64,000 nt of DNA, taken from Alphaproteobacteria bacterium (lineage in GTDB: Bacteria; Pseudomonadota; Alphaproteobacteria; MPNO01; UBA830). The notes below the pieces were generated by a model. It searched no databases and was not told where the DNA came from. It was given only the letters and a program-made list of their open reading frames with translations. The translations under genes and the position numbers were made by a program. This document shows, in pieces, positions 1 to 64,000 of the stretch. The DNA lies in assembly GCA_965243135.1 (NCBI GenBank), contig OZ251539.1, forward strand, positions 704,001 to 768,000, given 5' to 3'. Each line of letters opens with the position of its first letter. Position 1 is the first letter of the stretch.

Positions 1-731
1 GTCGATACCCGCTGATCGAAAAGCATGGCTGGATATGGGTCTGGATGGGCGATCCGGAGGAGGCGGACGAGGCTCTGGTCGCGGACACCTTCTGGCACGA
101 CTCTCCCGACTGGCGGTCCGTCGGCGACCGGTTTCTCGTAAATTGCCACTACCAGTCGTTGATCGACATCCAGCTCGACAATACCCATTCCCGGTTCGTT
201 CATCCCGATACCTTGGGGAACGACGGTTCCCTGCGTCACTCCCCGAAAGTAACGCGCGACGGCGACGTCGTCCGCAATCATCGCCGCATGCGCGACAGCG
301 ATCCGCCGCCGTTGTTTACGCAAGCGACCGGCCTTGCCGGCAAGGCCGACGTATGGGTGGAATGGGAATATTCGCCTCGCGCCGGGATCGTCACGTTCGA
401 TGCGGGAGTCGCGCCGCCGGGCAGCGGCGTCTTCGAAGGCGACCGCAGCAAGGCGTTCAGCATGTTCAATACCCACGGCATTACGCCCGAAACGGAACGC
501 ACCTGCCATCATTTCTGGGTTTCGGCGCGGGATTTCGCGCTGGAGGACGAGGAGACGGACCGGACGATGACCGGCATTCGCGACACGTTTCTGGAAGACG
601 TGGCGATGGTGGAGGCGCAGCAACGCATTCTGGATCTGGATCCCGATGCGCCCCGAATCGACGTGAACGCCGATATTCCGACGATCAGGGCGCGGGAGCT
701 CGTGGCGAGGCTGATCGCGGAAGAACGGTGA
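1..731 (+). CDS. Rieske non-heme iron oxygenase, VanA-like (5' end outside the window)
   Basis: Frame open from the window start (RYPLIEKHGWIWVWMGDP). Contains the mononuclear Fe motif D-x-QLDNTHSRFVH, then TPETERTCHHFW and FLEDVAMVEAQQ, typical of the VanA C-terminal domain. Confidence 0.85.
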   Translation, partial: RYPLIEKHGWIWVWMGDPEEADEALVADTFWHDSPDWRSVGDRFLVNCHYQSLIDIQLDNTHSRFVHPDTLGNDGSLRHSPKVTRDGDVVRNHRRMRDSDPPPLFTQATGLAGKADVWVEWEYSPRAGIVTFDAGVAPPGSGVFEGDRSKAFSMFNTHGITPETERTCHHFWVSARDFALEDEETDRTMTGIRDTFLEDVAMVEAQQRILDLDPDAPRIDVNADIPTIRARELVARLIAEER

Positions 732-811
732 AAGTCGCCGCCGTTCGACTTGCCGACGAAAAATGCGCACCGACCGGGACGGGGCACCGACCGGGACGGG
801 CCAGCCTGCCG

Positions 812-990
812 ACGGCTTCCGGAGTTGCGCCGACCGCTCGCCGCCCGTCAAAAGAGTCGAACGCGACTCCCAAATTGTCGGCAAAGGCAGTCCGCCGCCC
901 CGCCGGGCGTCGAAGCGGCCGCATGCGGGACGCGAGCTCAGCTCGCGACGCGAAAAGCCGCGGCCGTCCCTCGCCAGTTCGGGGAGGGGC
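812..990. repeat. Degenerate direct repeat of about 180 bp, copy 1 (copy 2 at about 2665-2850)
   Basis: Shared blocks agttgcgccga(c/t)cgctcgc, aaagagtcga and ctcgcgacg(c/t)gaaaagccgc(g/a)gccgtccctc. Both copies lie just downstream of a minus-strand stop codon. Confidence 0.7.
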
Positions 991-996
991 GGCGTC

Positions 997-2013
997 CTAC
1001 TTCTTTCCGGGCGGCTTTATCTTCACCATTTCGCGGAACGCCGCCAGCAGCGGCTCGGGGGTCGCCATCGCGCGCCCTATCACGGCTTCGATCTTCTCCG
1101 CCGCCACGGGGTTGACGACCATCCGCCGCTTGGCCGCTTCGGCGCGGAACGCGGGGTCGTCGAGCATGTCCGTAAAGGCCTTCCTGAGCGCCGCGACCCG
1201 GTCGGCAGGCACGCCGGGCGGCGCGAAGAAGCCGTGGCCGACATAGGCAGGCGCCTCCATGAAGTCGACCATTCGCCGTTGCTCGTCCGTCTTCACGAGG
1301 TCGCGCATGTTCGGGACGCCCTCCAGTTCCTTCTCGCCCGGACCGACCTGGACCAGTTGTATGATCTTGCGATCCCGCAGCCAGTCCGGCTTGGTCGTGA
1401 GGTAGCTGTTGTAGAAGCTGCCCCGGCCGTGGACTTCCCCCGCTTCCATCGCCTTGTTCATCGGGCCGGCGCCGCGATAGCCGTGCACCATCTTGAACTT
1501 GGTCCCGATCACCGCGTTCATGAACGCCGGGATCAGATAGGCCGACGAGAGCTTGTTCGAAGTCGCCATGATGAGTTCGGTCTTCTTCGCGCCCTCCAGC
1601 GTCGTCGCCGGCGCGGTGTGCCAGACAGTGCTCACTTCGGTCATCGACGTGGTCGAACCCAGCCAATGGAATTTCGCGGGATCGAATCTGACCTTGCGCA
1701 GCAGCGGCGCGTTGACCGCGATGGGCAGCGCCGCGCCGAGCGCAGTGCCGTCCTGCGGCGCGGCGTTCGCCATGTAGGCCATCATGCGGGCTCCTCCGCC
1801 TCCCGGCATCGCCTCGACCACCATCGCCGGCCGGCCGGGCACGCGCTTCGACATATGCTTGACGACCACGCGCGCGACCGTCGAAAAGCCGCCGCCGGCG
1901 CTGCCGCCGGAAATGAACTTCACCGTCTTGCCGCGGTAGAAATCCGCGACAGGGTCGGCGGCGGCGCTACCCACCGCCGCTGTCAAGGCTGCGATCACGA
2001 TCAAGTGCTTCAT
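997..2013 (-). CDS. Bug/TctC-family tripartite tricarboxylate transporter substrate-binding protein
   Basis: Signal peptide, ADFYRGKTV, GGSAGGGF, MPGGGG, APQDGT, GYRG..AMEAGEVHG, PPGVPADRVAALRKAF. Confidence 0.9.
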   Translation of the reverse strand: MKHLIVIAALTAAVGSAAADPVADFYRGKTVKFISGGSAGGGFSTVARVVVKHMSKRVPGRPAMVVEAMPGGGGARMMAYMANAAPQDGTALGAALPIAVNAPLLRKVRFDPAKFHWLGSTTSMTEVSTVWHTAPATTLEGAKKTELIMATSNKLSSAYLIPAFMNAVIGTKFKMVHGYRGAGPMNKAMEAGEVHGRGSFYNSYLTTKPDWLRDRKIIQLVQVGPGEKELEGVPNMRDLVKTDEQRRMVDFMEAPAYVGHGFFAPPGVPADRVAALRKAFTDMLDDPAFRAEAAKRRMVVNPVAAEKIEAVIGRAMATPEPLLAAFREMVKIKPPGKK

Positions 2014-2569
2014 GGTTTCCGTTTCCTCCCTGCAGGTCCGGCGCCGTCATCGGGCCCGAGCGTCGGCGCGGGCGCTTTTTCGGTCCGGACGCCCTTTTCC
2101 CGCAGAACGGCGGGACAATAGCGGCAGACTACTCGCCGCTGAACCTCCGCGGCGAGAAATGCGCCTTGTTCAGCTCCTTCGCGTTGTCCGGCAAGGCGAT
2201 CGGCAACGCCTTTACGGTCCCTGTCTCGCGCGCAACATGACCAAGTGTCGAACGTCGCGAGCGCCGCCGCCCGCGAAAGAGCCTTGCGCGCATCTTATCA
2301 CAATGTTCACTGTGCACGCCCGGGAAGCCCGGGCCGTCCTTTTTTCGCAGGAACGGCCAAGGCGACAGCCGGAGAGGGACCCCGCACGGGCCGAGGCGAC
2401 GGCAAGGATCGCCGACGATTTACCGCGTCCGCTGACGCCCGGCCGCGGCGTCGCGGAGAACGACGATCCCGGCGGCGGACCTGACCTCTGCAAGCTCGCC
2501 CTCGAAAACCGGCGCGAGACAACGGACGAACGCGAACGGCACGATGCAGGCGACGAAGCCGAGGCGCGC

Positions 2570-2672
2570 CGAGAGCCGGGATCTCCGTTCGCCGATTTCC
2601 GCGCCGGCTTGCAAGAGCGTCCGCTGCGGACGCCGCCGCATCGAGACATTCTCCGAGAAAGCCGGCGGTTTC
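2570..2672 (+). pseudogene. Degenerate internal fragment of the Mo oxidoreductase gene
   Basis: gagagccgg..gttcgccgatttccgcgccg..tccgctgcggacgcc..gccgcatcgaga(c/t)attctccgagaaa aligns with 8872-8975. Confidence 0.75.
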
Positions 2673-2850
2673 CGAAGTTGCGCCGATCGCTCGCAGCGCG
2701 TCGAAAGAGTCGAGTGGACGTTCCTCGTTTGCGAACTCAAGGCGGTCGGTAGCCGCTTGGCGCGGACGCGCGGGTATGAGGCACGCAGGAAAACCCAACT
2801 CGCGACGTGAAAAGCCGCAGCCGTCCCTCCGGTCCGGAAAGGAGCGCCGC
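2665..2850. repeat. Degenerate direct repeat of about 180 bp, copy 2
   Basis: Aligns with 812-990. Confidence 0.7.
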
Positions 2851-2852
2851 GC

Positions 2853-3692
2853 TCAGGGGGCGCGCGTCATCGACTCCAGTTCGGCAAGGAGGTACGGGCG
2901 AAAACGTTCGTAGTTCTCGACCATGGGAAAATGTCCGATGCCCTCCATCACCGTGAAGCGCGCGCCGGCGATCGCGTCCGCAACCGCGCGGGTCATGTCC
3001 GGCGTCGCGGAATAGTCGTATTCGCCGGTCAAAAGCGAAACCTTGCAGCGGGAAGTGTCGATTCCCTTGACGTCTTCGCGACCGTCCCAATCCTCGCAAT
3101 AGAAATGGACGTCGCCCTTGTAGATGCCGGGACCGGACTGGCTGTAATACCACCAGTTTTCGCGGCGTCCCGCCTCGGGCGAGGACGGCGCGTTGAGTCC
3201 GTAAGTGTAGGACGCGGCGAGCTCGCCGCCGTGGATCGCCGGGTGATGCAGAAAGTCGTTGTCGCGGCCTTCGGCGAAGGCCGCGCTTTCCAGGCCGACA
3301 ATGCCGGCGATCTCGTCCTGGTAGTCGGCGGCGACCTTGAGAACGACGGCGCCGCCCATCGAGCAGCCCATCACCACCGGCTTTTCGAGGCCGAGCGCGC
3401 GCCAGAAATCGCGGACGATGCCGACATAGGTTTCGGTCGTCAGCCGGTATTTCTTCAGCCACCAGCGATCCGGAGGGTTCGACTTTCCGTGATACGGAAG
3501 GTCGAAAGCGACGACGCGGAACTTCGCGGCGATGTCGGGATCGTTCAGGACGTGGCGGAACTGGCGGCTGTCCGCGCCTGCGGTATGCAGGCAGACGAGC
3601 GGAACGCCCCGGCCGGACTCCTCATAGAAGATGCGGTACTCCTCGCCGCCGCTCGTCAGGTTCAGGTAGCGGCCGACGATCGGTTCATGCAT
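2853..3692 (-). CDS. Alpha/beta hydrolase
   Basis: CLHTAGAD, FDLPYHGKS, nucleophile elbow GCSMGG, GEYDY, GHFPMVEN. Confidence 0.9.
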   Translation of the reverse strand: MHEPIVGRYLNLTSGGEEYRIFYEESGRGVPLVCLHTAGADSRQFRHVLNDPDIAAKFRVVAFDLPYHGKSNPPDRWWLKKYRLTTETYVGIVRDFWRALGLEKPVVMGCSMGGAVVLKVAADYQDEIAGIVGLESAAFAEGRDNDFLHHPAIHGGELAASYTYGLNAPSSPEAGRRENWWYYSQSGPGIYKGDVHFYCEDWDGREDVKGIDTSRCKVSLLTGEYDYSATPDMTRAVADAIAGARFTVMEGIGHFPMVENYERFRPYLLAELESMTRAP

Positions 3693-4077
3693 CGATCGGC
3701 TCCATTCGCCTGAGGATGTTCATCATGCGGTGCAACGCTCTTGCGTTTTGCATGGCCGCGAGCGTGTCGCCGTCGAGTTCGAACTCGTCGACTCGCATCA
3801 GCATCGCGAAGAAGTCGTGGTAGAGCGGCGGCGGGTTCGGACTGACGAACTTGTTCCAGACCGACATGGGCGCGCGCATCGTGAACGCCGCGGGCCGGTC
3901 GAAGCGGGGCTTCGGTACGATATCGACGATCCGGCCCGAGCGGACCGAAAGCAGAAAATCGCTCCCCCCGAACGATATCTTGAAATCGACGGTGAGCCAG
4001 TCTCCCACCACCGCCATTTCCGGGTCGGCGTTGACCGCATCCCGGTATTTTTCCATCCATTCGAGGGAAGGCGCCAT
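3685..4077 (-). CDS. Small SCP2-like (sterol carrier fold) protein
   Basis: 130 aa, SLEWMEKYRDAVNADPE, ELDGDTLAAMQN. Overlaps the hydrolase start, so probably co-transcribed. Confidence 0.65.
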   Translation of the reverse strand: MAPSLEWMEKYRDAVNADPEMAVVGDWLTVDFKISFGGSDFLLSVRSGRIVDIVPKPRFDRPAAFTMRAPMSVWNKFVSPNPPPLYHDFFAMLMRVDEFELDGDTLAAMQNARALHRMMNILRRMEPIDA

Positions 4078-4103
4078 CGGGTAGCCTCGCGTTTTGCCGG
4101 AGG

Positions 4104-4131
4104 GGCATCCCGGCCGCGCGGCCGGGATGCC
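4104..4131. terminator. GC-rich stem-loop after dctP
   Basis: Perfect 28-bp palindrome ggcatcccggccgc|gcggccgggatgcc directly downstream of the stop codon. Confidence 0.55.
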
Positions 4132-4138
4132 GACTCCG

Positions 4139-5137
4139 TTACTTGCGGGTGGCCGCCACGGCCTCCTTGAGCAGGGCGAACATGTCCCGGGTCTTCGGGT
4201 TGTTGCCGAGGATCTCGTCGGCGATCGGCGCGACGCGCTTGCGGAACTCCTTCTGGTCGGCTTCGGACAAGCGATGGATCGTCGCGTCCTTGGCCCAGTT
4301 TTCCTCCGCCTTCACCGTCAATTCGTGTCCCCATTTGCCGACCATCGGCGTGACCTCGCGCCCGGCCTGGAGCACCATCTCGCGCAGATCGTTCGGCAGG
4401 GATTTCAGCCATGAGACGCTCAGCCATTGGCCGCAGGAGATATGGCCCATGCCGGTAAGGGTCAGATGTTTCGCCACGGTCCAGAATTTGGACGGGAACA
4501 TCACGATGACGGCGCTGCGCACTCCGTCGATCACCTTGCGCTGCATCGCCGGCAGCACTTCGGTATAGGGCATGGGAACGCCGGTCGCGCCGAGCTTCTC
4601 GATCACCGCGCGCTCGAGCGGCGTGGCGAGGACGCGAATCTTGCGGCCCTTCATGTCCTCGAGCGTCTTGAACGGCTTGAGCGTCGCGATGGAGGTGTCG
4701 CCGCACGACCATACGAAGTTGCCGACGAAGCCCTTCTTTTCCGCGAGCTTCATGAACTTGTCGCGGAAACTCGGGTGATTCACCGCGCGGTGCTGGTGAA
4801 GGATGTCGTCGAAAACTCCGGGCGCGTCAGTGACCATGAACGCCTGGTCGATGCCGATGAAGAAGCCGGGAGGGATATTGAAGGCTTCCTGCGTGCCGAG
4901 CTGGATGCCCTCGATCTGGCGCGGAATCTTGCCGAGCTGACCCGCTGGAAAGACTCCTACCTTGAGGCGCCCGCCGGATTTCTCCTCCAGGTGCTTCTTG
5001 AGCCAGTCGGCGGCGAAGTGATTGGAATCGTTGATCGTTACGAAACCGATCTTCATCGTGTAGGTCTTTTGCGCGCTGGCGGGCGCGACCGCGAACGCGG
5101 CCGCAAGGACGGCGCATGTAGTCAGGATGCGTTTCAC
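4139..5137 (-). CDS. dctP: TRAP transporter substrate-binding protein (DctP family)
   Basis: GTG start with AGGAGA RBS, signal peptide, FPAGQLG, DMKGRKIRV, LGATGVPMPYTEVLPAMQRKVIDG. Confidence 0.9.
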   Translation of the reverse strand: MKRILTTCAVLAAAFAVAPASAQKTYTMKIGFVTINDSNHFAADWLKKHLEEKSGGRLKVGVFPAGQLGKIPRQIEGIQLGTQEAFNIPPGFFIGIDQAFMVTDAPGVFDDILHQHRAVNHPSFRDKFMKLAEKKGFVGNFVWSCGDTSIATLKPFKTLEDMKGRKIRVLATPLERAVIEKLGATGVPMPYTEVLPAMQRKVIDGVRSAVIVMFPSKFWTVAKHLTLTGMGHISCGQWLSVSWLKSLPNDLREMVLQAGREVTPMVGKWGHELTVKAEENWAKDATIHRLSEADQKEFRKRVAPIADEILGNNPKTRDMFALLKEAVAATRK

Positions 5138-5675
5138 CGGTGCTTCTCCTTCGGTTTGTTCCGTTTCTCGCAAGCTGCCGCGACCGCTGCGGGCCAAGCA
5201 TGCCTCATCCGTCGCTCTCTCCAACCTTCCTGCTTGTCGGGCAACTCGATGGCCGAAATGGTATCACGCCGCGGCAAGGTCGGCAATCCTGTCGAGCGAC
5301 ATTTTGCTTGCCGCAGGAGGACGGCCGCGATTTCCTCGGCGACGAGGGCCGGCCGGCTTCGAGGTCCAGCGGGCGTTTGGGCTGAAAGCCGCCTGAAGAT
5401 CGGCGCGAAAACTACCGGAACGCTTCGGACAATCGAGCCTTGCAACCATACCTCCTCGGAACAAACATGCCGAGCATTTTGAACACGCAGGCAAATCCAG
5501 AATTTCTGCAGAGCAGCAACTGTGCTGATCTTTCCTGCGAAACTCACAGGGCAAGAACGTTCACTTTCCTCGGCTACGTCGACTAAGAGATGGACGCTCG
5601 CGAAAGACTTCCAGAGATCATTCAAGAAGGTTTCGGAACGGAACCACGACAGTCTTCAGCGATGGTTCGAGACAG

Positions 5676-6761
5676 TCACAAAAGAGCGCTTTTTCCTTGA
5701 TCTGTGGCATATTCTTGTTCTTTTTTCTCCTTCATTTCGAGCTGTCGGCGGTGATTTCGTGCCGGACTCCCGCGGCTGACAGGATCCTCCATTCCAAAAA
5801 CGCGGTGGACAAGACGGATTATGCTAAGGTCGTGAGTCAACGTCTTGGCTCTCATCGCAGGCCATTCGTGAGCGATCCAGTTCTTCACATGCTCAGGTTC
5901 CGCCGGTAGCCAGTTCGCGCCGCGTTCCGTCGACCATTTGGCGAAGGCAAGCCAGCGTTTCTTATATATTAGCTTGGTTTTTGGAGATTTAGGCTTGTAC
6001 AATTCGGTTGCGACCGCTTTCTCAAACGCTTGATCCGGATCGTTCGGGGCTCTTTTCGCAATTTGGAAAGAACCGGTCTTCCTGGTTTCGGTCGTTACGG
6101 TTGCAGGGGTATTTTTCAGAACAGATTCAAGGAAACTCCGAACGTCTTCCCCTGAGGGCGTGACGCTTGTTTCTTCCTCCACCGCTTCGACCAGGCATTC
6201 AGAAATCAAACCGTCAGGCTCTTTCAACAACCTAGTCCACGCTTTCGGAATAGCGTCTTTTGCTCGTTGCCGCCGTGCGTTTTTATGCAAATCTTTGTGT
6301 GCGTTTTCCAGATAAGCGCCGCTGGCGACTTCTTTTTTGTCGAGGTACCGGCGAAGGATTTTCTCCACATCTTGGACGGACCTTTCAACTACGTCCACAA
6401 GGTCAACACGGCGTTCCATATAGCTTCCCTGTTCGCCAGGCAGATAAACGCTCCATCGGCGCCCGTCGGAAAGCACCGCCATTGATACCCCTTCGGTGGA
6501 AGCGTATTGAAGGAGTTGTTCTATCCTGCTTTCAAACGTGCCTGGTTGCTTGACCTCCAAGAATACCTTCGGTGTTCTTCCGAGGCAGAGAGCATACCGT
6601 CCTTTCACGGTTCTCCATTCGGGCGCCACCTCGTCCGGATCCTCTGTATCCCAGCCGAGCGCGCCAACGACGGGGAGCACCGCTCCTTGGCTTATCGCCG
6701 CCTCGCGGACGAAAATATTCGCTTCCAGCCTCCTTTTGATATTTTCCAGTTTTTCCCGCAT
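5676..6761 (-). CDS. HsdR_N-type (PD-(D/E)xK) restriction endonuclease domain fused to a C-terminal integrase SAM-like domain
   Basis: N-terminal EAAISQGAVLPVVGALGWD..EVAPE..FLEVK..QLLQYA..VLSDGRRW. C-terminal SPKTKLIYKKRWLAFAKWS..LPAEPEHVKNWI..KTLTHDLSIIRLVHRVFGMEDP resembles the Cre/Int N-domain. GC content is lower than the flanks. Confidence 0.7.
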   Translation of the reverse strand: MREKLENIKRRLEANIFVREAAISQGAVLPVVGALGWDTEDPDEVAPEWRTVKGRYALCLGRTPKVFLEVKQPGTFESRIEQLLQYASTEGVSMAVLSDGRRWSVYLPGEQGSYMERRVDLVDVVERSVQDVEKILRRYLDKKEVASGAYLENAHKDLHKNARRQRAKDAIPKAWTRLLKEPDGLISECLVEAVEEETSVTPSGEDVRSFLESVLKNTPATVTTETRKTGSFQIAKRAPNDPDQAFEKAVATELYKPKSPKTKLIYKKRWLAFAKWSTERGANWLPAEPEHVKNWIAHEWPAMRAKTLTHDLSIIRLVHRVFGMEDPVSRGSPARNHRRQLEMKEKKEQEYATDQGKSALL

Positions 6762-7199
6762 CGCTCTTTACCCCACGACGTCACCCCACAATGGTACCGC
6801 AGAGTAAATTGCCCGGTCGATGAGTCAATGGGCGGTTGACGCCTGATCATAAAGTAGCCGTTCGGATGCGGGGTATCTGCAACCGCGATTCCGTATGGGC
6901 GGGCATTCGGCCGGAAATCGCAGGACGTTTGGTGGCCGGAACGGAGCGCGTCGCTCAGCGCCGCGGGACGAACCGCGAGGACGCCGACGAGTTGTTGAAG
7001 ACCGTCGGGGGGCGTGCAAGTCGGCCTGTCGCCGGTGCGCCCGTCGCGCAACGGGCCCCTCATACAACGGCAGAAGCGACCTCCGGTGATTTCCTCGCAG
7101 ATCGAGAACCTCGTTTGAGAAACGTTCGAGCGGACAGCGGCAATGTACGCGCCGCTGCGCTATCATATGCGCGATAAATCCAAAACCGGAGCAGAGCCC

Positions 7200-9512
7200 A
7201 TGCCCGACGGCGGCGGAAAATTCGTTTCGATGACCCAGTGGGGCGCGCTCGACGTGAGCGTGCGCGACGGCCGCGTGGTCGGCGTGTCTCCTTTCGAAGG
7301 CGACCCTGACCCGTCTCCCATCCTGAACGCGGTTCCCGAGTCGCTCTATCACGAGAGCAGAATCGCGCGACCGGCCGTGCGACGCGGATTCCTCGAGAAG
7401 ACCGCCGGCGGAACCGCGCGCGGCGCCGAACCCTTCGTCGATGTTTCATGGGACGAGGCGCTCGATCTCGTCGCGAACGAGCTCGCCCGCGTCAAGGCCG
7501 AACGGGGCAACGAGGCGATCTTCGCGAGCTCGGGCTGGGCGAGCGCAGGCGTCTTCCACGAGGCCCGGCCGCAACTCGGCCGTTTTCTCAAGGGGTTCGG
7601 CGGCTTCGTGGACCAGGTGACCAATTACAGTTTCGGCGCCGCGTCCGTGATCGTGCCGCACGTCGTCGGCACGATGCTGCCGGTGAACCACCCGACCGCG
7701 TGGCCGGTGATCGCGCGGCATACCGAACTGATGGTGATGTTCGGCGGCGCTGCGCCCAAGAACGGTCAGGTCAACAAGTCCGGCGTCGGAGCGCACGATA
7801 CCTCGTCGTGGCTGCGGACGGCGCGCCGGAACGGCGTCCGTTTCGTCAACGTCAGCCCGCGCCGCGACGACGCGGCGGATTTTCTCGACGCCGAATGGCT
7901 GCCCGTCCGGCCCAACGCCGACATGGCGCTGATGCTCGGCCTTGCGCACACGCTGCTTGTCGAGGGCCTTGCCGATCTCGATTTCCTCGCGCGCTACACG
8001 ACAGGCTTCGAGCGCTTTCGCGCCTATCTGGAGGCGGAAGACGCGCCTCGGGACGCTGATTGGGCGGCCTCCATTACCGACATCGATGCGGAGACGATCC
8101 GCAGTCTCGCTCGCCGCATGGCGGCGGCGCGCACGATGATCGCCGTGAGCTGGTCGGTGCAGCGCGGCGACCACGGGGAGCAGCCCTACTGGATGGCCAT
8201 TGCGCTGGCCGCGATGCTTGGCCAGATCGGCCTTCCCGGCGGCGGCTTCGGGTTCGGATACGGCTCGCAGGCCGGGATCGGCCTCGACCGGCCGCCGCTG
8301 CCGCTTCCGGGCGTTCCGACCGGCGCCAATCCGGTCAAGACCTACATACCGGTGGCGCGTTTCGCCGACATGCTGCTCGAACCCGGCGGGGAGATCGATT
8401 TCAACGGCGAGCGCATCGCCTATCCCGACATCCGCCTCGTCTACTGGTGCGGCGGCAACCCGTTCCACAAGCACCAGGACATCAATCGGCTGCTCGAAGC
8501 GTGGTCCAAACCCGAGACCGTCATCGTTCACGAGCCGTGGTGGACGCCTGCGGCGCGCCGGGCAGACATCGTCCTCCCGGTCACGACGACGCTGGAACGC
8601 AACGACATCGGCGCCTCCCACTACGACCGCTACTTCTTCGCGATGCACAAGGCTGTCGATCCCGTGGGCGAGGCGCGCAACGAATACGACATCTATGCCG
8701 CGCTCGCCGGACGCCTCGGCTTCCGCGAGGAATTCACCGAAGGCCGCGCGGAAATGGAGTGGCTGCGCCACATCTACGACGTGGCGCGCCAGAAGGCGTC
8801 GCGCAAGCGGATCGAGATGCCCGGCTTCGACGAGTTCTGGGAGACCGGCCACATCGCTTTCGAGCCGCACGGAGAGCCGGAACCCCTGTTCGCCGATTTC
8901 CGCGCCGACCCGCAAAAGCATCCGCTGCGGACGCCATCCGGCCGCATCGAGATATTCTCCGAGAAAATCGAAGGTTTCGGCTACGACGACTGTCCGGGTC
9001 ATCCGACCTGGATGCCGCCCTACGAATGGCTGGGATCGGAGGCCGCCGAAACCTGGCCGCTGCATCTCGTGTCGAATGCGCCGAGCCACCGTCTTCACGG
9101 CCAGCTCGATTTCGGCTCCCACAGCCGGAGCCAGAAAATCGCGGATCGCGAACCGGTCTGGATCAATCCCGTCGATGCCGATCCGCGAGGGATATCCGAA
9201 GGCGATGTCGTTCGCGTTTTCAACGACAGGGGCGAGTGTCTCGCGGGCGCACGCGTCACGGACGCCATACGGCCGGGAGTCGTGCAGCTGTCGACCGGCG
9301 CCTGGTTCGATCCGCTCGACCCCTCCTGTCCCGGCGCGCTCGAGAAGCACGGCAATCCGAACGTGCTGACGCGCGACCGCGGCACTTCGCGGCTGGCGCA
9401 GGCCTGCACCGCGCAATCGACGCTGATCGAAGTGGAGCGCTATTCAGGGGACGCGCCCGGAATTACCGCTTTCGACCGGCCGGAAACCGTCGTTCAAGCC
9501 TCGCATGGGTAA
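7200..9512 (+). CDS. Molybdopterin oxidoreductase, BisC/TorA/DorA family, cytoplasmic
   Basis: GWASAG, NYSFGAA (Ser ligand), QRGDHGEQ, LGQIGLPGGGFG, GGNPFHKHQD, TPSGRIEI, RLHGQ, GNPNVLT. No Tat signal peptide. Confidence 0.92.
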   Translation: MPDGGGKFVSMTQWGALDVSVRDGRVVGVSPFEGDPDPSPILNAVPESLYHESRIARPAVRRGFLEKTAGGTARGAEPFVDVSWDEALDLVANELARVKAERGNEAIFASSGWASAGVFHEARPQLGRFLKGFGGFVDQVTNYSFGAASVIVPHVVGTMLPVNHPTAWPVIARHTELMVMFGGAAPKNGQVNKSGVGAHDTSSWLRTARRNGVRFVNVSPRRDDAADFLDAEWLPVRPNADMALMLGLAHTLLVEGLADLDFLARYTTGFERFRAYLEAEDAPRDADWAASITDIDAETIRSLARRMAAARTMIAVSWSVQRGDHGEQPYWMAIALAAMLGQIGLPGGGFGFGYGSQAGIGLDRPPLPLPGVPTGANPVKTYIPVARFADMLLEPGGEIDFNGERIAYPDIRLVYWCGGNPFHKHQDINRLLEAWSKPETVIVHEPWWTPAARRADIVLPVTTTLERNDIGASHYDRYFFAMHKAVDPVGEARNEYDIYAALAGRLGFREEFTEGRAEMEWLRHIYDVARQKASRKRIEMPGFDEFWETGHIAFEPHGEPEPLFADFRADPQKHPLRTPSGRIEIFSEKIEGFGYDDCPGHPTWMPPYEWLGSEAAETWPLHLVSNAPSHRLHGQLDFGSHSRSQKIADREPVWINPVDADPRGISEGDVVRVFNDRGECLAGARVTDAIRPGVVQLSTGAWFDPLDPSCPGALEKHGNPNVLTRDRGTSRLAQACTAQSTLIEVERYSGDAPGITAFDRPETVVQASHG

Positions 9513-9617
9513 CGGCCGGTCCGACATCGGCTTTCAACGGACCGCCGGCCGCCTGCGCAACCGCCGAGGGAGCGCTTTCCGGTCGGGACAAGCCCGTCCG
9601 CATGCCGGGCGCAGTCG

Positions 9618-10358
9618 GTGATCGATCAACTGATCGCCGTCGCCGCCGTTTTCCTGCTGGCAGGTCTGGTGAAAGGCGCGATCGGGCTCGGTCTGCCGAC
9701 CGTGTCGATGGGCCTGATGGGGGCCTGGATGCCGTTGGCGGACGCCGCGGCGATTCTCGTGCTTCCGGCAGTGCTTACGAACGTCTGGCAAACCCTCGAC
9801 GGGCCCTATCTCGCGCGCATCTGGCGCCGTTTGTGGCCTATGATGGCCGCGCTCGCGGCTTGCGCCGTGCTCGGCGCCGCCGTCATCACCGGCGCGCGCA
9901 GCGCGCTGACCGTGTCCCTTCTCGGCGGCGTGCTGATTCTGTTCGCGGTTCTGGGGCTGACCGGTTTTCGCTTCAACGTTCCGGCGCGCGCCGAGGCTGC
10001 GTTGGGTCCCGCAGTGGGAGCGGCCACCGGCCTGATCACCGGTTCCACCGCCATATTCGTCATCCCGTCCGTTCCCTACATACAGTCGCTCGATCTGGCC
10101 AAGACGGAATTCACGCAGGCGTTCGGGCTGACGGCGCTGACGGCGTCGATCGGCCTTGCGCTCGGCCTCGGCGTCCACGGCGGCCTGGCGCCGTCCCAGG
10201 CGGTCCTTCCCGGCGTCGCCGCGACGCTGACGGCGTTCGCCGGCATGGCCGTGGGCCGGGTCGTGCGCAACCGCTTGCCGGTCGAAACGTTTCGCCATTG
10301 CGTATTGGTCGCGTTGATGGCGCTCGGCGGCTCGATGATCGTTCGCGCGTTGATCTGA
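9618..10358 (+). CDS. TauE/SafE-family membrane exporter
   Basis: AGLVKGAIGLGLPTV repeat motif, about 8 hydrophobic segments, 246 aa. Confidence 0.85.
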   Translation: MIDQLIAVAAVFLLAGLVKGAIGLGLPTVSMGLMGAWMPLADAAAILVLPAVLTNVWQTLDGPYLARIWRRLWPMMAALAACAVLGAAVITGARSALTVSLLGGVLILFAVLGLTGFRFNVPARAEAALGPAVGAATGLITGSTAIFVIPSVPYIQSLDLAKTEFTQAFGLTALTASIGLALGLGVHGGLAPSQAVLPGVAATLTAFAGMAVGRVVRNRLPVETFRHCVLVALMALGGSMIVRALI

Positions 10359-10901
10359 AACAGGCGCGGATCGCCGAACGTTGCGGCCTCCGACTTGCGT
10401 CGGTCCGGAGAGGGCCGCGCGCTCGCCATCGTCGAGGCGACCGTCGCCGATATCGGTGCGCTCTTTTTTGGGGTCAAGCTTGCCCTGTGCTACCCGGTCC
10501 GTCGGACCGCCGCTGAGCCTTCGGCCCGCTGCAACGCGGCACCGGATATGTTGGCCGTTCGGGCAGACAGGGACTTCTGTCGGCGGCTCTCGACGTTGCG
10601 CTGGGGCTCCGGTTAGGCCAGTCCGCCTCAACCCCGGGTTTTCAGCGTGGTTTTCGGCGGCGGATGCCGGCTTGGCGCTCGAAGAAGCGGTCGAGTGCGC
10701 ACTTTCCGGGACCGGGTCGACGGTCTGCGGCGAGACTCTGGCTGCGGCTCCGTCGCTGCCGGGAAGGCCGTCGGGCGACGCGGGCGGTCGCGTCGGCCTT
10801 CCCGGCGACGTTTTCCGGCGTTCAGGGGCATTGCCACCGGGGACGACGGATCGTCGTCGCCGTCCTCGTAGCCGTCGACGACCAGGCCGCCGGGACACGG
10901 A

Positions 10902-12671
10902 TCATCTCTCCGCCGCCGATTTCTTTTCTCTTTCTGAGTACGGGCGATGCTCCACCAGCGCCGACCGGCCTTCGATGGCCACGATGCGCGCCCATAACTC
11001 GTTCCCGTCGGCGTCGGTCAGGCGCAGGTCTTCGCCGAGCGCGAAGTGGACAGGTTGGGGCCGCCCCTGATTTATCGCCACATTCGAGGCGTAGAGATAG
11101 GTCCGGTTCAGGGCGTCGAGAACGGGGTTCAGACGGCCTCGGAGACCGGGAAGGCAACCGGTCGACTCAGGGAAGATGACGCCCCCGCCTCCCGGCAGAT
11201 CGCGCAACTCGATCGCGAGCCCGCCCCGGTTCGGGATCCATTCTCGCTCTACGTGCGCCGCGCGTCCGGGGGCGGCGGCGAATACGGTCATCGGGAGGTC
11301 GGTCGTGTACAGATCGACGGCCGCCTCGCCGTTTTCGTCCGTCGTCGCTTGTTTCCAGGTCTTGTTCGGGAACAGCGCCAATAGACCGGCGCCGGACATC
11401 GGACTGCCGTCGGACCGCACGGAGACGACGGCGCGCGCGGGGCTCGGTTCCTGCGGCGCGGCGGGGATGGCGAGAAGAACTTCCGAGTCGTCGATCACGC
11501 GGTATTCAGGCGGCTTGCCGCAGAGCGCCCGCGTTTCGCGCAGAATGATCGGGACTCCGTCGCCGCGGCGCTCCATGAAATACCGCCGGTCCTCGGAACC
11601 ACGAACTCCGCCCACCGACATGCGCCCGAGCGCCGACGCCAACGTTTGATTGCGGGTGGCCTGCCGCACTTCCATGCCGCCTACCGTCAAGTTGTTCGGA
11701 AGCGCGCCCGGCGACTGGATCTCCAGACGATCCTCGAACATGGAGAGGCGAATCCGGCTGCCCCTGATCGAATAGTCGCGATGCGCCACGGCGTTGACCA
11801 CTGCCTCGAACAACGCCTTGTCGCTGTATTGCGGCATGTCCACCCGTGCCGGCTCCTTTCGCGCCGCGACCTGCATATTGCGGACCGCGAAGGCTACCGC
11901 GTCGGCGATCTGCCGGTTCAGCGGGCCGGCAATCTCCTGCGCGTCGATCTGACCGGAGGCGCGATCCTTTCCCCTGTAACGGGTCGCCGCGATGCTTGCG
12001 TTGGGCAGCCATGTCTCGGGATTCCGGGTGCACAACAAAACGCCGGCCACCGTGGCGCGCACGACGCCAGCTTCGTCGGGCGCCAGAAGCGCCAGCTTCG
12101 CGAGCGCCGTCTCGGGGTCCGCCGCGCCCTCGGCGCTCAACAACGGTTTCCATAGCGTTTCGTCCAGCGTTCCGAACCCAGTATCCGGCACGGTCCGCTC
12201 GTCGAACCAACGGTAGCGCGCCTGCCCACGCCGCTGCGCTAGACGCAGCCGCTCGTCGTCCGTCATTCGACGCTTCGATCCGCCCATCCGGACGTAGCTT
12301 CCTCCCGGACTGTCATGCTGCGAATCGCTTCTGGGAATTTCGAGAAGCAGGATTCGCTCGCCGCCGGGGAGGCCCACATGGCGGGTGCGTATGCGCACGG
12401 ACGGCTTGATGGAGTCGGCGCACGTCTCGACCAGGAAGGAGTCCAACGCGACAATCTGTTTGCGGGACATGCCTTGCGGCGTCCCATCGTCGTCGACGCC
12501 GCAGATCATGGTGCCGCCGTCCGTATTGGCGAACGCCGCGATCTCGTCCGCCCAATCGTTCCGTTTCGGGCCGGTCGGCCGGTCTCCGCGGAACTCGATT
12601 CGTTTGAACTCCCAATGGCTGTCTTCGCCCAATTGCAGTTGGCGCGCGATGTCCGTGACGCTGTGGCTCAC
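10902..12671 (-). CDS. AlbA_2/Schlafen-like domain plus HATPase_c_4 protein with an extra C-terminal beta-rich domain
   Basis: GEDSHWEFK, IAAFANTDGGTMICGVDDDG, ALFEAVVNAVAHRDYSIRGSRIRLSMFEDRLEIQSPG, MERRGDG. GTG start with GGAG RBS. Confidence 0.85.
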   Translation of the reverse strand: MSHSVTDIARQLQLGEDSHWEFKRIEFRGDRPTGPKRNDWADEIAAFANTDGGTMICGVDDDGTPQGMSRKQIVALDSFLVETCADSIKPSVRIRTRHVGLPGGERILLLEIPRSDSQHDSPGGSYVRMGGSKRRMTDDERLRLAQRRGQARYRWFDERTVPDTGFGTLDETLWKPLLSAEGAADPETALAKLALLAPDEAGVVRATVAGVLLCTRNPETWLPNASIAATRYRGKDRASGQIDAQEIAGPLNRQIADAVAFAVRNMQVAARKEPARVDMPQYSDKALFEAVVNAVAHRDYSIRGSRIRLSMFEDRLEIQSPGALPNNLTVGGMEVRQATRNQTLASALGRMSVGGVRGSEDRRYFMERRGDGVPIILRETRALCGKPPEYRVIDDSEVLLAIPAAPQEPSPARAVVSVRSDGSPMSGAGLLALFPNKTWKQATTDENGEAAVDLYTTDLPMTVFAAAPGRAAHVEREWIPNRGGLAIELRDLPGGGGVIFPESTGCLPGLRGRLNPVLDALNRTYLYASNVAINQGRPQPVHFALGEDLRLTDADGNELWARIVAIEGRSALVEHRPYSEREKKSAAER

Positions 12672-12689
12672 GAGTTGTCTCCGAACCAT

Positions 12690-13200
12690 GGCGCCCTGGC
12701 GTCGAGCCTCGCGCCCTCGGTGCCCGCGAACCGCGACAGGAAGCAATCGCAGTCGTGGTCTGGCGGATCCCGCCAACGGGCGTGCCGGTGGCCCATGCCG
12801 GTATCGGCGATCATGTCGACGAGCCGGCCGAGTCGCCGCCCGTCGATGGTCGGGCGGGCATAGTCCTTTGGTCGTGTATCCGCGAGTGCCCGATTATCGC
12901 GCTCGACCCCCGCATCGTCGGCCGATAGCAGGCTGTCGGGCCTTGAGACGAGTTCAGCGGGCCTCGGGCGGCGCACGGAAAATGCTGTCGGCGTGGCGTT
13001 CACCCTCGGCGCTCCGCGCCCGCTCCGCCTATGAGCGGATGGGCCTTTCCGTACACGCATTCGAAGCGGGTCGGCAGGGGATGACCTGCCCCAGCGCTCG
13101 GCCGTTCAAGGCGCGCAGGACATCTCCCGCAACCCGGCCTCGCGGGCAGTCGTGTCATCGCTGGGCTTCGTCCCCCAAGCGCTGCGCCGCTTCTCTGCCT
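12690..13200 (-). pseudogene. hsdM: Type I R-M methyltransferase (HsdM) N-terminal remnant
   Basis: Across frameshifts it reads ADSIFRAPPEAR*TRLKARQPAIG / GVERDNRALADTRPKDYARPTIDGRRLGRLVDMI..FLSRFAGTEG, matching the HsdM N-domain pattern (ENIFWVPPEARW..IERDNP.LK.VLPKDYARP.LD..RLG.LID.I..YFLS.FA.AEG). Confidence 0.75.
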
Positions 13201-13394
13201 TCCCGGCGCCATGGCCCTTGTCTTTCGATCAAAACCTGCGCCGCCGACGCGAGCCGGAGGCCCCATGAGGATCCATAACATATTACTCGGGCAGTTTGCG
13301 CTTCGATACGGTCTCCATCGCCCCGCAACGCTAGGGATTCAGCTCGCGACGCGGTTCGTAGCGGCTTCGAGGAGAACGTCGGCGAGGCGACGAT

Positions 13395-13964
13395 TCACGC
13401 GGCCGCCCTGTTCGCGAGATCGGGATTGAGCTGGCAGGCTTCGTCCCAGCCGACGATGTCGAAGGACTTGACGAGCTTGCCGACGCCGTCGGTCTGCGCG
13501 CAAAGCTGGCCGAGCTCGATGATCTCCTCTTCCGAGAAATGCCTTCGCAGTTCGTCGTAAACGGCATCGTCCGAATGCTCGTCTTTCTTGAACAGCATGG
13601 CGAAGCGCAGCGCGGCCCGTTCCCGTTCGTCGTACAGGTCGCTCGTCTCGAACAGCGGCAACGCCTTCACCTTCTCTTCGTCGAGCCCCTGTTCCTGCGC
13701 CACTTTCGAGCGGACGGTGGAGCAATAACCGCATTCGTGCTCCATGGAGATCAGAAGGCGGCACATTTCCTTCATGACGTGCGGCAACAGGCCCTCGTAA
13801 AGCAGGGAATTCCAGTACCTCACCCATCCCGTCCCCGCGGTGGGGTGGCGCGTCATGATGCCGACGACGCGGGGATCGGGCGCGCCGGTGCGCTCGGCCG
13901 ATGAGATCAACTCGGCAATCTCTTCGGTTTTCTCGTGGTCTGCGATGAAACGGATGCGTGGCAT
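13395..13964 (-). CDS. AhpD/carboxymuconolactone decarboxylase family protein
   Basis: KEMCRLLISMEHECGYC (CxxC), YDERERAALRFA, YDELRRHFSEEEIIELG. GGAGG RBS upstream of ATG at 13964. Confidence 0.85.
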   Translation of the reverse strand: MPRIRFIADHEKTEEIAELISSAERTGAPDPRVVGIMTRHPTAGTGWVRYWNSLLYEGLLPHVMKEMCRLLISMEHECGYCSTVRSKVAQEQGLDEEKVKALPLFETSDLYDERERAALRFAMLFKKDEHSDDAVYDELRRHFSEEEIIELGQLCAQTDGVGKLVKSFDIVGWDEACQLNPDLANRAAA

Positions 13965-13985
13965 GGAACCTCCTCCAGCTTGGTA

Positions 13986-15633
13986 CAGCAATTCCCGCTA
14001 AGGCTCGAAACCCTTGAAAAATATGGGGCCGGAAAAAAGTCTTTCGTGGACTTTTCGAGGTGATTCGGGGCTATTTGCCTTCGAGCGGAGCATTTTTCTC
14101 TGGAAAGTGGTCCGAAGGCGAGGCGGGATTGTACCAAAATGGCCAGAATGCCAGGCATGCGCAAGACGCTCAGCGCTCCGGGATTGCTGAAGGAAGTGCG
14201 AGCTTGTTTCGACCGTATTGAAGATCCGATCGCGAGCCGGGGGCTGAACCAGACGGACTGTCTGATGTCGGGTCTAGCGGTGTTCGGTATGAAGTATGCG
14301 TCGCTTCTGCAATTCGACGAAGCCGCGCACGCCGACGAAGCGGTTCGGCACAACCTCGCGACCTTATACGGCGTCAAGCGCGTGCCGTCGGACACTGCGA
14401 TGCGCGAACGGCTTGACGAAGTCTGTCCGCGGCAATTGCGGCGTTGTTTCACGAAGATGTTCCAGGTTTTGCAACGAGGCAAGGGGTTGGAACAATACAC
14501 TTGTCTGAACGGGCATTACGCTCTTTCGATCGATGGAACGGGATACTTCTCGTCGAACAAGGTGCACTGTAAAAATTGCTGCGAGAAACACCACCGCGAC
14601 GGTACGATTACCTACTACCACCAGATGTTGGGGGCCGTTCTGGTGCATCCGGAACAAAAGGAGGTTTTTCCGTTTGCACCGGAACCGATCCTGAAGGAAG
14701 ACGGCGCAAAAAAGAACGATTGCGAACGCAACGCAGCGAAACGGCTTCTGGAAGATGTGCGTCGTGAACACCCGCACCTGAAGCTAGTTGTGTTGGAAGA
14801 TGGGCTGGCCTCGAACGGACCACATGTCAATCTTCTCAAGGAGTTAGACATGCGTTTCATACTGGGGGCGAAGCCCGGCGACCACAAATTCCTGTTCGAG
14901 TGGGTCAACAACGCGCCGTCCGTGGAGCGCCGGGAGTTCACGGACGGTGACAACATACGGCACGAATTCCGGTATCTCAACGGAGTGCCTCTGAACGATA
15001 CGCACTTCGACCTCAAAGTGAACTTTCTCGAATACTGGGAGAAGCTCCCAAACGGTAAGAAACAACGTTTCTCCTGGGTCACGGATCTGCCAATTGACGA
15101 AGGGAACCTGATGGAGTTGATGCGCACCGGGCGGGCGCGCTGGAAGATCGAGAACGAAACTTTCAACACCCTGAAGAACCAAGGCTACTGCTTTGAGCAC
15201 AACTTCGGTCACGGTAACAAGAATCTGTCGACGGTCTTTGCGTTCCTGATGATGCTGGCGTTCCTGATTGACCAGATTCAACAGCGATGTTGCAAACTGT
15301 TCCAACAGGCACAAACGAAGGCCAAGCGGCCCATTTACTTCTGGGAAAAGGCGCGGGGATTGTTTCTCGAATACTTCTTGAAGGACTGGGAAACACTCTA
15401 CCGAATGATCGCGTTTGGATACCGGAAAGCAGAGGGAATTCCCTACGACACCTCCTGACCTGGCACCGTGACCGAATGTGCTAAAGCAAGTTTTTCAGGG
15501 GAAACAGGATGGTCAAGGCTAAGTCGGCACCAAGCCGAAGCGGGGAAGGTGCGTCGCGGCGGCTGATCCCTCGGTAACGACGCTATCTCGACGCGCCTTT
15601 CGCAAAGGGCGGCCACCTTAGCGGGAATTTCTG
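13986..15633 (+). mobile_element. Complete insertion sequence (1648 bp), probably ISNCY/IS4-like DDE type
   Basis: Left IR cagcaattcccgctaagg (13986-14003) and right IR ccttagcgggaatttctg (15616-15633), 17 of 18 matching. 9-bp target duplication agcttggta at 13977-13985 and 15634-15642. Confidence 0.92.
14139..15458 (+). CDS. DDE transposase
   Basis: SIDGTG, LEDGL, GRARWKIENETFNTLKNQGY..EHNFGHG. Lies inside the inverted repeats. Confidence 0.93.
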   Translation: MARMPGMRKTLSAPGLLKEVRACFDRIEDPIASRGLNQTDCLMSGLAVFGMKYASLLQFDEAAHADEAVRHNLATLYGVKRVPSDTAMRERLDEVCPRQLRRCFTKMFQVLQRGKGLEQYTCLNGHYALSIDGTGYFSSNKVHCKNCCEKHHRDGTITYYHQMLGAVLVHPEQKEVFPFAPEPILKEDGAKKNDCERNAAKRLLEDVRREHPHLKLVVLEDGLASNGPHVNLLKELDMRFILGAKPGDHKFLFEWVNNAPSVERREFTDGDNIRHEFRYLNGVPLNDTHFDLKVNFLEYWEKLPNGKKQRFSWVTDLPIDEGNLMELMRTGRARWKIENETFNTLKNQGYCFEHNFGHGNKNLSTVFAFLMMLAFLIDQIQQRCCKLFQQAQTKAKRPIYFWEKARGLFLEYFLKDWETLYRMIAFGYRKAEGIPYDTS

Positions 15634-15942
15634 AGCTTGGTATGTCGAGCAAACCGGCTGATCGCTCGTATTCTCCTTTTAGCATAGAAGTGCGAGCGGG
15701 TATACCTCCGGGAGCCAAATCGCAACGCTGGCGGAGTTCTTTTTGGACGCCATCCGCCGCCGGAATGCATCATCATGCGTCACATAAATCCCAAGAAGCA
15801 TCGGTCTATGTTTCTGGTTTTGCCTCCTCAGGGAACGATGCACCGAGTATATTGAGCAATAGGACGACCTCGGTTTTGTACTCTGCCATATTCGTGAAGA
15901 TCGAGATTTTATTCTACTATATCCTCTATTCAAGAAGTTGAG

Positions 15943-16410
15943 CTAAGATCGGAAACGCCGAATTATACAGAGAGAAAAGGCTCCGTCAAGGCCATTGTAG
16001 ACCAGCATGCAATTGGCCAGTATATCCTGCCCGATCAATGCAATTAACCCTTGTAATTTAAGATTCGCCCCATAGGCGGTATATGTCTCCACGTTCGTTG
16101 AAAGACCTGTGATGGCCAATCGGCCCGCAGGTGCCATCTCATTTTCGTGAGTGGCTGAACTCATCGGTCCGCTGCCAACGATGGCCAACCCTGCTTCCTT
16201 GACTGACACCTGATCTATGCAGGTTGTACTGGTGCCCAATCAAAGCCCAGCCTGAGACCGGAGTGGGCGGAGTTTGGGCGTTGTCGATCAGTGCTTGATG
16301 TTGAGCGTCCAAGCAGGGTTACTTGTAGTCGCGGGCCAAATTGTTGAAGACCCACGGACTGACGAATAGTTGACCCATCTTCTTCTGAAGTTGTGCGTTA
16401 ATACGAGTAT
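15943..16410 (-). pseudogene. Decayed retropepsin-like aspartyl protease
   Basis: PTPVSGWALI--GTSTTCID (the DTG motif is lost) and ALIGQDILANCMLVYNG. The upstream part has a stop or frameshift. Confidence 0.6.
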
Positions 16411-16673
16411 TAAGAATAGGAAACGGTCGAAATTCCTGTAGTTAGAGTGGGAATATTTAGAGGTTCCGGATCATCGGGTTTCAATACCGAGCGAACCAAA
16501 AATGGACCGGAACCGAACTGTTTCGCTCCTTCGACAACCCCTTGCTCATTGGTCTCGAAAGCTCCGTGCACCTGGTCTCCCTTAATCAACAGAAACTTGC
16601 CCGGATGAGCCGAGGCAAGTTCATTTAGATTGTTTCTCAGGTAGGTTTTCTCTGTCGCAAGAGGATCCATCAT
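16410..16673 (-). CDS. Small DUF5678-like protein
   Basis: YLRNNLNELASAHPGKFLLIKGDQVHGAFET..GAKQFGSGPFLVRSV. Lies directly upstream of the protease remnant; GC content is low. Confidence 0.6.
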   Translation of the reverse strand: MMDPLATEKTYLRNNLNELASAHPGKFLLIKGDQVHGAFETNEQGVVEGAKQFGSGPFLVRSVLKPDDPEPLNIPTLTTGISTVSYS

Positions 16674-16997
16674 CGGTCGTTCTCTCCCGATTTACACGCA
16701 TTCGCCACCGAACTTCGAAAGCTACTTTCGTGGAGCCAAGCTCCACGGTGTCGCCGCTTGCGAACGGCAACGGCCCAAAACCCCGCATCGGATGTCACAG
16801 GACGCCTCCAACCGACGGAGAGATTGGCGCTTCGCATCTCTCTGCGCTGTCGATCGCAAAAGCGATCATAGCGAACATACGAAGGGATATTCTATAGTCA
16901 AGATACTGTTGGCGGTCCGGTTTGACTTGCCTGTCTCCGCGGGACTATCCTCGCATCGTCTCTCGCAGAGCTCCGCGGGACGGAGGGGAGGAACAGA

Positions 16998-18299
16998 ATG
17001 CCGCAGGATCTTCCGAGCGTCGCCCGTCAGGCCGACGACGCCTTGGACCCGTGCTATCGCTGGGACAGGGCCATTCCGGCCCCCGGACATTCGGGGGTGG
17101 ATTTCGAGCAGCGCGTCGATTTCGGGCGTTTGCACCGCTACCGGCTCGCCCGCGCCCGCGAAGCGCTTGGCAACTCGGATCTCGGATCGCTGCTCTGTTT
17201 CGACAACAACAATATCCGCTACCTGACCTCGACGGTGATCGGCGAGTGGTCGCGCGACAAGATGTGCCGCTATGCGTTGCTGACCGGCGACGGCGATCCC
17301 CATCTCTGGGACTTCGGGTCGGCCGCCGCGCATCACAGGTTGCACGCTCCGTGGCTGCCCAACGAGCATTGTCACGCCGGCATGCTGGGGCTGCGCGGGA
17401 CGGTGCCGCCCGCGGCCGGGCTGATGAAGCGGGCCGCGGCGGAAATCGCGTCGATGCTCGGGGAAGCCGGTGTCGCGGGCATGCCGGTCGGAGTCGATAT
17501 TTGCGAGCCGCCGATGATGCTTGCGCTCCAGGAGGCCGGCCTCGAAATCCGCGACGGCCAGCAGGTGATGCTCGACGCGCGCGAGATCAAGAACATCGAC
17601 GAGATCGTGCTTCTCAATCAGGCTGCCGGCATGGTCGACGCCGTCTATCACATGATCGGCGAGGAGCTTAAGCCGGGGGTGCGCGAAAACGACATCGTCG
17701 CCAAGGCGAACGAGATGCTCTACGAGATGGGATCGGACGACGTAGAGGCGATCAACGCGATTTCCGGCGAGCGCTGCAGCCCGCATCCGCACAATTTCAC
17801 CGACCGCATGGTGCGTCCCGGCGACCAGGCGTTCTTCGACGTGCTGCACGCCTATTCCGGCTACCGGACCTGCTACTACCGGACCTTCAATGTCGGCCGC
17901 GCGACGCCGGTGCAGGAAGACGCCTACAAGCAGTGCCGGGAGTGGCTCGACGCAGCCATCGAGCTGGTGCGGCCCGGCGTGTCGACCGACGAGATCGCGG
18001 CGGTCTGGCCGAAGGCCGAGGAGTTCGGCTTCTCCGACGAAATGGAGGCGTTCGCGTTGCAGTTCGGCCACGGCCTCGGCGTCGCCATCCACGAACGCCC
18101 GATCATCTCGCGGCTGTGCTCCATGGACGACCCCAAGGAAATCAAGGAAGGCATGGTCTTCGCGCTGGAGACCTACTGTCCGGCGAGCGACGGGTTCTCG
18201 GCCGCTCGCATCGAAGAGGAAATGGTCGTCACTCCCGACGGTCCGCAGGTCATCAGCCTGTACCCGGCGGAAGACCTGCCGATTTCCAACAAATACTGA
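16998..18299 (+). CDS. M24 (Xaa-Pro peptidase/creatinase fold) family protein
   Basis: NIRYLT, AREIKNIDEI, GHGLG, GMVFALET, ARIEEE. GAGG RBS. Confidence 0.88.
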   Translation: MPQDLPSVARQADDALDPCYRWDRAIPAPGHSGVDFEQRVDFGRLHRYRLARAREALGNSDLGSLLCFDNNNIRYLTSTVIGEWSRDKMCRYALLTGDGDPHLWDFGSAAAHHRLHAPWLPNEHCHAGMLGLRGTVPPAAGLMKRAAAEIASMLGEAGVAGMPVGVDICEPPMMLALQEAGLEIRDGQQVMLDAREIKNIDEIVLLNQAAGMVDAVYHMIGEELKPGVRENDIVAKANEMLYEMGSDDVEAINAISGERCSPHPHNFTDRMVRPGDQAFFDVLHAYSGYRTCYYRTFNVGRATPVQEDAYKQCREWLDAAIELVRPGVSTDEIAAVWPKAEEFGFSDEMEAFALQFGHGLGVAIHERPIISRLCSMDDPKEIKEGMVFALETYCPASDGFSAARIEEEMVVTPDGPQVISLYPAEDLPISNKY

Positions 18300-18318
18300 G
18301 GTCGCCCAGGAGGAGAAC

Positions 18319-19359
18319 TTGACGACGGATCCGGAAACGGTCGCCGGAACGGGGACGGCCGGCGCGTCGCTCAACGACGATATCGGCGAAAGAACGCGGC
18401 TGGAACTGTGGCGTTCGCTGCTTGAAATCCGTCATCTCGAACAACGCGCCTACGATCTGTTTCTGCAGAACCTCGTCAAGGGCACGAGCCACCTCGCGCT
18501 GGGCCAGGAGGCGGTAGCCGCCGGTTTCGCGACCGCCATGCAGGAGAAAGACTGGAGCTTCTGCACCTACCGCGGACATCACCACACGCTGGCGCGCGGC
18601 GCTTCGATGACGGGCATGCTTGGCGAGCTCATGGGCCGGGAATGCGGATTGCTGCAGGGCAAGGGCGGCTCCATGCACCTCACCTCCGTGGAGCATGGCG
18701 CCATGGGTTCCTACGCCATCATCGGCGCGCATCTTCCCATCGCTCTCGGGGCGGCATGGACGGCGCAATACAAGGGCACCGGGCAGGTTTCCGTCTGTTT
18801 CTTCGGCGACGGCACCACCAATATCGGCGCCTTCCACGAAGCGCTCAACATGGCCGCCGTCTGGAAGTTGCCCGTCGTGTTCGTCTGCGAAAACAACCTG
18901 TACATGGAGTACACGCCGATCCGCGACGTCACGGCGGTGGAGAGTCCGGCCGGCGATCGCGCCGCCGCCTACGGCCTGCCCAAGATCGTGATCGACGGCA
19001 ACGACGCGGATACGGTCTACCGCACCGCGCGGGAAGCCTGCGCCGCGGCGCGGGCCGGCGAGGGACCCTCGCTGATCGAATGCCTGACCTATCGTCATTC
19101 CGGCCACAGCCGAGCCGACCCGGCCAAGTACCGGCCGCCGGGCGAGCTCGAGGCGTGGCTGGAGAAGGATCCGATCAAGCGGTACCGGGAACGCCTGATC
19201 GAGTTCGGAATTCCGACGGATACGGTCGAGAGCGTCGACAAGGCCGTTCTGACGGAAGTCGACCGGGCGACCGAGACCGCTCTCGCCTCGCCGCCGCCGT
19301 CGCTGGACCTGATCGAGAAGGACGTCTGGGCGGACGGGGGAGTCGGATGGCGGAACTGA
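18319..19359 (+). CDS. TPP-dependent dehydrogenase E1 alpha (AcoA/PdhA-like)
   Basis: TTG start after AGGAGGAG. HLALGQEA, YRGH, GKGGSMH, FFGDG, CENNLY, TYRHSGHS..DP. Confidence 0.93.
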   Translation: MTTDPETVAGTGTAGASLNDDIGERTRLELWRSLLEIRHLEQRAYDLFLQNLVKGTSHLALGQEAVAAGFATAMQEKDWSFCTYRGHHHTLARGASMTGMLGELMGRECGLLQGKGGSMHLTSVEHGAMGSYAIIGAHLPIALGAAWTAQYKGTGQVSVCFFGDGTTNIGAFHEALNMAAVWKLPVVFVCENNLYMEYTPIRDVTAVESPAGDRAAAYGLPKIVIDGNDADTVYRTAREACAAARAGEGPSLIECLTYRHSGHSRADPAKYRPPGELEAWLEKDPIKRYRERLIEFGIPTDTVESVDKAVLTEVDRATETALASPPPSLDLIEKDVWADGGVGWRN

Positions 19360-20324
19360 CCTATCGCGAGGCGGTCGCCGCCGCTATCGCCCAGGAAATG
19401 CGCCGCGACGACGACGTGGTCTTTCTGGGCGAAGACGTCGCCGCGGCGGGAGGCGTGTTCAAGGCGACCGAGGGACTTCTGGACGAATTCGGACCGCGGC
19501 GCGTGCGCGATACGCCGATTTCCGAACAGGCGATTCTCGGGGCGGCGATGGGAGCCGCCATGACCGGACTGCGTCCGGTTGCGGAGATCATGTTCTCGGA
19601 TTTTCTGGCGGTATGCTGGGACATTGTCGCCAACGAGATCGCCAAGGCGCGCTACATGACGGGCGGCCAGATGTCGATGCCGCTGGTCGTGCGCACCGCC
19701 AACGGGGGCGGCTCCCGTTTCGGCGCTCAGCATTCCCAGTCGGTCGAGAACTGGGCGATGATGGTGCCCGGCCTCAAGGTCGTCGCGCCCGCGACGCCGG
19801 CCGACGTGAAAGGCCTGTTGGCGGCCGCCATACGGGATCCCGATCCTGTCCTGTTCTTCGAACAGAAATCGCTTTACCCGGTCAAGGGGGAGGTGCCGGA
19901 CGGCGAGCATGTCGACGAGTTGGGCGCCGCCAGGGTGCTCCGCCAGGGCGGCGACGTCACGATCTGCGCATTGGCCGCCATGACGCCGCGGGCGATGAAG
20001 GCGGCGGAAGAACTGTCCTCGGCGCACGGCATCGAGGCGACGGTGATCGATCTTCGCTCGCTCGTTCCGCTCGATACCCGGACGATCCTTTCCGAAGTGG
20101 CGAAGACCGGGCGACTGGTGACGGTGGAGGAGAATCCCCGCCTCTGCGGCTGGGGAGCGGAGATCGCGTCGCTCGTTGCCGACGAGATATTCTGGGAACT
20201 CGACGGGCCGGTGCTGCGCATCACCACCCCTCACGTACCGCTGCCGGCGGCGGACGCGCTGGAGGACGCCGCGATGCCCTCGGTCGAACGAATCGTGCGG
20301 GATATCGCGGCGCGAGTCGACTGA
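19347..20324 (+). CDS. Dehydrogenase E1 beta (AcoB/PdhB-like)
   Basis: TYREAV, GEDVA..GGVF, DTPISE, EIMFSDF, AQHSQ, DLRSLVPLD. Confidence 0.93.
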   Translation: MAELTYREAVAAAIAQEMRRDDDVVFLGEDVAAAGGVFKATEGLLDEFGPRRVRDTPISEQAILGAAMGAAMTGLRPVAEIMFSDFLAVCWDIVANEIAKARYMTGGQMSMPLVVRTANGGGSRFGAQHSQSVENWAMMVPGLKVVAPATPADVKGLLAAAIRDPDPVLFFEQKSLYPVKGEVPDGEHVDELGAARVLRQGGDVTICALAAMTPRAMKAAEELSSAHGIEATVIDLRSLVPLDTRTILSEVAKTGRLVTVEENPRLCGWGAEIASLVADEIFWELDGPVLRITTPHVPLPAADALEDAAMPSVERIVRDIAARVD

Positions 20325-21454
20325 TGGACGTGATCATGCCCCAGCTCGGCGAGACCGTGTCGGAGGGCACGGTTTCCGCCTGGCACAGGAAGGTGGGCGA
20401 TACCGTATCGGTCAAGGAAGCGTTGTTCGACGTTTCTTCCGACAAGGCGGAAATGGAGGTTCCTGCGCCGGCGGACGGAGTTCTGGCCGAAATCCGCATC
20501 GCGGAGGGCGAGACCGCGCCCGTGGGCGAGGTCGTGGCCGTTATCCAGCCGGAAGGAAAGGCGAAAGAAGAGCCTCCGCCGCAAGCCGGGCGCGGCGGTC
20601 CTTTGTCCCCGGCGGTTCGCCGCCTGCTGGAGAAGCACGGCCTCGACGCGGCGAGCATAGCCGGGACCGGAGCCGGAGGGCGGATCAAGAAGAAGGACGT
20701 TCTCGCCCGCCTCGCGATCTCGGCGCCGGCGTCGGACGATATCGAAATCATTCCGTTCGACAACCTGCGAAAACGCACCGCCGAGCATATGGTGCGCTCC
20801 AAGGCGACGAGTCCGCACGTGCTTCAGGCGGTCGAGGCGGATTTCCGCAAGGTGGCGCTCGCCCGCGCGGAGCGGGGCGAGGAATGGGCCGCGCGCGAAG
20901 GCTTTTCGCTGACGTGGTTGCCGTTCGTGGCGCGCGCGGTCTGCGCCGCGATCGGCGATTACCCGCGCGTAAACGGTTTCATCGAGGGGGAAGCGCTTGC
21001 GGTGCATCGCCGAATCCATCTCGCGATCGCGGTGGACCTCGATTTCGGCGGGCTGGTGGCGCCGGTCGTCCGCGATGCGCAGGACTTGTCGGTGGCGGCG
21101 CTGGCGCGAGCGTTCCGCGACGTTGCGACGCGCGCGCGGTCGCGACAGCTCGCGGCGGAGGAGTTCTCCGGGGGCACTTACACGATTTCCAACTCCGGGA
21201 TTTTCGGCACCTTGATCACCGCGCCGGTGATCAACCAGCCGCAGGTCGCGATCCTGTCGACCGACGGCGTATCGAGGAAGCCGGCGGTCGTGGAAAACGA
21301 TGGAAGCGAGGCCATCGGCATACGTCCGATCGGGGTGCTGGCGCAAAGCTTCGATCACCGCGCATTCGACGGCGCCTATTCCGCGGCGTTTCTCGCGCGG
21401 CTGCGCGAGACGATCGAGACGACGGACTGGACGGCGGCTCTCGACGAACTATAG
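20324..21454 (+). CDS. Dihydrolipoamide acyltransferase E2
   Basis: MPQLGETVSEG, lipoyl site SDKAEMEVPAP, E3-binding SPAVRRL..GTGAGGRI, catalytic SFDHRAFDG. Confidence 0.92.
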   Translation: MDVIMPQLGETVSEGTVSAWHRKVGDTVSVKEALFDVSSDKAEMEVPAPADGVLAEIRIAEGETAPVGEVVAVIQPEGKAKEEPPPQAGRGGPLSPAVRRLLEKHGLDAASIAGTGAGGRIKKKDVLARLAISAPASDDIEIIPFDNLRKRTAEHMVRSKATSPHVLQAVEADFRKVALARAERGEEWAAREGFSLTWLPFVARAVCAAIGDYPRVNGFIEGEALAVHRRIHLAIAVDLDFGGLVAPVVRDAQDLSVAALARAFRDVATRARSRQLAAEEFSGGTYTISNSGIFGTLITAPVINQPQVAILSTDGVSRKPAVVENDGSEAIGIRPIGVLAQSFDHRAFDGAYSAAFLARLRETIETTDWTAALDEL

Positions 21455-22779
21455 AAGCGCGGCGCGATGTCTCCCGCGCCGTCAATTTCATGGCAGTGTG
21501 AGCCGCAAAGCTCTGGAGCGCCGATTTGCTATTGATGCGCGATTTATCCGAGCCGCCGGTCGCAAATGCCGTTCCGCGAATCAAGGAGTTTCAGGCGGCG
21601 GCGCCTCTTCGGGAGTTCGGGCGCGCAACGCCGAGGACCGTCCTGCATCGCCGCGATGCCCGAACCCGGAACGGTTACGTTGCAGCATGATGCGGCGCGG
21701 GGGACCCATGCCCAAGGTCGCCTGCGCGCGGGCCGGGCGTTCGTTTGCGCACGTTCCCGCTGGAACGCCGACCGCGCCGTTCGCCCTCTTGGCCGTGGGG
21801 CTGAGGAGGAAACCGGGCGGTTCACGTCGCGCTCGACGCACCCGGCTGGCGGCCTGTCCGGCGGCTGGCCGTTTCCGCCGTCAGCCTGCCCTTTCCGAAT
21901 GCCGCTCCTGGCATGCTCTGATTCCATAACCGCCGCCAACACCGGCAGCGAATATGCCAATGACTTCGAGTATCTCAAGGTAATGGGCCGGATAAGCGGG
22001 CAATGGAAGCCATGCGAGAAATACGAAGACGAGAACACCGAGTAACCAAGTCGAAACCATCGGTCGCTTTTGCGAATCTATCGTTCTTGTTGGTCTTCGC
22101 CGTGCGTTTATCCGAGAAACTGAGCGATGCGTTCGCTCTCGAACTTGTCGAGAAGAGGATGGTAAGCGGGGCCGATCAAACCCTGCCGTTCGCTCAATCG
22201 ATATTGAGGACTGAGCGTCCGCTCCTTCCCGTTCAGGATCAGTCGTATTTCCGATCCCCGACCTCAGCGCAACTTGCGCTCGAAGGATTTAACCGACTTG
22301 CGGAGTCGGCGAACAAATCTGGGCGCCAGCCCTTCTTGCGGATCAAGCATGCGCCGCTCCATGGCGCCGAGAATCAAACCACAGGCCCATGCATTGGCGA
22401 TTTTCGTCTTTGTTTCTTCATCGCATTCTTCGATCCTGAGCGAACCCTTGGCAAGAGCCGCCCGTTCTTTTTCCCGCAAAGGGCGGCGGAGCGCCTTAAG
22501 CGAAGGAATTGACGCTGCGACTCTATCCTCAGAAGGAATGTAACTCATCCAGCGTGCTTTCCGCATTGATCATTCGCCTCATCTTGCCACAGTTTCAAAT
22601 TCGGACAGCCAAGGATCGCTTCTTAACATATCCACTCTTCCAAGCGAACGCCCATATCGCTCGCCGTGCGCGCGGCGACCACGGACAGAAGCCTGCCCAC
22701 GACCTCTGTCTCGCCCCTGATTGCAAGTGCCTGGAAATGCTGTCCTGCGGAATCCGCCAGACCGGGTTCATGGCCGCGC

Positions 22780-23110
22780 ACGAAGTCGGATCGTTCGCGC
22801 CCTCGATAGCCCCGGAGACGCTGAAATTGAGGAACGGTTGGCGAAATGCCGGGCCGGCAACGGTCTTGTGCGCATGCAGCGGGCTGCCGAATACGCCCGG
22901 AGCCTCGAGGATCTGGTACCCTTGAGGAAGCCTGCCGAAAAATTCCACCGCACCGAGTTGCAGGCCCTCAATCAGGCGCGGAATCTTGCCGGGCGGCGCT
23001 GACGGGTCGAATTCCGTTCCGATCGCGCCATCCGGCTTCTCCTCGACCTTTCTTGCCATTTCCTGAATGAACTCGTGCAGCGGGTTACTGACGACCGCCA
23101 GTATCATCAT
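22780..23110 (-). pseudogene. Truncated, degenerate DctP paralog
   Basis: GKIPRLIEGLQLG..LEAPGVF..LHAHKTV..PAFRQPFL resembles 4139-5137 (GKIPRQIEGIQLG..DAPGVF..LHQHRAV..PSFRDKFM). The C-terminal half is missing. Confidence 0.7.
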
Positions 23111-23256
23111 GCGGCTTTCGCTCCCGCTGGAGACGCGGCGGCGCTCGCCGTCGCCGCCGCGAAGGCTGTAGAGCCTGCCAATACGCGACTCGACATGATT
23201 CTTCTCCTCCTCGAACTGGCCTGACCATAGAACAAGTCGGCCTTCTCGCCCACCGT

Positions 23257-24660
23257 TCAGGTGTCAAGGTAATCCTCTAGCCGGATGCGATTCCATGCCT
23301 CTTCGGGCGGACGAATCCGTTCCGCGAAGGGCAGGGTGACGGGGCGCGTCGCATCGATGATCAACTTGGTCTGCATCGGTCCCTTGCTGGTGCGCACTTC
23401 GCCATAAGCTGACGGGTCGAGATGGGCGCCCATGGCATAAGGAATGGTCGTCACGCCGCGGTCGGCCTGGAGATGGGTCGAGATCGCCCACCACATCTCG
23501 CGTTCGTCGTAGATGTTCACGTCCTCGTCGACCACGACGGCGATCTTGAGATTGGGTTCCGCCGCGATGGCGGCGATGCCCGCGGATTTTCCTTCGCCCT
23601 GCACGCGTTTTCGGATCGAGATGAAGGCGGTGAAGATGCAGGTGCCGCAAGGGGGCAGGTGAACCGCCGTCACCGAGGGCACCAGCTTTGCAACGGAGTT
23701 GTATACCGTGCTCTCGTGGCTCAGCGCGCCCGCGAGATTATGTTCCCGGTGCGCGGGATCGAGATCGTGATAGATCGCATCCTTGCGCATGGTGATCGCG
23801 CGAACCTGAAGCAAGCCGACGGGATCCTTTTCGGGTCCGTAGAACCCCGTGAATTCCGAGAAAGGACCGTCGCTGGTTTCCCTGGCGGGATCGAGTACGC
23901 CCTCGATCGCGATCTCCGCCCACGCCGGAACCGGGATATCCACGGATTCGCCCGCGACGACTTCCAGAGGTTCTCCCATCAACCCGCCCATGACGCGATA
24001 CTCGTCGCTGTCCATGGGTTGCTTGGAGAGCGCGCCGAGAATGGCGGCCGGGTGGTGGCCGATGAAAAGCACCGCTTCCATCGGCTTCTTCAGTTCCTTG
24101 TATTTCCGATAGATGTAGCCCGCGTGGTGCGCCGGGTTGAACATGCAGGCGATTTCGTTGCGGCCCTTGATCTCGTGGCGGTAGACGCCTGCGTTCAGGA
24201 TTCCGGTCTCCGGGTCCCTGACCACGAGAACGCCGATCGAGATGTACTTGCCGGAGTTCTTCTCCGCGTGCTTGACGACCGGGATCCTGGAGAGATCGAT
24301 GTCCGCTCCCTCGATCACGGTCTGTTTGACCGGGGCGTCGCCGCGGTCGATGGCGACGGAGTCTACGGGCTGGGCAATGCGTTCGCGGAACGTGGAGAGA
24401 ATGGCGCTTCTGGGCTCCCCGGGGTCGACGCCGAGAGCGAGACCGAGAAGGTCGTAGCTGCCGAAAAGATTGGTGACCAGCGGCATGTCCGCACCGGCGA
24501 GGTTCTCGAACCGGATAACGGGATACCGGTCCTGCGCCGCCAACTTCTGCTGAATGACCGGCGGTTCGTAGACCGGCTCGACCCGGCGCGACACCGTCGC
24601 GAAATAATCCGGTCCTTTTTGCCGCATTTCTGCGAGAAACTGATGGAGGTCCTTGTTCAT
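23257..24660 (-). CDS. UbiD-family (prFMN-dependent) decarboxylase
   Basis: NLFGS, NAGVYR, VPAWAEIAIEG, DGPFSEFTGFY, VVVDEDVNIYD, KLIIDAT. Confidence 0.92.
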   Translation of the reverse strand: MNKDLHQFLAEMRQKGPDYFATVSRRVEPVYEPPVIQQKLAAQDRYPVIRFENLAGADMPLVTNLFGSYDLLGLALGVDPGEPRSAILSTFRERIAQPVDSVAIDRGDAPVKQTVIEGADIDLSRIPVVKHAEKNSGKYISIGVLVVRDPETGILNAGVYRHEIKGRNEIACMFNPAHHAGYIYRKYKELKKPMEAVLFIGHHPAAILGALSKQPMDSDEYRVMGGLMGEPLEVVAGESVDIPVPAWAEIAIEGVLDPARETSDGPFSEFTGFYGPEKDPVGLLQVRAITMRKDAIYHDLDPAHREHNLAGALSHESTVYNSVAKLVPSVTAVHLPPCGTCIFTAFISIRKRVQGEGKSAGIAAIAAEPNLKIAVVVDEDVNIYDEREMWWAISTHLQADRGVTTIPYAMGAHLDPSAYGEVRTSKGPMQTKLIIDATRPVTLPFAERIRPPEEAWNRIRLEDYLDT

Positions 24661-24999
24661 GCGTCGATGTCCTTCCGTATCTGCGTTGTCGCGGAGGCGT
24701 TGGCGGGCATTATACAGGTTGATTCTCCGCTTCAGACTGCAATGAAGCCTGGGCAGCGAGAGCCAGCCCGTGTTTCTTCCGTCGGGATGTTCGGTCGGGC
24801 CGACCGGCCGCCGACATGGGTAGGACGCATCATGCCGGTCCGGAAAAGGCGGTAGCGCAAGAGACCGCCGAACGACGAACCGGCCGGCGCTCTCGGTGAG
24901 CATCCTGCGTTGTTCGCTGGATGCGTACGACCGTAGGGCCAGCATCAAGCCGACTGTGCATCGTCATGTACCGCGCTGTCCAGCTGTTGGGGCGAACGG

Positions 25000-25225
25000 G
25001 AAGCAGATGCGGCATTCATTGCTTCACGGACCATCGCGACTGCGGCGTTTGCGAGAGGCACAGGAACGCCATCGGCGATTCTTATGTCGACCGCGCTGCC
25101 CGAGCCGGAATTCCTGACGCTCGGAAGTGGTCAGGCTCTGCGACCCTCGCAGAAAGGAATGAAACCCGGTTTTGGATTCAGACTGGCTCGGCGGCGTTTC
25201 AGGGATCGTGCAACGCGGTTGCTAT
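25000..25225 (-). pseudogene. RloB-like remnant
   Basis: SLKRRRASLNPKPGFIPFCEG followed by a stop, then DIRIADGVPVPLANAAV. Resembles the RloB N-terminus and sits immediately after an RloA-like ATPase. Confidence 0.55.
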
Positions 25226-26496
25226 TGCGACGCGCAATGGATCGAAACCAGTTCATCGCGGGGCGTGGCTCCGTAACGGCCTTCCAGGTACCATCGCTCG
25301 ATATTTTCGCCCTTCCGGACCCTGTAATCGGTAAGCGGGTATAGACGCGTGGCACCGCTGGAATCTTTCTCGACGAACCAGAGTTGATCTCGTCGCAAAT
25401 ACGGCAGGTTCATCAAGTTGGTGTCGTGGGTGGTTGCCACGACCTGCGCGCCGTTCGGATTGGTTTCGGGCGATCCGAACAGGTCCAGCACCGACTTGCA
25501 TGCATGCGCATGCAGGCTGGCGTCCAGTTCGTCGATAAACAGCGGCGCACCATTGTCCAGCGCGCGAAATGCTTGAGCGAGCAAAACCAGCAACCGCCGC
25601 GTTCCGGCGCTTTCCCTGTCCAGTTCGAAATAGACCGTCTCGCCGCTGCGGTCGCGGTGAGCGAGTTCGATAGCGACATTTTTGTCCGCATTTCCTTCGA
25701 CCGCCAAATCGCCTTCGGAAAATCTCCGAATCGTCGCAGTGATTTCCCGGTCGAGCTTTCTTTCCATATCGGACATCGCCGTTTCGTTCTTCCGATAACC
25801 AACGACGCCGGTATTTAATTCCTTAAGGAAGCGGATTGCGCGTGGATCCGGTTCTTCTTCAGCTAATTTGGCCGACGCCATCGAACCCGGAACCGAGATA
25901 TTTCGAACGACTCGAATGGACCTGAAATATTCGTATACCATTGAAAGGTATTCGTGTCGGTTCTGGGCCGCAGCAGATAGGTAAAGGCTGTTGGATCGCG
26001 TCAACGCGGCTATGGTGTCGTTTTTTCCTTTCAACCAGCGGCCGAAACGGTATTCGCCGCATTGGCGCTCGAACAGCGTCCTCCGGTACGACTTGGGAAA
26101 GGCGTACAGCCACTCGGACTCGAAGGTCTCGTCCGACGCTTCGAAACCGTATCGATGGTGGACGTCGTCGAGAAGGAAGTCGATTTCGAAGTGCGAGCGA
26201 GTCCGGAGGCTGGCCGGATCAAGTTTGAAGGGACTGCGCGGAACCCCGCCGCTCGGCTCTCCCCGCGTATGCGAATGCAGCACCATCGCGCGCATGGCCT
26301 CAATTGCATCCACCAGATTGCTCTTGCCGGATGCATTGGCGCCGTACAGTACGACCGTCGGCACGACGAGGCCGTTCGGAACCGTTTCGCACGGTATCAG
26401 CCCGTCCGTTCGATCTTTCAAGGACGACGCCGAGAGCAGCAGTTCCTGAGAGTCGCGTATCGACAGATGGTTCGATACGCAGAAACGTAGCATCAT
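25222..26496 (-). CDS. AAA_21 ATPase, RloA-like (abortive infection/defence associated)
   Basis: LRFCVSNHLSIRD, Walker A GANASGKS, ESAGTRR, IDELDASLH, AQVVATTHD, LRRDQLWFVEKD, YLEGRYGA. Confidence 0.88.
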   Translation of the reverse strand: MMLRFCVSNHLSIRDSQELLLSASSLKDRTDGLIPCETVPNGLVVPTVVLYGANASGKSNLVDAIEAMRAMVLHSHTRGEPSGGVPRSPFKLDPASLRTRSHFEIDFLLDDVHHRYGFEASDETFESEWLYAFPKSYRRTLFERQCGEYRFGRWLKGKNDTIAALTRSNSLYLSAAAQNRHEYLSMVYEYFRSIRVVRNISVPGSMASAKLAEEEPDPRAIRFLKELNTGVVGYRKNETAMSDMERKLDREITATIRRFSEGDLAVEGNADKNVAIELAHRDRSGETVYFELDRESAGTRRLLVLLAQAFRALDNGAPLFIDELDASLHAHACKSVLDLFGSPETNPNGAQVVATTHDTNLMNLPYLRRDQLWFVEKDSSGATRLYPLTDYRVRKGENIERWYLEGRYGATPRDELVSIHCASQ

Positions 26497-26913
26497 GGGA
26501 TTGCACCCTGGCCAGCGCAAGAACCGAACAAATATGCTCAAATTCGGCGTATTTTTGAAGTAATTGCAAATTTCGCAACGGAACGGCGTCGCAAGCATGA
26601 CGGGAAGCGAGCGGGGACAGGCCGAAAATTCCAGCCCAGACCCGGCAAAATTCCGTGATGCGCCAGGCTATGGAATACAGGCATGTTCCCGGTGGGCGCG
26701 CGTGCGGCGGTTTCGTCGCGGCGCGCCTTTTCGCTCGATGGCGCACAGGCTCTCGCAGGCTGGCACTGCCCGCGACGCTCGACGCGGATCGTCCGGAGCT
26801 TGTCGCCGATCTGCGGTCTGGGAGCGATATGATAGTCTGAAGCGCGCTTGAAGAATCTGGCCGCCGCCGATGACCGGAAATCGGCGAACCGCCCGGAACG
26901 CCTCGGAAATGCA

Positions 26914-28536
26914 ATGGATCGTTACGAAGACAATCTGGGTTACTTCAATCGGAGAGCGGCGCGCGAACACCCGGACCGCATCGCTGTCGTCGATCTGTCG
27001 CGGCCCGAGCCGCTGGAAATTTCCCACGCCGCCCTCGATGCGCGCATGGACCGCGTCGCGGCGGCGCTTCAGCGCTTCGGAATGCGATGCGGCGACCGGC
27101 TGCTCCTCGCCATGGAAAACCGGTCGGAGTTCATCGAAGCGTTCTTCGGCGCGATGCGGGCCGGCGTGGTGCCGATTCCGCTGAATCACAGGCTTGGCGC
27201 GGACACCATCCGGTTCATCGTCCGGGATTCGGGCGCCCGGGCCGCGATCGTCGAATGCCGCGAAGAGATCCGGATGATCGTCGAGGAAAGCGGCCTGACT
27301 CCTCGCGTCGCCACTGCGCCGGCGCCCGACGGGTGGCAGGACTACGAAACCGTTCTGAGCGGCGGATCGGAGGCGGTCCCGCCGGAAATCTCCCCGCGGC
27401 AGGTCGCGTTTCTGCCCTATACGTCGGGTTCGACCGGCCGGCCCAAGGGCGTGATGCTGCCGCACGACGGCATGCTTTGGGGAATTCGGGCGGCCCAGAA
27501 GTACTGGCCTGCGTCTCCCGACGATCGCGCTCTGATCGCCGGGCCGCTGTTCCACAAGAATGCGATGCGGGTATCGGTCAAGCCCAAGCTGCGGGTCGGC
27601 GGTTCGGTTGTGATCCTGCCGCGTTTCGAGCCGCGCATGTTTTTGCGGGCGCTCGCCGAATGCGGATGCACCCATGCAGGAGGGGTGCCGGCGATGTACC
27701 GCTTGGCCCTCGCAGAGCGGGAACTGCTTGCGGGATTGCGCTTTCCGCGCCTGCGCAGTCTCGAAATGGGCTCCGCCGTCGTCGGAGCCGATCTGATTCG
27801 CGACGTGGAGACGGCGTTCGGCGCGCCGGTTCACGAGGCTTACGGATTGACGGAAGGCGGCGGACCGTTGCGCGAGCCGGTCGATGGCGGAGCCGCGCCG
27901 AGAGGGAGTTGCGGATTGGCCGCGCCGGAAGTCGAGGTCAGGCTGGTTGGCGAGGACGGGCGCGAGAATCCTCGTCATGGCGAGCTCTGGGTGCGGTCTC
28001 CGGCAGTGCTTGTCGGTTACAACAACCGCCCCGAACTCGATGCCGAACGTTTGGTGGACGGTTTCTTGCGCACCGGCGACGTCTTCCGGCGCGACGAGAA
28101 CGGTTTCTTCTATTTCATGGGCCGCATCGACGACCAGTTTTCCTGCGGCGGCGAGAACATCTACCCCAAGGAAGTGGAGTTGCTGCTGGCGCAGCACCCG
28201 GACGTGATCGATGCGGTGGTCGCGCCGGTTCCGCACGCGGTCAAGGGTCTGGCTCCCGCCGCGCTCGTCGTGCTGCGCGAGGCGCCGGGTCCGGGCGAGG
28301 AGGAACTTCGGCGCTTTGCGCTGGAACGCGGTCCGGCCTACGCGCATCCGCGCAGAATCTTTTCTGTCGCCGAACTGCCGCTCAACGGCGCCGGCAAGAT
28401 CGATCGCGCGGCGGCGCGGGCGCAGATAAAAGCGCGCATCGGCGGCGTTCTCGGCGCGCAGGTTGTTGATCGAGGTTTACCGCCTCCTGCGTTGGACGCG
28501 GCCCTCCGGCGCGACGACGGAAATGGATCCGGCTGA
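26914..28536 (+). CDS. Class I adenylate-forming enzyme (acyl-CoA ligase)
   Basis: YTSGSTGRPKG, YGLTEGG, LRTGD, GGENIYPKEVE, LPLNGAGKIDR. Confidence 0.92.
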   Translation: MDRYEDNLGYFNRRAAREHPDRIAVVDLSRPEPLEISHAALDARMDRVAAALQRFGMRCGDRLLLAMENRSEFIEAFFGAMRAGVVPIPLNHRLGADTIRFIVRDSGARAAIVECREEIRMIVEESGLTPRVATAPAPDGWQDYETVLSGGSEAVPPEISPRQVAFLPYTSGSTGRPKGVMLPHDGMLWGIRAAQKYWPASPDDRALIAGPLFHKNAMRVSVKPKLRVGGSVVILPRFEPRMFLRALAECGCTHAGGVPAMYRLALAERELLAGLRFPRLRSLEMGSAVVGADLIRDVETAFGAPVHEAYGLTEGGGPLREPVDGGAAPRGSCGLAAPEVEVRLVGEDGRENPRHGELWVRSPAVLVGYNNRPELDAERLVDGFLRTGDVFRRDENGFFYFMGRIDDQFSCGGENIYPKEVELLLAQHPDVIDAVVAPVPHAVKGLAPAALVVLREAPGPGEEELRRFALERGPAYAHPRRIFSVAELPLNGAGKIDRAAARAQIKARIGGVLGAQVVDRGLPPPALDAALRRDDGNGSG

Positions 28537-28664
28537 CGCCGAAGCCTGCGGCACGAGAGAGCCCGCGCGGCGGCGGCGATTCGTCCGCGAGCGCACCGGC
28601 CCGCTTCACCAGCCTTTCGCCGGCAAGTTCAGCGAGCCGCGACCGCCCTGTTTCTCGCTTCGCG

Positions 28665-29642
28665 TCAGGGGATAAGGACGATCTTTCCGAAGAAGCCGCG
28701 GTCTTCCATCAGCGTTTCCGCCGCGGCGAGTTCGCGGAGCGGGAACGCGCGGCCGACGACCGGCTTCAACCGACCGGCCGCGACATGCGCGACGCATTGC
28801 GCCACGTCTTCCTGCGAGTAGGAATTCGATCCCAGGACGTCGAGTTCGCGTACCCACAGGAACCGGAGATCGGTGTGCGGATCGTGGCCCGCGGTCGCGC
28901 CGCAGGTCAGCACCCGTCCGCCTTTTCTTGCCGCCCGCAGCGACGCCGCCCACGTGTCGCCGCCCGTGAAGTTGACCACCACGTCGCAACCGGTCTTCCC
29001 GGTCAGCGTCCAGGCGGCCCGGCTGAAATCCTCGTCGGCGTAGTTGATCGCATGGTCGGCGCCGAGCTCGATAAGACGGTCGCATTTTTCCCGCGAGCCG
29101 GCGGCGGCGATCACGCGCGCTCCGGCCATCTTGCCGAGCTGCAGGCAGGCGATCCCGACTCCGCCGCTGGCGCCGAGGACCAGCATGGTCTCGCCCGCCT
29201 CGAGCCGGCCGCGCGCGAACAGCATGCGTTGCGCGGTGCCGTAATTGATCGGTATCGCCGCCGCAGTCTCGAACGGGACGTTGCCGGGCAGGGCGACGAG
29301 ATTGGAGGCCGGGACGCGAACCAGTTCGGCGAGGCCGCCGATCAATTCCTCGCCGATCATGCCCTCGTCGGTCTGCGGATTGACCGTCACGCGGTCGCCT
29401 TCGGACCAGCCGCGGACGTTTTCGCCCAGCCGGTCCACGGTGCCCGCGATGTCGCCCCCGGAAATGAACGGCATCGGCACCGGGAAGCCCGGCATGCCGC
29501 GGCGCACGAAGATATCGAGATGGTTGAGTCCGCACGCGGCCACCCGGACGATCGCGTCGTCCGGACCGGGAACCGGGTCGTCCCAGTCGCGGTAGACGAT
29601 GTTTTCCGCGCCGCCCTGCCTTTCGATAACCGCCGCCTTCAT
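28665..29642 (-). CDS. MDR-family alcohol dehydrogenase / quinone oxidoreductase
   Basis: MKAAVI, ACGLNHLD, GGDIAG, LGASGGVG, GKIVL. Confidence 0.9.
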   Translation of the reverse strand: MKAAVIERQGGAENIVYRDWDDPVPGPDDAIVRVAACGLNHLDIFVRRGMPGFPVPMPFISGGDIAGTVDRLGENVRGWSEGDRVTVNPQTDEGMIGEELIGGLAELVRVPASNLVALPGNVPFETAAAIPINYGTAQRMLFARGRLEAGETMLVLGASGGVGIACLQLGKMAGARVIAAAGSREKCDRLIELGADHAINYADEDFSRAAWTLTGKTGCDVVVNFTGGDTWAASLRAARKGGRVLTCGATAGHDPHTDLRFLWVRELDVLGSNSYSQEDVAQCVAHVAAGRLKPVVGRAFPLRELAAAETLMEDRGFFGKIVLIP

Positions 29643-30778
29643 TCTTTTTCCTCCAGCGCCCGCCTGATCAGCGCCCTGTAGACCCGCGCCATCGCGACCA
29701 GATCGGAAATCAGAACGCGCTCCTCGTTCGAGTGGAACTGGCCGACCTCGCCCGGTCCGAGCATGACGGACTCGATCCCGAGACGGCCGAAATATCCCGC
29801 GTCGAGAGCGAAGCTGCAGGCTCTGGTTTCGGCGACGCCCAGCCCGGCGTCGGCATACGCCTGGTCGAGCAGGGTCATCAGCGGTCCGTTGTCCGCGACT
29901 TCGTTGGGATACATGAACGCTCCGCATCGGCACGACACTTCCCACGGACCGTCCGACGGCAACGCCGCGGCTACGGTCCGGAAGACGGATTCGGGATTCT
30001 CGCCCGGCAGCAGCCGCCGGTCGAACGTCATCTCGACCAGATCCTGGACGGTATGGGTCGCTTCCGGGAAGCTGCGGATGGAAGTCGGAGTGAGGGTGGC
30101 CGAGCCGAGGACGAGATCCTCGGCGGTTTCGAGAGCCAGCAGCGCCTCGAGACATTGTTGCGCGCCCTCGATGGCGTCGACGCCGTTCCACGGCATGCTG
30201 GAATGGCTCGATTTGCCGCGCACGGAGACTTCTATGTCGATCCGGCCCTTGTTGCTCGATCCCACCTTGTTTCCGGTGCCGAGGCACACGATCGCGTAGT
30301 CGGGCTTGCGGCCGATGCCCTTCATCACGCGCGCGGCCGCGTCGTGGCGTCCGGTCTCTCCCGCGGTCAGCAGCGCGAATATCAAACGGCCCGGCAGATC
30401 GCCTTTCGCCGCGTCGGCGACCGCGCCGAGCGCCGCGGCGAGGGCCGTCTTCTGTTCCGCCACGCCGCGACCGCGCACGGCCGGACCGTTTTTGGTCTTG
30501 ACGAGCGCGGCCGCGAACGGATCGGTCATGCCCGCCGCAGGATGGGTCATGGCGTAGGTCGCGAACATGATCGAGCGTTTCGCGTCTCGCGGTCCGAGAT
30601 CGAGGATCAGGTTTCCCATCCTGTCGAGCCGAACCGGTCCGATCTCGCGAGCCAGCGGCGCGACGCATTCGCTGACGAAGGCCCTGACCTCGGGATCCTT
30701 TTCCTGCAGCTCCGTCTGTTGACTCGGGTAGCGCACGAAGCGTTGCAGCCACGAGACCAGCGTCCGTTCGGAAATCAA
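29639..30778 (-). CDS. M20/ArgE-DapE-fold protein with atypical metal ligands
   Basis: DRMGNLI, VRGRG, GKSSHSSMPWNGVDAI, DRRLLPGE, GPG..HSNEE. Start codon uncertain (TTG). Confidence 0.8.
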   Translation of the reverse strand: MISERTLVSWLQRFVRYPSQQTELQEKDPEVRAFVSECVAPLAREIGPVRLDRMGNLILDLGPRDAKRSIMFATYAMTHPAAGMTDPFAAALVKTKNGPAVRGRGVAEQKTALAAALGAVADAAKGDLPGRLIFALLTAGETGRHDAAARVMKGIGRKPDYAIVCLGTGNKVGSSNKGRIDIEVSVRGKSSHSSMPWNGVDAIEGAQQCLEALLALETAEDLVLGSATLTPTSIRSFPEATHTVQDLVEMTFDRRLLPGENPESVFRTVAAALPSDGPWEVSCRCGAFMYPNEVADNGPLMTLLDQAYADAGLGVAETRACSFALDAGYFGRLGIESVMLGPGEVGQFHSNEERVLISDLVAMARVYRALIRRALEEKE

Positions 30779-30792
30779 GGCGGCGTCTCCCG

Positions 30793-32109
30793 TCAGAAGC
30801 CGAACAGCACGTCCGGCAGCCAGGTCGCGGCTTTCGGATACAGCGCGACCAGCGCGAGCGTCAGCAGCTGCGCGACGACGTAGGGCGCCACGCCGCGGTA
30901 CATGTCGCCGTAGGTGATTTCCCGGGGCGCGATGGAACGGAGATAGAAGATCGAAGGCGCCATCGGCGGCGTCAGGTAGGACGTCTGGAGAATGATGCAC
31001 ACCATGACGCCGAACCAGAGCGGGTCGATCTCCGCGCCCCTGATGATCGGATCGGCGATCGGCAGCACGATGATGAGGACGGAAATCCAGTCCAGAATGA
31101 AGCCCAGAATGAAGACCACCACCAGGAAGGCGATGACGATTTCCACCTGGCCGAATCCCTGGCCCTCGATGATGCCGGAAACCAGTTCGTCGCCGCCTTG
31201 AACGATGAACGCGCTGGCGAACAGGACGCCGCCCACCACGATCAGCATCACCATGGACGTGATCTTGATGGTCTGGGTCAGCGCCTCTTTCAGAACGGAA
31301 AAGGAGAAACCGCCGTAGGCGACGCTGAGCAGGACGGAGCCGAAAGCGCCGACGGCCGCCGCTTCGGTCGGCGCGGCGATACCGGCGAAGATGCTGCCGA
31401 GCACTGCGAGGACGAGGAGGGCGGCGGGCAGCAGCGCGGTGGCCGCCAGACGGAGTTTTTCTCCCAGGGAGTAGGAGATTTCCGACGGTTCGAGGCCCGG
31501 GCCGGCGTCCGGCTGCAGCGTGCAGCGCCCCACGATGTAGAGGAGAAAGAGGGCGACCATGACGCCCGCCGGGATCACGATGCCGGCGAACAGGTCGCCA
31601 ACCGACATTTCCGTGATCGAGGCGTAGACGATGATCACCACCGAAGGCGGAATGGTCGTGCCGAGCGACCCGCCCGCGCAGACCGTGCCGGCCGCGAGAT
31701 CCTTGCGGTACCCCGCTCCGAGCATCGCCGGTATCGCCATGATGCCGACCACGATCTCCACTGCGCCGACAACGCCGGACGAAGCCGCGAAGATCCCGCA
31801 CATGACGATGGTGGTGATCCCGAGGCCGCCGCGAAGCGGACCGAACCAGATCTTGATGGCCTCGAACAGCCTGGCGGCGATGCCCGCCCGTTCCAGCATC
31901 GCGCCCATGAAGACGAAGAGCGGTATCGCGGCAAGGATGAAGTTCGACGAGACGTCGAACAGGCGGCTGTGAAACTGGGTCGGCAGCGTCATGCCGAATT
32001 CCAGAACCCCGAACACGAAGGCGGTGGCGATCAGGCTCAACGCGACCGGAATTCCGGCGAACACCAGAACGAACAGGAACGGGAACATGAAGACGGCGAG
32101 GTCGGACAT
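30793..32109 (-). CDS. dctM: TRAP large permease
   Basis: AIPLFVFMG, GGSLGTTIPPS, PTEAAAVG, TSYLTPP. Highly hydrophobic. Confidence 0.93.
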   Translation of the reverse strand: MSDLAVFMFPFLFVLVFAGIPVALSLIATAFVFGVLEFGMTLPTQFHSRLFDVSSNFILAAIPLFVFMGAMLERAGIAARLFEAIKIWFGPLRGGLGITTIVMCGIFAASSGVVGAVEIVVGIMAIPAMLGAGYRKDLAAGTVCAGGSLGTTIPPSVVIIVYASITEMSVGDLFAGIVIPAGVMVALFLLYIVGRCTLQPDAGPGLEPSEISYSLGEKLRLAATALLPAALLVLAVLGSIFAGIAAPTEAAAVGAFGSVLLSVAYGGFSFSVLKEALTQTIKITSMVMLIVVGGVLFASAFIVQGGDELVSGIIEGQGFGQVEIVIAFLVVVFILGFILDWISVLIIVLPIADPIIRGAEIDPLWFGVMVCIILQTSYLTPPMAPSIFYLRSIAPREITYGDMYRGVAPYVVAQLLTLALVALYPKAATWLPDVLFGF

Positions 32110-32110
32110 G

Positions 32111-32653
32111 TCAGGCGCCGGGGAGCTCTTCGCCCCGGTGGAGCAACGGAGACCTGCCTAGGCCGAGCGCGCTCCGGAAATGCCGGACGCACTCGGCGAT
32201 CATCTGAAGGAACAGGGCGGCGAATCCGGTCAGGATGCCTGCGAAGAGCGGCCACAGCAGCGGCTTCCAGGGGCTGGCGGGATCCAGTTCGTCAGTGACC
32301 CACGCCTCCAGCCATTCCTCCCATGCGCCGATCAGGAGGAAGGTCATCGCCGGAAAGACCAGCGCCAGGTAGACGGCGACGTTGATCCAGTCCTGGATCC
32401 TTTGCGGAAACCGGCTCGACAGGAAGTCGATGCGGATGTGGCCGTTGTGCCGCAGCGTGTAGCCCGCGGCGAAGATGAAGCCGATGCCGTTGAGCATGTA
32501 GGCCACGTCGTAGGCCCACAGCGTCGGCGCGGAGAACAGGCGTCGCGAAACGACCTCGTACATCATGTCGCCGACGAGAACCAGCAGCATGATCATCGAG
32601 ATCGCGGCGAAAAACCGCGAAATCCGGTCGACCGTCGGCAGAAAGCGATTCAT
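32111..32653 (-). CDS. dctQ: TRAP small permease
   Basis: YEVVSR..PTLWAYD, GHIRID, four TM segments. Confidence 0.92.
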   Translation of the reverse strand: MNRFLPTVDRISRFFAAISMIMLLVLVGDMMYEVVSRRLFSAPTLWAYDVAYMLNGIGFIFAAGYTLRHNGHIRIDFLSSRFPQRIQDWINVAVYLALVFPAMTFLLIGAWEEWLEAWVTDELDPASPWKPLLWPLFAGILTGFAALFLQMIAECVRHFRSALGLGRSPLLHRGEELPGA

Positions 32654-32661
32654 GGCGGCGA

Positions 32662-32687
32662 GCGGCGCCGGGAGTTCCCGGCGCCGC
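32662..32687. terminator. Intercistronic stem-loop between dctP and dctQ
   Basis: gcggcgccggga-gt-tcccggcgccgc, perfect 12-bp arms. Confidence 0.55.
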
Positions 32688-32697
32688 GGCCCGACCG

Positions 32698-33753
32698 TCA
32701 GTTATGCCGGTACGTGCTGAACTTCTTCCAGCGGTCGTAGAAGCCCCAGTACGACTCCGAGGCGCGCGCCATCCACGGATTCCCCTTTGCGGTCTGTTTC
32801 TTCGACTGCTCGGCCGACCATGCGCGCCCGAGCTCCTCGATCTTCGCCTGGGCGGCGGCGTCCAGCGTCGACCATTCGTTGCGCCCGGCCTTCAGTTTTT
32901 CCATCGCATCGATGTCCTGCACGCCGACCTGCATCGCCGTCTGAAACCCCGAGTAGACGCCCGCGGCCGTAATCTGTTCCTGGAGTTTCTTCGGGAGCTT
33001 GTCCCAGTCGCCGGCGCGGAACACGGCCTCGTTGGAGTGCGACGGGTTATGCAGTCCGGGGACGATGATGAACTTCGCAACCTTGTGGAAGCCGAGTTTG
33101 ATGTTGCTGGACGGAGTGATGAACTCCGTGGCGTCGATCACGCGGCGCTCCAGCGCCGTGTAGATATCGGCCGGCGGGATGACCGTCGCCGAGGCGCCCA
33201 CCATCTTGAGGATGTCGGCCCAGGGTCCTGCCGTCCGTATCTTCATGCCCTTGAGATCGGCGAGCTTTTCGATCTTCTTGTGCGAATGGAGGAAGAATTC
33301 CGTCGAACCCATGCCCGTGACCACGGAATGAAGTTGCTGGGTGTCCCTGCGGAAGCCGGCCAGCAGCTTGTCGCCGCCGCCCGCGAGATACCAGTGCATG
33401 AACTCTTCCATCGGCATGCCGCCGACCGTGCCGCCGAAGATCCCGTTGGCGGGGTCGGCGTTGACCGCGAATCCGGGATAGCAGTAGCAGATGTCCGCGG
33501 TGCCCTTCTGCACCGCCGACCAGGCGTCGAAGGGTCCCGACAGGACGCCGACGCTGAACCCCTTGATCTTCACCTCGCCGTCGGTCAGCAGGTGGACGGC
33601 GTCGATGAAACGCTGCATGTAGTTGTTCCAGGTTCCCGACTTGAGCGGGACGTACGAGGTGAGCTTCCACTCGTATTTCTGGGCCTGCGCCGGGCCGAGC
33701 CCTGCAGCGACCGCAATGGCCGCGGCGCCTGCCAGTTTCGTGAATTTCAGCAT
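32698..33753 (-). CDS. dctP: TRAP substrate-binding protein (DctP/TakP-like)
   Basis: Signal peptide, DLKGMKIRT, IYTALERRVIDATE, PGLH. Precedes dctQM. Confidence 0.92.
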   Translation of the reverse strand: MLKFTKLAGAAAIAVAAGLGPAQAQKYEWKLTSYVPLKSGTWNNYMQRFIDAVHLLTDGEVKIKGFSVGVLSGPFDAWSAVQKGTADICYCYPGFAVNADPANGIFGGTVGGMPMEEFMHWYLAGGGDKLLAGFRRDTQQLHSVVTGMGSTEFFLHSHKKIEKLADLKGMKIRTAGPWADILKMVGASATVIPPADIYTALERRVIDATEFITPSSNIKLGFHKVAKFIIVPGLHNPSHSNEAVFRAGDWDKLPKKLQEQITAAGVYSGFQTAMQVGVQDIDAMEKLKAGRNEWSTLDAAAQAKIEELGRAWSAEQSKKQTAKGNPWMARASESYWGFYDRWKKFSTYRHN

Positions 33754-34320
33754 GGTTCTCTCCCTTGTTGCGGAAGTCGCTTCCGGTCGCTGCGCCGGAT
33801 CCGGATCCCGTGCCGTCATTGAAGCACACTTGCGCGTCAATTAACAAACCCAAGGACGACGGGCGCAAACTATATCTCAGCCAGGAAAGGGGCGCTCCCT
33901 GTGGCGAATGACCAACCACGAAAAGAGCGCGCCGCGTCAGGTCGAGCGCCGGCTTAGCCTCGCGCAACGGCGCCGCGCCGCCGGTTCATGGTTTGTCGAA
34001 ACCGGCGCTTGGCGGTTCCATCCAACGCGGAGTTCTCCGTACCGCAACTGCGTCTGACGATCCGTGAAGCGGAGGGCATTCCGGAAGAGCGCGTTACGAA
34101 GGAGGCGCGGGAGGAGCTGTCGTGGCACGGCGCGTGAATCCGCCCGGACCGAGGGCCGGGCAATTGCGCAGTCTTCGCCGGCGCTCGCCGCACCCCGCTT
34201 ATTGCAGGACCCCGCCCTCCGGAGCGTTATCCGCGACCCTGCTTCGGCGAACTCGGGATTCGACTTCACGAACATCCGTTGAGATAAAAAGGCACGAGCA
34301 AGAGTTGCGGGGAACGCAAG

Positions 34321-37300
34321 TTGACCGACGGGTTTCAGAGAACGCTGGATCACATCCGGACGATCGCCGGATCGCAAGCGGAGAAGGGCCGCCTGTTCGA
34401 GCGGCTGATGAAGACCTTCTTTGCCAAGGATCCTCTCTATGCGGAACGCTTTTCGAATGTCCGGCTGTGGTCCGAATGGGCGGAGATCAGGCCGGAATTC
34501 GGCGGAAACGACATCGGCATCGACCTCGTGGCCGAAGAACGGGACGGCGGCTTCTGCGCCATCCAGTGCAAGTGCTACGCCCCCGGCACGACGATTTCGA
34601 AGCCCGACCTCGACTCGTTCATCGCCGCCTCGGCGCGCGATCCCTTCACGGCCCGCATCGTGGTCGACACCGGCGACGGTTGGGGCCCCAACGCCCTCAA
34701 GACCGTCAAGGGCCTGAAGCCGTCTTGCGGCGTCCTGCGTTTCGGCGATCTGGCCGGCCGGCCTTTCGACTGGCCGGATCTGGCCAGCCAGGAACCCGAG
34801 AATCTTTCGTGGCGGGGCGAGGCGTTCAGCCTGCGCCCGCATCAGCGGGAGGCTTTCGACGACGTGATCCGGGGTTTCGGGAACCGCGGCCGCGGCAAGC
34901 TCGTCATGGCCTGCGGCGCCGGCAAGACCTTCACGGCGCTGCGCATCGCGGAAGCCGTCGCCGGCGTCGGCCGGCGGGCGCTTTACCTGGTTCCGTCGAT
35001 CTCCCTCTTCCAGCAATCGATGCGCGAGTGGGCGACCCACCGGGGGATTCCGCACCGCTACGTCGGGATCTGCTCCGACACGCGGGCCGGCCGCACGGAC
35101 GAGGACGCCTCGATGGAGGAGCTGGAAATCCCGGTCACCACGAATCCGGACGCGATCCAGGAAGCGCTTCGTGGCACCGGGAACGACGCGATGACGGTGG
35201 TCTTCTGCACCTACCAGTCGCTGCCTCTGGTGGAGCGGGCGCAGGCGCAGGGCGCTCCCGGGTTCGATCTCGCGATCTGCGACGAAGCCCACCGGACGAC
35301 CGGCGTGGAAATTCCCGACAAGTCGACGTCTCCGTTCGTGCTGATTCACGATGCGAAGAAGATTGCGGCGGAGAAGCGGCTGTACATGACCGCGACGCCG
35401 CGCATCTATGCCGAGGGTGCGAAGGCGAAGGCGGCGAACCGGGCCGTCGAAGTGTTCTCGATGGACGACGAGGAAACCTTCGGGCCCGAGTTCCATCGTC
35501 TGCCGTTTTCGCGGGCGATCGCACGAAACCTGCTGTCCGACTACAAGGTGGTGATCCTCGTGGTGCGGGAGGATGCGGCGGATCCGGCGCTCCGGGCGCA
35601 TCTGGCCGAGGGCGACGGCGAGATCAACCTGACCGACGCGGCGAAGATCGTCGGGTGCTGGCGGGTGCTTCAGAATCCGGAGAACGCCGCCGTCTCCGCG
35701 CCGCTGGGCCGGGCGATCGCGTTCAACGGCAGGATCAAGGATTCGCAGAAGCTGGAGCGGCATTGGGGACCGATCGTCGCGCAGGCCGTGGAACTGTTGC
35801 CCGAGGACGAGCGTCCTGCGGATTTCCGGTGCGAGACCAAGCACGTCGACGGACAGCACAACGCGCTCGACCGCAAGCGGCGGATCGAATGGCTGAAGGA
35901 GGGCGATCGGAGCGCCTGCCGAATACTGACCAACGCGCGCTGCCTGTCGGAGGGGATCGACGTGCCGGCGCTCGACGCGGTGCTGTTCATGAGTCCGCGC
36001 AACTCGCAGGTCGACATCGTGCAGGCGGTCGGTCGGGCCATGCGGAAGGCGGAGGGCAAGGAGTACGGCTACATCGTGCTGCCGGTCGCCGTTCCGCCGA
36101 ACGTGGATCCGGCCCGGGCCCTGGACGACAACGAGCGGTTCGCCGCCGTCTGGGGCGTGCTGCGCTCCCTGCGTTCCCACGACGACAGGTTCAACGCGGA
36201 GATCAACAGGATCGACCTCAACGACACGCCCACCGAGCGAATCGTCATCTGGGACGGAAGCGACGAATCCGCCGGGAACGGCGAACCCTCTGAGCGGACG
36301 CTGCCCTTTCCGCCGCTCGACGTTCCGCCCGGCGCGATCTTCGCCAGGGTCGTCGAGAAATGCGGCGACCGGCGATACTGGGAAAGCTGGGCGAAGGACG
36401 TCGCCGACATCTTCGCGCGTCTGGTCCTTCGTATCGGAAACCTCCTGGACGATCCCGCCAACGAAGCCCTGCGCGAATGGTTCGACGCCTTCCTCGACGA
36501 ACTCAAGGCGTCGATCAACGATTCGATCACTCGCGCGGGCGCCGTCGACATGATGGCGCAGCACATTCTGACGCAGCCGGTCTTCGAGGCGCTGTTCGAG
36601 CGCTACGAATTCGCGAAGAGCAATCCGGTGGCGCGGGCGCTTGACGCGCTGCGGGAGGATTTCTGGGAATTCGGCTTCGAAAACGAACTGGAGGGGCTGG
36701 AGAGCTTCTACGAAAGCGTCCGCATGCGCGCTCGCGGCCTCGACAACAGCGCTGCGCGCCAGCATGTGCTGATGGAACTCTACGAGAAGTTTTTCGCGAC
36801 GGCGCTGAAGAAGGAAACGGATCGGCTCGGCATCGTCTATACGCCCGTCGAAGTGGTGGACTTCATCCTCCGCAGCGCCGACCATGCATTGCGGGAAGAA
36901 TTCGGTCGGTCCCTGAGCGACGAGGGAGTCAACGTGCTCGACCCGTTCACGGGTAGCGGCATCTTCCTCGTCCGGCTTCTCCAGTCGGAGTTGATCGCCG
37001 ACGCCGATCTGGAACGGAAGTTCGGCGGGGAACTTCACGCCAACGAGATCGTCCTCCTCGCCTACTACATCGCGGCGGTCCATATCGAAGAGGCCTTCCA
37101 CGGTCGGGGGGGGGGGCGGGTACGAACCGTTCAATGGCATCGCGCTTGCCGACACCTTCAACCTTCACACGGAGAGAACCGGTTTTCCGAAGGACTGGCT
37201 TCCCGGCAACAGCGAGCGCGTGGAACGGCAGCAGAACCTGCCGATCCAGATCGTCGTCGGCAACCCGCCGTGGTCGGCCTGGCAGAAGAATGCAGCCGAC

Positions 37301-39196
37301 GACAATCCGAATGTCGACTACCCGGAAGTCGAAAGCCGGGTCGCCGAGACCTACGCAGCGTGGTCGCGGGCGACGAACAAGAACAGCCTGTACGACACTT
37401 ACAAGATGGCGGTTCGTTGGGCGTCCGACCGCATCGGCGAGCAGGGCGTCGTCGCCTTCGTCACCAACGGGTCCTGGATCGACGGCAACGTCGATTCCGG
37501 CGTGCGGGCCTGTCTGGCGGAGGAGTTCACGTCCATCTACGTCCTGAACCTGCGGGGCAACGCGAGGACTTCGGGAGAACTGCGACGCAAGGAGGGAGAT
37601 AACGTATTCGGACAGGGATCCCGCGCGCCGGTGGCGATCACGGTGCTGGTCCGCAACCCGAAGGCGGACCGCGAGGACTGCCGCATCCTCTACCGCGACG
37701 TCGGGGACTATCTGACTCGCGAGGACAAGCTGGCCTTTTTGCGGGAGAAGGGATCGATCATGGGCATCGACGACTGGAAGGAAATCGCGCCCGACCGCCA
37801 TCACGACTGGATCGGGCAGCGCAGCGAGGAATTCGGGAAGCTCTATCCGATAGGTTCGAAGGACGCGAAGGCCGGCAAGACCGAAGAAGCGATATTTTCG
37901 CTGTTCAGCAACGGCTACAAGACCGGCAGGGATGCGTATGTGTACAATTTTTCCCGACGTGCTTGCGCGGAGAATGCCCGCCTGATGGTTGACGACTATT
38001 GCGATGCGCTGGAAGAATTCGAGGAAATTATGCGAGGCAAGAAAGACGTTTCAAAATTCGAAATAAATCAGATCGTCGACGATGTCGTATCCTCTAGCAG
38101 GCTGCATTGGGATCAGAAGTTAATAGATAATCTGAGAAGAAGAAAATACATAAAGTTCGAAGAACGTAATCTTTACAGGACAATTTATCGTCCATTTATT
38201 GCTATGAATTTGTACGCCGATCATTTCTTTGCTCAACGGAAATATCGGATGGATTTGATTTTTCCAAAGTTAGTTCGAGGCGAAAACCGTGCGATCTGCG
38301 TTCCGGGCATAGGATCGACCAAGCCGTTCTCCGCCCTCGTAGTCGATACGATGCCGGATCTGGAACTCGTATCTAAAAGTCAGTGCTTCCCGCGATACCG
38401 GTATCGGCGTTCGGAAAACACGCAGGACGAGCTTCCGGGGCTTGAGCCGAAACTCGAACGAGTGGACAATATCGCCGATACAGCCCTTCGAGTCTTTCGC
38501 ACAAAATACGGCGACAACTCCATCTCGAAAGACGCGATATTCGATTACGTCTACGCAGTCCTGCATCATCCGCGTTATCGAGAACGTTTCGCGAACGACT
38601 TGACCAAGGAATTGCCCCGCGTTCCGTTCGCGGCGGATTTCCATGCTTTCGCCGAGGCGGGGCGCAAACTCGCCGATCTTCATCTTCGATACGAGAGCTG
38701 CGACGAGTACCCGCTCGATGTCGAGTTTTCGGGTTCCGAAGAGCCTCGACCGGAACATTTTTGCCTCGGCGATCGGGCAATGCGGTTCGAGGACGACGAA
38801 AGGACAATCCTCCGTGTCAACGAGCACGTGAGCCTCCGCGGTGTCCCCGCCAAGGCGCACGAATACCAAGTCAACGGGAGAACCCCGCTGGAATGGTTTA
38901 TCGACCGTTACAGGATCGTGCAGGATCGCGAGAGCGGCATCGTCAACGACCCGAACGGCTGGTTCGACGACCCGCGTGACCTGATCTCTGCCATCCGCCG
39001 CGTCGTCCATGTCAGCGTGGAAACCTCGCGCATCGTCGCGGCGCTGCCCGAACCGTTTGCCGACGACGAAGCTGATCGGAGCGCGGCCGCTTTTCGGGCC
39101 GAAGCCCAACGCCAATCCCTTGTCGTCGCCCGGAGCCCGCAAGCGCAGGAGGACCAAGATTTTGTCGATGCCGTCACCGACTGGGGCGATGAATGA
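34321..39196 (+). CDS. Type ISP restriction-modification enzyme (Mrr-like nuclease, SF2 helicase, N6-methyltransferase, TRD), frameshifted at a G11 tract, with a C-terminal antitoxin-like tail
   Basis: KGRLFERL..DIGIDLVAE..AIQCKCY; LRPHQ, MACGAGKT, DEAHRTTG, MTATPR, CLSEGIDVPALD, QAVGR; LGIVYTPVEVVDFI, LDPFTGSG. After the shift: YEPFNGIALADTF, GNPPWS, NLRGN, DWIGQR, YRPF, SQCFP, YQVNGRTPLEW, NDPN. ORFs 34321-37602 and 37220-39196 join if one G is removed. Confidence 0.9.
37106..37116 (+). repeat. G11 homopolymer at the frameshift point
   Basis: cacggtc-ggggggggggg-cgggtacgaa. G10 or G13 restores the frame (HGRGGGGYEPF). Confidence 0.9.
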
Positions 39197-39528
39197 AGCG
39201 CGGATGGACGGTTTCAGGAGGAGGAGACTATACGGGCAAACCCCATCCCGCAGTGATCGTTCAGGACGACGGATTCGACGGAACCGCCTTGATCGCGATC
39301 TGTCCCTTCACGACCGACACAGCCGAAGCGCCGTTGATGCGCCTCCCAATCGAACCTGACGGGCGAACGGGCTCGATGCGCTGTCTCATGGTGGACAAGA
39401 TCGCCACTGTATCGACACGGAAGATCGGCAGGCGGACCGGCGAACTCGACAGAGAAGACATCGAACGGCTCGATCAGGCGATAGCCGTTTTCCTCGGCTT
39501 GATGGTTTCGCAAGAAGACATGTGCTGA
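39193..39528 (+). CDS. mazF: PemK/MazF-family toxin
   Basis: GGGDYTGKPHPAVIVQDD, ICPFTT, LMVDKIATV, IGRRTGELD..RLDQAIAVFLGL. ATGA overlap with the R-M stop codon. Confidence 0.85.
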   Translation: MKRGWTVSGGGDYTGKPHPAVIVQDDGFDGTALIAICPFTTDTAEAPLMRLPIEPDGRTGSMRCLMVDKIATVSTRKIGRRTGELDREDIERLDQAIAVFLGLMVSQEDMC

Positions 39529-39898
39529 AAAGCGATGACGGTACCGTTCGAGAAAAGGCAATCCGGTTTGGCCAGTACTGTTTGGCGTGAACCGGCCGGC
39601 GCGACGATATGCCGAGGCCGAACATTGTCGCCGTTCTCGGCGCAAAGCTTATCCTGCGCGCGCTCGAAATATTCCAACGCTCGTTGCATGCCGAAGAAAA
39701 GCGTCATGCCGAACGCGATTTCGAGCCGGTCTCCGCAAAGAGCTCCTGTTCCGTCGCTCGGAGATCCGTTCCTTTGGGCGCGACGTGCCCCTATATGGCA
39801 GCCTTCTTCCGGGCGTCCTGTGGAATGAAGCGCGGCACGAACCGTGCCGACGCCCGAACCCGCGCGCCAGTCTTGGCCGGCGGTTGCGTGGAGCCGTT

Positions 39899-40909
39899 TC
39901 AGTTCCAGCACGCGAAGCCGTTGGCGGTGCCGGTGCCGGCTTCCGACCGGTAGCAGGGCACGTAGTCGATCACGTCGCCCGACAGCTCCGTTTCGAACAG
40001 CACGCCGGCGGCGGCGATCCAGTTCCGCAACTCCGACGAACCCGACATCAGCAACTCCTGTTCGATCCCGCGCAGCGCGTCCGAATCGCGGCCCCGCAGC
40101 GCGTCCAGAAATCTCCGGTCGAGGTCCTCGTCGATGCAGAAATGCGACATGCCGCCGGAACCCACCACGGCGACCCGCGCTTCCGAATTCCAGCCGGCGA
40201 TCGCGCGCCCGATCATCCGGCCGAGATCGAAGCAGCGGCGGGCGGTCGGCTGGTTGGGCGGATAGAAGGTGTTCGCGATGACCGGCAGGGTGGCCACCGT
40301 CCGGTCGCGCATGATCCGCCTCAATATGAAACTGAAGGCGTGCGGGGTTCCTGCATGCCGATGGTTGTCGTGTTCCGGCCAGGCGGCGGACGCGGCGAGA
40401 TCGAAGCCGTCCCGCATCGCCTGCTCGAAGACAACTTCGGCGAGTTCGGGCGCGCCGCGATACTCGGTCCGCCGGTCGGGGCGGTACGCCCACTCCGCCT
40501 CCTCGATGCCGGGAGGCAGAAGCGCCTTCTGCGCGTCGGTCAGCGGCTGATTGTGGAAGATCTCGCCGTGATAAACGGTGAAAGCGGGCTGAATTTCTTC
40601 GAGAAAGAGTTCGCGCTGATCGTTGCCGAGGATGACGCAGACGTCCGGCGCCGCGCTTTCCCAGGCGTCGCCCAGGGCCGCGATGGCCTTTTGGCAGGCG
40701 TCGTAGCGGCGCTGCCGCTCGGCGTCGGTGAACTTTTCGCGAATTCCCTCGCCGGAGCGTCGTTCGACGAGTTCGTCGAACGGCAGTTCTTCTCCCTTGA
40801 ACCAATGCTTGCGGGCGAGGTCGGCCTTGACCCGGTTCGCCCATTGATCCGGCGTGGTGTTGAGGGTCGGGCCGTGGGTCGTCCACATGCCGAGCACGAT
40901 ATCAGCCAT
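39899..40909 (-). CDS. LigB-like (class III) extradiol ring-cleavage dioxygenase
   Basis: MADIVLGMWTTHGPTL, GNDQRELF, PHAFSF, NTFYPPNQPTARRC, SGGMSHF, SGSSELRNW, YRSEAGTG. Confidence 0.85.
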   Translation of the reverse strand: MADIVLGMWTTHGPTLNTTPDQWANRVKADLARKHWFKGEELPFDELVERRSGEGIREKFTDAERQRRYDACQKAIAALGDAWESAAPDVCVILGNDQRELFLEEIQPAFTVYHGEIFHNQPLTDAQKALLPPGIEEAEWAYRPDRRTEYRGAPELAEVVFEQAMRDGFDLAASAAWPEHDNHRHAGTPHAFSFILRRIMRDRTVATLPVIANTFYPPNQPTARRCFDLGRMIGRAIAGWNSEARVAVVGSGGMSHFCIDEDLDRRFLDALRGRDSDALRGIEQELLMSGSSELRNWIAAAGVLFETELSGDVIDYVPCYRSEAGTGTANGFACWN

Positions 40910-40954
40910 CGTATGTCTCCCGTTGTTCGTTGCGCCCCTTGGCCGGCGCGCCGG

Positions 40955-41851
40955 TCATCGATTGCGGCCCTCCGGAGCGGTGATGTCGCGAACGCCGTCG
41001 CCCATCAGATTGACCGCGATCACGAGCAGGAATATCGCGAGGCCCGGCAGCGCGATCAGATAGGGCTTGAAGAACATGAAACTGCGTCCCTCCGAGACGA
41101 GCAACCCCCACGACGGGGTAGGGGGCTGAATCCCGAGCCCGAGAAAGGAAAGAACCGCTTCCACGAGGATGGCGATCCCGGTCTCCAGGCTGGCGACCAC
41201 GATGATCTGGCTCATCACGTTCGGAAGGATTTCGCGCAGGACGATCCGGGTTCGCGATGCGCCGACCGCCTCCGCCGCCGTCACGAACTCGTTGTTGCGG
41301 ACTTGCTGGGTGGCGCTGCGCACCACGACCGCGAATCGGTCCCAGAACAGGAAGCCGAGAATGCAGACGATCGCGAGGAGCGAGCCGCCGAATACCGACA
41401 CCAGCGACAGGGCGATCAGGATGCCGGGAAGGGCCAGCTTCACGTTGATGAGATACATCACGGCGGCGTCCGCGCGGCCGCCGAAATACCCGCCGATCAA
41501 TCCGATCGTCGATCCGACGAGGCCGGAGATGGCCGCGGCGCCGAGGCCGACGATCAGCGATATCCGCGCGCCGTAGAGGATTCGGGTGAGGTAGTCGCGG
41601 CCGAGGGAATCGGTTCCGAGCGGATGCGACCAGGTGCCGCCGTCGCCCCAGACCGGATTGATCAGCCGGGCGTCGAGGTTCTGCGCGAACGGATCGAACG
41701 GCGTCACCGCGGGCGCGAACGCCGCCAGCAGCGAGATCGCCAGGACGAATCCGGTTCCGAGAAGGAATCCGGCATGCGACAGCGCGCGCCGCCGCATGAT
41801 CTCGCGCGGCGACGGCGCCGCGAATTCGGTCGTTTCGTCGGCGTCGCGCAC
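40955..41851 (-). CDS. Peptide/nickel ABC permease (DppC-like)
   Basis: HPLGTDSLGRD, GARISL, EFVTAAEAVGA, LSFLGLG..PSWG. Confidence 0.92.
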   Translation of the reverse strand: MRDADETTEFAAPSPREIMRRRALSHAGFLLGTGFVLAISLLAAFAPAVTPFDPFAQNLDARLINPVWGDGGTWSHPLGTDSLGRDYLTRILYGARISLIVGLGAAAISGLVGSTIGLIGGYFGGRADAAVMYLINVKLALPGILIALSLVSVFGGSLLAIVCILGFLFWDRFAVVVRSATQQVRNNEFVTAAEAVGASRTRIVLREILPNVMSQIIVVASLETGIAILVEAVLSFLGLGIQPPTPSWGLLVSEGRSFMFFKPYLIALPGLAIFLLVIAVNLMGDGVRDITAPEGRNR

Positions 41852-41860
41852 CTTCGCCTC

Positions 41861-42778
41861 CTAATCCAGCCGAATGCGGGGATCGAGCCGCGCGTTGATC
41901 AGATCGGACGCCAGCGTGAGCAGGATGTAGGCGAACGATACGAACACCAGGATCGACTGGACGACGGGAAAATCGCTTCTGAGAATCGACTGATAGGCGA
42001 GCAGCCCGATGCCGTTCAGCGCGAAGACCGCCTCGACGATCACCGATCCCCCGAGCAGGAATCCCAGCGACACGGCGGAAAGCGACACCACGGGCAGGAT
42101 CGCGTTGCGCAGCGCGTGCTTGAAGAAGACGGTCGAAGCGTGCAGCCCCTTCGCCCAGGCGGTGCGGACGAAGTCCGCGTCCAGCACCTCCAGCATTCCG
42201 GCGCGGGTAAGCCGCATGAGCGCCGGCATTACCGTCGTGCCGAGAGTGACGGTCGGCAGCACGTAATGCGCGAAGTCGCCGGACCCGGATATCGGCAACC
42301 AGCGCAGGAGGACGCCGAACAGGTAGATCAGCAGCAGGCCGAACCAGAAATTGGGGATCGCCTGCCCGAATACGGCGATCGCGAGCGCCGCCCGGTCGAT
42401 CCACGTGTTCATCCTGACGGCGGCGAGCACGCCGAGCGGAACGGCGATCAGGAGCGCCAGGGCAAGGGAGTATAGGGACAGTCGGACGGTGACGCCGATG
42501 CGCTCGAGTATGAGTTCCGTGACCGGTTCGTTGGTGAACAGCGATTGTCCGAGATCGCCGCGGAGCGCCTTTCCGGCCCAGTCGAGGTACTGCGCGTGCA
42601 ACGGGCGGTCGAGACCGTAGAGCCTGGCGATCTCGGCGACCTCCTCGGGCGTCGCGTCCTCGCCGGCCAGGTCGGCCGCGAGGTCCCCGGAGAGCCGCAA
42701 TAGCGCGAAGCCGATGACCGACACCGTTATGGCGACCAGAAGCGCGACGCCCGCCCTCTGCAGGAAGAAGCGGCCCAC
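41861..42778 (-). CDS. Peptide/nickel ABC permease (DppB-like)
   Basis: GLDRPL, GDLGQS, PNFW, RTAWAKGL, HALRNA, LDPRI. Confidence 0.92.
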   Translation of the reverse strand: MGRFFLQRAGVALLVAITVSVIGFALLRLSGDLAADLAGEDATPEEVAEIARLYGLDRPLHAQYLDWAGKALRGDLGQSLFTNEPVTELILERIGVTVRLSLYSLALALLIAVPLGVLAAVRMNTWIDRAALAIAVFGQAIPNFWFGLLLIYLFGVLLRWLPISGSGDFAHYVLPTVTLGTTVMPALMRLTRAGMLEVLDADFVRTAWAKGLHASTVFFKHALRNAILPVVSLSAVSLGFLLGGSVIVEAVFALNGIGLLAYQSILRSDFPVVQSILVFVSFAYILLTLASDLINARLDPRIRLD

Positions 42779-42802
42779 CTTGCGCTCCGCCGCTCCGCGC
42801 GG

Positions 42803-43816
42803 TCAGAGCCCGAGTCCGAAGACGCGTTTCGCGTTGCCGGAAAGAAGCTTCTCCTTGTCGGCGTCGGACAGCCAGTCGAAAGACGCGATGTGGTGAGCGA
42901 CGTCGTCCATGTGCCGCCCGGTGTCCGGATTGATCGAGGAGCCGACGCCCGGACATTCGGCGCCGAACAGGCACTGGTCGACGCCCGCCACGCGGATCAG
43001 CAGCTCGATCGCTTCCGGCGTGTACAGAACCGTGTCGTAATGCAGGCGGCGCATTCGCCGGCTGAACCGTTCCGCGCCCTCGCGCCGCAACGTGCCGGAC
43101 TCGAAGCGTCCGAGCTGGTAGGGAATCGCGCCGCCGCCGTGGCTCACGACGATCTTGAGATCCGGAAAGTCGTCGAGGACGGCGGAGTTCACCAGACCGT
43201 ACACGGCCGTCGTCTCCTCGTTGATGAAGCGCAAGGAGTAGGGTTCCCGTTCGGACCTCGATCCGGTGCCGTGAATGTGAGCCGGAACGTCGAGTTCGCA
43301 CAGCTTCTCGTAGAGGGGATACCAGTAGCGGTCGCCCAGAGCCGGCGGATGGACGCCGGTGTTTTCGTAGGGGTCGGGGTTGAGCAGGCATCCTCTGAAG
43401 CCGAGCTCGCCGACGCAGCGTTCAAGTTCGGCGATCGCCATGTCGAGCGGTTCCCCGCAGGGCTGCGGCAGACCGGCGACGCCGACGAAGCGGTTCGGGT
43501 ACAACTGCGTTTCGCGGTAAATGACGTCGTTGCACTCCTCGTGGAACCATTGCACGAGTTTCGCGGGTTTTTCGGAGTGCATGAGCTGGAAGGGCCGCGG
43601 CGACAGGAGCTGCAGGTCGGTCCCCAGTTCGTCGAGGTAGCTCATGTGGCTGTGTCCCGATCCGGGGAAGTGCTTTTCTTCGACGGAGCGGCGGATGTCG
43701 TCGTCGCTGACGACGACCTTGCCCCGGCCGTGCGAACCGCGATGGGCCAGCAGCGTGGCCTTGTAGGCCCAGAGTTCCGCGGGCGCGCTGACGTGGGCGT
43801 GACAGTCGATTATCAT
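42803..43816 (-). CDS. Amidohydrolase_2 family, LigJ (4-oxalomesaconate hydratase)-like
   Basis: MIIDCHAH, LSPRP, LNPDP, WYPLYEKLCELDVPAHIH, SHGGGAIPYQ, LFGAECPG. Confidence 0.85.
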   Translation of the reverse strand: MIIDCHAHVSAPAELWAYKATLLAHRGSHGRGKVVVSDDDIRRSVEEKHFPGSGHSHMSYLDELGTDLQLLSPRPFQLMHSEKPAKLVQWFHEECNDVIYRETQLYPNRFVGVAGLPQPCGEPLDMAIAELERCVGELGFRGCLLNPDPYENTGVHPPALGDRYWYPLYEKLCELDVPAHIHGTGSRSEREPYSLRFINEETTAVYGLVNSAVLDDFPDLKIVVSHGGGAIPYQLGRFESGTLRREGAERFSRRMRRLHYDTVLYTPEAIELLIRVAGVDQCLFGAECPGVGSSINPDTGRHMDDVAHHIASFDWLSDADKEKLLSGNAKRVFGLGL

Positions 43817-43882
43817 GTGACGGTCCTCCGCAGGGGCGCGAGCGGCGCCGATGACGAAAGATCAAGGATAGGGAGACGCAAG

Positions 43883-45439
43883 ATGAACGGCAAACGGAGA
43901 ACGACCCGAAAATCGGGCGGACGGTTTCTTGCCGCGGCGGCGGCCGCCGTCATGATCGCGGCGCCGGCCGCGGCGCAGAAGTCGAAGGACACGCTGCGAG
44001 TAGGCTTCTACGATCCGATCGCGGGCGTGGACCTGATTTACGATCCCAAGGGCGAAACCTCGTTCACGGCTCGCGCGGTGTTCGACACGCTGATCTCCTA
44101 CAACGAGGAAACCAGGGAGTTCGAACCGCTGCTGGCCAAGTCGTGGCGGCGTCTCGACCCGACGACCTACGAGTTCGAGTTGCGGGACGACGTGAAGTTC
44201 CACGACGGCTCGCCGCTGGATGCCGACGACGTCGTCTACACGCTCAACTGGCTCGCGGATCCGAAGGTCAAGTTCCGCATCAAGACGCGCTTTCTGTGGA
44301 TCGACAAGGCCGAGAAGGTCGATCGTTACACCGTGCGCGTGACGACGAAGGGGCCGCGGGCGGTCGCGCTCGCTCGTTTCGCCGTGAGCATTCCGATATT
44401 TCCGTCCGACGTTCACGGCGCGATGAAGAACAAGGCGGCGTTCGGGAAGCAGGCGATCGGAACCGGGCCTTACAAGCTGGTCTCCTATCATCCCGACAAG
44501 GGCGTTCGGCTAGCGCGCAACCCGGATTACCGGCATGGCGTTCCCTCCAAACCGGCCGGCAGGATCGAGAACGTCCATGCCCTGCCCATTCCCGACATCC
44601 AGACCCAGGTCGCGCAGCTCGTCACCGGCGGCCTCGACATGATCCACAACGTTCCCAAGGATCAGGCGGACAACCTTTCCCAGGATCCGCGGCTCGCGAT
44701 CACGATCAGCAACGGCATCCTGTTCCGGTACATCGCTCTCGACGCCGTCGGACGCACCGGACGCGACGACCTGAAGGACGTCCGGGTGCGGCGTGCGTTG
44801 ATCCATGCGATCGATCGCGATTCGATCCGCCGCAATATCTTTGCGGGCGGCGACGCCGTGAGGAAGATGGATTCGATTTGCAAGCCCATGCAGATCGGCT
44901 GCGTTTTCGACCGGAACCCTCCCGCCTACGATCCGGCGGCGGCGAGGAAGCTTCTGAAGGAAGCGGGCAGGACCGGACTGCAACTGGAAATCACCACGCT
45001 GCTCGAGGCGCGCAAGGTGGCCGAGGCGATCGCGGGATATTTCAGGGCCGTCGGCGTGAAGGCGTCGATCAAGACGCAGACCTTCGGCGCCTACCGGAAG
45101 CTGCAGAGGGCGGGCAAGATCCAGGCGCTGGTTCACCAGTTCAGTTCGGGCGGCGTTCCCGACGTCGACGCTCTGGTCACCTACTATTTCGCCAGCAAGG
45201 CCCGCGACTATTACGGAGACGCTCAGATCAAGGGTTGGATGAAGGAGGCGGGTTCGATCTTCGACGTCGCCGAGCGGGAAAAGCTTTATCGCATGATCTT
45301 CGACCGCATCAACGAGCAGGTTTACGTCATTCCCATTGCGAGCCTGCCGTCCGTGTTTTTGCACGCGAAGGATCTGGCCGTCGACAAGGGCATCATCAAT
45401 CCCTTCGGCGCGCAGATGAGCCGGATCGGCTGGAAGTAA
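43883..45439 (+). CDS. ABC substrate-binding protein, family 5 (paralog 1)
   Basis: Signal peptide, PLLAKSW, LRDDVKFHDGSPLDADDVVYT, IGTGPYK, VRRALIHAIDR. Confidence 0.92.
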   Translation: MNGKRRTTRKSGGRFLAAAAAAVMIAAPAAAQKSKDTLRVGFYDPIAGVDLIYDPKGETSFTARAVFDTLISYNEETREFEPLLAKSWRRLDPTTYEFELRDDVKFHDGSPLDADDVVYTLNWLADPKVKFRIKTRFLWIDKAEKVDRYTVRVTTKGPRAVALARFAVSIPIFPSDVHGAMKNKAAFGKQAIGTGPYKLVSYHPDKGVRLARNPDYRHGVPSKPAGRIENVHALPIPDIQTQVAQLVTGGLDMIHNVPKDQADNLSQDPRLAITISNGILFRYIALDAVGRTGRDDLKDVRVRRALIHAIDRDSIRRNIFAGGDAVRKMDSICKPMQIGCVFDRNPPAYDPAAARKLLKEAGRTGLQLEITTLLEARKVAEAIAGYFRAVGVKASIKTQTFGAYRKLQRAGKIQALVHQFSSGGVPDVDALVTYYFASKARDYYGDAQIKGWMKEAGSIFDVAEREKLYRMIFDRINEQVYVIPIASLPSVFLHAKDLAVDKGIINPFGAQMSRIGWK

Positions 45440-45716
45440 GGTCGGCGGAGACCGGGAAGGCCCGGGTTCCGCCCCGGGTCTCCCGAGGTTGCGCGCGCGG
45501 CGTACGACCGGTTTCGCGCGGAATCCGGACGAACGCTCGCGAGCGCCCGCCTCGGGCGAGGCGCGCCGTCGGCTGCGCGCGGCGGTTGAAACGGCGCAAC
45601 GGCCGGGAGCGGGGTTCCGGCAGGTGGACCGCCTCTTCCTTCGAGGCCATCATGCCTTCCGGTTCGCGCGCCCGCCGCAGCGGGCGACGCGGCGCCTGTG
45701 CCGTCGGGAGAAAGAA

Positions 45717-47444
45717 ATGCAAGACGTTGCCCGCCAAGACGCAGACTCCAGAGCTCTTTCCCCTTCCGCCGCCGAAGCCCTTCTCGTCCGGCTCAAGCGG
45801 AACGGCGTCGATTACCTCTTCGCGAACGCCGGCACGGATTTCGCGCCGATCGTCGAAGGCTACGCCGCGGCCGCGACCAAGAGCGGTCTCGGCGCCATGC
45901 CCGAACCTCTCGTCATCCCGCACGAAACGGCGGCGGTCGCCATGGCGCACGGCTACTATCTCGTCACCGGCCGCCCCCAGGCCGCGATGGTGCACGTCAA
46001 CGTCGGTCTCGCCAATTCGCTGATGGGACTGATCAACGCGGCCAGCGACCAGATCCCGCTGTTCATGATGGCCGGCCGCACGCCGCTCACCGAGCACGGT
46101 CGCCTCGGCTCGCGAATGGCGCCGATACATTACGGCCAGGAGATGCGCGATCAGGCGGCGATGGTCCGCGAAGTGACCAAGTGGGACTACGAACTGCGCT
46201 ATCCCGAGCAGGCCGAGCTTCTGGTCGACCGCGGCCTGACGATCGCCATGACGGAACCTCGGGGTCCGGTATTTCTTGGATTGCCGCGCGAACCGCTGGC
46301 CGAGCGGCAACCGATGGATCACGCCGCCGACGTTCCGCTTCAATCGGCGCCGACGCCCGCCCGGCCCGATCCGGATGCGGTTCGCAAGGCGGCAAGGATG
46401 CTGGCGGCCGCGAACAACCCGTTGATCGTCGTCCAGCGCGGCGACCCGGAGGGCCGGCTTGCGGCGGCGCTTGCGCGCCTTTCCGAAGCGGCTGCGGCGC
46501 CGGTCGTGGAAAACCTCGCGCTCCGCAACGTCCTGCCGACCGCCCATCCTCTGCACGGCGGCTACGACGTCGGACCGTGGATCGGCGAAGCGGACTTCGT
46601 TCTGGTCGTTCAGTCGCAGGTGCCGTGGGTGCAGCGCAGTCAACGTCCCGCGGCCGGCGCCTGCGTCGTTCATGTCGGCCCCGATCCGCTGTTCCGATCG
46701 ATGCCGGTGCGGAGCTTTCGGAACGACCTTGCGATTTGCGGCGATGCCGCGCATACGGTCGACGCCATCGCCGAAGCGCTGAACGGTCCGGCGTCGGACG
46801 AGCGGAGGCGGACCGTCGCTGCGCGCGCGGACCGGCGGCGCGCGGACGCCGCGGCGGCCGCGGACAAGGGAGGCGGCACGCCGATGACGCCGCCGTACGT
46901 CGGCAAATGCCTCTCCGAGATTCTCGGCGGCGACGGCGTGGTATTCAGCGAACTCGGGGTCAATCCGTCCTTCATGGACCTCAAGGGACCCAACCGATTC
47001 TTCTCCGTCCCGTTCTCGGGCGGACTCGGGTGGGGCTTGCCTGCGGCGCTGGGAGCGGCGCTCGCCGATCGGGAACGGCTGGTCGTCGCCTGCGTCGGCG
47101 ACGGGTCGTACATATTCGCGAATCCGGTCGCCTGCCACCAGGTGGCGGAGGCGCAAAACTTGCCGGTGCTGACGGTGGTGATGAACAACGGCATTTGGAA
47201 CGCGGTGCGGCGGGCGGCGCGGAACGTCTATCCGGAGGGCGAGGCGGCGCGGATGAACCAGCTGCCGATCACGTCGCTGGAACCGCTGCCCGACTTCTGC
47301 CGAATCGCCGAAGCGAGCCGCGGTCACGCGGAGCGCGTCGCGGACGGCTCCGCGCTGCCGGCGGCGCTGGCGCGCGCGGTCGAGGTCGTCCGCAAGGAGC
47401 GACGCCATGCGCTGGTCGAGGCGCGGGTCGCGATTCCCGATTGA
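45717..47444 (+). CDS. Thiamine-diphosphate enzyme (acetolactate synthase/benzoylformate decarboxylase-like)
   Basis: FANAGTDF, PHETAAVAMAHGY, GGLGWGL, GDGSYIF..MNNGIW. Confidence 0.9.
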   Translation: MQDVARQDADSRALSPSAAEALLVRLKRNGVDYLFANAGTDFAPIVEGYAAAATKSGLGAMPEPLVIPHETAAVAMAHGYYLVTGRPQAAMVHVNVGLANSLMGLINAASDQIPLFMMAGRTPLTEHGRLGSRMAPIHYGQEMRDQAAMVREVTKWDYELRYPEQAELLVDRGLTIAMTEPRGPVFLGLPREPLAERQPMDHAADVPLQSAPTPARPDPDAVRKAARMLAAANNPLIVVQRGDPEGRLAAALARLSEAAAAPVVENLALRNVLPTAHPLHGGYDVGPWIGEADFVLVVQSQVPWVQRSQRPAAGACVVHVGPDPLFRSMPVRSFRNDLAICGDAAHTVDAIAEALNGPASDERRRTVAARADRRRADAAAAADKGGGTPMTPPYVGKCLSEILGGDGVVFSELGVNPSFMDLKGPNRFFSVPFSGGLGWGLPAALGAALADRERLVVACVGDGSYIFANPVACHQVAEAQNLPVLTVVMNNGIWNAVRRAARNVYPEGEAARMNQLPITSLEPLPDFCRIAEASRGHAERVADGSALPAALARAVEVVRKERRHALVEARVAIPD

Positions 47445-47730
47445 TCCATGGCCGCCGTTGTTTCGGAAACGGAGAGGCTGACCTCCTCCGAGGATCGCGT
47501 TTGGATTTCTTCGTCCCGGCGGCCCGGAGGCGATCCGTTCGGCGCAGGGACCGTCCCGTTGCGCCCGTCGCTTCCCCCAACGTCTCCCGCGGAGCGTCCG
47601 CAACGACGTCGTCGCGCGAATTCGGTTCAGGGCGAAAGGATCGGCTGACGCAAGCCCTGCGAAAGACTACGATGCGGCTCATCGGCGCTTGACGCCCCGG
47701 CGAAGTCCGCCGGAGACAGGGAGACATGAA

Positions 47731-49260
47731 ATGCAGTGCAAAATTCTGATTGCGGCGGCGACCGCCGCAGTTTTGGCCGGCGGATCCACTCCGGCGCAGA
47801 AATCCGCGGACACGCTGCGAGTCGGCTTCTACGATCCGATTCCGGGCGTGGACCTGGTTTACGATCCCAAGGGCGAAACCTCGTTCACGGCGCGCGCGGT
47901 ATTCGACACGCTGATTTCCTACAACGAGAAAACCAGGGAGTTCGAACCGCTGCTGGCGAAATCGTGGAGTCGGCCGAACGCGACGACGTACGAGTTCAAG
48001 CTGCGCGACGACGTGAAGTTCCATGACGGCTCGCCGCTGGACGCGGACGACGTGGTCTACACGTTGAACTGGCTGGCCGATCCGAAGGTCAAGTTCCGCA
48101 TCAAGACGCGCTTTCTCTGGATCGACAAGGCCGAGAAGGTCGATCGCTACACCGTGCGCGTGACCACCAAGGGACCGCGAGCGGTCGCGCTGGCGCGGTT
48201 CGCCGTCAGCGTGCCGATTCTGCCTTCCGACGCGCACGGCGCCATGAAGAACAAGGCGGCGTTCGGGAAGAAGCCGATTGGAACGGGTCCTTACAAGGTC
48301 GTGTCCTACGATCCCAGCAGCGGCGTCCGGATGGCGCGGAACCCCGACTATCGGCACGGCGTCGCTTCCAAGCCCGCCGGCCGGATCGAAAACGTCCACA
48401 TCCTGCCGATTCCCGACATTCAGACCCAGGTCGCGCAGCTCGTCACCGGCGGCATCGACATGATTCACAACGTCCCCAAGGATCAGGCCGACAACCTGTC
48501 GCAGGATCCGCGGCTGGCAATGACCGTCAGCAACGGAATCCTGTATCGCTACATCGCGTTCGACGCGTTGGGACGATCCGGGATCGACGACCTCAAGGAT
48601 GCGCGGGTGCGCCGGGCGCTCGTCCACGCAATCGATCGCGATTCGATACGCCGCAATATCTTCGCGGGCGGCGACGCGGTGAGGAAGATGGATTCCATCT
48701 GCAAGCCGCTGCAGATCGGTTGCGCCTTCGACCGCAAGCCGCCGGCCTACGATCCCGCGGCGGCGAAGAGGTTGCTGGCGGAGGCCGGAAAGACCGGCCT
48801 CAAGCTGGAGATCACGACGCTGCCGGAATCCCGCAAGGTGGCGGAGGCGGTGGCGGGCTATCTGCGAGCCGTCGGGGTGCAGGCTTCCCTCAAGAGCGTT
48901 ACGTTCGGCGCCTACAGGAAGCTGCAGCGATCCGGAAAGATCCAGACGCTGGTCCACCAGTTCAGTTCGGGCGGCGTTCCCGACGTCGACGCGCTGGTCA
49001 CCTTCTACTTCGCCAGCAAGGCGCGCGACTACTACGGAGACGATCAGATCAAGGGTTGGATGAAGCAGGCGGGTTCCATCTTCGACACCGCCGAGCGGGA
49101 GAAGCTCTACCGCAAGATCTTCAACCGGATCAACGATCAGGCCTACGTCATTCCGATCGCCAGTCTGCCCTCGGTATTCGTGCACGCGAAGGATCTGGCG
49201 ATCGACGAAGGGATCATCAATCCCTTCGGCGCGCAGATAGGACGGATCAGCTGGAAGTGA
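47731..49260 (+). CDS. ABC substrate-binding protein, family 5 (paralog 2)
   Basis: Same motifs as paralog 1; RBS agggag. Confidence 0.92.
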   Translation: MQCKILIAAATAAVLAGGSTPAQKSADTLRVGFYDPIPGVDLVYDPKGETSFTARAVFDTLISYNEKTREFEPLLAKSWSRPNATTYEFKLRDDVKFHDGSPLDADDVVYTLNWLADPKVKFRIKTRFLWIDKAEKVDRYTVRVTTKGPRAVALARFAVSVPILPSDAHGAMKNKAAFGKKPIGTGPYKVVSYDPSSGVRMARNPDYRHGVASKPAGRIENVHILPIPDIQTQVAQLVTGGIDMIHNVPKDQADNLSQDPRLAMTVSNGILYRYIAFDALGRSGIDDLKDARVRRALVHAIDRDSIRRNIFAGGDAVRKMDSICKPLQIGCAFDRKPPAYDPAAAKRLLAEAGKTGLKLEITTLPESRKVAEAVAGYLRAVGVQASLKSVTFGAYRKLQRSGKIQTLVHQFSSGGVPDVDALVTFYFASKARDYYGDDQIKGWMKQAGSIFDTAEREKLYRKIFNRINDQAYVIPIASLPSVFVHAKDLAIDEGIINPFGAQIGRISWK

Positions 49261-49664
49261 CCCTGCATGCCCCGCCCCATGACCGGGCGGGGCCTTACGC
49301 CGCTGCCGCTTCGCTCCCGTCGACGTAACCGAAGCGGCCCTTCCGGTCGTCGTCGACGAGCTCGTCGATCCGCTTGCGGGTGCGGTCGAACGTTTCCCGC
49401 GTGCAAGGCTCGAAGGCGAGGCGTTCGCCCGGGCGCGTCGACCGCGCACTTCTCCGGCAGTTCGCGCAGGAAATAACGCGTGCAGCGTTCCGGTTCGATG
49501 CCCCGCAGCGTCGGTCGGTTTCCGGAAATCGAACGGCCGCGGCGTCGCGGACGGGATTTCGGTTCGGCCGAATGGACCGGCTGGCGAGAGCCTTGCGAAA
49601 GGCTACGATGCGAATTCGGTTCATCGCGCCCCGGCGCAGTCCGCCGGAGACAGGGAGACACGAA

Positions 49665-51194
49665 ATGCAGTGCAAAATTCTGGTTGCGGCGGCGACCGCC
49701 GCAGTTCTGACCGGCGGACCCGCTCCGGCGCAGAAGTCCGCGGACACGCTGCGAGTCGGCTTCTACGATCCGATTCCGGGCGTGGACCTGATTTACGATC
49801 CCAAGACCGAAACCACGTTCACGGCGCGCGCGGTGTTCGACACGCTGATTTCCTACGACGAGAAGACCAAGGAGTTCGAACCGCTGCTGGCGAAATCGTG
49901 GAGCCGGCCGGACGCGACGACGTACGAGTTCAATCTGCGCGACGACGTGAAGTTCCATGACGGCTCGCCGCTGGACGCGGACGATGTCGTCTACACGCTC
50001 AACTGGCTCGCGGACCCGAAGGTCAAGTTCCGCATCAAGACGCGCTTTCTCTGGATCGACAAGGCCGAGAAGGTCGATCGCTACACCGTGCGCGTGACCA
50101 CCAAGGGACCGCGGGCGGCCGCGTTGGCGCGGTTCGCCGTCAGCGTGCCGATTCTGCCGTCCGACGCGCACGGCGCCATGAAGAACAAGGCGGCGTTCGG
50201 GAAGAAGCCGATCGGAACGGGTCCCTACAAGGTCGTGTCGTACGATCCGAACGGCGGCGTCCGGATGGCGCGGAACCCCGACTACCGGCACGGCGTTCCT
50301 TCCAAGCCCGCCGGCCGGATCGAAAACGTCCATATCCTGCCGATTCCCGATATTCAGACCCAGGTCGCGCAACTCCTCACCGGCGGCATCGATCTGATTC
50401 ACAACGTGCCTAAGGATCAGGCCGACAACCTGTCGCAGGATCCGCGGCTGGCAATGACCGTCAGCAACGGAATCCTGTATCGCTACATCGCGTTCGACGC
50501 GTTGGGGCGTTCCGGGATCGACGATTTGAAGGATGCGCGGGTGCGCCGGGCGCTCGTCCATGCGATCGATCGCGATTCGATTCGCCGCAATATCTTCGCG
50601 GGCGGCGACGCGGTGAGGAAGATGGACTCCATCTGCAAGCCGCTGCAGATCGGTTGCGCCTTCGACCGCAAGCCGCCGGCCTACGACCCCGCGGCGGCGA
50701 AGAGATTGCTGGCGGAGGCCGGAAAGACCGGTCTCAAGCTGGAGATCACGACGTTGCCGGAATCGCGCAAGGTGGCGGAGGCGGTGGCGGGCTATCTGCG
50801 AGCCGTCGGGGTGCAGGCTTCCCTCAAGAGCGTCACGTTCGGCTCCTACAGGAAGCTGCAGCGATCCGGAAAGATCCAGACGCTGGTCCACCAGTTCGGC
50901 TCCGGCGGCGTTCCCGACGTCGACGCGCTGGTCACCTTCTACTTCGCCAGCAAGGCGCGCGATTACTACGGAGACGATCGGATCAAGGGCTGGATGAAGA
51001 AGGCGGGTTCGATCTTCGACGTTGCCGAGCGGGAGAAGCTCTACCGCAAGATCTTCAACCGGATCAACGATCAGGCCTACGTCATTCCGATCGCCAGTCT
51101 GCCTTCGGTATTCGTGCACGCAAAGGATCTGGAGATCGACGAAGGGATCATCATTCCCTTCGGCGTGCAGATGGGACGGATCAGCTGGAAATGA
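49665..51194 (+). CDS. ABC substrate-binding protein, family 5 (paralog 3)
   Basis: Nearly identical to paralog 2. Confidence 0.92.
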   Translation: MQCKILVAAATAAVLTGGPAPAQKSADTLRVGFYDPIPGVDLIYDPKTETTFTARAVFDTLISYDEKTKEFEPLLAKSWSRPDATTYEFNLRDDVKFHDGSPLDADDVVYTLNWLADPKVKFRIKTRFLWIDKAEKVDRYTVRVTTKGPRAAALARFAVSVPILPSDAHGAMKNKAAFGKKPIGTGPYKVVSYDPNGGVRMARNPDYRHGVPSKPAGRIENVHILPIPDIQTQVAQLLTGGIDLIHNVPKDQADNLSQDPRLAMTVSNGILYRYIAFDALGRSGIDDLKDARVRRALVHAIDRDSIRRNIFAGGDAVRKMDSICKPLQIGCAFDRKPPAYDPAAAKRLLAEAGKTGLKLEITTLPESRKVAEAVAGYLRAVGVQASLKSVTFGSYRKLQRSGKIQTLVHQFGSGGVPDVDALVTFYFASKARDYYGDDRIKGWMKKAGSIFDVAEREKLYRKIFNRINDQAYVIPIASLPSVFVHAKDLEIDEGIIIPFGVQMGRISWK

Positions 51195-51199
51195 CCCTG

Positions 51200-51690
51200 G
51201 GAGCCCCGCCCCTTGACCGGGCGGAGTGTTGCGCCGCCGCCGATTTGCCCGCATCGAGGTGACCGAAGCGGCCCCTCCGGTCGTCGTCGATGAAGATCGG
51301 ACTCGTCGACCCGCTTGCGGGTGGGGTCGAACGTTTCCCGCATGCAAGGCTCGAAGGCGGGGCGTTCGCCCGGGCGCGTCGACCGCGCATTTCTCTGGCA
51401 GTTCGAGCGGGAAATAATGCGTGTGGCGTTCAGCGGCCCGGTCGACGGTCCGGCGACAGGCCGCAAAGATGTCGCAGGCGCGGCCCCGTTCGCAGGATTC
51501 GAAGGTGCAGCGCCTCACCTCGTCGGGCGCCTGTTCGACGCCCGCGACGTTCGCAGACCAGATTCGCCGGCTTGCTCACCGCGAACTCGCAACGGCGCCC
51601 CTCGTTCATAGCCGTGCTCTTCGGCGATCCACTCATGCAGCCGCTCGTGAGATCGCACCACGAAATTCGCCGTGGTTTCCTCTCCTTCCA
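51200..51690 (-). pseudogene. Internally deleted remnant of a substrate-binding-protein-like gene (3' part also copied at 49290-49500)
   Basis: Fragments FVVRSHERLHEWIAEEHGY / FESCERGRACDIFAAC / HYFPLELPEK / PGERPAFEPCMRETFD occur in shifting frames. Confidence 0.5.
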
Positions 51691-51800
51691 TGCGGGTCGA
51701 TCCGCCGTGTCCCGTAAACCACCCGACTCGCATTTTTCGCGTCGGCGCGATGACAGGCCGGCGGGCGGTGGGGTAGGGTAGGGCGAAACGGGGGAGCGCC

Positions 51801-53054
51801 ATGCTGGACCACGCCGAGAACAGGAGATTGTCCGAAGTCGGCAGGAATACGCCGATGGGCGAACTGTTGCGGCGATACTGGCATCCTGTAGCCGCCGTCT
51901 CGGAAATGGAGGAACGCTCCACCAAGCCGGTGCGCCTCATGGGCGAGGATCTCGCGCTCTACCGGGACCTGTCCGGCGGCTACGGGTTGCTGGACAGGCA
52001 TTGCCCGCATCGGCGCGCCGATCTGACCTACGGCTACGTCGAACCTCACGGCCTGCGCTGCAGCTATCACGGCTGGTGCTACGACCGAACCGGCGCCTGC
52101 GTCGAACAGCCGTTCGAGGACAGGGCGGGTTCCCGATTCAGGGAGAAAATTCGGATAACCGCGTATCCCGTAGAGGCGCAGGGCGGCCTGCTGTGGGCGT
52201 ATCTCGGTCCCGAGCCCGCGCCGCTCGTTCCCAACTGGGAGCCGTTCACTTGGGAAAACGGTTTCCGCCAGATCGTGCTGTCGGAAATCCCGTGCAACTG
52301 GCTGCAGTGCCAGGAGAACTCGATCGATCCGGTCCATTTCGAGTGGCAGCACGCTAATTGGCGCGTCCGCGCGACGGGCGCTTCGGAACCCTACGCGCCG
52401 ACGCATCTGAAGATCGATTTCGAAGAGTTCGCATACGGCATCACCTACAAGCGCGTTCTGGAGGACACGGACGAAAACCATCCGTTGTGGACCGTCGGGC
52501 GCAATTGCCTGTGGCCCAACGCGCTGTTCACCGGAGATCACTTCGAGTGGCGCGTGCCGATCGACGACGGCAACACGCTCAGCGTCGGCTGGTTTTTCAA
52601 CCCCGTGCCGCGGGACCGGAGGCCGTTTCGGCAGAACGCGATCCCGTACTGGTACGGACCGGTCAAGGACGAAGAGACGGGACGCTGGATCACCAGCCAC
52701 GTCATGAACCAGGACTTCGTGGCGTGGGTCGGGCAGGGAAGGCTTGCCGACCGGTCGCGCGAGCATCTCGGACGCAGCGACCGCGGCGTGATTTTGATGC
52801 GGAAAATATTCGCCGACGATATCGAACGGATCGCAAACGGCGAGGACCCGAAGGCGGTAATCCGCGACCCGGCGGTCAACGCCTGCGTCGGCCTGCCGAT
52901 TTTCGACCGCGCCTATCTGGTTCAGGGACCGACCGGCGAGCAACTGCGAGACTCCGATCATCCGCGCGCGCGGTCCATGCGCAACTTCGTTTTCCAGGCC
53001 GGACAGCCGGCCGACATACGGGCAGCCTATGTGGAAGCGATGGGCTTCGAGTGA
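51801..53054 (+). CDS. Rieske oxygenase alpha subunit (phthalate 4,5-dioxygenase-like)
   Basis: TPMGELLRRYWHP, CPHR..CSYHGW, ENSIDPVHFEWQH, NQDFVAWVGQG, EHLGRSDRG. Confidence 0.92.
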   Translation: MLDHAENRRLSEVGRNTPMGELLRRYWHPVAAVSEMEERSTKPVRLMGEDLALYRDLSGGYGLLDRHCPHRRADLTYGYVEPHGLRCSYHGWCYDRTGACVEQPFEDRAGSRFREKIRITAYPVEAQGGLLWAYLGPEPAPLVPNWEPFTWENGFRQIVLSEIPCNWLQCQENSIDPVHFEWQHANWRVRATGASEPYAPTHLKIDFEEFAYGITYKRVLEDTDENHPLWTVGRNCLWPNALFTGDHFEWRVPIDDGNTLSVGWFFNPVPRDRRPFRQNAIPYWYGPVKDEETGRWITSHVMNQDFVAWVGQGRLADRSREHLGRSDRGVILMRKIFADDIERIANGEDPKAVIRDPAVNACVGLPIFDRAYLVQGPTGEQLRDSDHPRARSMRNFVFQAGQPADIRAAYVEAMGFE

Positions 53055-53111
53055 GATCCCGAGGCTGCGGGGCGGGCGCGGACAAACCGGTTTCCAGGAC
53101 GGACGGCGAGC

Positions 53112-54692
53112 ATGAGCGGAGCGAACGCGGCAACGAAGATTGCCGGGAGTCTGCGTCGTGCTTCAGAGACGGTTTCCTATTGGCCCGTTATCGCCCTGTA
53201 TTTGGCGATATTTTTGGCGTGCTATTTTTCCGTTTGGGCGAATGACTTCGCGATCAGCGACGATTATCCCGATTTCTTTTTCGGGACGAACGGAACGCAC
53301 CCGGAGAAGCGAACAATCGAGGGTCGGCCCTTATACGCGTTGATCGGCTATATCTTTGTCTGGCTCGCCACCGACCTCGAAGACTTGCGATGGATCCGGC
53401 TTGTCGGCGTCGTTGGAATCGCCCTGTTGGCATGGAGTTTATTTCTCGCGCTCGTGCGCGCCGGACATAGCCGCTTCCAATCCTTCTGCGTGGGCGCGAT
53501 CATCGGCTGTTCCCTGCCGTTTCAACTCTCCGCTGCGTGGGCCACGATAGCGCCTGTACCTTATGCCGCAGCGGTTTCGGGGCTATCCGCCCTGTTGACG
53601 GACCGAGCGTTCGACGAACCTCGCCGCGTCGGAAAACTGGCGCTGACGGCGGGTGCCGTTTTCTGCTTATTGGCGGCGCTTGCCATATATCAGCCCGCGG
53701 CGATGTTTTTCTGGGTATTTGCCGCCATCAACCTGTTGAAACCATCGGATGCGGAAGAGTCGGGGAGGACGTTTCGCCGCTTCGCCTTATACTGCGCTAT
53801 CTTCGCTGTCGGGATGGCTTTGGGGTTCGTTATTTACAAGCTTGGCCCTGCAATATATTCAGATAGCCATTATTCTGCTCGCGGCGGATTGATTGGAATC
53901 TCGGACATCCCGGAGAGGGTTCTGTGGTTTGTCCGCCCTTTGACGTACGCTCTAAATTTCCTCGTTATACTAACGAATTATCCGAACTGGATCTTGCCGG
54001 TCACAATACTCATATTTTCCTTTATTTTCGCGGGACTTTTTCCGTATTTCAAAAGAGATAGAGAACGCCGTATCTCGAAATACGCATTGGCCATGCTTCT
54101 GTTGTTTCTCAGCCATTCCGTCATGCTTTCCGTCGAACAGCGGGCAAACGATTATCGAATGATACCGGCTCTTACCTCCCTCGTCGTTTTCTATATGTAT
54201 CTTGCCGTACAGGGATTTGCGAGCCGTTTTTCCGTCGGTCGAATAAATTGCGTCGCAGGCGCGACGGCAGCCGTCTGCATCGCGGTTGCGGCATGGCAGG
54301 TTCATGCCTGTTTCGTAATGCCTCAAATCAAGGAGTTGGAATTTGTTCGCTTCCAATTGCAACAAGCGAACCTGTCGGAATACAGGAATATTCATGTTAT
54401 TCGTCCCGAAAGATGGAGCAAATTTATGCCGATGCAGTATGCTGGAGCATCCAGCTATCATTCATGGACACCTCAATCGATGGTAGGTTTCGTATTGCGT
54501 GACGTAGCGCCGGGATACGCTAGCCTGAAAGTCACGAGTTCCGCTTCCGACGATCCATCACCCCCGCCCGTAGGGAGTTTGGTTGTCGATATGCGCAAAG
54601 GAGTATCGGTGCATCCGTTTACCATCTCTTCAATATGGCCTTTCGATAGACTCGGAGCGCTGTCCAAAAGCTTGGAGAAAATTTTCCGTTAG
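53112..54692 (+). CDS. GtrII-like (GT-C fold) membrane glucosyltransferase
   Basis: FAISDDY, EGRPL, LAIYQP, about 11 TM segments, periplasmic tail; lower GC. Confidence 0.7.
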   Translation: MSGANAATKIAGSLRRASETVSYWPVIALYLAIFLACYFSVWANDFAISDDYPDFFFGTNGTHPEKRTIEGRPLYALIGYIFVWLATDLEDLRWIRLVGVVGIALLAWSLFLALVRAGHSRFQSFCVGAIIGCSLPFQLSAAWATIAPVPYAAAVSGLSALLTDRAFDEPRRVGKLALTAGAVFCLLAALAIYQPAAMFFWVFAAINLLKPSDAEESGRTFRRFALYCAIFAVGMALGFVIYKLGPAIYSDSHYSARGGLIGISDIPERVLWFVRPLTYALNFLVILTNYPNWILPVTILIFSFIFAGLFPYFKRDRERRISKYALAMLLLFLSHSVMLSVEQRANDYRMIPALTSLVVFYMYLAVQGFASRFSVGRINCVAGATAAVCIAVAAWQVHACFVMPQIKELEFVRFQLQQANLSEYRNIHVIRPERWSKFMPMQYAGASSYHSWTPQSMVGFVLRDVAPGYASLKVTSSASDDPSPPPVGSLVVDMRKGVSVHPFTISSIWPFDRLGALSKSLEKIFR

Positions 54693-54899
54693 AGCCGACC
54701 GTGGACTCAAGGCACGGGAGTTGTTCGAAAATCAGGGAGAATGCGGCGTACGCGCAGGCGTTCAGCGTCGCTTTTGATCCGGCGATTTCGAAACACTTCG
54801 AGCCGAAATTTCTGCATGGACTTCGACAACGGAGCGTGAAGCGCGGCTATTCGATAAAGGACCGATCGGAGATCGGAGAGCGGCTGCGAGATTCCGATC

Positions 54900-55207
54900 A
54901 TCCGCCGAGTCGCCATGACGGTAGGGCAGGGTATCGGGTTCGTCGCGGTGCAGGGCCACAGATCGAGAATCGGAGCCAGTCGGGCAATCGTTGTCCGCAT
55001 CGAAAAGCACGAGGATGCCCGCGCAATCGTGAGTCTAGGCCGCCGTGCGGATCGCGTTCTGCAAAGGATCCCGCTTTGCGAGTTGCTACCGCGGGCGCCG
55101 TTCGCGATCTTCACTCCCCAAGCCTGAGCTTCGTCGCGCAAGCGTCGGAACGGGATCGGCGCAGAGGAGATTTCGCCGTGCCCTTCGACAATCGGTTGGT
55201 TATTCAT
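54900..55207 (-). pseudogene. DUF4276-like (TOPRIM-like) remnant
   Basis: QPIVEGHGEISSAP..RRL, then after a frameshift LFDADNDCP. ATGA overlap with the upstream ATPase; the C-terminus is lost. Confidence 0.6.
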
Positions 55208-56397
55208 CGTAGATCTTGGAAAAAATCGCTCCGGTTGACGCCGTCCTGAGAGCATGGCGCGGCTTCCAGGGCGTTCGCGCGAAACAATCCGCCCGCTTCC
55301 GTCAGGCCTTTCCGTAAGGCGCGACGGTTCGCATTCGACACCGGTGCGACGCGGGTTGCTCCTTCATTCCATTCGACCACTCGTAAATGACGGTTGCCGA
55401 CCTCCCGCCGGTCAAGCAGTTCCGGGCTGTGGGTGGTCACGATGACCTGCATGCGTTCACTTGCCTCCCACAGCAAATCGAGCACCGCGCCCAATGCGCC
55501 GGGGTGGATTGTCGCCTCAGGTTCTTCCACTGCGATCAACGTCGGCGGCGGCTTCTGAAACACCGAAGCCAGCAGTCCGATCGCGCGCAGGGCGCCGTCG
55601 GACATGCTCGATCCTTCGAACTTGAGCGTTCTCGGAGTGCCTTTCCCCCATTCCCGGGTGATCTCCAATGACTGCTTCTTCCCGTATCGCTTGACGGAAA
55701 CCCGGCGCGTATTCGGAACGATCGCTTCAAGAAACGATGACAGACGTTCGAAATCGCCCCGCCGCTGGCTTTCGATCCTTTCGAGCACGCTCGCCGCATT
55801 CGCGCCGTCCGGCAACAGAGCGTAGCCCGCGTCCGGTTCCTGCATCCCCCGCAGCTTTTCGGGTTCGATGGAATACGCGTTCATGCGAGAGAACGCGCGC
55901 CATACCGGTTTGAAATTCTTTGTGCCGCCAATAATCGGAAGCGCCAGGGAAGTCATTTCGAGCAATGGATGCAAACCGCCAACGTTCGAGTCAAAACGCT
56001 TCCCCTCGCGATCGAACCAGCTTCGCTCCTCCCCTTGGCGGAACACGCACTGTTCTCTCGACACCGAAAAGTTTTTCGTACGATCCGCTTTAACCTCGAA
56101 GGCGTAGAAACCGCGCTGCCTGTTTCTCCTGAAATCAAAATCGACGCGCATGGCAAGATTCGGCGGACGCCCTTCGCCGGACGATCGATTCCTGACCGCC
56201 GAGAAGCCACCCGCCCGGTCGAACGTCGTTGGCAGCGGCATTCTCATGGCATCGGCGAGAAAGGAGAATGCGCTCAAGATATTGCTCTTTCCGGAAGCGT
56301 TGCGGCCCACGAGGATCGTCGGGTTGTCGAACTCGATACGACCCGCCGGAACGCTGCGGAAACCTTTCAACACGAGTTGCCGGACAAAGGGTTTCAT
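55204..56397 (-). CDS. AAA_21/ABC-type ATPase (defence associated)
   Basis: LKGFRS, GRNASGKS, MSDGALR, VEEPEATIHP, QVIVTTHSPELL. Confidence 0.88.
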   Translation of the reverse strand: MKPFVRQLVLKGFRSVPAGRIEFDNPTILVGRNASGKSNILSAFSFLADAMRMPLPTTFDRAGGFSAVRNRSSGEGRPPNLAMRVDFDFRRNRQRGFYAFEVKADRTKNFSVSREQCVFRQGEERSWFDREGKRFDSNVGGLHPLLEMTSLALPIIGGTKNFKPVWRAFSRMNAYSIEPEKLRGMQEPDAGYALLPDGANAASVLERIESQRRGDFERLSSFLEAIVPNTRRVSVKRYGKKQSLEITREWGKGTPRTLKFEGSSMSDGALRAIGLLASVFQKPPPTLIAVEEPEATIHPGALGAVLDLLWEASERMQVIVTTHSPELLDRREVGNRHLRVVEWNEGATRVAPVSNANRRALRKGLTEAGGLFRANALEAAPCSQDGVNRSDFFQDLR

Positions 56398-57181
56398 CTC
56401 TTGCTGCCTACGGCCGCGGTACCGGGCCTATCGTCGAGAACGGCACGGGCGACCGGCCCGGGTTGCGAGCGTCCATGCGTTTCAATTCCCGAAGCGCGGT
56501 GCGCCTCGCAGCCGCCGACGCCGCCTTGTTCGGCAAACTCCCGGCGCGACGCGGGACCATGCGGCGACGATCCTGCCGGACGATCCAGTGACGGCGAATC
56601 CGTCCCCCGTACGGCACCGTTCTTGCACGCTCAGAATCAGCGCCGCGACCGGCCGATCCCTGCGCACGCGCCATCGGAAACCCTCCCTATCGTCAACCCC
56701 CATTCTACAATGATCCTTACTTCAGTTCACCGTCCGAACGTTGCGGATAACGTGCAGCGCGCGCGGCTGCTTCCGTGGGCATTCGGGACGGCCTGAAATT
56801 TCGAACCGTCGGCGGCGGCGGGCGACGCCGATGCATGGGTCGCAGTTGCGAGGGACCGACCTGCGCGCGACTGCGGAACAAGGGCAGCCGCGTACCCGTT
56901 CCATGCGCAGTTGGTTCGCATCATGTATGCGTGATCTTGCGCAGCATTGCTCGACTGCGCGGAGGAGCGTCCACGAACGAAATTCTAAAGGTCGGCGTTA
57001 TTCCAGAAAGCTAAAAGATTTCCCCCAGAGCTTCGCCCGTTCGTTGTCGTGCGCCCATGCGCAGGCCGAGCCTTTCGTTTTCCGGGCCGGCCTGCGGGCC
57101 GCCTACGTGAAGGCGATGGGCTTCGAGTGGTCTCCAGAGGCTCCGCGGGAGGACAAACCGGTTTCCGGAGCGGTAGACGCT

Positions 57182-59842
57182 TCAGAAGTCGATCTGCAAT
57201 TGAGCTGAAACTCCATGGTTCCGGGTTTCGTTTTCGTATTCCACGCCGAAGGCGAGTTGCGCGCCCCTCTGAACCGGCAGGGCATAGCCCAAGGCGTAGT
57301 GCATCGTCGGTCGGGCGCGCAAATCGATCACGGCTTGCCGCTGCTCGAGCGACTGCGGGCGTCCGCGGTAGAACGCATCGACAAAACTGCTTCCTGTCGC
57401 CACGAGATGGTCGATCCGGATCTGTCCTTTTCTGCTCCGGGTCTTCTGGCCGACGGAAAACCGCAAGGTATCTTCGTCCCGGAGCGCATTGCGCCCCTGG
57501 ACGCCCATCGACCATCCATCCGCTCGCAGCCCGGATATGCCGGACAGCATGCCGCCGGTCGCGGAGACTTCCCCGGAATTGCGTTCGTATCCGGCGAACC
57601 CGCGCCAATTCCCGCCCAAAGAACCTGACAGGGACAACTTCTGCCGGAGGGTTTCGGTACGTATGTTTCCGAGCGCGCCGAACGTAGAACCCCAGACGCT
57701 GCGGCTTTCGTCGATGCGCGAGAACTCCGCCGCAAAGTCGAACCCGCCGCGCGCGTGCCGCCATTGCAAGCCGAACTGGCGCCACGGCGTCCGCTGCGAC
57801 TCTCGCCCGCTGAACGCGACGAACGGCCGCGCGCCGTCGCCCTGCATGTGCAACGCGACGGCCCCTCCGGCGCTGTCGAAGAAGGGGGACGAAGCAGGGG
57901 CGGCGTCATGGAAGGCGCTCCATTCGCTCCATGACGACGTCCTGCAATCGCCGCAAAGATCGTGACTCAACCGCCAGCGGCCAAGCAGGCCGGTGGAAAA
58001 ATCCATCCCCACGGCGCGAAACGCCTGTTGGTCGAGATCGGCGAAAAGGACGGAATTCTCGACGCGGTAGCCGTTTGTCGGCGCGAGCATGTCCTTGGCG
58101 GCGTGAATCAACGTGGGGGAAGGCGGAGGAGCCTCGATGTCGACGATGCCGGACAGCTTCATGTTGTAGTACGCGCTGCCCACGCCGCCTACGGCGACCT
58201 CGACGGCCCGCATTCTCTCGCCCGCTTGGGCGAGGGCGGGGGACAGCGTCACGCGGGCGTTCCGCAGCGGAATTCCTGCGCGTCGATCGACGACGGAGTA
58301 CGGCAGGCGGACAGTCCCCTGCTTGACGATCGCGTTTTCGAGATTCAACTTTCCCCAGCCGTAGACCGCGTCCGGCTCGTCGGGGTTGTCCGCCCGTGTT
58401 CCAAGCGGGTCCGCGGACTCGAGCAGCAGGGCTTGCACGACCTCCATCGGCATGCTGGACAGCCGGCTCTTTAGAACCGCCAACGCACCGGTCACCATGG
58501 GGGCGGCGAACGAGGTACCGCCGATCACCCTGTCCGGGTCGGGGAAAATTCTGAGATTTTCCCCCGGCGCTACCAGGCACCAGTTTCTCGCGGCGCCGCA
58601 TCCGTTGGAGAACGCAGCGATTTCGCCGTCTTCATTCATCGCCGCGACGACCAGCCATTTTCCGAGCAGCCCGGGTTCGAACAACGGAGCTTCCATCCAT
58701 CCTCCACCGGAGTTGTAGTCGACGCAGTCGTCGCTGCCGCAGTCCGTGCCCCACAAGTCCTTGAAGGGGACGGTATCGCCCTCGCGCGTGAACTTCTCCA
58801 TGAATTCCGTGGCGGGGACCGTTACGTCTCCTAGTAAGCAACCCTCCTCCTTTTGGAAATTTTTCCCGCACATGGAGACTCTGTTGTTGACGGCGTTCCA
58901 TCCGTCGTTGCTGGCCGCCCACACCGCCACGATGTCCTCGTCCGCGAGAACGCTCGCGGCTTGGGCGAACTCGCTTGTCCAATAGTCGTCGCGGATAAGA
59001 GGATTGAAAGCGGGCAAAGGCTGGGTCAGCCATATCCCGGGTCTTCCGTCGTAGCTTCCCGTATGGAAGAACGGTGTTCCGATGCTGAGGTTGACGACGT
59101 CGGCGCCGTTGTCGACCGCGTGCTGGAGCGCCGCTATCGGCTGCCCGCCGCCGGACAGCCCTATCGGCATTATCGAGGCCGAGGGCGCGACTCCATGAAT
59201 GTTTTTGGTGAGAATCGGGCCGCCCTCGTCGACTTGGTCGACCGTTACCTGGAAGGGTCCTCCGGGATTGGCTCTCGCTCCCGCCGCGATCATGGCGACG
59301 TAAGTGCCGTGCACCGTGTTTCGGTCGCTCTCGGTCACGAGCTCGTCATCGAAGATCACGCGCTTCGGCGCGGTGATTCTGCCCGCCAGATCGGGATGGG
59401 TGAGGTCTATGCCGTCGTCCGCGATCGCGATGGTCACTCCTTGGCCGAAATAGCCGCGCTCGTAGGCCGTATGCGCGAGGATGCTCTTCAATCCCCAATG
59501 TTCTCCGTATTCCGGGGTCTGGTAGTCCATGCCGTCCGGCGCGGCGGGAGCGCCCAAATCCATTGGCCGGAATTCGAGGCCGACCGGGTTCGGCGTCGCA
59601 GGTCCGCCCGTGTTCGGCGGAGGGTCATCGTTCGGCGGGGGGGGACCGCCGCCTCCGCCTCCGCCGCAGGCCGCCAGGAGCGCAACGCAGGCCAGCAAAG
59701 GAACCGCAGTGCGCCCCTTTCGGAGCCAGCGCCGCGAGAAACCGGGGCGTAAATCGTTTCGTCGCTCGTCCGAGCGAAGGGGCGCGTCTTTAACCCACGA
59801 TACGCTGTCGCGTTCCCGGCGGTTGCCGAGCCATGCTTTCAT
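57182..59842 (-). CDS. S8 subtilisin-like serine protease, lipoprotein with an autotransporter-like C-terminus
   Basis: Lipobox LLAAC plus Gly/Pro linker; catalytic IADDG, HGTYVA, GTSFAAP; FSNGCG, YGWG; terminal Phe. Start codon uncertain. Confidence 0.88.
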   Translation of the reverse strand: MKAWLGNRRERDSVSWVKDAPLRSDERRNDLRPGFSRRWLRKGRTAVPLLACVALLAACGGGGGGGPPPPNDDPPPNTGGPATPNPVGLEFRPMDLGAPAAPDGMDYQTPEYGEHWGLKSILAHTAYERGYFGQGVTIAIADDGIDLTHPDLAGRITAPKRVIFDDELVTESDRNTVHGTYVAMIAAGARANPGGPFQVTVDQVDEGGPILTKNIHGVAPSASIMPIGLSGGGQPIAALQHAVDNGADVVNLSIGTPFFHTGSYDGRPGIWLTQPLPAFNPLIRDDYWTSEFAQAASVLADEDIVAVWAASNDGWNAVNNRVSMCGKNFQKEEGCLLGDVTVPATEFMEKFTREGDTVPFKDLWGTDCGSDDCVDYNSGGGWMEAPLFEPGLLGKWLVVAAMNEDGEIAAFSNGCGAARNWCLVAPGENLRIFPDPDRVIGGTSFAAPMVTGALAVLKSRLSSMPMEVVQALLLESADPLGTRADNPDEPDAVYGWGKLNLENAIVKQGTVRLPYSVVDRRAGIPLRNARVTLSPALAQAGERMRAVEVAVGGVGSAYYNMKLSGIVDIEAPPPSPTLIHAAKDMLAPTNGYRVENSVLFADLDQQAFRAVGMDFSTGLLGRWRLSHDLCGDCRTSSWSEWSAFHDAAPASSPFFDSAGGAVALHMQGDGARPFVAFSGRESQRTPWRQFGLQWRHARGGFDFAAEFSRIDESRSVWGSTFGALGNIRTETLRQKLSLSGSLGGNWRGFAGYERNSGEVSATGGMLSGISGLRADGWSMGVQGRNALRDEDTLRFSVGQKTRSRKGQIRIDHLVATGSSFVDAFYRGRPQSLEQRQAVIDLRARPTMHYALGYALPVQRGAQLAFGVEYENETRNHGVSAQLQIDF

Positions 59843-60316
59843 TGCCAGCCTCCCGGTAGCGTCGATTTAGAGTATAGCCTTGCCTGTGCTCCCGAACAAT
59901 TGAGGGCCATTCGGCAATGTCGCCGCTATTGGCTCCGAAGCGCAACGCGGGCGATCGGCGGCGCGGGGGCGGGAAGGGTCGGCTTGCGGACGGACGCCAT
60001 CGAAGCCGTGGGTGCGAAGGACCGCCCCGCGGGCGACAGCAGGACGTCCGCTTACCAGTTCCAAGCGCGATTTCGTTCGGCTCAGCCATGCATGCGCAAT
60101 CCTGCGCAGAGGACCGGTTTCGGGAAATCGCCGTTATTTCGGCAAGTTGGAAAATTTCCGCGGATCCCGTTCGCCATCGAGCGCCCGTGCGCAGGCCGAG
60201 CCTTTCGTTTTCCAGGCCGGACGGTCGGCCGGCATGCGGATTGTCAACACGGAAGCAACGGCGAGTTGGGAAGGTCTCCGGAGGCCGCGCGGAAAAGCGG
60301 CCTCTCGCGCCGCAGG

Positions 60317-61507
60317 TCACTCGCGCCAGTCGGCGCCGGGCATGATGCGGCGCATGAACTGATCGAACAAGGGAACGGTAAAGGCAGTGTCCCCGCGCGT
60401 CGCGCTCCAGATCATTCCCTTGGCGATCAACTGGCTGCGGGTCGGTCCGAGCGAAGTAATCTTGCGACCGAGCGTTCGAGCGACCTCCCCGGAACGATGC
60501 GGGCCGGGGCCGAGTTCCGCCATGGCGCGCAGGTAGCGCTTCTGCGACGCGGTCAGGCGGTCGAAGCGGGCCCGGAAGAACCCGGCATCCAGCGAAGCGA
60601 CTACTTCCCCCGACGCGCGCTCGACGTCTCTGGCGGCGATCCGCGGTTTTTCTGCGATGTCCCAGGCGTGCTTCCCCCATTCCTGCAGGAAGTACGGATA
60701 GCCCTGCGTCTCGGCGACGATCATTCGCAGGGCCTCGGCGCTGATATCGGCTTTCCGGGCGCGGATCGGCTTGGCGACCGCATCCCGGGACGCTGCTTCG
60801 TCGAGAGGACCGACCTCGCGAAACTCGAACAGGCGTTCGGCATACGCCTCGGCCTCGGCGGCCCTGGCGCGCAACGGAGGCAGACCGGCGGCGGCGAGAA
60901 GGATCGGAAGCCGCCTCTGCCCCGCTCGATGCAGGGCGGCGATCAGCGCCCCCAATTCCGCCTGAGGAACGTACTGCAGCTCGTCGATGATCGCGACGAG
61001 CGCGGTATTCGAAGCGGACGCCGCCGTTCCGACCGCCTCGAAAAGGGCGGCGAGGTCGAATTCGAGATTGCCGCTGTCGGCGACGCCAGCTTCCGCAGGC
61101 GCGGCAATGCCCAATTCTATTTCGCCGTATTTGACCTTGAGCGCGGAAACGAATCCGGCGAGCACCCGCATGGCACGGGAAGTCAGATTGCGAACCCGTT
61201 TCTGGCGGGACAATCGTAAAAGGGCAATGTGCAACTCCGAGGCGAGCGCGACCGGCAGAACGCTTCGTTCGGTCGCTTCGATCTGAAACGTTGCGAGACC
61301 CTCTCTCTGGGCGTTCTGATGAATGCGGTCGAGCAGGACGGTTTTTCCTACGCCGCGCAACCCCAGCAGCAACACGCTTCTCGCTGGAAGCGATCGGCGC
61401 GTTCGTTCCGTGGAGACGCTGATGGTTTCGAGCAGTTGATCGCGTCCTGCAAGCTCCGGGGGCGGAGTTCCCGCGCCGGGCGCGAAGGGATTGTCGATCG
61501 GATTCAT
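60317..61507 (-). CDS. AAA ATPase (AAA_16-like) with C-terminal winged helix
   Basis: NPFAPGAGTPPPELAGR, GLRGVGKT, IIDELQ, GYPYFLQ, LIAKGMI, FTVPLF. Confidence 0.88.
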   Translation of the reverse strand: MNPIDNPFAPGAGTPPPELAGRDQLLETISVSTERTRRSLPARSVLLLGLRGVGKTVLLDRIHQNAQREGLATFQIEATERSVLPVALASELHIALLRLSRQKRVRNLTSRAMRVLAGFVSALKVKYGEIELGIAAPAEAGVADSGNLEFDLAALFEAVGTAASASNTALVAIIDELQYVPQAELGALIAALHRAGQRRLPILLAAAGLPPLRARAAEAEAYAERLFEFREVGPLDEAASRDAVAKPIRARKADISAEALRMIVAETQGYPYFLQEWGKHAWDIAEKPRIAARDVERASGEVVASLDAGFFRARFDRLTASQKRYLRAMAELGPGPHRSGEVARTLGRKITSLGPTRSQLIAKGMIWSATRGDTAFTVPLFDQFMRRIMPGADWRE

Positions 61508-61511
61508 GTAT

Positions 61512-61576
61512 GCGTTTATACTGGAGTTAGCCGATTTATCAAGCGCCGATAAATCGGCTAACTCCAGTATAAACGC
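61512..61576. repeat. Perfect 29-bp inverted repeat with a 7-nt spacer
   Basis: gcgtttatactggagttagccgatttatc-aagcgcc-gataaatcggctaactccagtataaacgc. Confidence 0.95.
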
Positions 61577-61809
61577 GCTTGACCGTCATGCATTGCTGCG
61601 CGAATCCGAACGAGGCTCCTGGCGTTCGGCATGAAGCGCCGCTGAAAACGGTGACTTGGGAGGCTCCCGTGAAACGCCCTCGGCTGGACGGCGCGAGCTT
61701 CGCTGTCGGCGGCAACGACCGCAAGGGCGCGTTGCGCAGCTGGGGCGGCGTTGACTTGCGCGCGTTCCCGTTCGAGACTAAACGACCTTCTTCGAAACGA
61801 AAGCGCGGA

Positions 61810-62046
61810 ATGAAGCAAGAGGATCGCATTCGCGAACCCGAAAACCGGGTTTGGCAGACCCGCGAGCATGCGCAGACGGAGTTCGAGCGGTGTCTGGCGG
61901 ATGCCCTTGAGCGAGCCTTCGCGGACGGCGTCGTCGATCTGGCGCCGCTGGTCGACCGGCTCAATGCGGACGGCCTGCGCGACGAGGAAAATCGCGCATG
62001 GACCGAGGAGAGCTTCCGCGCCGCGATGGCGCGTCTCGGCGCGTGA
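61810..62046 (+). CDS. Small recombinase-like helix-turn-helix protein
   Basis: WQTR..TEFERCLADALERAFADG..LVDRLN..WTEESFRAAMARLGA, a family often found beside Rieske oxygenases. Confidence 0.7.
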   Translation: MKQEDRIREPENRVWQTREHAQTEFERCLADALERAFADGVVDLAPLVDRLNADGLRDEENRAWTEESFRAAMARLGA

Positions 62047-62825
62047 TGCCCGATGTCCGGCTCGAATTCCGCGACGTCGCGAAGCGCTTCGCGGGGCGCC
62101 GGAGCGAAGTGCTGGCGGTCGAAGACGTGTCGTTCGCCGTGAACGACGGCGAAGTCGTGTCGTTGATCGGCCCTTCGGGCTGCGGCAAGTCGACCTTGCT
62201 CAATATCGCGTCGGGACTCGACCGGGCGAGCCGCGGCATGGCTCTCGTCGACGGCGAGGAGGTGACGGAAGTCAACGAGCACGTGGCGTTCATGCTGCAG
62301 AAGGATCTTCTGTTGCCGTGGCGGTCGATTCGCGAAAACGTCGAATTCGGCCTCGAAATCCAGGGAGTGCGCGGCAGCGAGCGCAAGCGCCGCTCGTCGG
62401 ACTGGCTCGAACGCTGCCATTTGGCCGACTTCGCCGACCACTACCCGCACCAGCTATCGGGCGGCATGCGGCAGCGCGCGGCGCTCGCCCGCACGCTTGT
62501 CACCGATCCCCACGTTCTGCTTCTGGACGAACCCTTTTCCGCCCTCGACGCCCAGACCAAGATGATATTGCAGCAGGATCTCGCTACAATGCTCGAACAG
62601 TCGGACAAGACCGCCTTGTTCATCACCCACGATCTGGTCGAGGCGGTGGCGCTGTCCGACCGCGTTTTGGTGATGAGTCCCCGCCCCGGACGGATTATCG
62701 AGGAGATCGTCGTGGACATTCCCGAACGCGCCAATCCTCTGGAACGCCGAAAGAACGAGGCGGTCGGAGCCTGCGTCGCGCGGCTGATGTCTCTGCTTCA
62801 TGTCGGCGAACTCGAGCCCGTCTGA
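62046..62825 (+). CDS. NitT/TauT-family ABC ATP-binding protein
   Basis: GPSGCGKS, LLPWR, LSGGMRQR, LLDEPFSALD, ITHD. Confidence 0.93.
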   Translation: MPDVRLEFRDVAKRFAGRRSEVLAVEDVSFAVNDGEVVSLIGPSGCGKSTLLNIASGLDRASRGMALVDGEEVTEVNEHVAFMLQKDLLLPWRSIRENVEFGLEIQGVRGSERKRRSSDWLERCHLADFADHYPHQLSGGMRQRAALARTLVTDPHVLLLDEPFSALDAQTKMILQQDLATMLEQSDKTALFITHDLVEAVALSDRVLVMSPRPGRIIEEIVVDIPERANPLERRKNEAVGACVARLMSLLHVGELEPV

Positions 62826-62850
62826 ATTCAAACCCACAAGGAGAATGCCC

Positions 62851-63825
62851 ATGCATCGTACAGGAAAAATCGTCGCCTCGGCCGTCGTCGCGGCGGCCTG
62901 CATCGCCGGCGGCGCCGCGCAAGCGCAGAAGAAGGTCACCTATCTGCTGCCCGCGCCCGAATTCCTTCCCGCGTTCGCGCCCTGGCAGCTCGCCAAGCAC
63001 AAGGGGTACTACGCCGCCGAAGGCCTCGAGGTCTCGTTTCAGCGGTCCAAGGGCGGCGTCGACGTCGCGAAGCAGGTCGGCGTCGGCAACGCGCCGATCG
63101 GCGGCGGGATCGGGGACACCTCCATTCTCGTCCGGCCCAGCGGGATTCCGGTCCGCTCGGTGGCGCTGCTGGGCGGCGGCTCGCTCGTGCAGCTCGTCGC
63201 GCGCGCCGATCGCGGCATCGAGAAAGTCGAAGACCTCAAGGGCAAGACGATCTCCGTGCTGTCCTATCAGGACACGACGTTCTACGCCTCGCAGGGCATC
63301 ATGGCGTCCCGCGGGTTGACGCGGAACGACGCCGACATCCAGGCCGCGGGTCCGCAGGGCGTATGGAAGCTTTTCGTCGAGGGCAAGGTCGACGCGATGA
63401 TCGGCGTTCCCGACTGGATCGGCATCGCCCGCGGGCAGAACGTGAAGATGAAAATCTTCAACGCCCAAGACTACTTTCCCTCGATGGCGCAGGCGATCCT
63501 GGCGTCCGACGAAATGATCGAAAAGGATCCGAAGCTGATCCGCAGCCTCGTGCAGGCGACGCTGAAGGGACTGGCCGACTTGATGAGAGACCCCGTCGCG
63601 GCCGCCGACGACTACGTCAAGGCCGTGCCGCGCTGGAGCAAGGCGGCGGCGGCGATGGCCGGCACGTTCAAGCTCTACAACGCCTATACCTGGCCCGGCC
63701 AGAAGGTTCTCGGCGCGATGGACGAGAAGAGATTGGCGACGCTCCAGGACTTCTATCTCAAGGCCGGTTTCATCAAGAAGAAGACTCCGGTCGCGGACCT
63801 CTATACGAACCGGTTCGTTCAGTAG
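62851..63825 (+). CDS. NitT/TauT (SsuA/THI5-like) substrate-binding protein
   Basis: Signal peptide, KGYYAAEGLEV, DLKGKTI, YTNRFV. Confidence 0.88.
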   Translation: MHRTGKIVASAVVAAACIAGGAAQAQKKVTYLLPAPEFLPAFAPWQLAKHKGYYAAEGLEVSFQRSKGGVDVAKQVGVGNAPIGGGIGDTSILVRPSGIPVRSVALLGGGSLVQLVARADRGIEKVEDLKGKTISVLSYQDTTFYASQGIMASRGLTRNDADIQAAGPQGVWKLFVEGKVDAMIGVPDWIGIARGQNVKMKIFNAQDYFPSMAQAILASDEMIEKDPKLIRSLVQATLKGLADLMRDPVAAADDYVKAVPRWSKAAAAMAGTFKLYNAYTWPGQKVLGAMDEKRLATLQDFYLKAGFIKKKTPVADLYTNRFVQ

Positions 63826-63894
63826 CGATGCCGCGGTCGGCGCCGCGGGAGAGGACGAGGTGCGGGTCCGGCGTCAATCGGGACGCGCGGAACG

Positions 63895-64000
63895 GTGACG
63901 CCGGCTCGCGTCGCCGCCAGCCTGGGCTTGCTGATCGTCTTCCTGGCGGCGTGGGAATGGGGGCCGGGAGCGCTCGGCGTCAAGGCCTATATCGTTCCGC
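63895..64000 (+). CDS. ABC permease, N-terminus only (3' end outside the window)
   Basis: VTPARVAASLGLLIVFLAAWEW..YIVP, following the ATPase and binding protein. Confidence 0.65.
   Translation, partial: MTPARVAASLGLLIVFLAAWEWGPGALGVKAYIVP

Follow-up and report, generated by a model that had tools for sequence, protein, structure and literature searches.

Restriction-modification (R-M) and toxin-antitoxin systems are usually seen as separate layers of defence that stand side by side, and to our knowledge PrrC is the sole textbook RNase that is restrained by a restriction enzyme, a case that stands as an isolated curiosity. The locus analysed here raises the question of whether a restriction enzyme may itself be the antitoxin of an RNase. 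In the window (the whole stretch of 64,000 nucleotides of alphaproteobacterial DNA that was analysed), a Type ISP R-M gene, a short antitoxin-like extension and a MazF-family gene follow one another. The features of this locus are the following.

34321..37116, + strand: Type ISP R-M gene, 5' part, in frame 1, with Mrr-like nuclease, SF2 helicase-like ATPase, coupler and the start of the methyltransferase (DPFTGSG)
37106..37116, + strand: run of 11 G, which throws the Type ISP gene out of frame
37117..39058, + strand: Type ISP R-M gene, 3' part, in frame 2, with the methyltransferase motif NPPW and the C-terminal specificity domain, ending ...VETSRIVAALPEPF
39059..39193, + strand: tail of 45 residues that continues the enzyme frame and corresponds to the C-terminal (toxin-binding) half of a MazE-like antitoxin
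39193..39196, + strand: ATGA junction, in which the stop TGA of the enzyme frame (39194-39196) overlaps the ATG of mazF
39193..39528, + strand: PemK/MazF-family gene of 111 aa, open but atypical

In the order of its domains the enzyme resembles the Type ISP enzymes of the LlaGI/LlaBIII type, in which a single polypeptide carries an Mrr-like nuclease, an SF2 ATPase, a coupler, an N6-adenine methyltransferase and a C-terminal specificity domain. The nuclease domain of the frame 1 part is matched by the Pfam family Mrr_cat_2 (PF13156; 1e-32, residues 36-159), and its SF2 helicase-like ATPase and coupler are matched by ResIII (7e-21), Helicase_C (9e-9) and ISP_coupler (9e-41). The frame 2 part matches Type_ISP_C (PF18135) with an E value of 7e-92, the last matched residue being 589 of 658. 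Both Pfam matches to the methyltransferase domain lie under the cut-off (N6_Mtase, 19.4 bits vs. 20.4; Eco57I, 18.8 vs. 25.3), and the translation shows the methyltransferase motifs DPFTGSG and NPPW. The PADLOC model REase_MTase_IIG (1646 positions) is covered over positions 5-971 by the 5' part, and over 5-971 and 1019-1637 overall; plasmid homologues of the enzyme C-terminus carry the NCBI annotation 'type ISP restriction/modification enzyme'. Unlike enzymes of the LlaGI/LlaBIII type, the one described here has at its C-terminus 45 extra residues from an antitoxin family, a toxin gene coupled behind it, and a frameshift in a G run that splits its gene.

A first-pass annotation of this DNA had claimed that the R-M frame does not stop at the usual Type ISP end, and the translation agrees with it to the letter: the + strand frame that ends at 39196 reads ...VSVETSRIVAALPEPF, followed by ADDEADRSAAAFRAEAQRQSLVVARSPQAQEDQDFVDAVTDWGDE. 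Several observations place the usual end upstream of this extension. The match to the PADLOC R-M model reaches no further than residue 611 of 658; the same genome has a paralogue that stops 5 residues past the equivalent of ...LPEPF, and the DNA homology of the window locus to this paralogue ends at about 39040-39060; and tail-less homologues terminate about 5-25 residues from the LPEPF motif. The ATGA overlap with a PemK/MazF gene that had been reported is likewise present, with the TGA at 39194-39196 and the downstream open reading frame starting at 39193. This reading frame matches PF02452 PemK_toxin (E 1e-16, positions 15-109 of 109), and the profile of its toxin family matches solved MazF chains at 1e-10 to 1e-8.

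The 45-aa tail, searched alone against Pfam as had been proposed, matches the MazE-like family PF11455 (formerly DUF3018) at positions 25-65 of 65 with an E value of 4e-7 and 30.4 bits (the curated cut-off of this family is 22 bits). The tail is therefore the C-terminal half of a DUF3018/MazE-like antitoxin, as had been proposed from its sequence, and a lack of DUF3018 similarity is ruled out. Stand-alone PF11455 antitoxins, which are about 74 aa long, cover positions 2-65 of the profile (E 1e-26). Profile positions 1-24 are not found in the tail, and the absence of the N-terminal half was thus correctly described; the fused tail starts exactly at the ...F(R)AEAxRQS... segment of the stand-alone antitoxins, and their N-terminal residues, about 35 in number, are missing. 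The tail of the window agrees with its family (80 rows) at every one of the 15 columns whose conservation is 90% or higher. Among homologues, the residues that join ..LPEPF to the conserved tail differ in number and sequence, with no conserved start seen in them, and in the predicted structure the tail is a low-confidence appendage, with block-mean pLDDT of 39-59 vs. 84-92 in the preceding helix. In NCBIfam, neither the tail nor the MazF nor the 3' enzyme part had a match, and neither a second PF11455 copy nor a second MazF copy was found in the same genome.

The toxin family, the toxin-proximal half of the antitoxin and the overlapping stop and start are shared with ordinary pairs of MazE-like (PF11455) and PemK/MazF genes, and PMC6354349 counts a DUF3018/MazF-like pair among the putative determinants of plasmid stability in Pseudomonas syringae. 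The locus differs from these pairs in that the N-terminal 35 or so residues of the antitoxin (..KVREHRERLRAQGLRPIQIWVPD.., presumably DNA-binding or dimerising) are replaced by an enzyme of about 1,600 residues, and with this replacement the autoregulation by the antitoxin would be lost. The order of genes is the usual one for this clade, as the first-pass annotation had stated, for stand-alone MazE-like genes have an overlapping or abutting mazF junction in 73 of 74 cases; most of 80 loci have ATGA or GTGA at the junction, which is common to stand-alone MazE-like/MazF pairs.

Our analyses have identified six other full-length fused Type ISP genes in genome contigs, and a MazF homologue overlaps or abuts the stop in each of them. 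These genes come from two Alphaproteobacteria metagenome-assembled genomes (MAGs), one Thalassobaculaceae MAG, one Bryobacterales MAG (two copies) and one Gammaproteobacteria MAG, and the enzyme frame is uninterrupted in all six as well as in the paralogue. Among the best 120 Type ISP protein clusters the tail is present in 21, which are spread over at least five separate clades of a quick tree. The proposed search for further tailed Type ISP proteins upstream of mazF was hence productive, and a unique chance deletion is ruled out as the origin of the fusion. The other tails in fused loci are 41-77% identical to that of the window and retain the residues conserved in stand-alone antitoxins. 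These comparisons support the view that the fusion is a conserved architecture that occurs across three phyla-level groups. Closer to the host, neither the tail nor mazF had a match in the four genomes of the same genus that were searched, and one genome of the same order (G039) has a match that extends into mazF. A tail-only search among long proteins gave no match at E <= 0.01 (19 candidates), the 45-aa query being too short for the size of the database.

The modelling of the tail with a MazF dimer, which had also been proposed, gave weak support for a complex. The tail co-folded with two MazF chains gave an ipSAE of 0.41 (0.41, 0.42 and 0.35 in the individual runs) vs. 0.16 for the best of three controls, a result graded as 'weak support'. 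Of 80 solved complexes 58 attained the mark, as did 2 of 110 mismatched pairs, but just 7 of the solved complexes attained it with a score of 0.60 or less, as did both mismatched pairs. At least 85% of contacts are common to the runs, and the partner pLDDT is at least 63. The score lies above those of the controls, and no interface was given with it. No solved structure related to the antitoxin by sequence was found. Homology, synteny and this co-fold together suggest, at the level of that grade, that the tail binds MazF.

We lean towards the reading that a Type ISP enzyme has taken over a MazE-like neutralising peptide as its C-terminal tail, so that the enzyme would be the antitoxin of an addictive module, perhaps with a role as an abortive-infection backup, of which the window holds an unarmed copy; we consider this reading fairly probable. 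In intact members, one flexible tail on a MazF dimer would keep the RNase silent, and mazF would be translated from the overlapping start, a coupling that would tie the output of toxin to completed enzyme. Because the DNA-binding half of the antitoxin is absent, the expression of the module would follow the R-M promoter. Because the tail is translated last, a stop in the production of full-length enzyme would end the supply of the antitoxin, a presumably labile tail, while MazF persists, and the triggers may include gene loss, truncating mutation, phage host shut-off or proteolysis of the tail. A single-chain R-M gene is not addictive alone, as it cannot kill by outlasting its own methylase; with the antitoxin supply lost along with the enzyme and MazF persisting, the module would make such a gene addictive, and it could at the same time serve as the abortive-infection backup. 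No tail was found on any of the 132 plasmid records of PLSDB that contain a Type ISP C-terminus, which fits poorly with a pure plasmid-addiction role.

A second tail of a different kind is attached to the same enzyme family. This tail, which is the end of a VapB-like antitoxin, is present on 10 of the best 120 Type ISP clusters and is of the same kind as the C-terminal end seen in stand-alone antitoxins of about 95 aa that precede PIN genes. One full-length gene of this kind, which is represented in two records (L084/L085), codes for a 1616-aa Type ISP enzyme and overlaps a PIN/VapC gene (PF01850, 3e-11). Pfam had no match for this second tail by itself, nor for three of the stand-alone antitoxins with such an end. 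We tentatively put forward the wider proposal, which may well prove wrong, that Type ISP enzymes have been armed repeatedly by interchangeable MazE-like and VapB-like tails, the MazF or PIN/VapC toxin that they carry being freed when the enzyme is lost or blocked or its synthesis stops.

The attachment of two unrelated toxin families in the same manner to one enzyme family suggests that a link to the enzyme as such has been selected for, and it is one argument for a possible but doubtful alternative, by analogy with PrrC, in which MazF would lie latent on the enzyme and be freed when a phage inhibits, titrates or degrades it, as an abortive second line that senses anti-restriction. The architecture and the synteny speak for this alternative as they do for the reading that we prefer. 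Release from antitoxins of the MazE type, however, normally requires proteolysis of the tail, as in type II toxin-antitoxin systems, rather than the inhibition of a domain fused to it. The gene neighbourhoods are divided: a NACHT/HEAT STAND protein that matches the PADLOC candidate PDC-M54A lies directly downstream in two of the fused loci (L005 and L006), which is a defence-type setting, but the neighbourhoods of the window, L007 and L008 are metabolic, and L004 has HipA upstream and MutL downstream. A precedent for such a guard is provided by PrrC, which is silenced by EcoprrI and activated by a T4 inhibitor of that enzyme according to PMC1484252 and PMC2610378. The copy in the window is probably off and would be no such guard in its present state.

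One reason for the latter statement is a break in the enzyme gene. The Type ISP gene is interrupted at 37106-37116, where the run of 11 G causes a +1 frameshift, and a single uninterrupted polypeptide is not encoded. The frameshift was overlooked in the first-pass annotation; frame 1 and frame 2 are joined only across the G run. The frame 1 reading frame (34321..37602) leads through ...IEEAFHGRGGG into the run and is nonsense past it until its stop at 37602, and frame 2, which is open to 39196, has its earliest start codon, a GTG, at 37220. For the in-frame reading ...HGRGGGGYEPFNG... the run would need 10 or 13 G. The loop that contains the run varies in length and sequence among homologues, and none of the six fused homologues has a run there. 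The tail-less paralogue of the same genome, which is 91-99% identical, has 17 G at the same loop and is in frame; by this comparison the G11 run looks like the OFF state of a phase-variable gene, between whose states the run would switch. Three other ISP-like genes have G/C runs of 17, 17 and 21 within their open frames, and a fourth such gene has a run of 15 about 500 bases beyond its matched part. Across the genome, G/C runs of length 9-21 number 62 vs. 14 of length 8; in 10 other open frames with G/C runs, Pfam matched only a He_PIG domain and, below threshold, N6_Mtase. A long G run in an R-M frame, here sequenced out of frame, is also a feature of the phase-variable R-M genes of Campylobacter, Neisseria, Helicobacter and other bacteria.

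Long-read assemblies are prone to errors at homopolymers of 11 bases, and it could be argued that the frameshift is an assembly error, in which case the enzyme would be intact in the cell and the module armed save for the substitutions in its toxin. In favour of this argument, the Type ISP gene has no other break and its domains score strongly, apart from the two methyltransferase matches under the cut-off. We nevertheless consider it unlikely, since the Logan contigs that cross the run read 11 G, viz. those of X6 (37054-37249, 0 differences, 0 gaps) and X7 (37038-37333, 3 differences, 0 gaps), with no indel listed at the run; both are possibly the assembly's own source, so that their agreement is not an independent confirmation of the run length, and contigs hide minor variants. 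The contigs of X1 end at the G run.

The toxin of the window departs from its relatives as well. It differs at 8 of 49 near-invariant columns, with His18 for a conserved Arg, L33 for Ser, A35 for Thr, T59 for Asn and C64 for Arg among the substitutions, and it is without two short segments, viz. EI after MKRG and two loop residues, one of which is a 99%-conserved Leu. The position of His18 is occupied by Arg in 97% of 74 aligned relatives, and by eye in 77 of 79 loci (His in one of the 79 and Cys in one), and it corresponds in solved MazF chains (MazF7/MazF9) to the R of ..RPAVV... The window MazF has therefore lost the Arg of the ..RP(A/V)V.. motif, which we take to be catalytic from work on the E. 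coli and B. subtilis enzymes. In a quick tree of MazF, with 45 of its 72 forks open, the end branch of the window has a length of 0.82 vs. a median of 0.14. Relative-rate tests give a marginal excess of window-specific changes (16 vs. 6, p 0.05; 15 vs. 6-7 with other outgroups, p 0.08-0.13). On these comparisons the toxin looks degraded; with its reading frame open and both deletions in frame, it may retain activity or serve another role. A homology to PrrC (ABC ATPase plus anticodon nuclease) was also sought, and Pfam gave PemK_toxin only for the window toxin.

With the frame broken 2 kb upstream of the tail and the MazF departing at eight positions, the local module is probably off or decayed, and the armed guard that had been suspected is probably not present at this locus. 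In terms of the reading that we prefer, the toxin would have been disarmed before the enzyme was switched off, the tail being unchanged and the conserved Arg lost, an order that would fit the finding that a broken enzyme with an intact toxin is seen in none of the seven fused loci, the pairing of frameshift and degraded toxin being a single case. Other decayed forms are a locus in which enzyme and tail are intact and MazF ends after about 33 residues (L006), a cluster with a truncated tail (P0066) and one with a degenerate tail (P0018).

Such forms would also be expected if the fusion were a neutral fossil, in which a mazEF cassette landed downstream of a Type ISP gene, the two frames were joined by a deletion, and an ordinary toxin-antitoxin system minus its repressor domain was spread with the mobile R-M gene. 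The patchy distribution of the tail in the enzyme tree and its rarity fit this explanation, for a profile search of 1.84 billion representatives gave 630 matches at E <= 1e-3, among which the enzyme end and the tail are spanned only by fragments of 70-466 aa. We regard it as quite unlikely, however, given that the fusion has been kept across the three phyla-level groups while the tails diverged to the identities given above, that the conserved residues of stand-alone antitoxins are retained, that the toxin Arg is kept in five of the six other fused loci (in L006, up to the break), and that the event would have to be repeated independently with a second antitoxin and toxin family. Very unlikely is the remaining possibility that the tail is mainly produced by itself, as a small antitoxin whose translation starts within the enzyme gene near its 3' end, the fusion being incidental: the small C-terminal domains of Rpn proteins are translated separately and act as antitoxins according to PMC10327210/PMC10400941, and a separate product would silence MazF despite the upstream frameshift, but the last 100 codons have no Met codon, the one in-frame GTG close to the tail, which belongs to ..SVET.., is not preceded by a purine-rich stretch, the first start of the downstream frame (the GTG at 37220) is 1.8 kb upstream, and the variable linker offers no conserved start.

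The reading of the tailed enzyme as an antitoxin has its closest counterpart in PrrC, an anticodon nuclease that is kept latent by the Type Ic enzyme EcoprrI (PMC1484252). In both cases an RNase is genetically linked to a translocating R-M enzyme and kept latent, which for the present module we infer. The two systems differ in that PrrC is bound non-covalently, has an ABC ATPase and anticodon nuclease unrelated to MazF, and responds to a known phage trigger, whereas here an antitoxin peptide is grafted onto the enzyme. Neutralising segments within larger proteins are described for CapRel and EzeT (PMC10865869) and for Rpn/RpnS (PMC10327210); in those proteins the toxin that is neutralised is also the one to which the antitoxin segment is joined or within which it is nested, whereas here it is carried by a different defence enzyme and the toxin is a separate gene. 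For frameshifted Type ISP genes of H. pylori, PMC3936762 describes the C-terminal part alone as an active methylase and states that the frameshifts are not caused by repeats, unlike the G run of the window.

The two-gene module, consisting of a tailed Type ISP enzyme and mazF, is previously undescribed in the literature that we found: no paper on an R-M enzyme fused to an antitoxin segment was retrieved, and the supplementary tables of two large toxin-antitoxin surveys, PMC2701414 and PMC10440598, may list such architectures. If the wider proposal were true, the family would parallel PrrC-EcoprrI in a covalent and modular form that would both lock the R-M gene in place and sense the counter-defence of phages. 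An antitoxin-in-enzyme family with two toxin families would provide a simple and testable molecular link between R-M and toxin-antitoxin systems, and it would show how a single-polypeptide R-M gene could turn addictive. The copy in the window would represent a natural experiment, in which a hypermutable switch of the enzyme is combined with a degraded toxin. Its host has a genome of 6.1 Mb with 65% G+C, and a close relative of it occurs in a sequencing run labelled sponge metagenome.

The + strand frame that ends at 39196 reads ...VSVETSRIVAALPEPF and then ADDEADRSAAAFRAEAQRQSLVVARSPQAQEDQDFVDAVTDWGDE, and, as the first-pass annotation had described, the restriction-modification (R-M) frame runs on into an extra tail, the TGA stop of which overlaps the ATG of a 111-codon ORF within the sequence ATGA (39193-39196). 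The features of this module are as follows.

Features of the fused module in the window
Start ~34321, + strand: 5' part of the Type ISP gene, which encodes a single-chain R-M enzyme (Mrr-like nuclease, helicase-like ATPase, coupler and methyltransferase start)
39059-39193, + strand: 45-residue tail of the enzyme, Pfam PF11455 'MazE-like' (formerly DUF3018)
39193-39528, + strand: mazF ORF, PemK_toxin (Pfam, E 1e-16)

Upstream of the tail, the frame encodes a Type ISP specificity domain (Pfam, E 7e-92). The PADLOC R-M model extends only to residue 611 of the 658 in this frame, which places the tail outside the profile of the enzyme family. By itself, the tail matches positions 25-65 of the 65-position PF11455 profile (Pfam, E 4e-7, 30.4 bits, the curated cut-off being 22 bits). 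Stand-alone members of PF11455 from other genomes are ~74 residues long and match positions 2-65 (E 1e-26), and the first residues of the fused tail coincide exactly with their ...F(R)AEAxRQS... segment; hence, the N-terminal ~35 residues of the stand-alone antitoxins are absent from the fusion. The earlier account of a C-terminal antitoxin half that lacks its N-terminal half and is followed by an overlapping PemK/MazF gene is confirmed in each of these respects.

Our analyses have identified the same architecture in other genomes. A search among long proteins with the last 119 residues as the query gave 659 matches, and of the best 120 of these, which were examined, 21 (1,589-1,636 aa) have a C-terminal tail of this kind and two more (protein clusters P0066 and P0018) a truncated or degenerate one. 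A scan of one genome per species, which answers the proposal that other Type ISP proteins with this tail be sought upstream of mazF, yielded 80 loci. In six of these (L004-L009) the tail closes an open frame of 1,620-1,681 codons, and a MazF homologue begins at or overlaps the stop in all six; they are found in two Alphaproteobacteria MAGs, a Thalassobaculaceae MAG, a Bryobacterales MAG (two copies) and a Gammaproteobacteria MAG. At the remaining 74 loci the antitoxin gene stands alone, with mazF at the same junction in 73. A chance accident joining two loci is ruled out by the six other fused loci and the 21 tail-bearing proteins among the best 120, and the fusion, judged from these sequences, represents a family. 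A quick tree of 106 full-length enzymes, from which the last 70 residues had been trimmed, scatters the tail-bearing enzymes over at least five separate clades interspersed with tail-less ones; fusion events cannot be reliably counted from this tree because the recombining specificity domain is included. The fusion was found in none of 132 plasmid records with this enzyme end and in none of the four same-genus genomes searched. In one fused locus (L006, 6222-6404), the enzyme and tail are intact and the MazF frame is homologous for ~33 residues and then continues in unrelated sequence; this locus has lost the toxin and kept the tail.

The residues E-D-Q-x-F-x-D-A...W, which are conserved in the stand-alone antitoxins, are also conserved in the fused tails, and in the family alignment (80 rows) the tail of the window departs from none of the 15 columns with a conservation of 90% or more. 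Because of this homology and the shared synteny, it is likely that the tail binds MazF. In an AlphaFold model of the 3' part of the enzyme (mean pLDDT 66.4), the ten-residue block means are 39-59 in the tail vs. 84-92 in the helix directly before it, and the tail is thus predicted to behave as a loose appendage. Modeling of the tail with a MazF dimer, which had also been proposed, gave an ipSAE of 0.41 (runs 0.41, 0.42, and 0.35) vs. 0.16 for the best of three controls, graded as 'weak support'. Of 80 solved complexes, 58 attained this mark, as did 2 of 110 mismatched pairs, but only 7 of the 80 complexes attained it with a value of 0.60 or below, as against both of the passing mismatches. The runs have at least 85% of their contacts in common, with a partner pLDDT of at least 63, and gave no interface; the modeling thus points only weakly to binding. 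MazF has solved relatives, and a sequence search for a solved relative of the antitoxin family found none (best E 0.055, a ribosomal protein).

A second tail is present in the same enzyme family. Ten of the best 120 of the 659 matches end instead in ...GGILAALRRSPLVGxxIDLTRxxEEGREVVL, a segment that has no match in Pfam but also ends stand-alone ~95-residue proteins in metagenome contigs, where the genes that follow begin (V/M)TRYLLDTNI....

Fused locus with the second tail
L084:303-5593 (also L085, possibly the same metagenome contig filed twice): 1,616-codon Type ISP gene with VapB-like second tail, GTGA overlap with the downstream gene

The downstream gene in L084/L085 encodes a PIN domain (E 3e-11) and belongs to the family of genes that follow the stand-alone ~95-residue proteins. 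Since both MazE-like and VapB-like tails are found, members of one enzyme family end in the toxin-proximal part of either of two antitoxin families, with the toxin gene that belongs to each lying downstream. By eye, the stand-alone antitoxins of the two families share a similar N-terminal motif (RERLRAQGLRPIQIWV against RSRLSERGLARFEVLG), and the N-terminal half of the MazE-like members (L016, L018, and others; ..HRERLRAQGLRPIQIWVPD..) resembles that of the VapB-like members (L090, L092, and others; ..YRSRLSERGLARFEVLGLD..). This suggests that one N-terminal module may have been joined to different toxin-specific tails.

We propose that in intact members the enzyme itself would be the antitoxin, its terminal peptide keeping the MazF dimer inactive; the fused antitoxin would have no repressor domain, and translational coupling would tie toxin synthesis to completion of the enzyme. 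As the tail is translated last, loss of the supply of full-length enzyme would end the supply of antitoxin. In the reasoning of post-segregational killing, a single-chain R-M gene cannot kill by outlasting its methylase, because both activities reside in one protein; the tail and MazF would render such a gene addictive. Should a phage attack the enzyme or shut down host expression, the same arrangement could also act as an abortive fallback, for which PrrC and EcoprrI (PMC1484252) provide a precedent. Of these readings, an addiction or gene-integrity lock is somewhat ahead of a specific anti-restriction sensor. [quoted passage not shown] Searches of the full-text literature (PMC12707154, PMC2701414, and PMC10865869, among others), supplementary tables of large TA surveys aside, gave no account of an antitoxin segment joined to such an enzyme. 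DUF3018 is mentioned in three papers only, one of which (PMC6354349) lists it in a pair with a putative role in plasmid stability.

The interest of the fusion rests on this general architecture rather than on the window's own copy, which is probably an inactive example of it. The Type ISP gene of the window is interrupted, a point that the first-pass annotation missed. Its 5' frame (...IEEAFHGRGGG) enters a run of 11 G at 37106-37116 and is nonsense from there to a stop at 37602, and ...GGGGYEPFNGIALADTF... and the remainder of the enzyme, including the tail, lie in the next frame after the run; 10 or 13 G would give a single frame of ~1,625 codons. The loop in which the run falls differs in length and sequence from one homologue to another, and the six fused homologues have no homopolymer run at this place. 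Logan contigs from two sequencing runs, X6 (37054-37249, 0 differences) and X7 (37038-37333, 3 differences), span the 11 G with no gap and no insertion or deletion listed at the run, and these sequencing runs may themselves be the source of the assembly. In our interpretation, 11 G corresponds to the OFF phase of a candidate contingency locus, tract-length variation being a property that cannot be seen in contigs. The genome of the window (G000) also carries a paralogue.

Paralogue of the window's Type ISP gene
G000:C1:2857555-2862459, minus strand: second Type ISP gene, 1,634 codons, uninterrupted, outside the window

This paralogue is 91-99% identical in DNA over window positions 34424-37800, the main difference being part of the specificity domain (72-85%), and the homology ends at ~39040-39060, exactly at the start of the tail; its C-terminus (...LPDVFTEGRS) has neither tail nor mazF. 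At the loop of the 11-G run it has 17 G, in frame (...HGRRGGGGGYEPFNG...). Compared with L004 and L005, the 5' part (34321-37104) has 118 window-specific vs. 52 L004-specific changes (p 4e-7), and the 3' part of the enzyme is balanced (57 vs. 53). This imbalance, together with the 91-99% identity, suggests that the 5' part, including the G run, may have been swapped between the window's gene and the tail-less paralogue.

Within their open frames, three more genes resembling the N-terminal part of the enzyme contain G/C runs (17, 17, and 21 bases), and in a fourth (matched to 793489) a run of 15 lies ~500 bases beyond the matched part, at 793994. The run sites in these four Type ISP-like genes are G000:C1 ~83194, 178125, 793994, and 2085613 (17, 17, 15, and 21): one run lies in a methyltransferase-like region (DPACGTG...), apparently out of frame, one between helicase motifs, in frame, and one, encoding poly-Pro, falls within the specificity domain of a Type ISP paralogue of 45% identity. 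The genome as a whole (6.1 Mb, 65% G+C) has 62 G/C runs of 9-21 bases vs. 14 of length 8 and 80 of length 7, with ~5-8 at each length from 9 to 17, a flat tail beyond what base composition explains. Runs of at least 12 G are present in 19 of the 41 related genomes searched, G000 included, with most in G002. Taken together, the homopolymers of G000 suggest that this environmental lineage has many contingency (phase-variable) loci. Several are found within open frames of great length or right at their beginning; at G000:C1:183204, a run of 20 C is located ~20 codons into a ~14,000-codon stop-free frame with a He_PIG Ig-like domain, which may encode a phase-variable giant surface protein.

The window's MazF departs from 74 aligned relatives at 8 of the 49 columns that are at least 90% conserved.

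Departures of the window's MazF
His18 for Arg (Arg in 97%)
Leu33 for Ser (Ser in 99%)
Ala35 for Thr
Thr14 for Ala
Thr59 for Asn
Cys64 for Arg
Asp94 for Asn
Leu missing (Leu in 99%)

It is also without the residues EI after MKRG. The Arg replaced by His18, which we take to be catalytic from work on E. coli and B. subtilis MazF, aligns with that of ..RPAVV.. in the solved MazF7 and MazF9; it is kept in five of the six other fused loci (in L006, up to the break) and, by eye, in 77 of 79 loci, the remaining two having His and Cys. The end branch of the window's MazF is 0.82 vs. a median of 0.14 in a quick tree, and a relative-rate count gave 16 window-specific vs. 6 L004-specific changes (p 0.05; p 0.08-0.13 with other outgroups). 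A relative in run X1, 95-96% identical, has C at 39290 and A at 39403, which by codon arithmetic give the consensus Ser33 and Thr71. Against decay, the ORF remains open and both deletions are in frame; on balance, the toxin looks degraded.

Under the proposed mechanism, the toxin would have to be disarmed before the enzyme could be switched off. The state of the window (enzyme out of frame, toxin degraded-looking, tail intact) and that of L006 (enzyme and tail intact, toxin truncated) would fit such an order, and none of the seven fused loci, a small sample, combines a broken enzyme with an intact toxin.

On one side of the window's module is a DctP-type solute-binding gene and on the other a LigB-type dioxygenase gene, with ABC permeases beyond the latter (by eye from translations), and these surroundings are no defence island. 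Neighbours of the other fused loci include the following.

Genes beside other fused loci
L005:6656-11218 and L006:6455-10945, directly downstream of mazF on the same strand: NACHT/AAA plus HEAT-repeat protein, ~1,500 residues
L004:157-1158, immediately 5' of the fused Type ISP gene: gene for a HipA_C kinase toxin (E 7e-51)

The NACHT/HEAT protein matches the PADLOC candidate PDC-M54A (E 3e-15), and its gene is possibly another defence component associated with the module. MutL is located downstream in L004, L007 and L008 have metabolic neighbours, and L009 has a TPR-repeat protein as neighbour.
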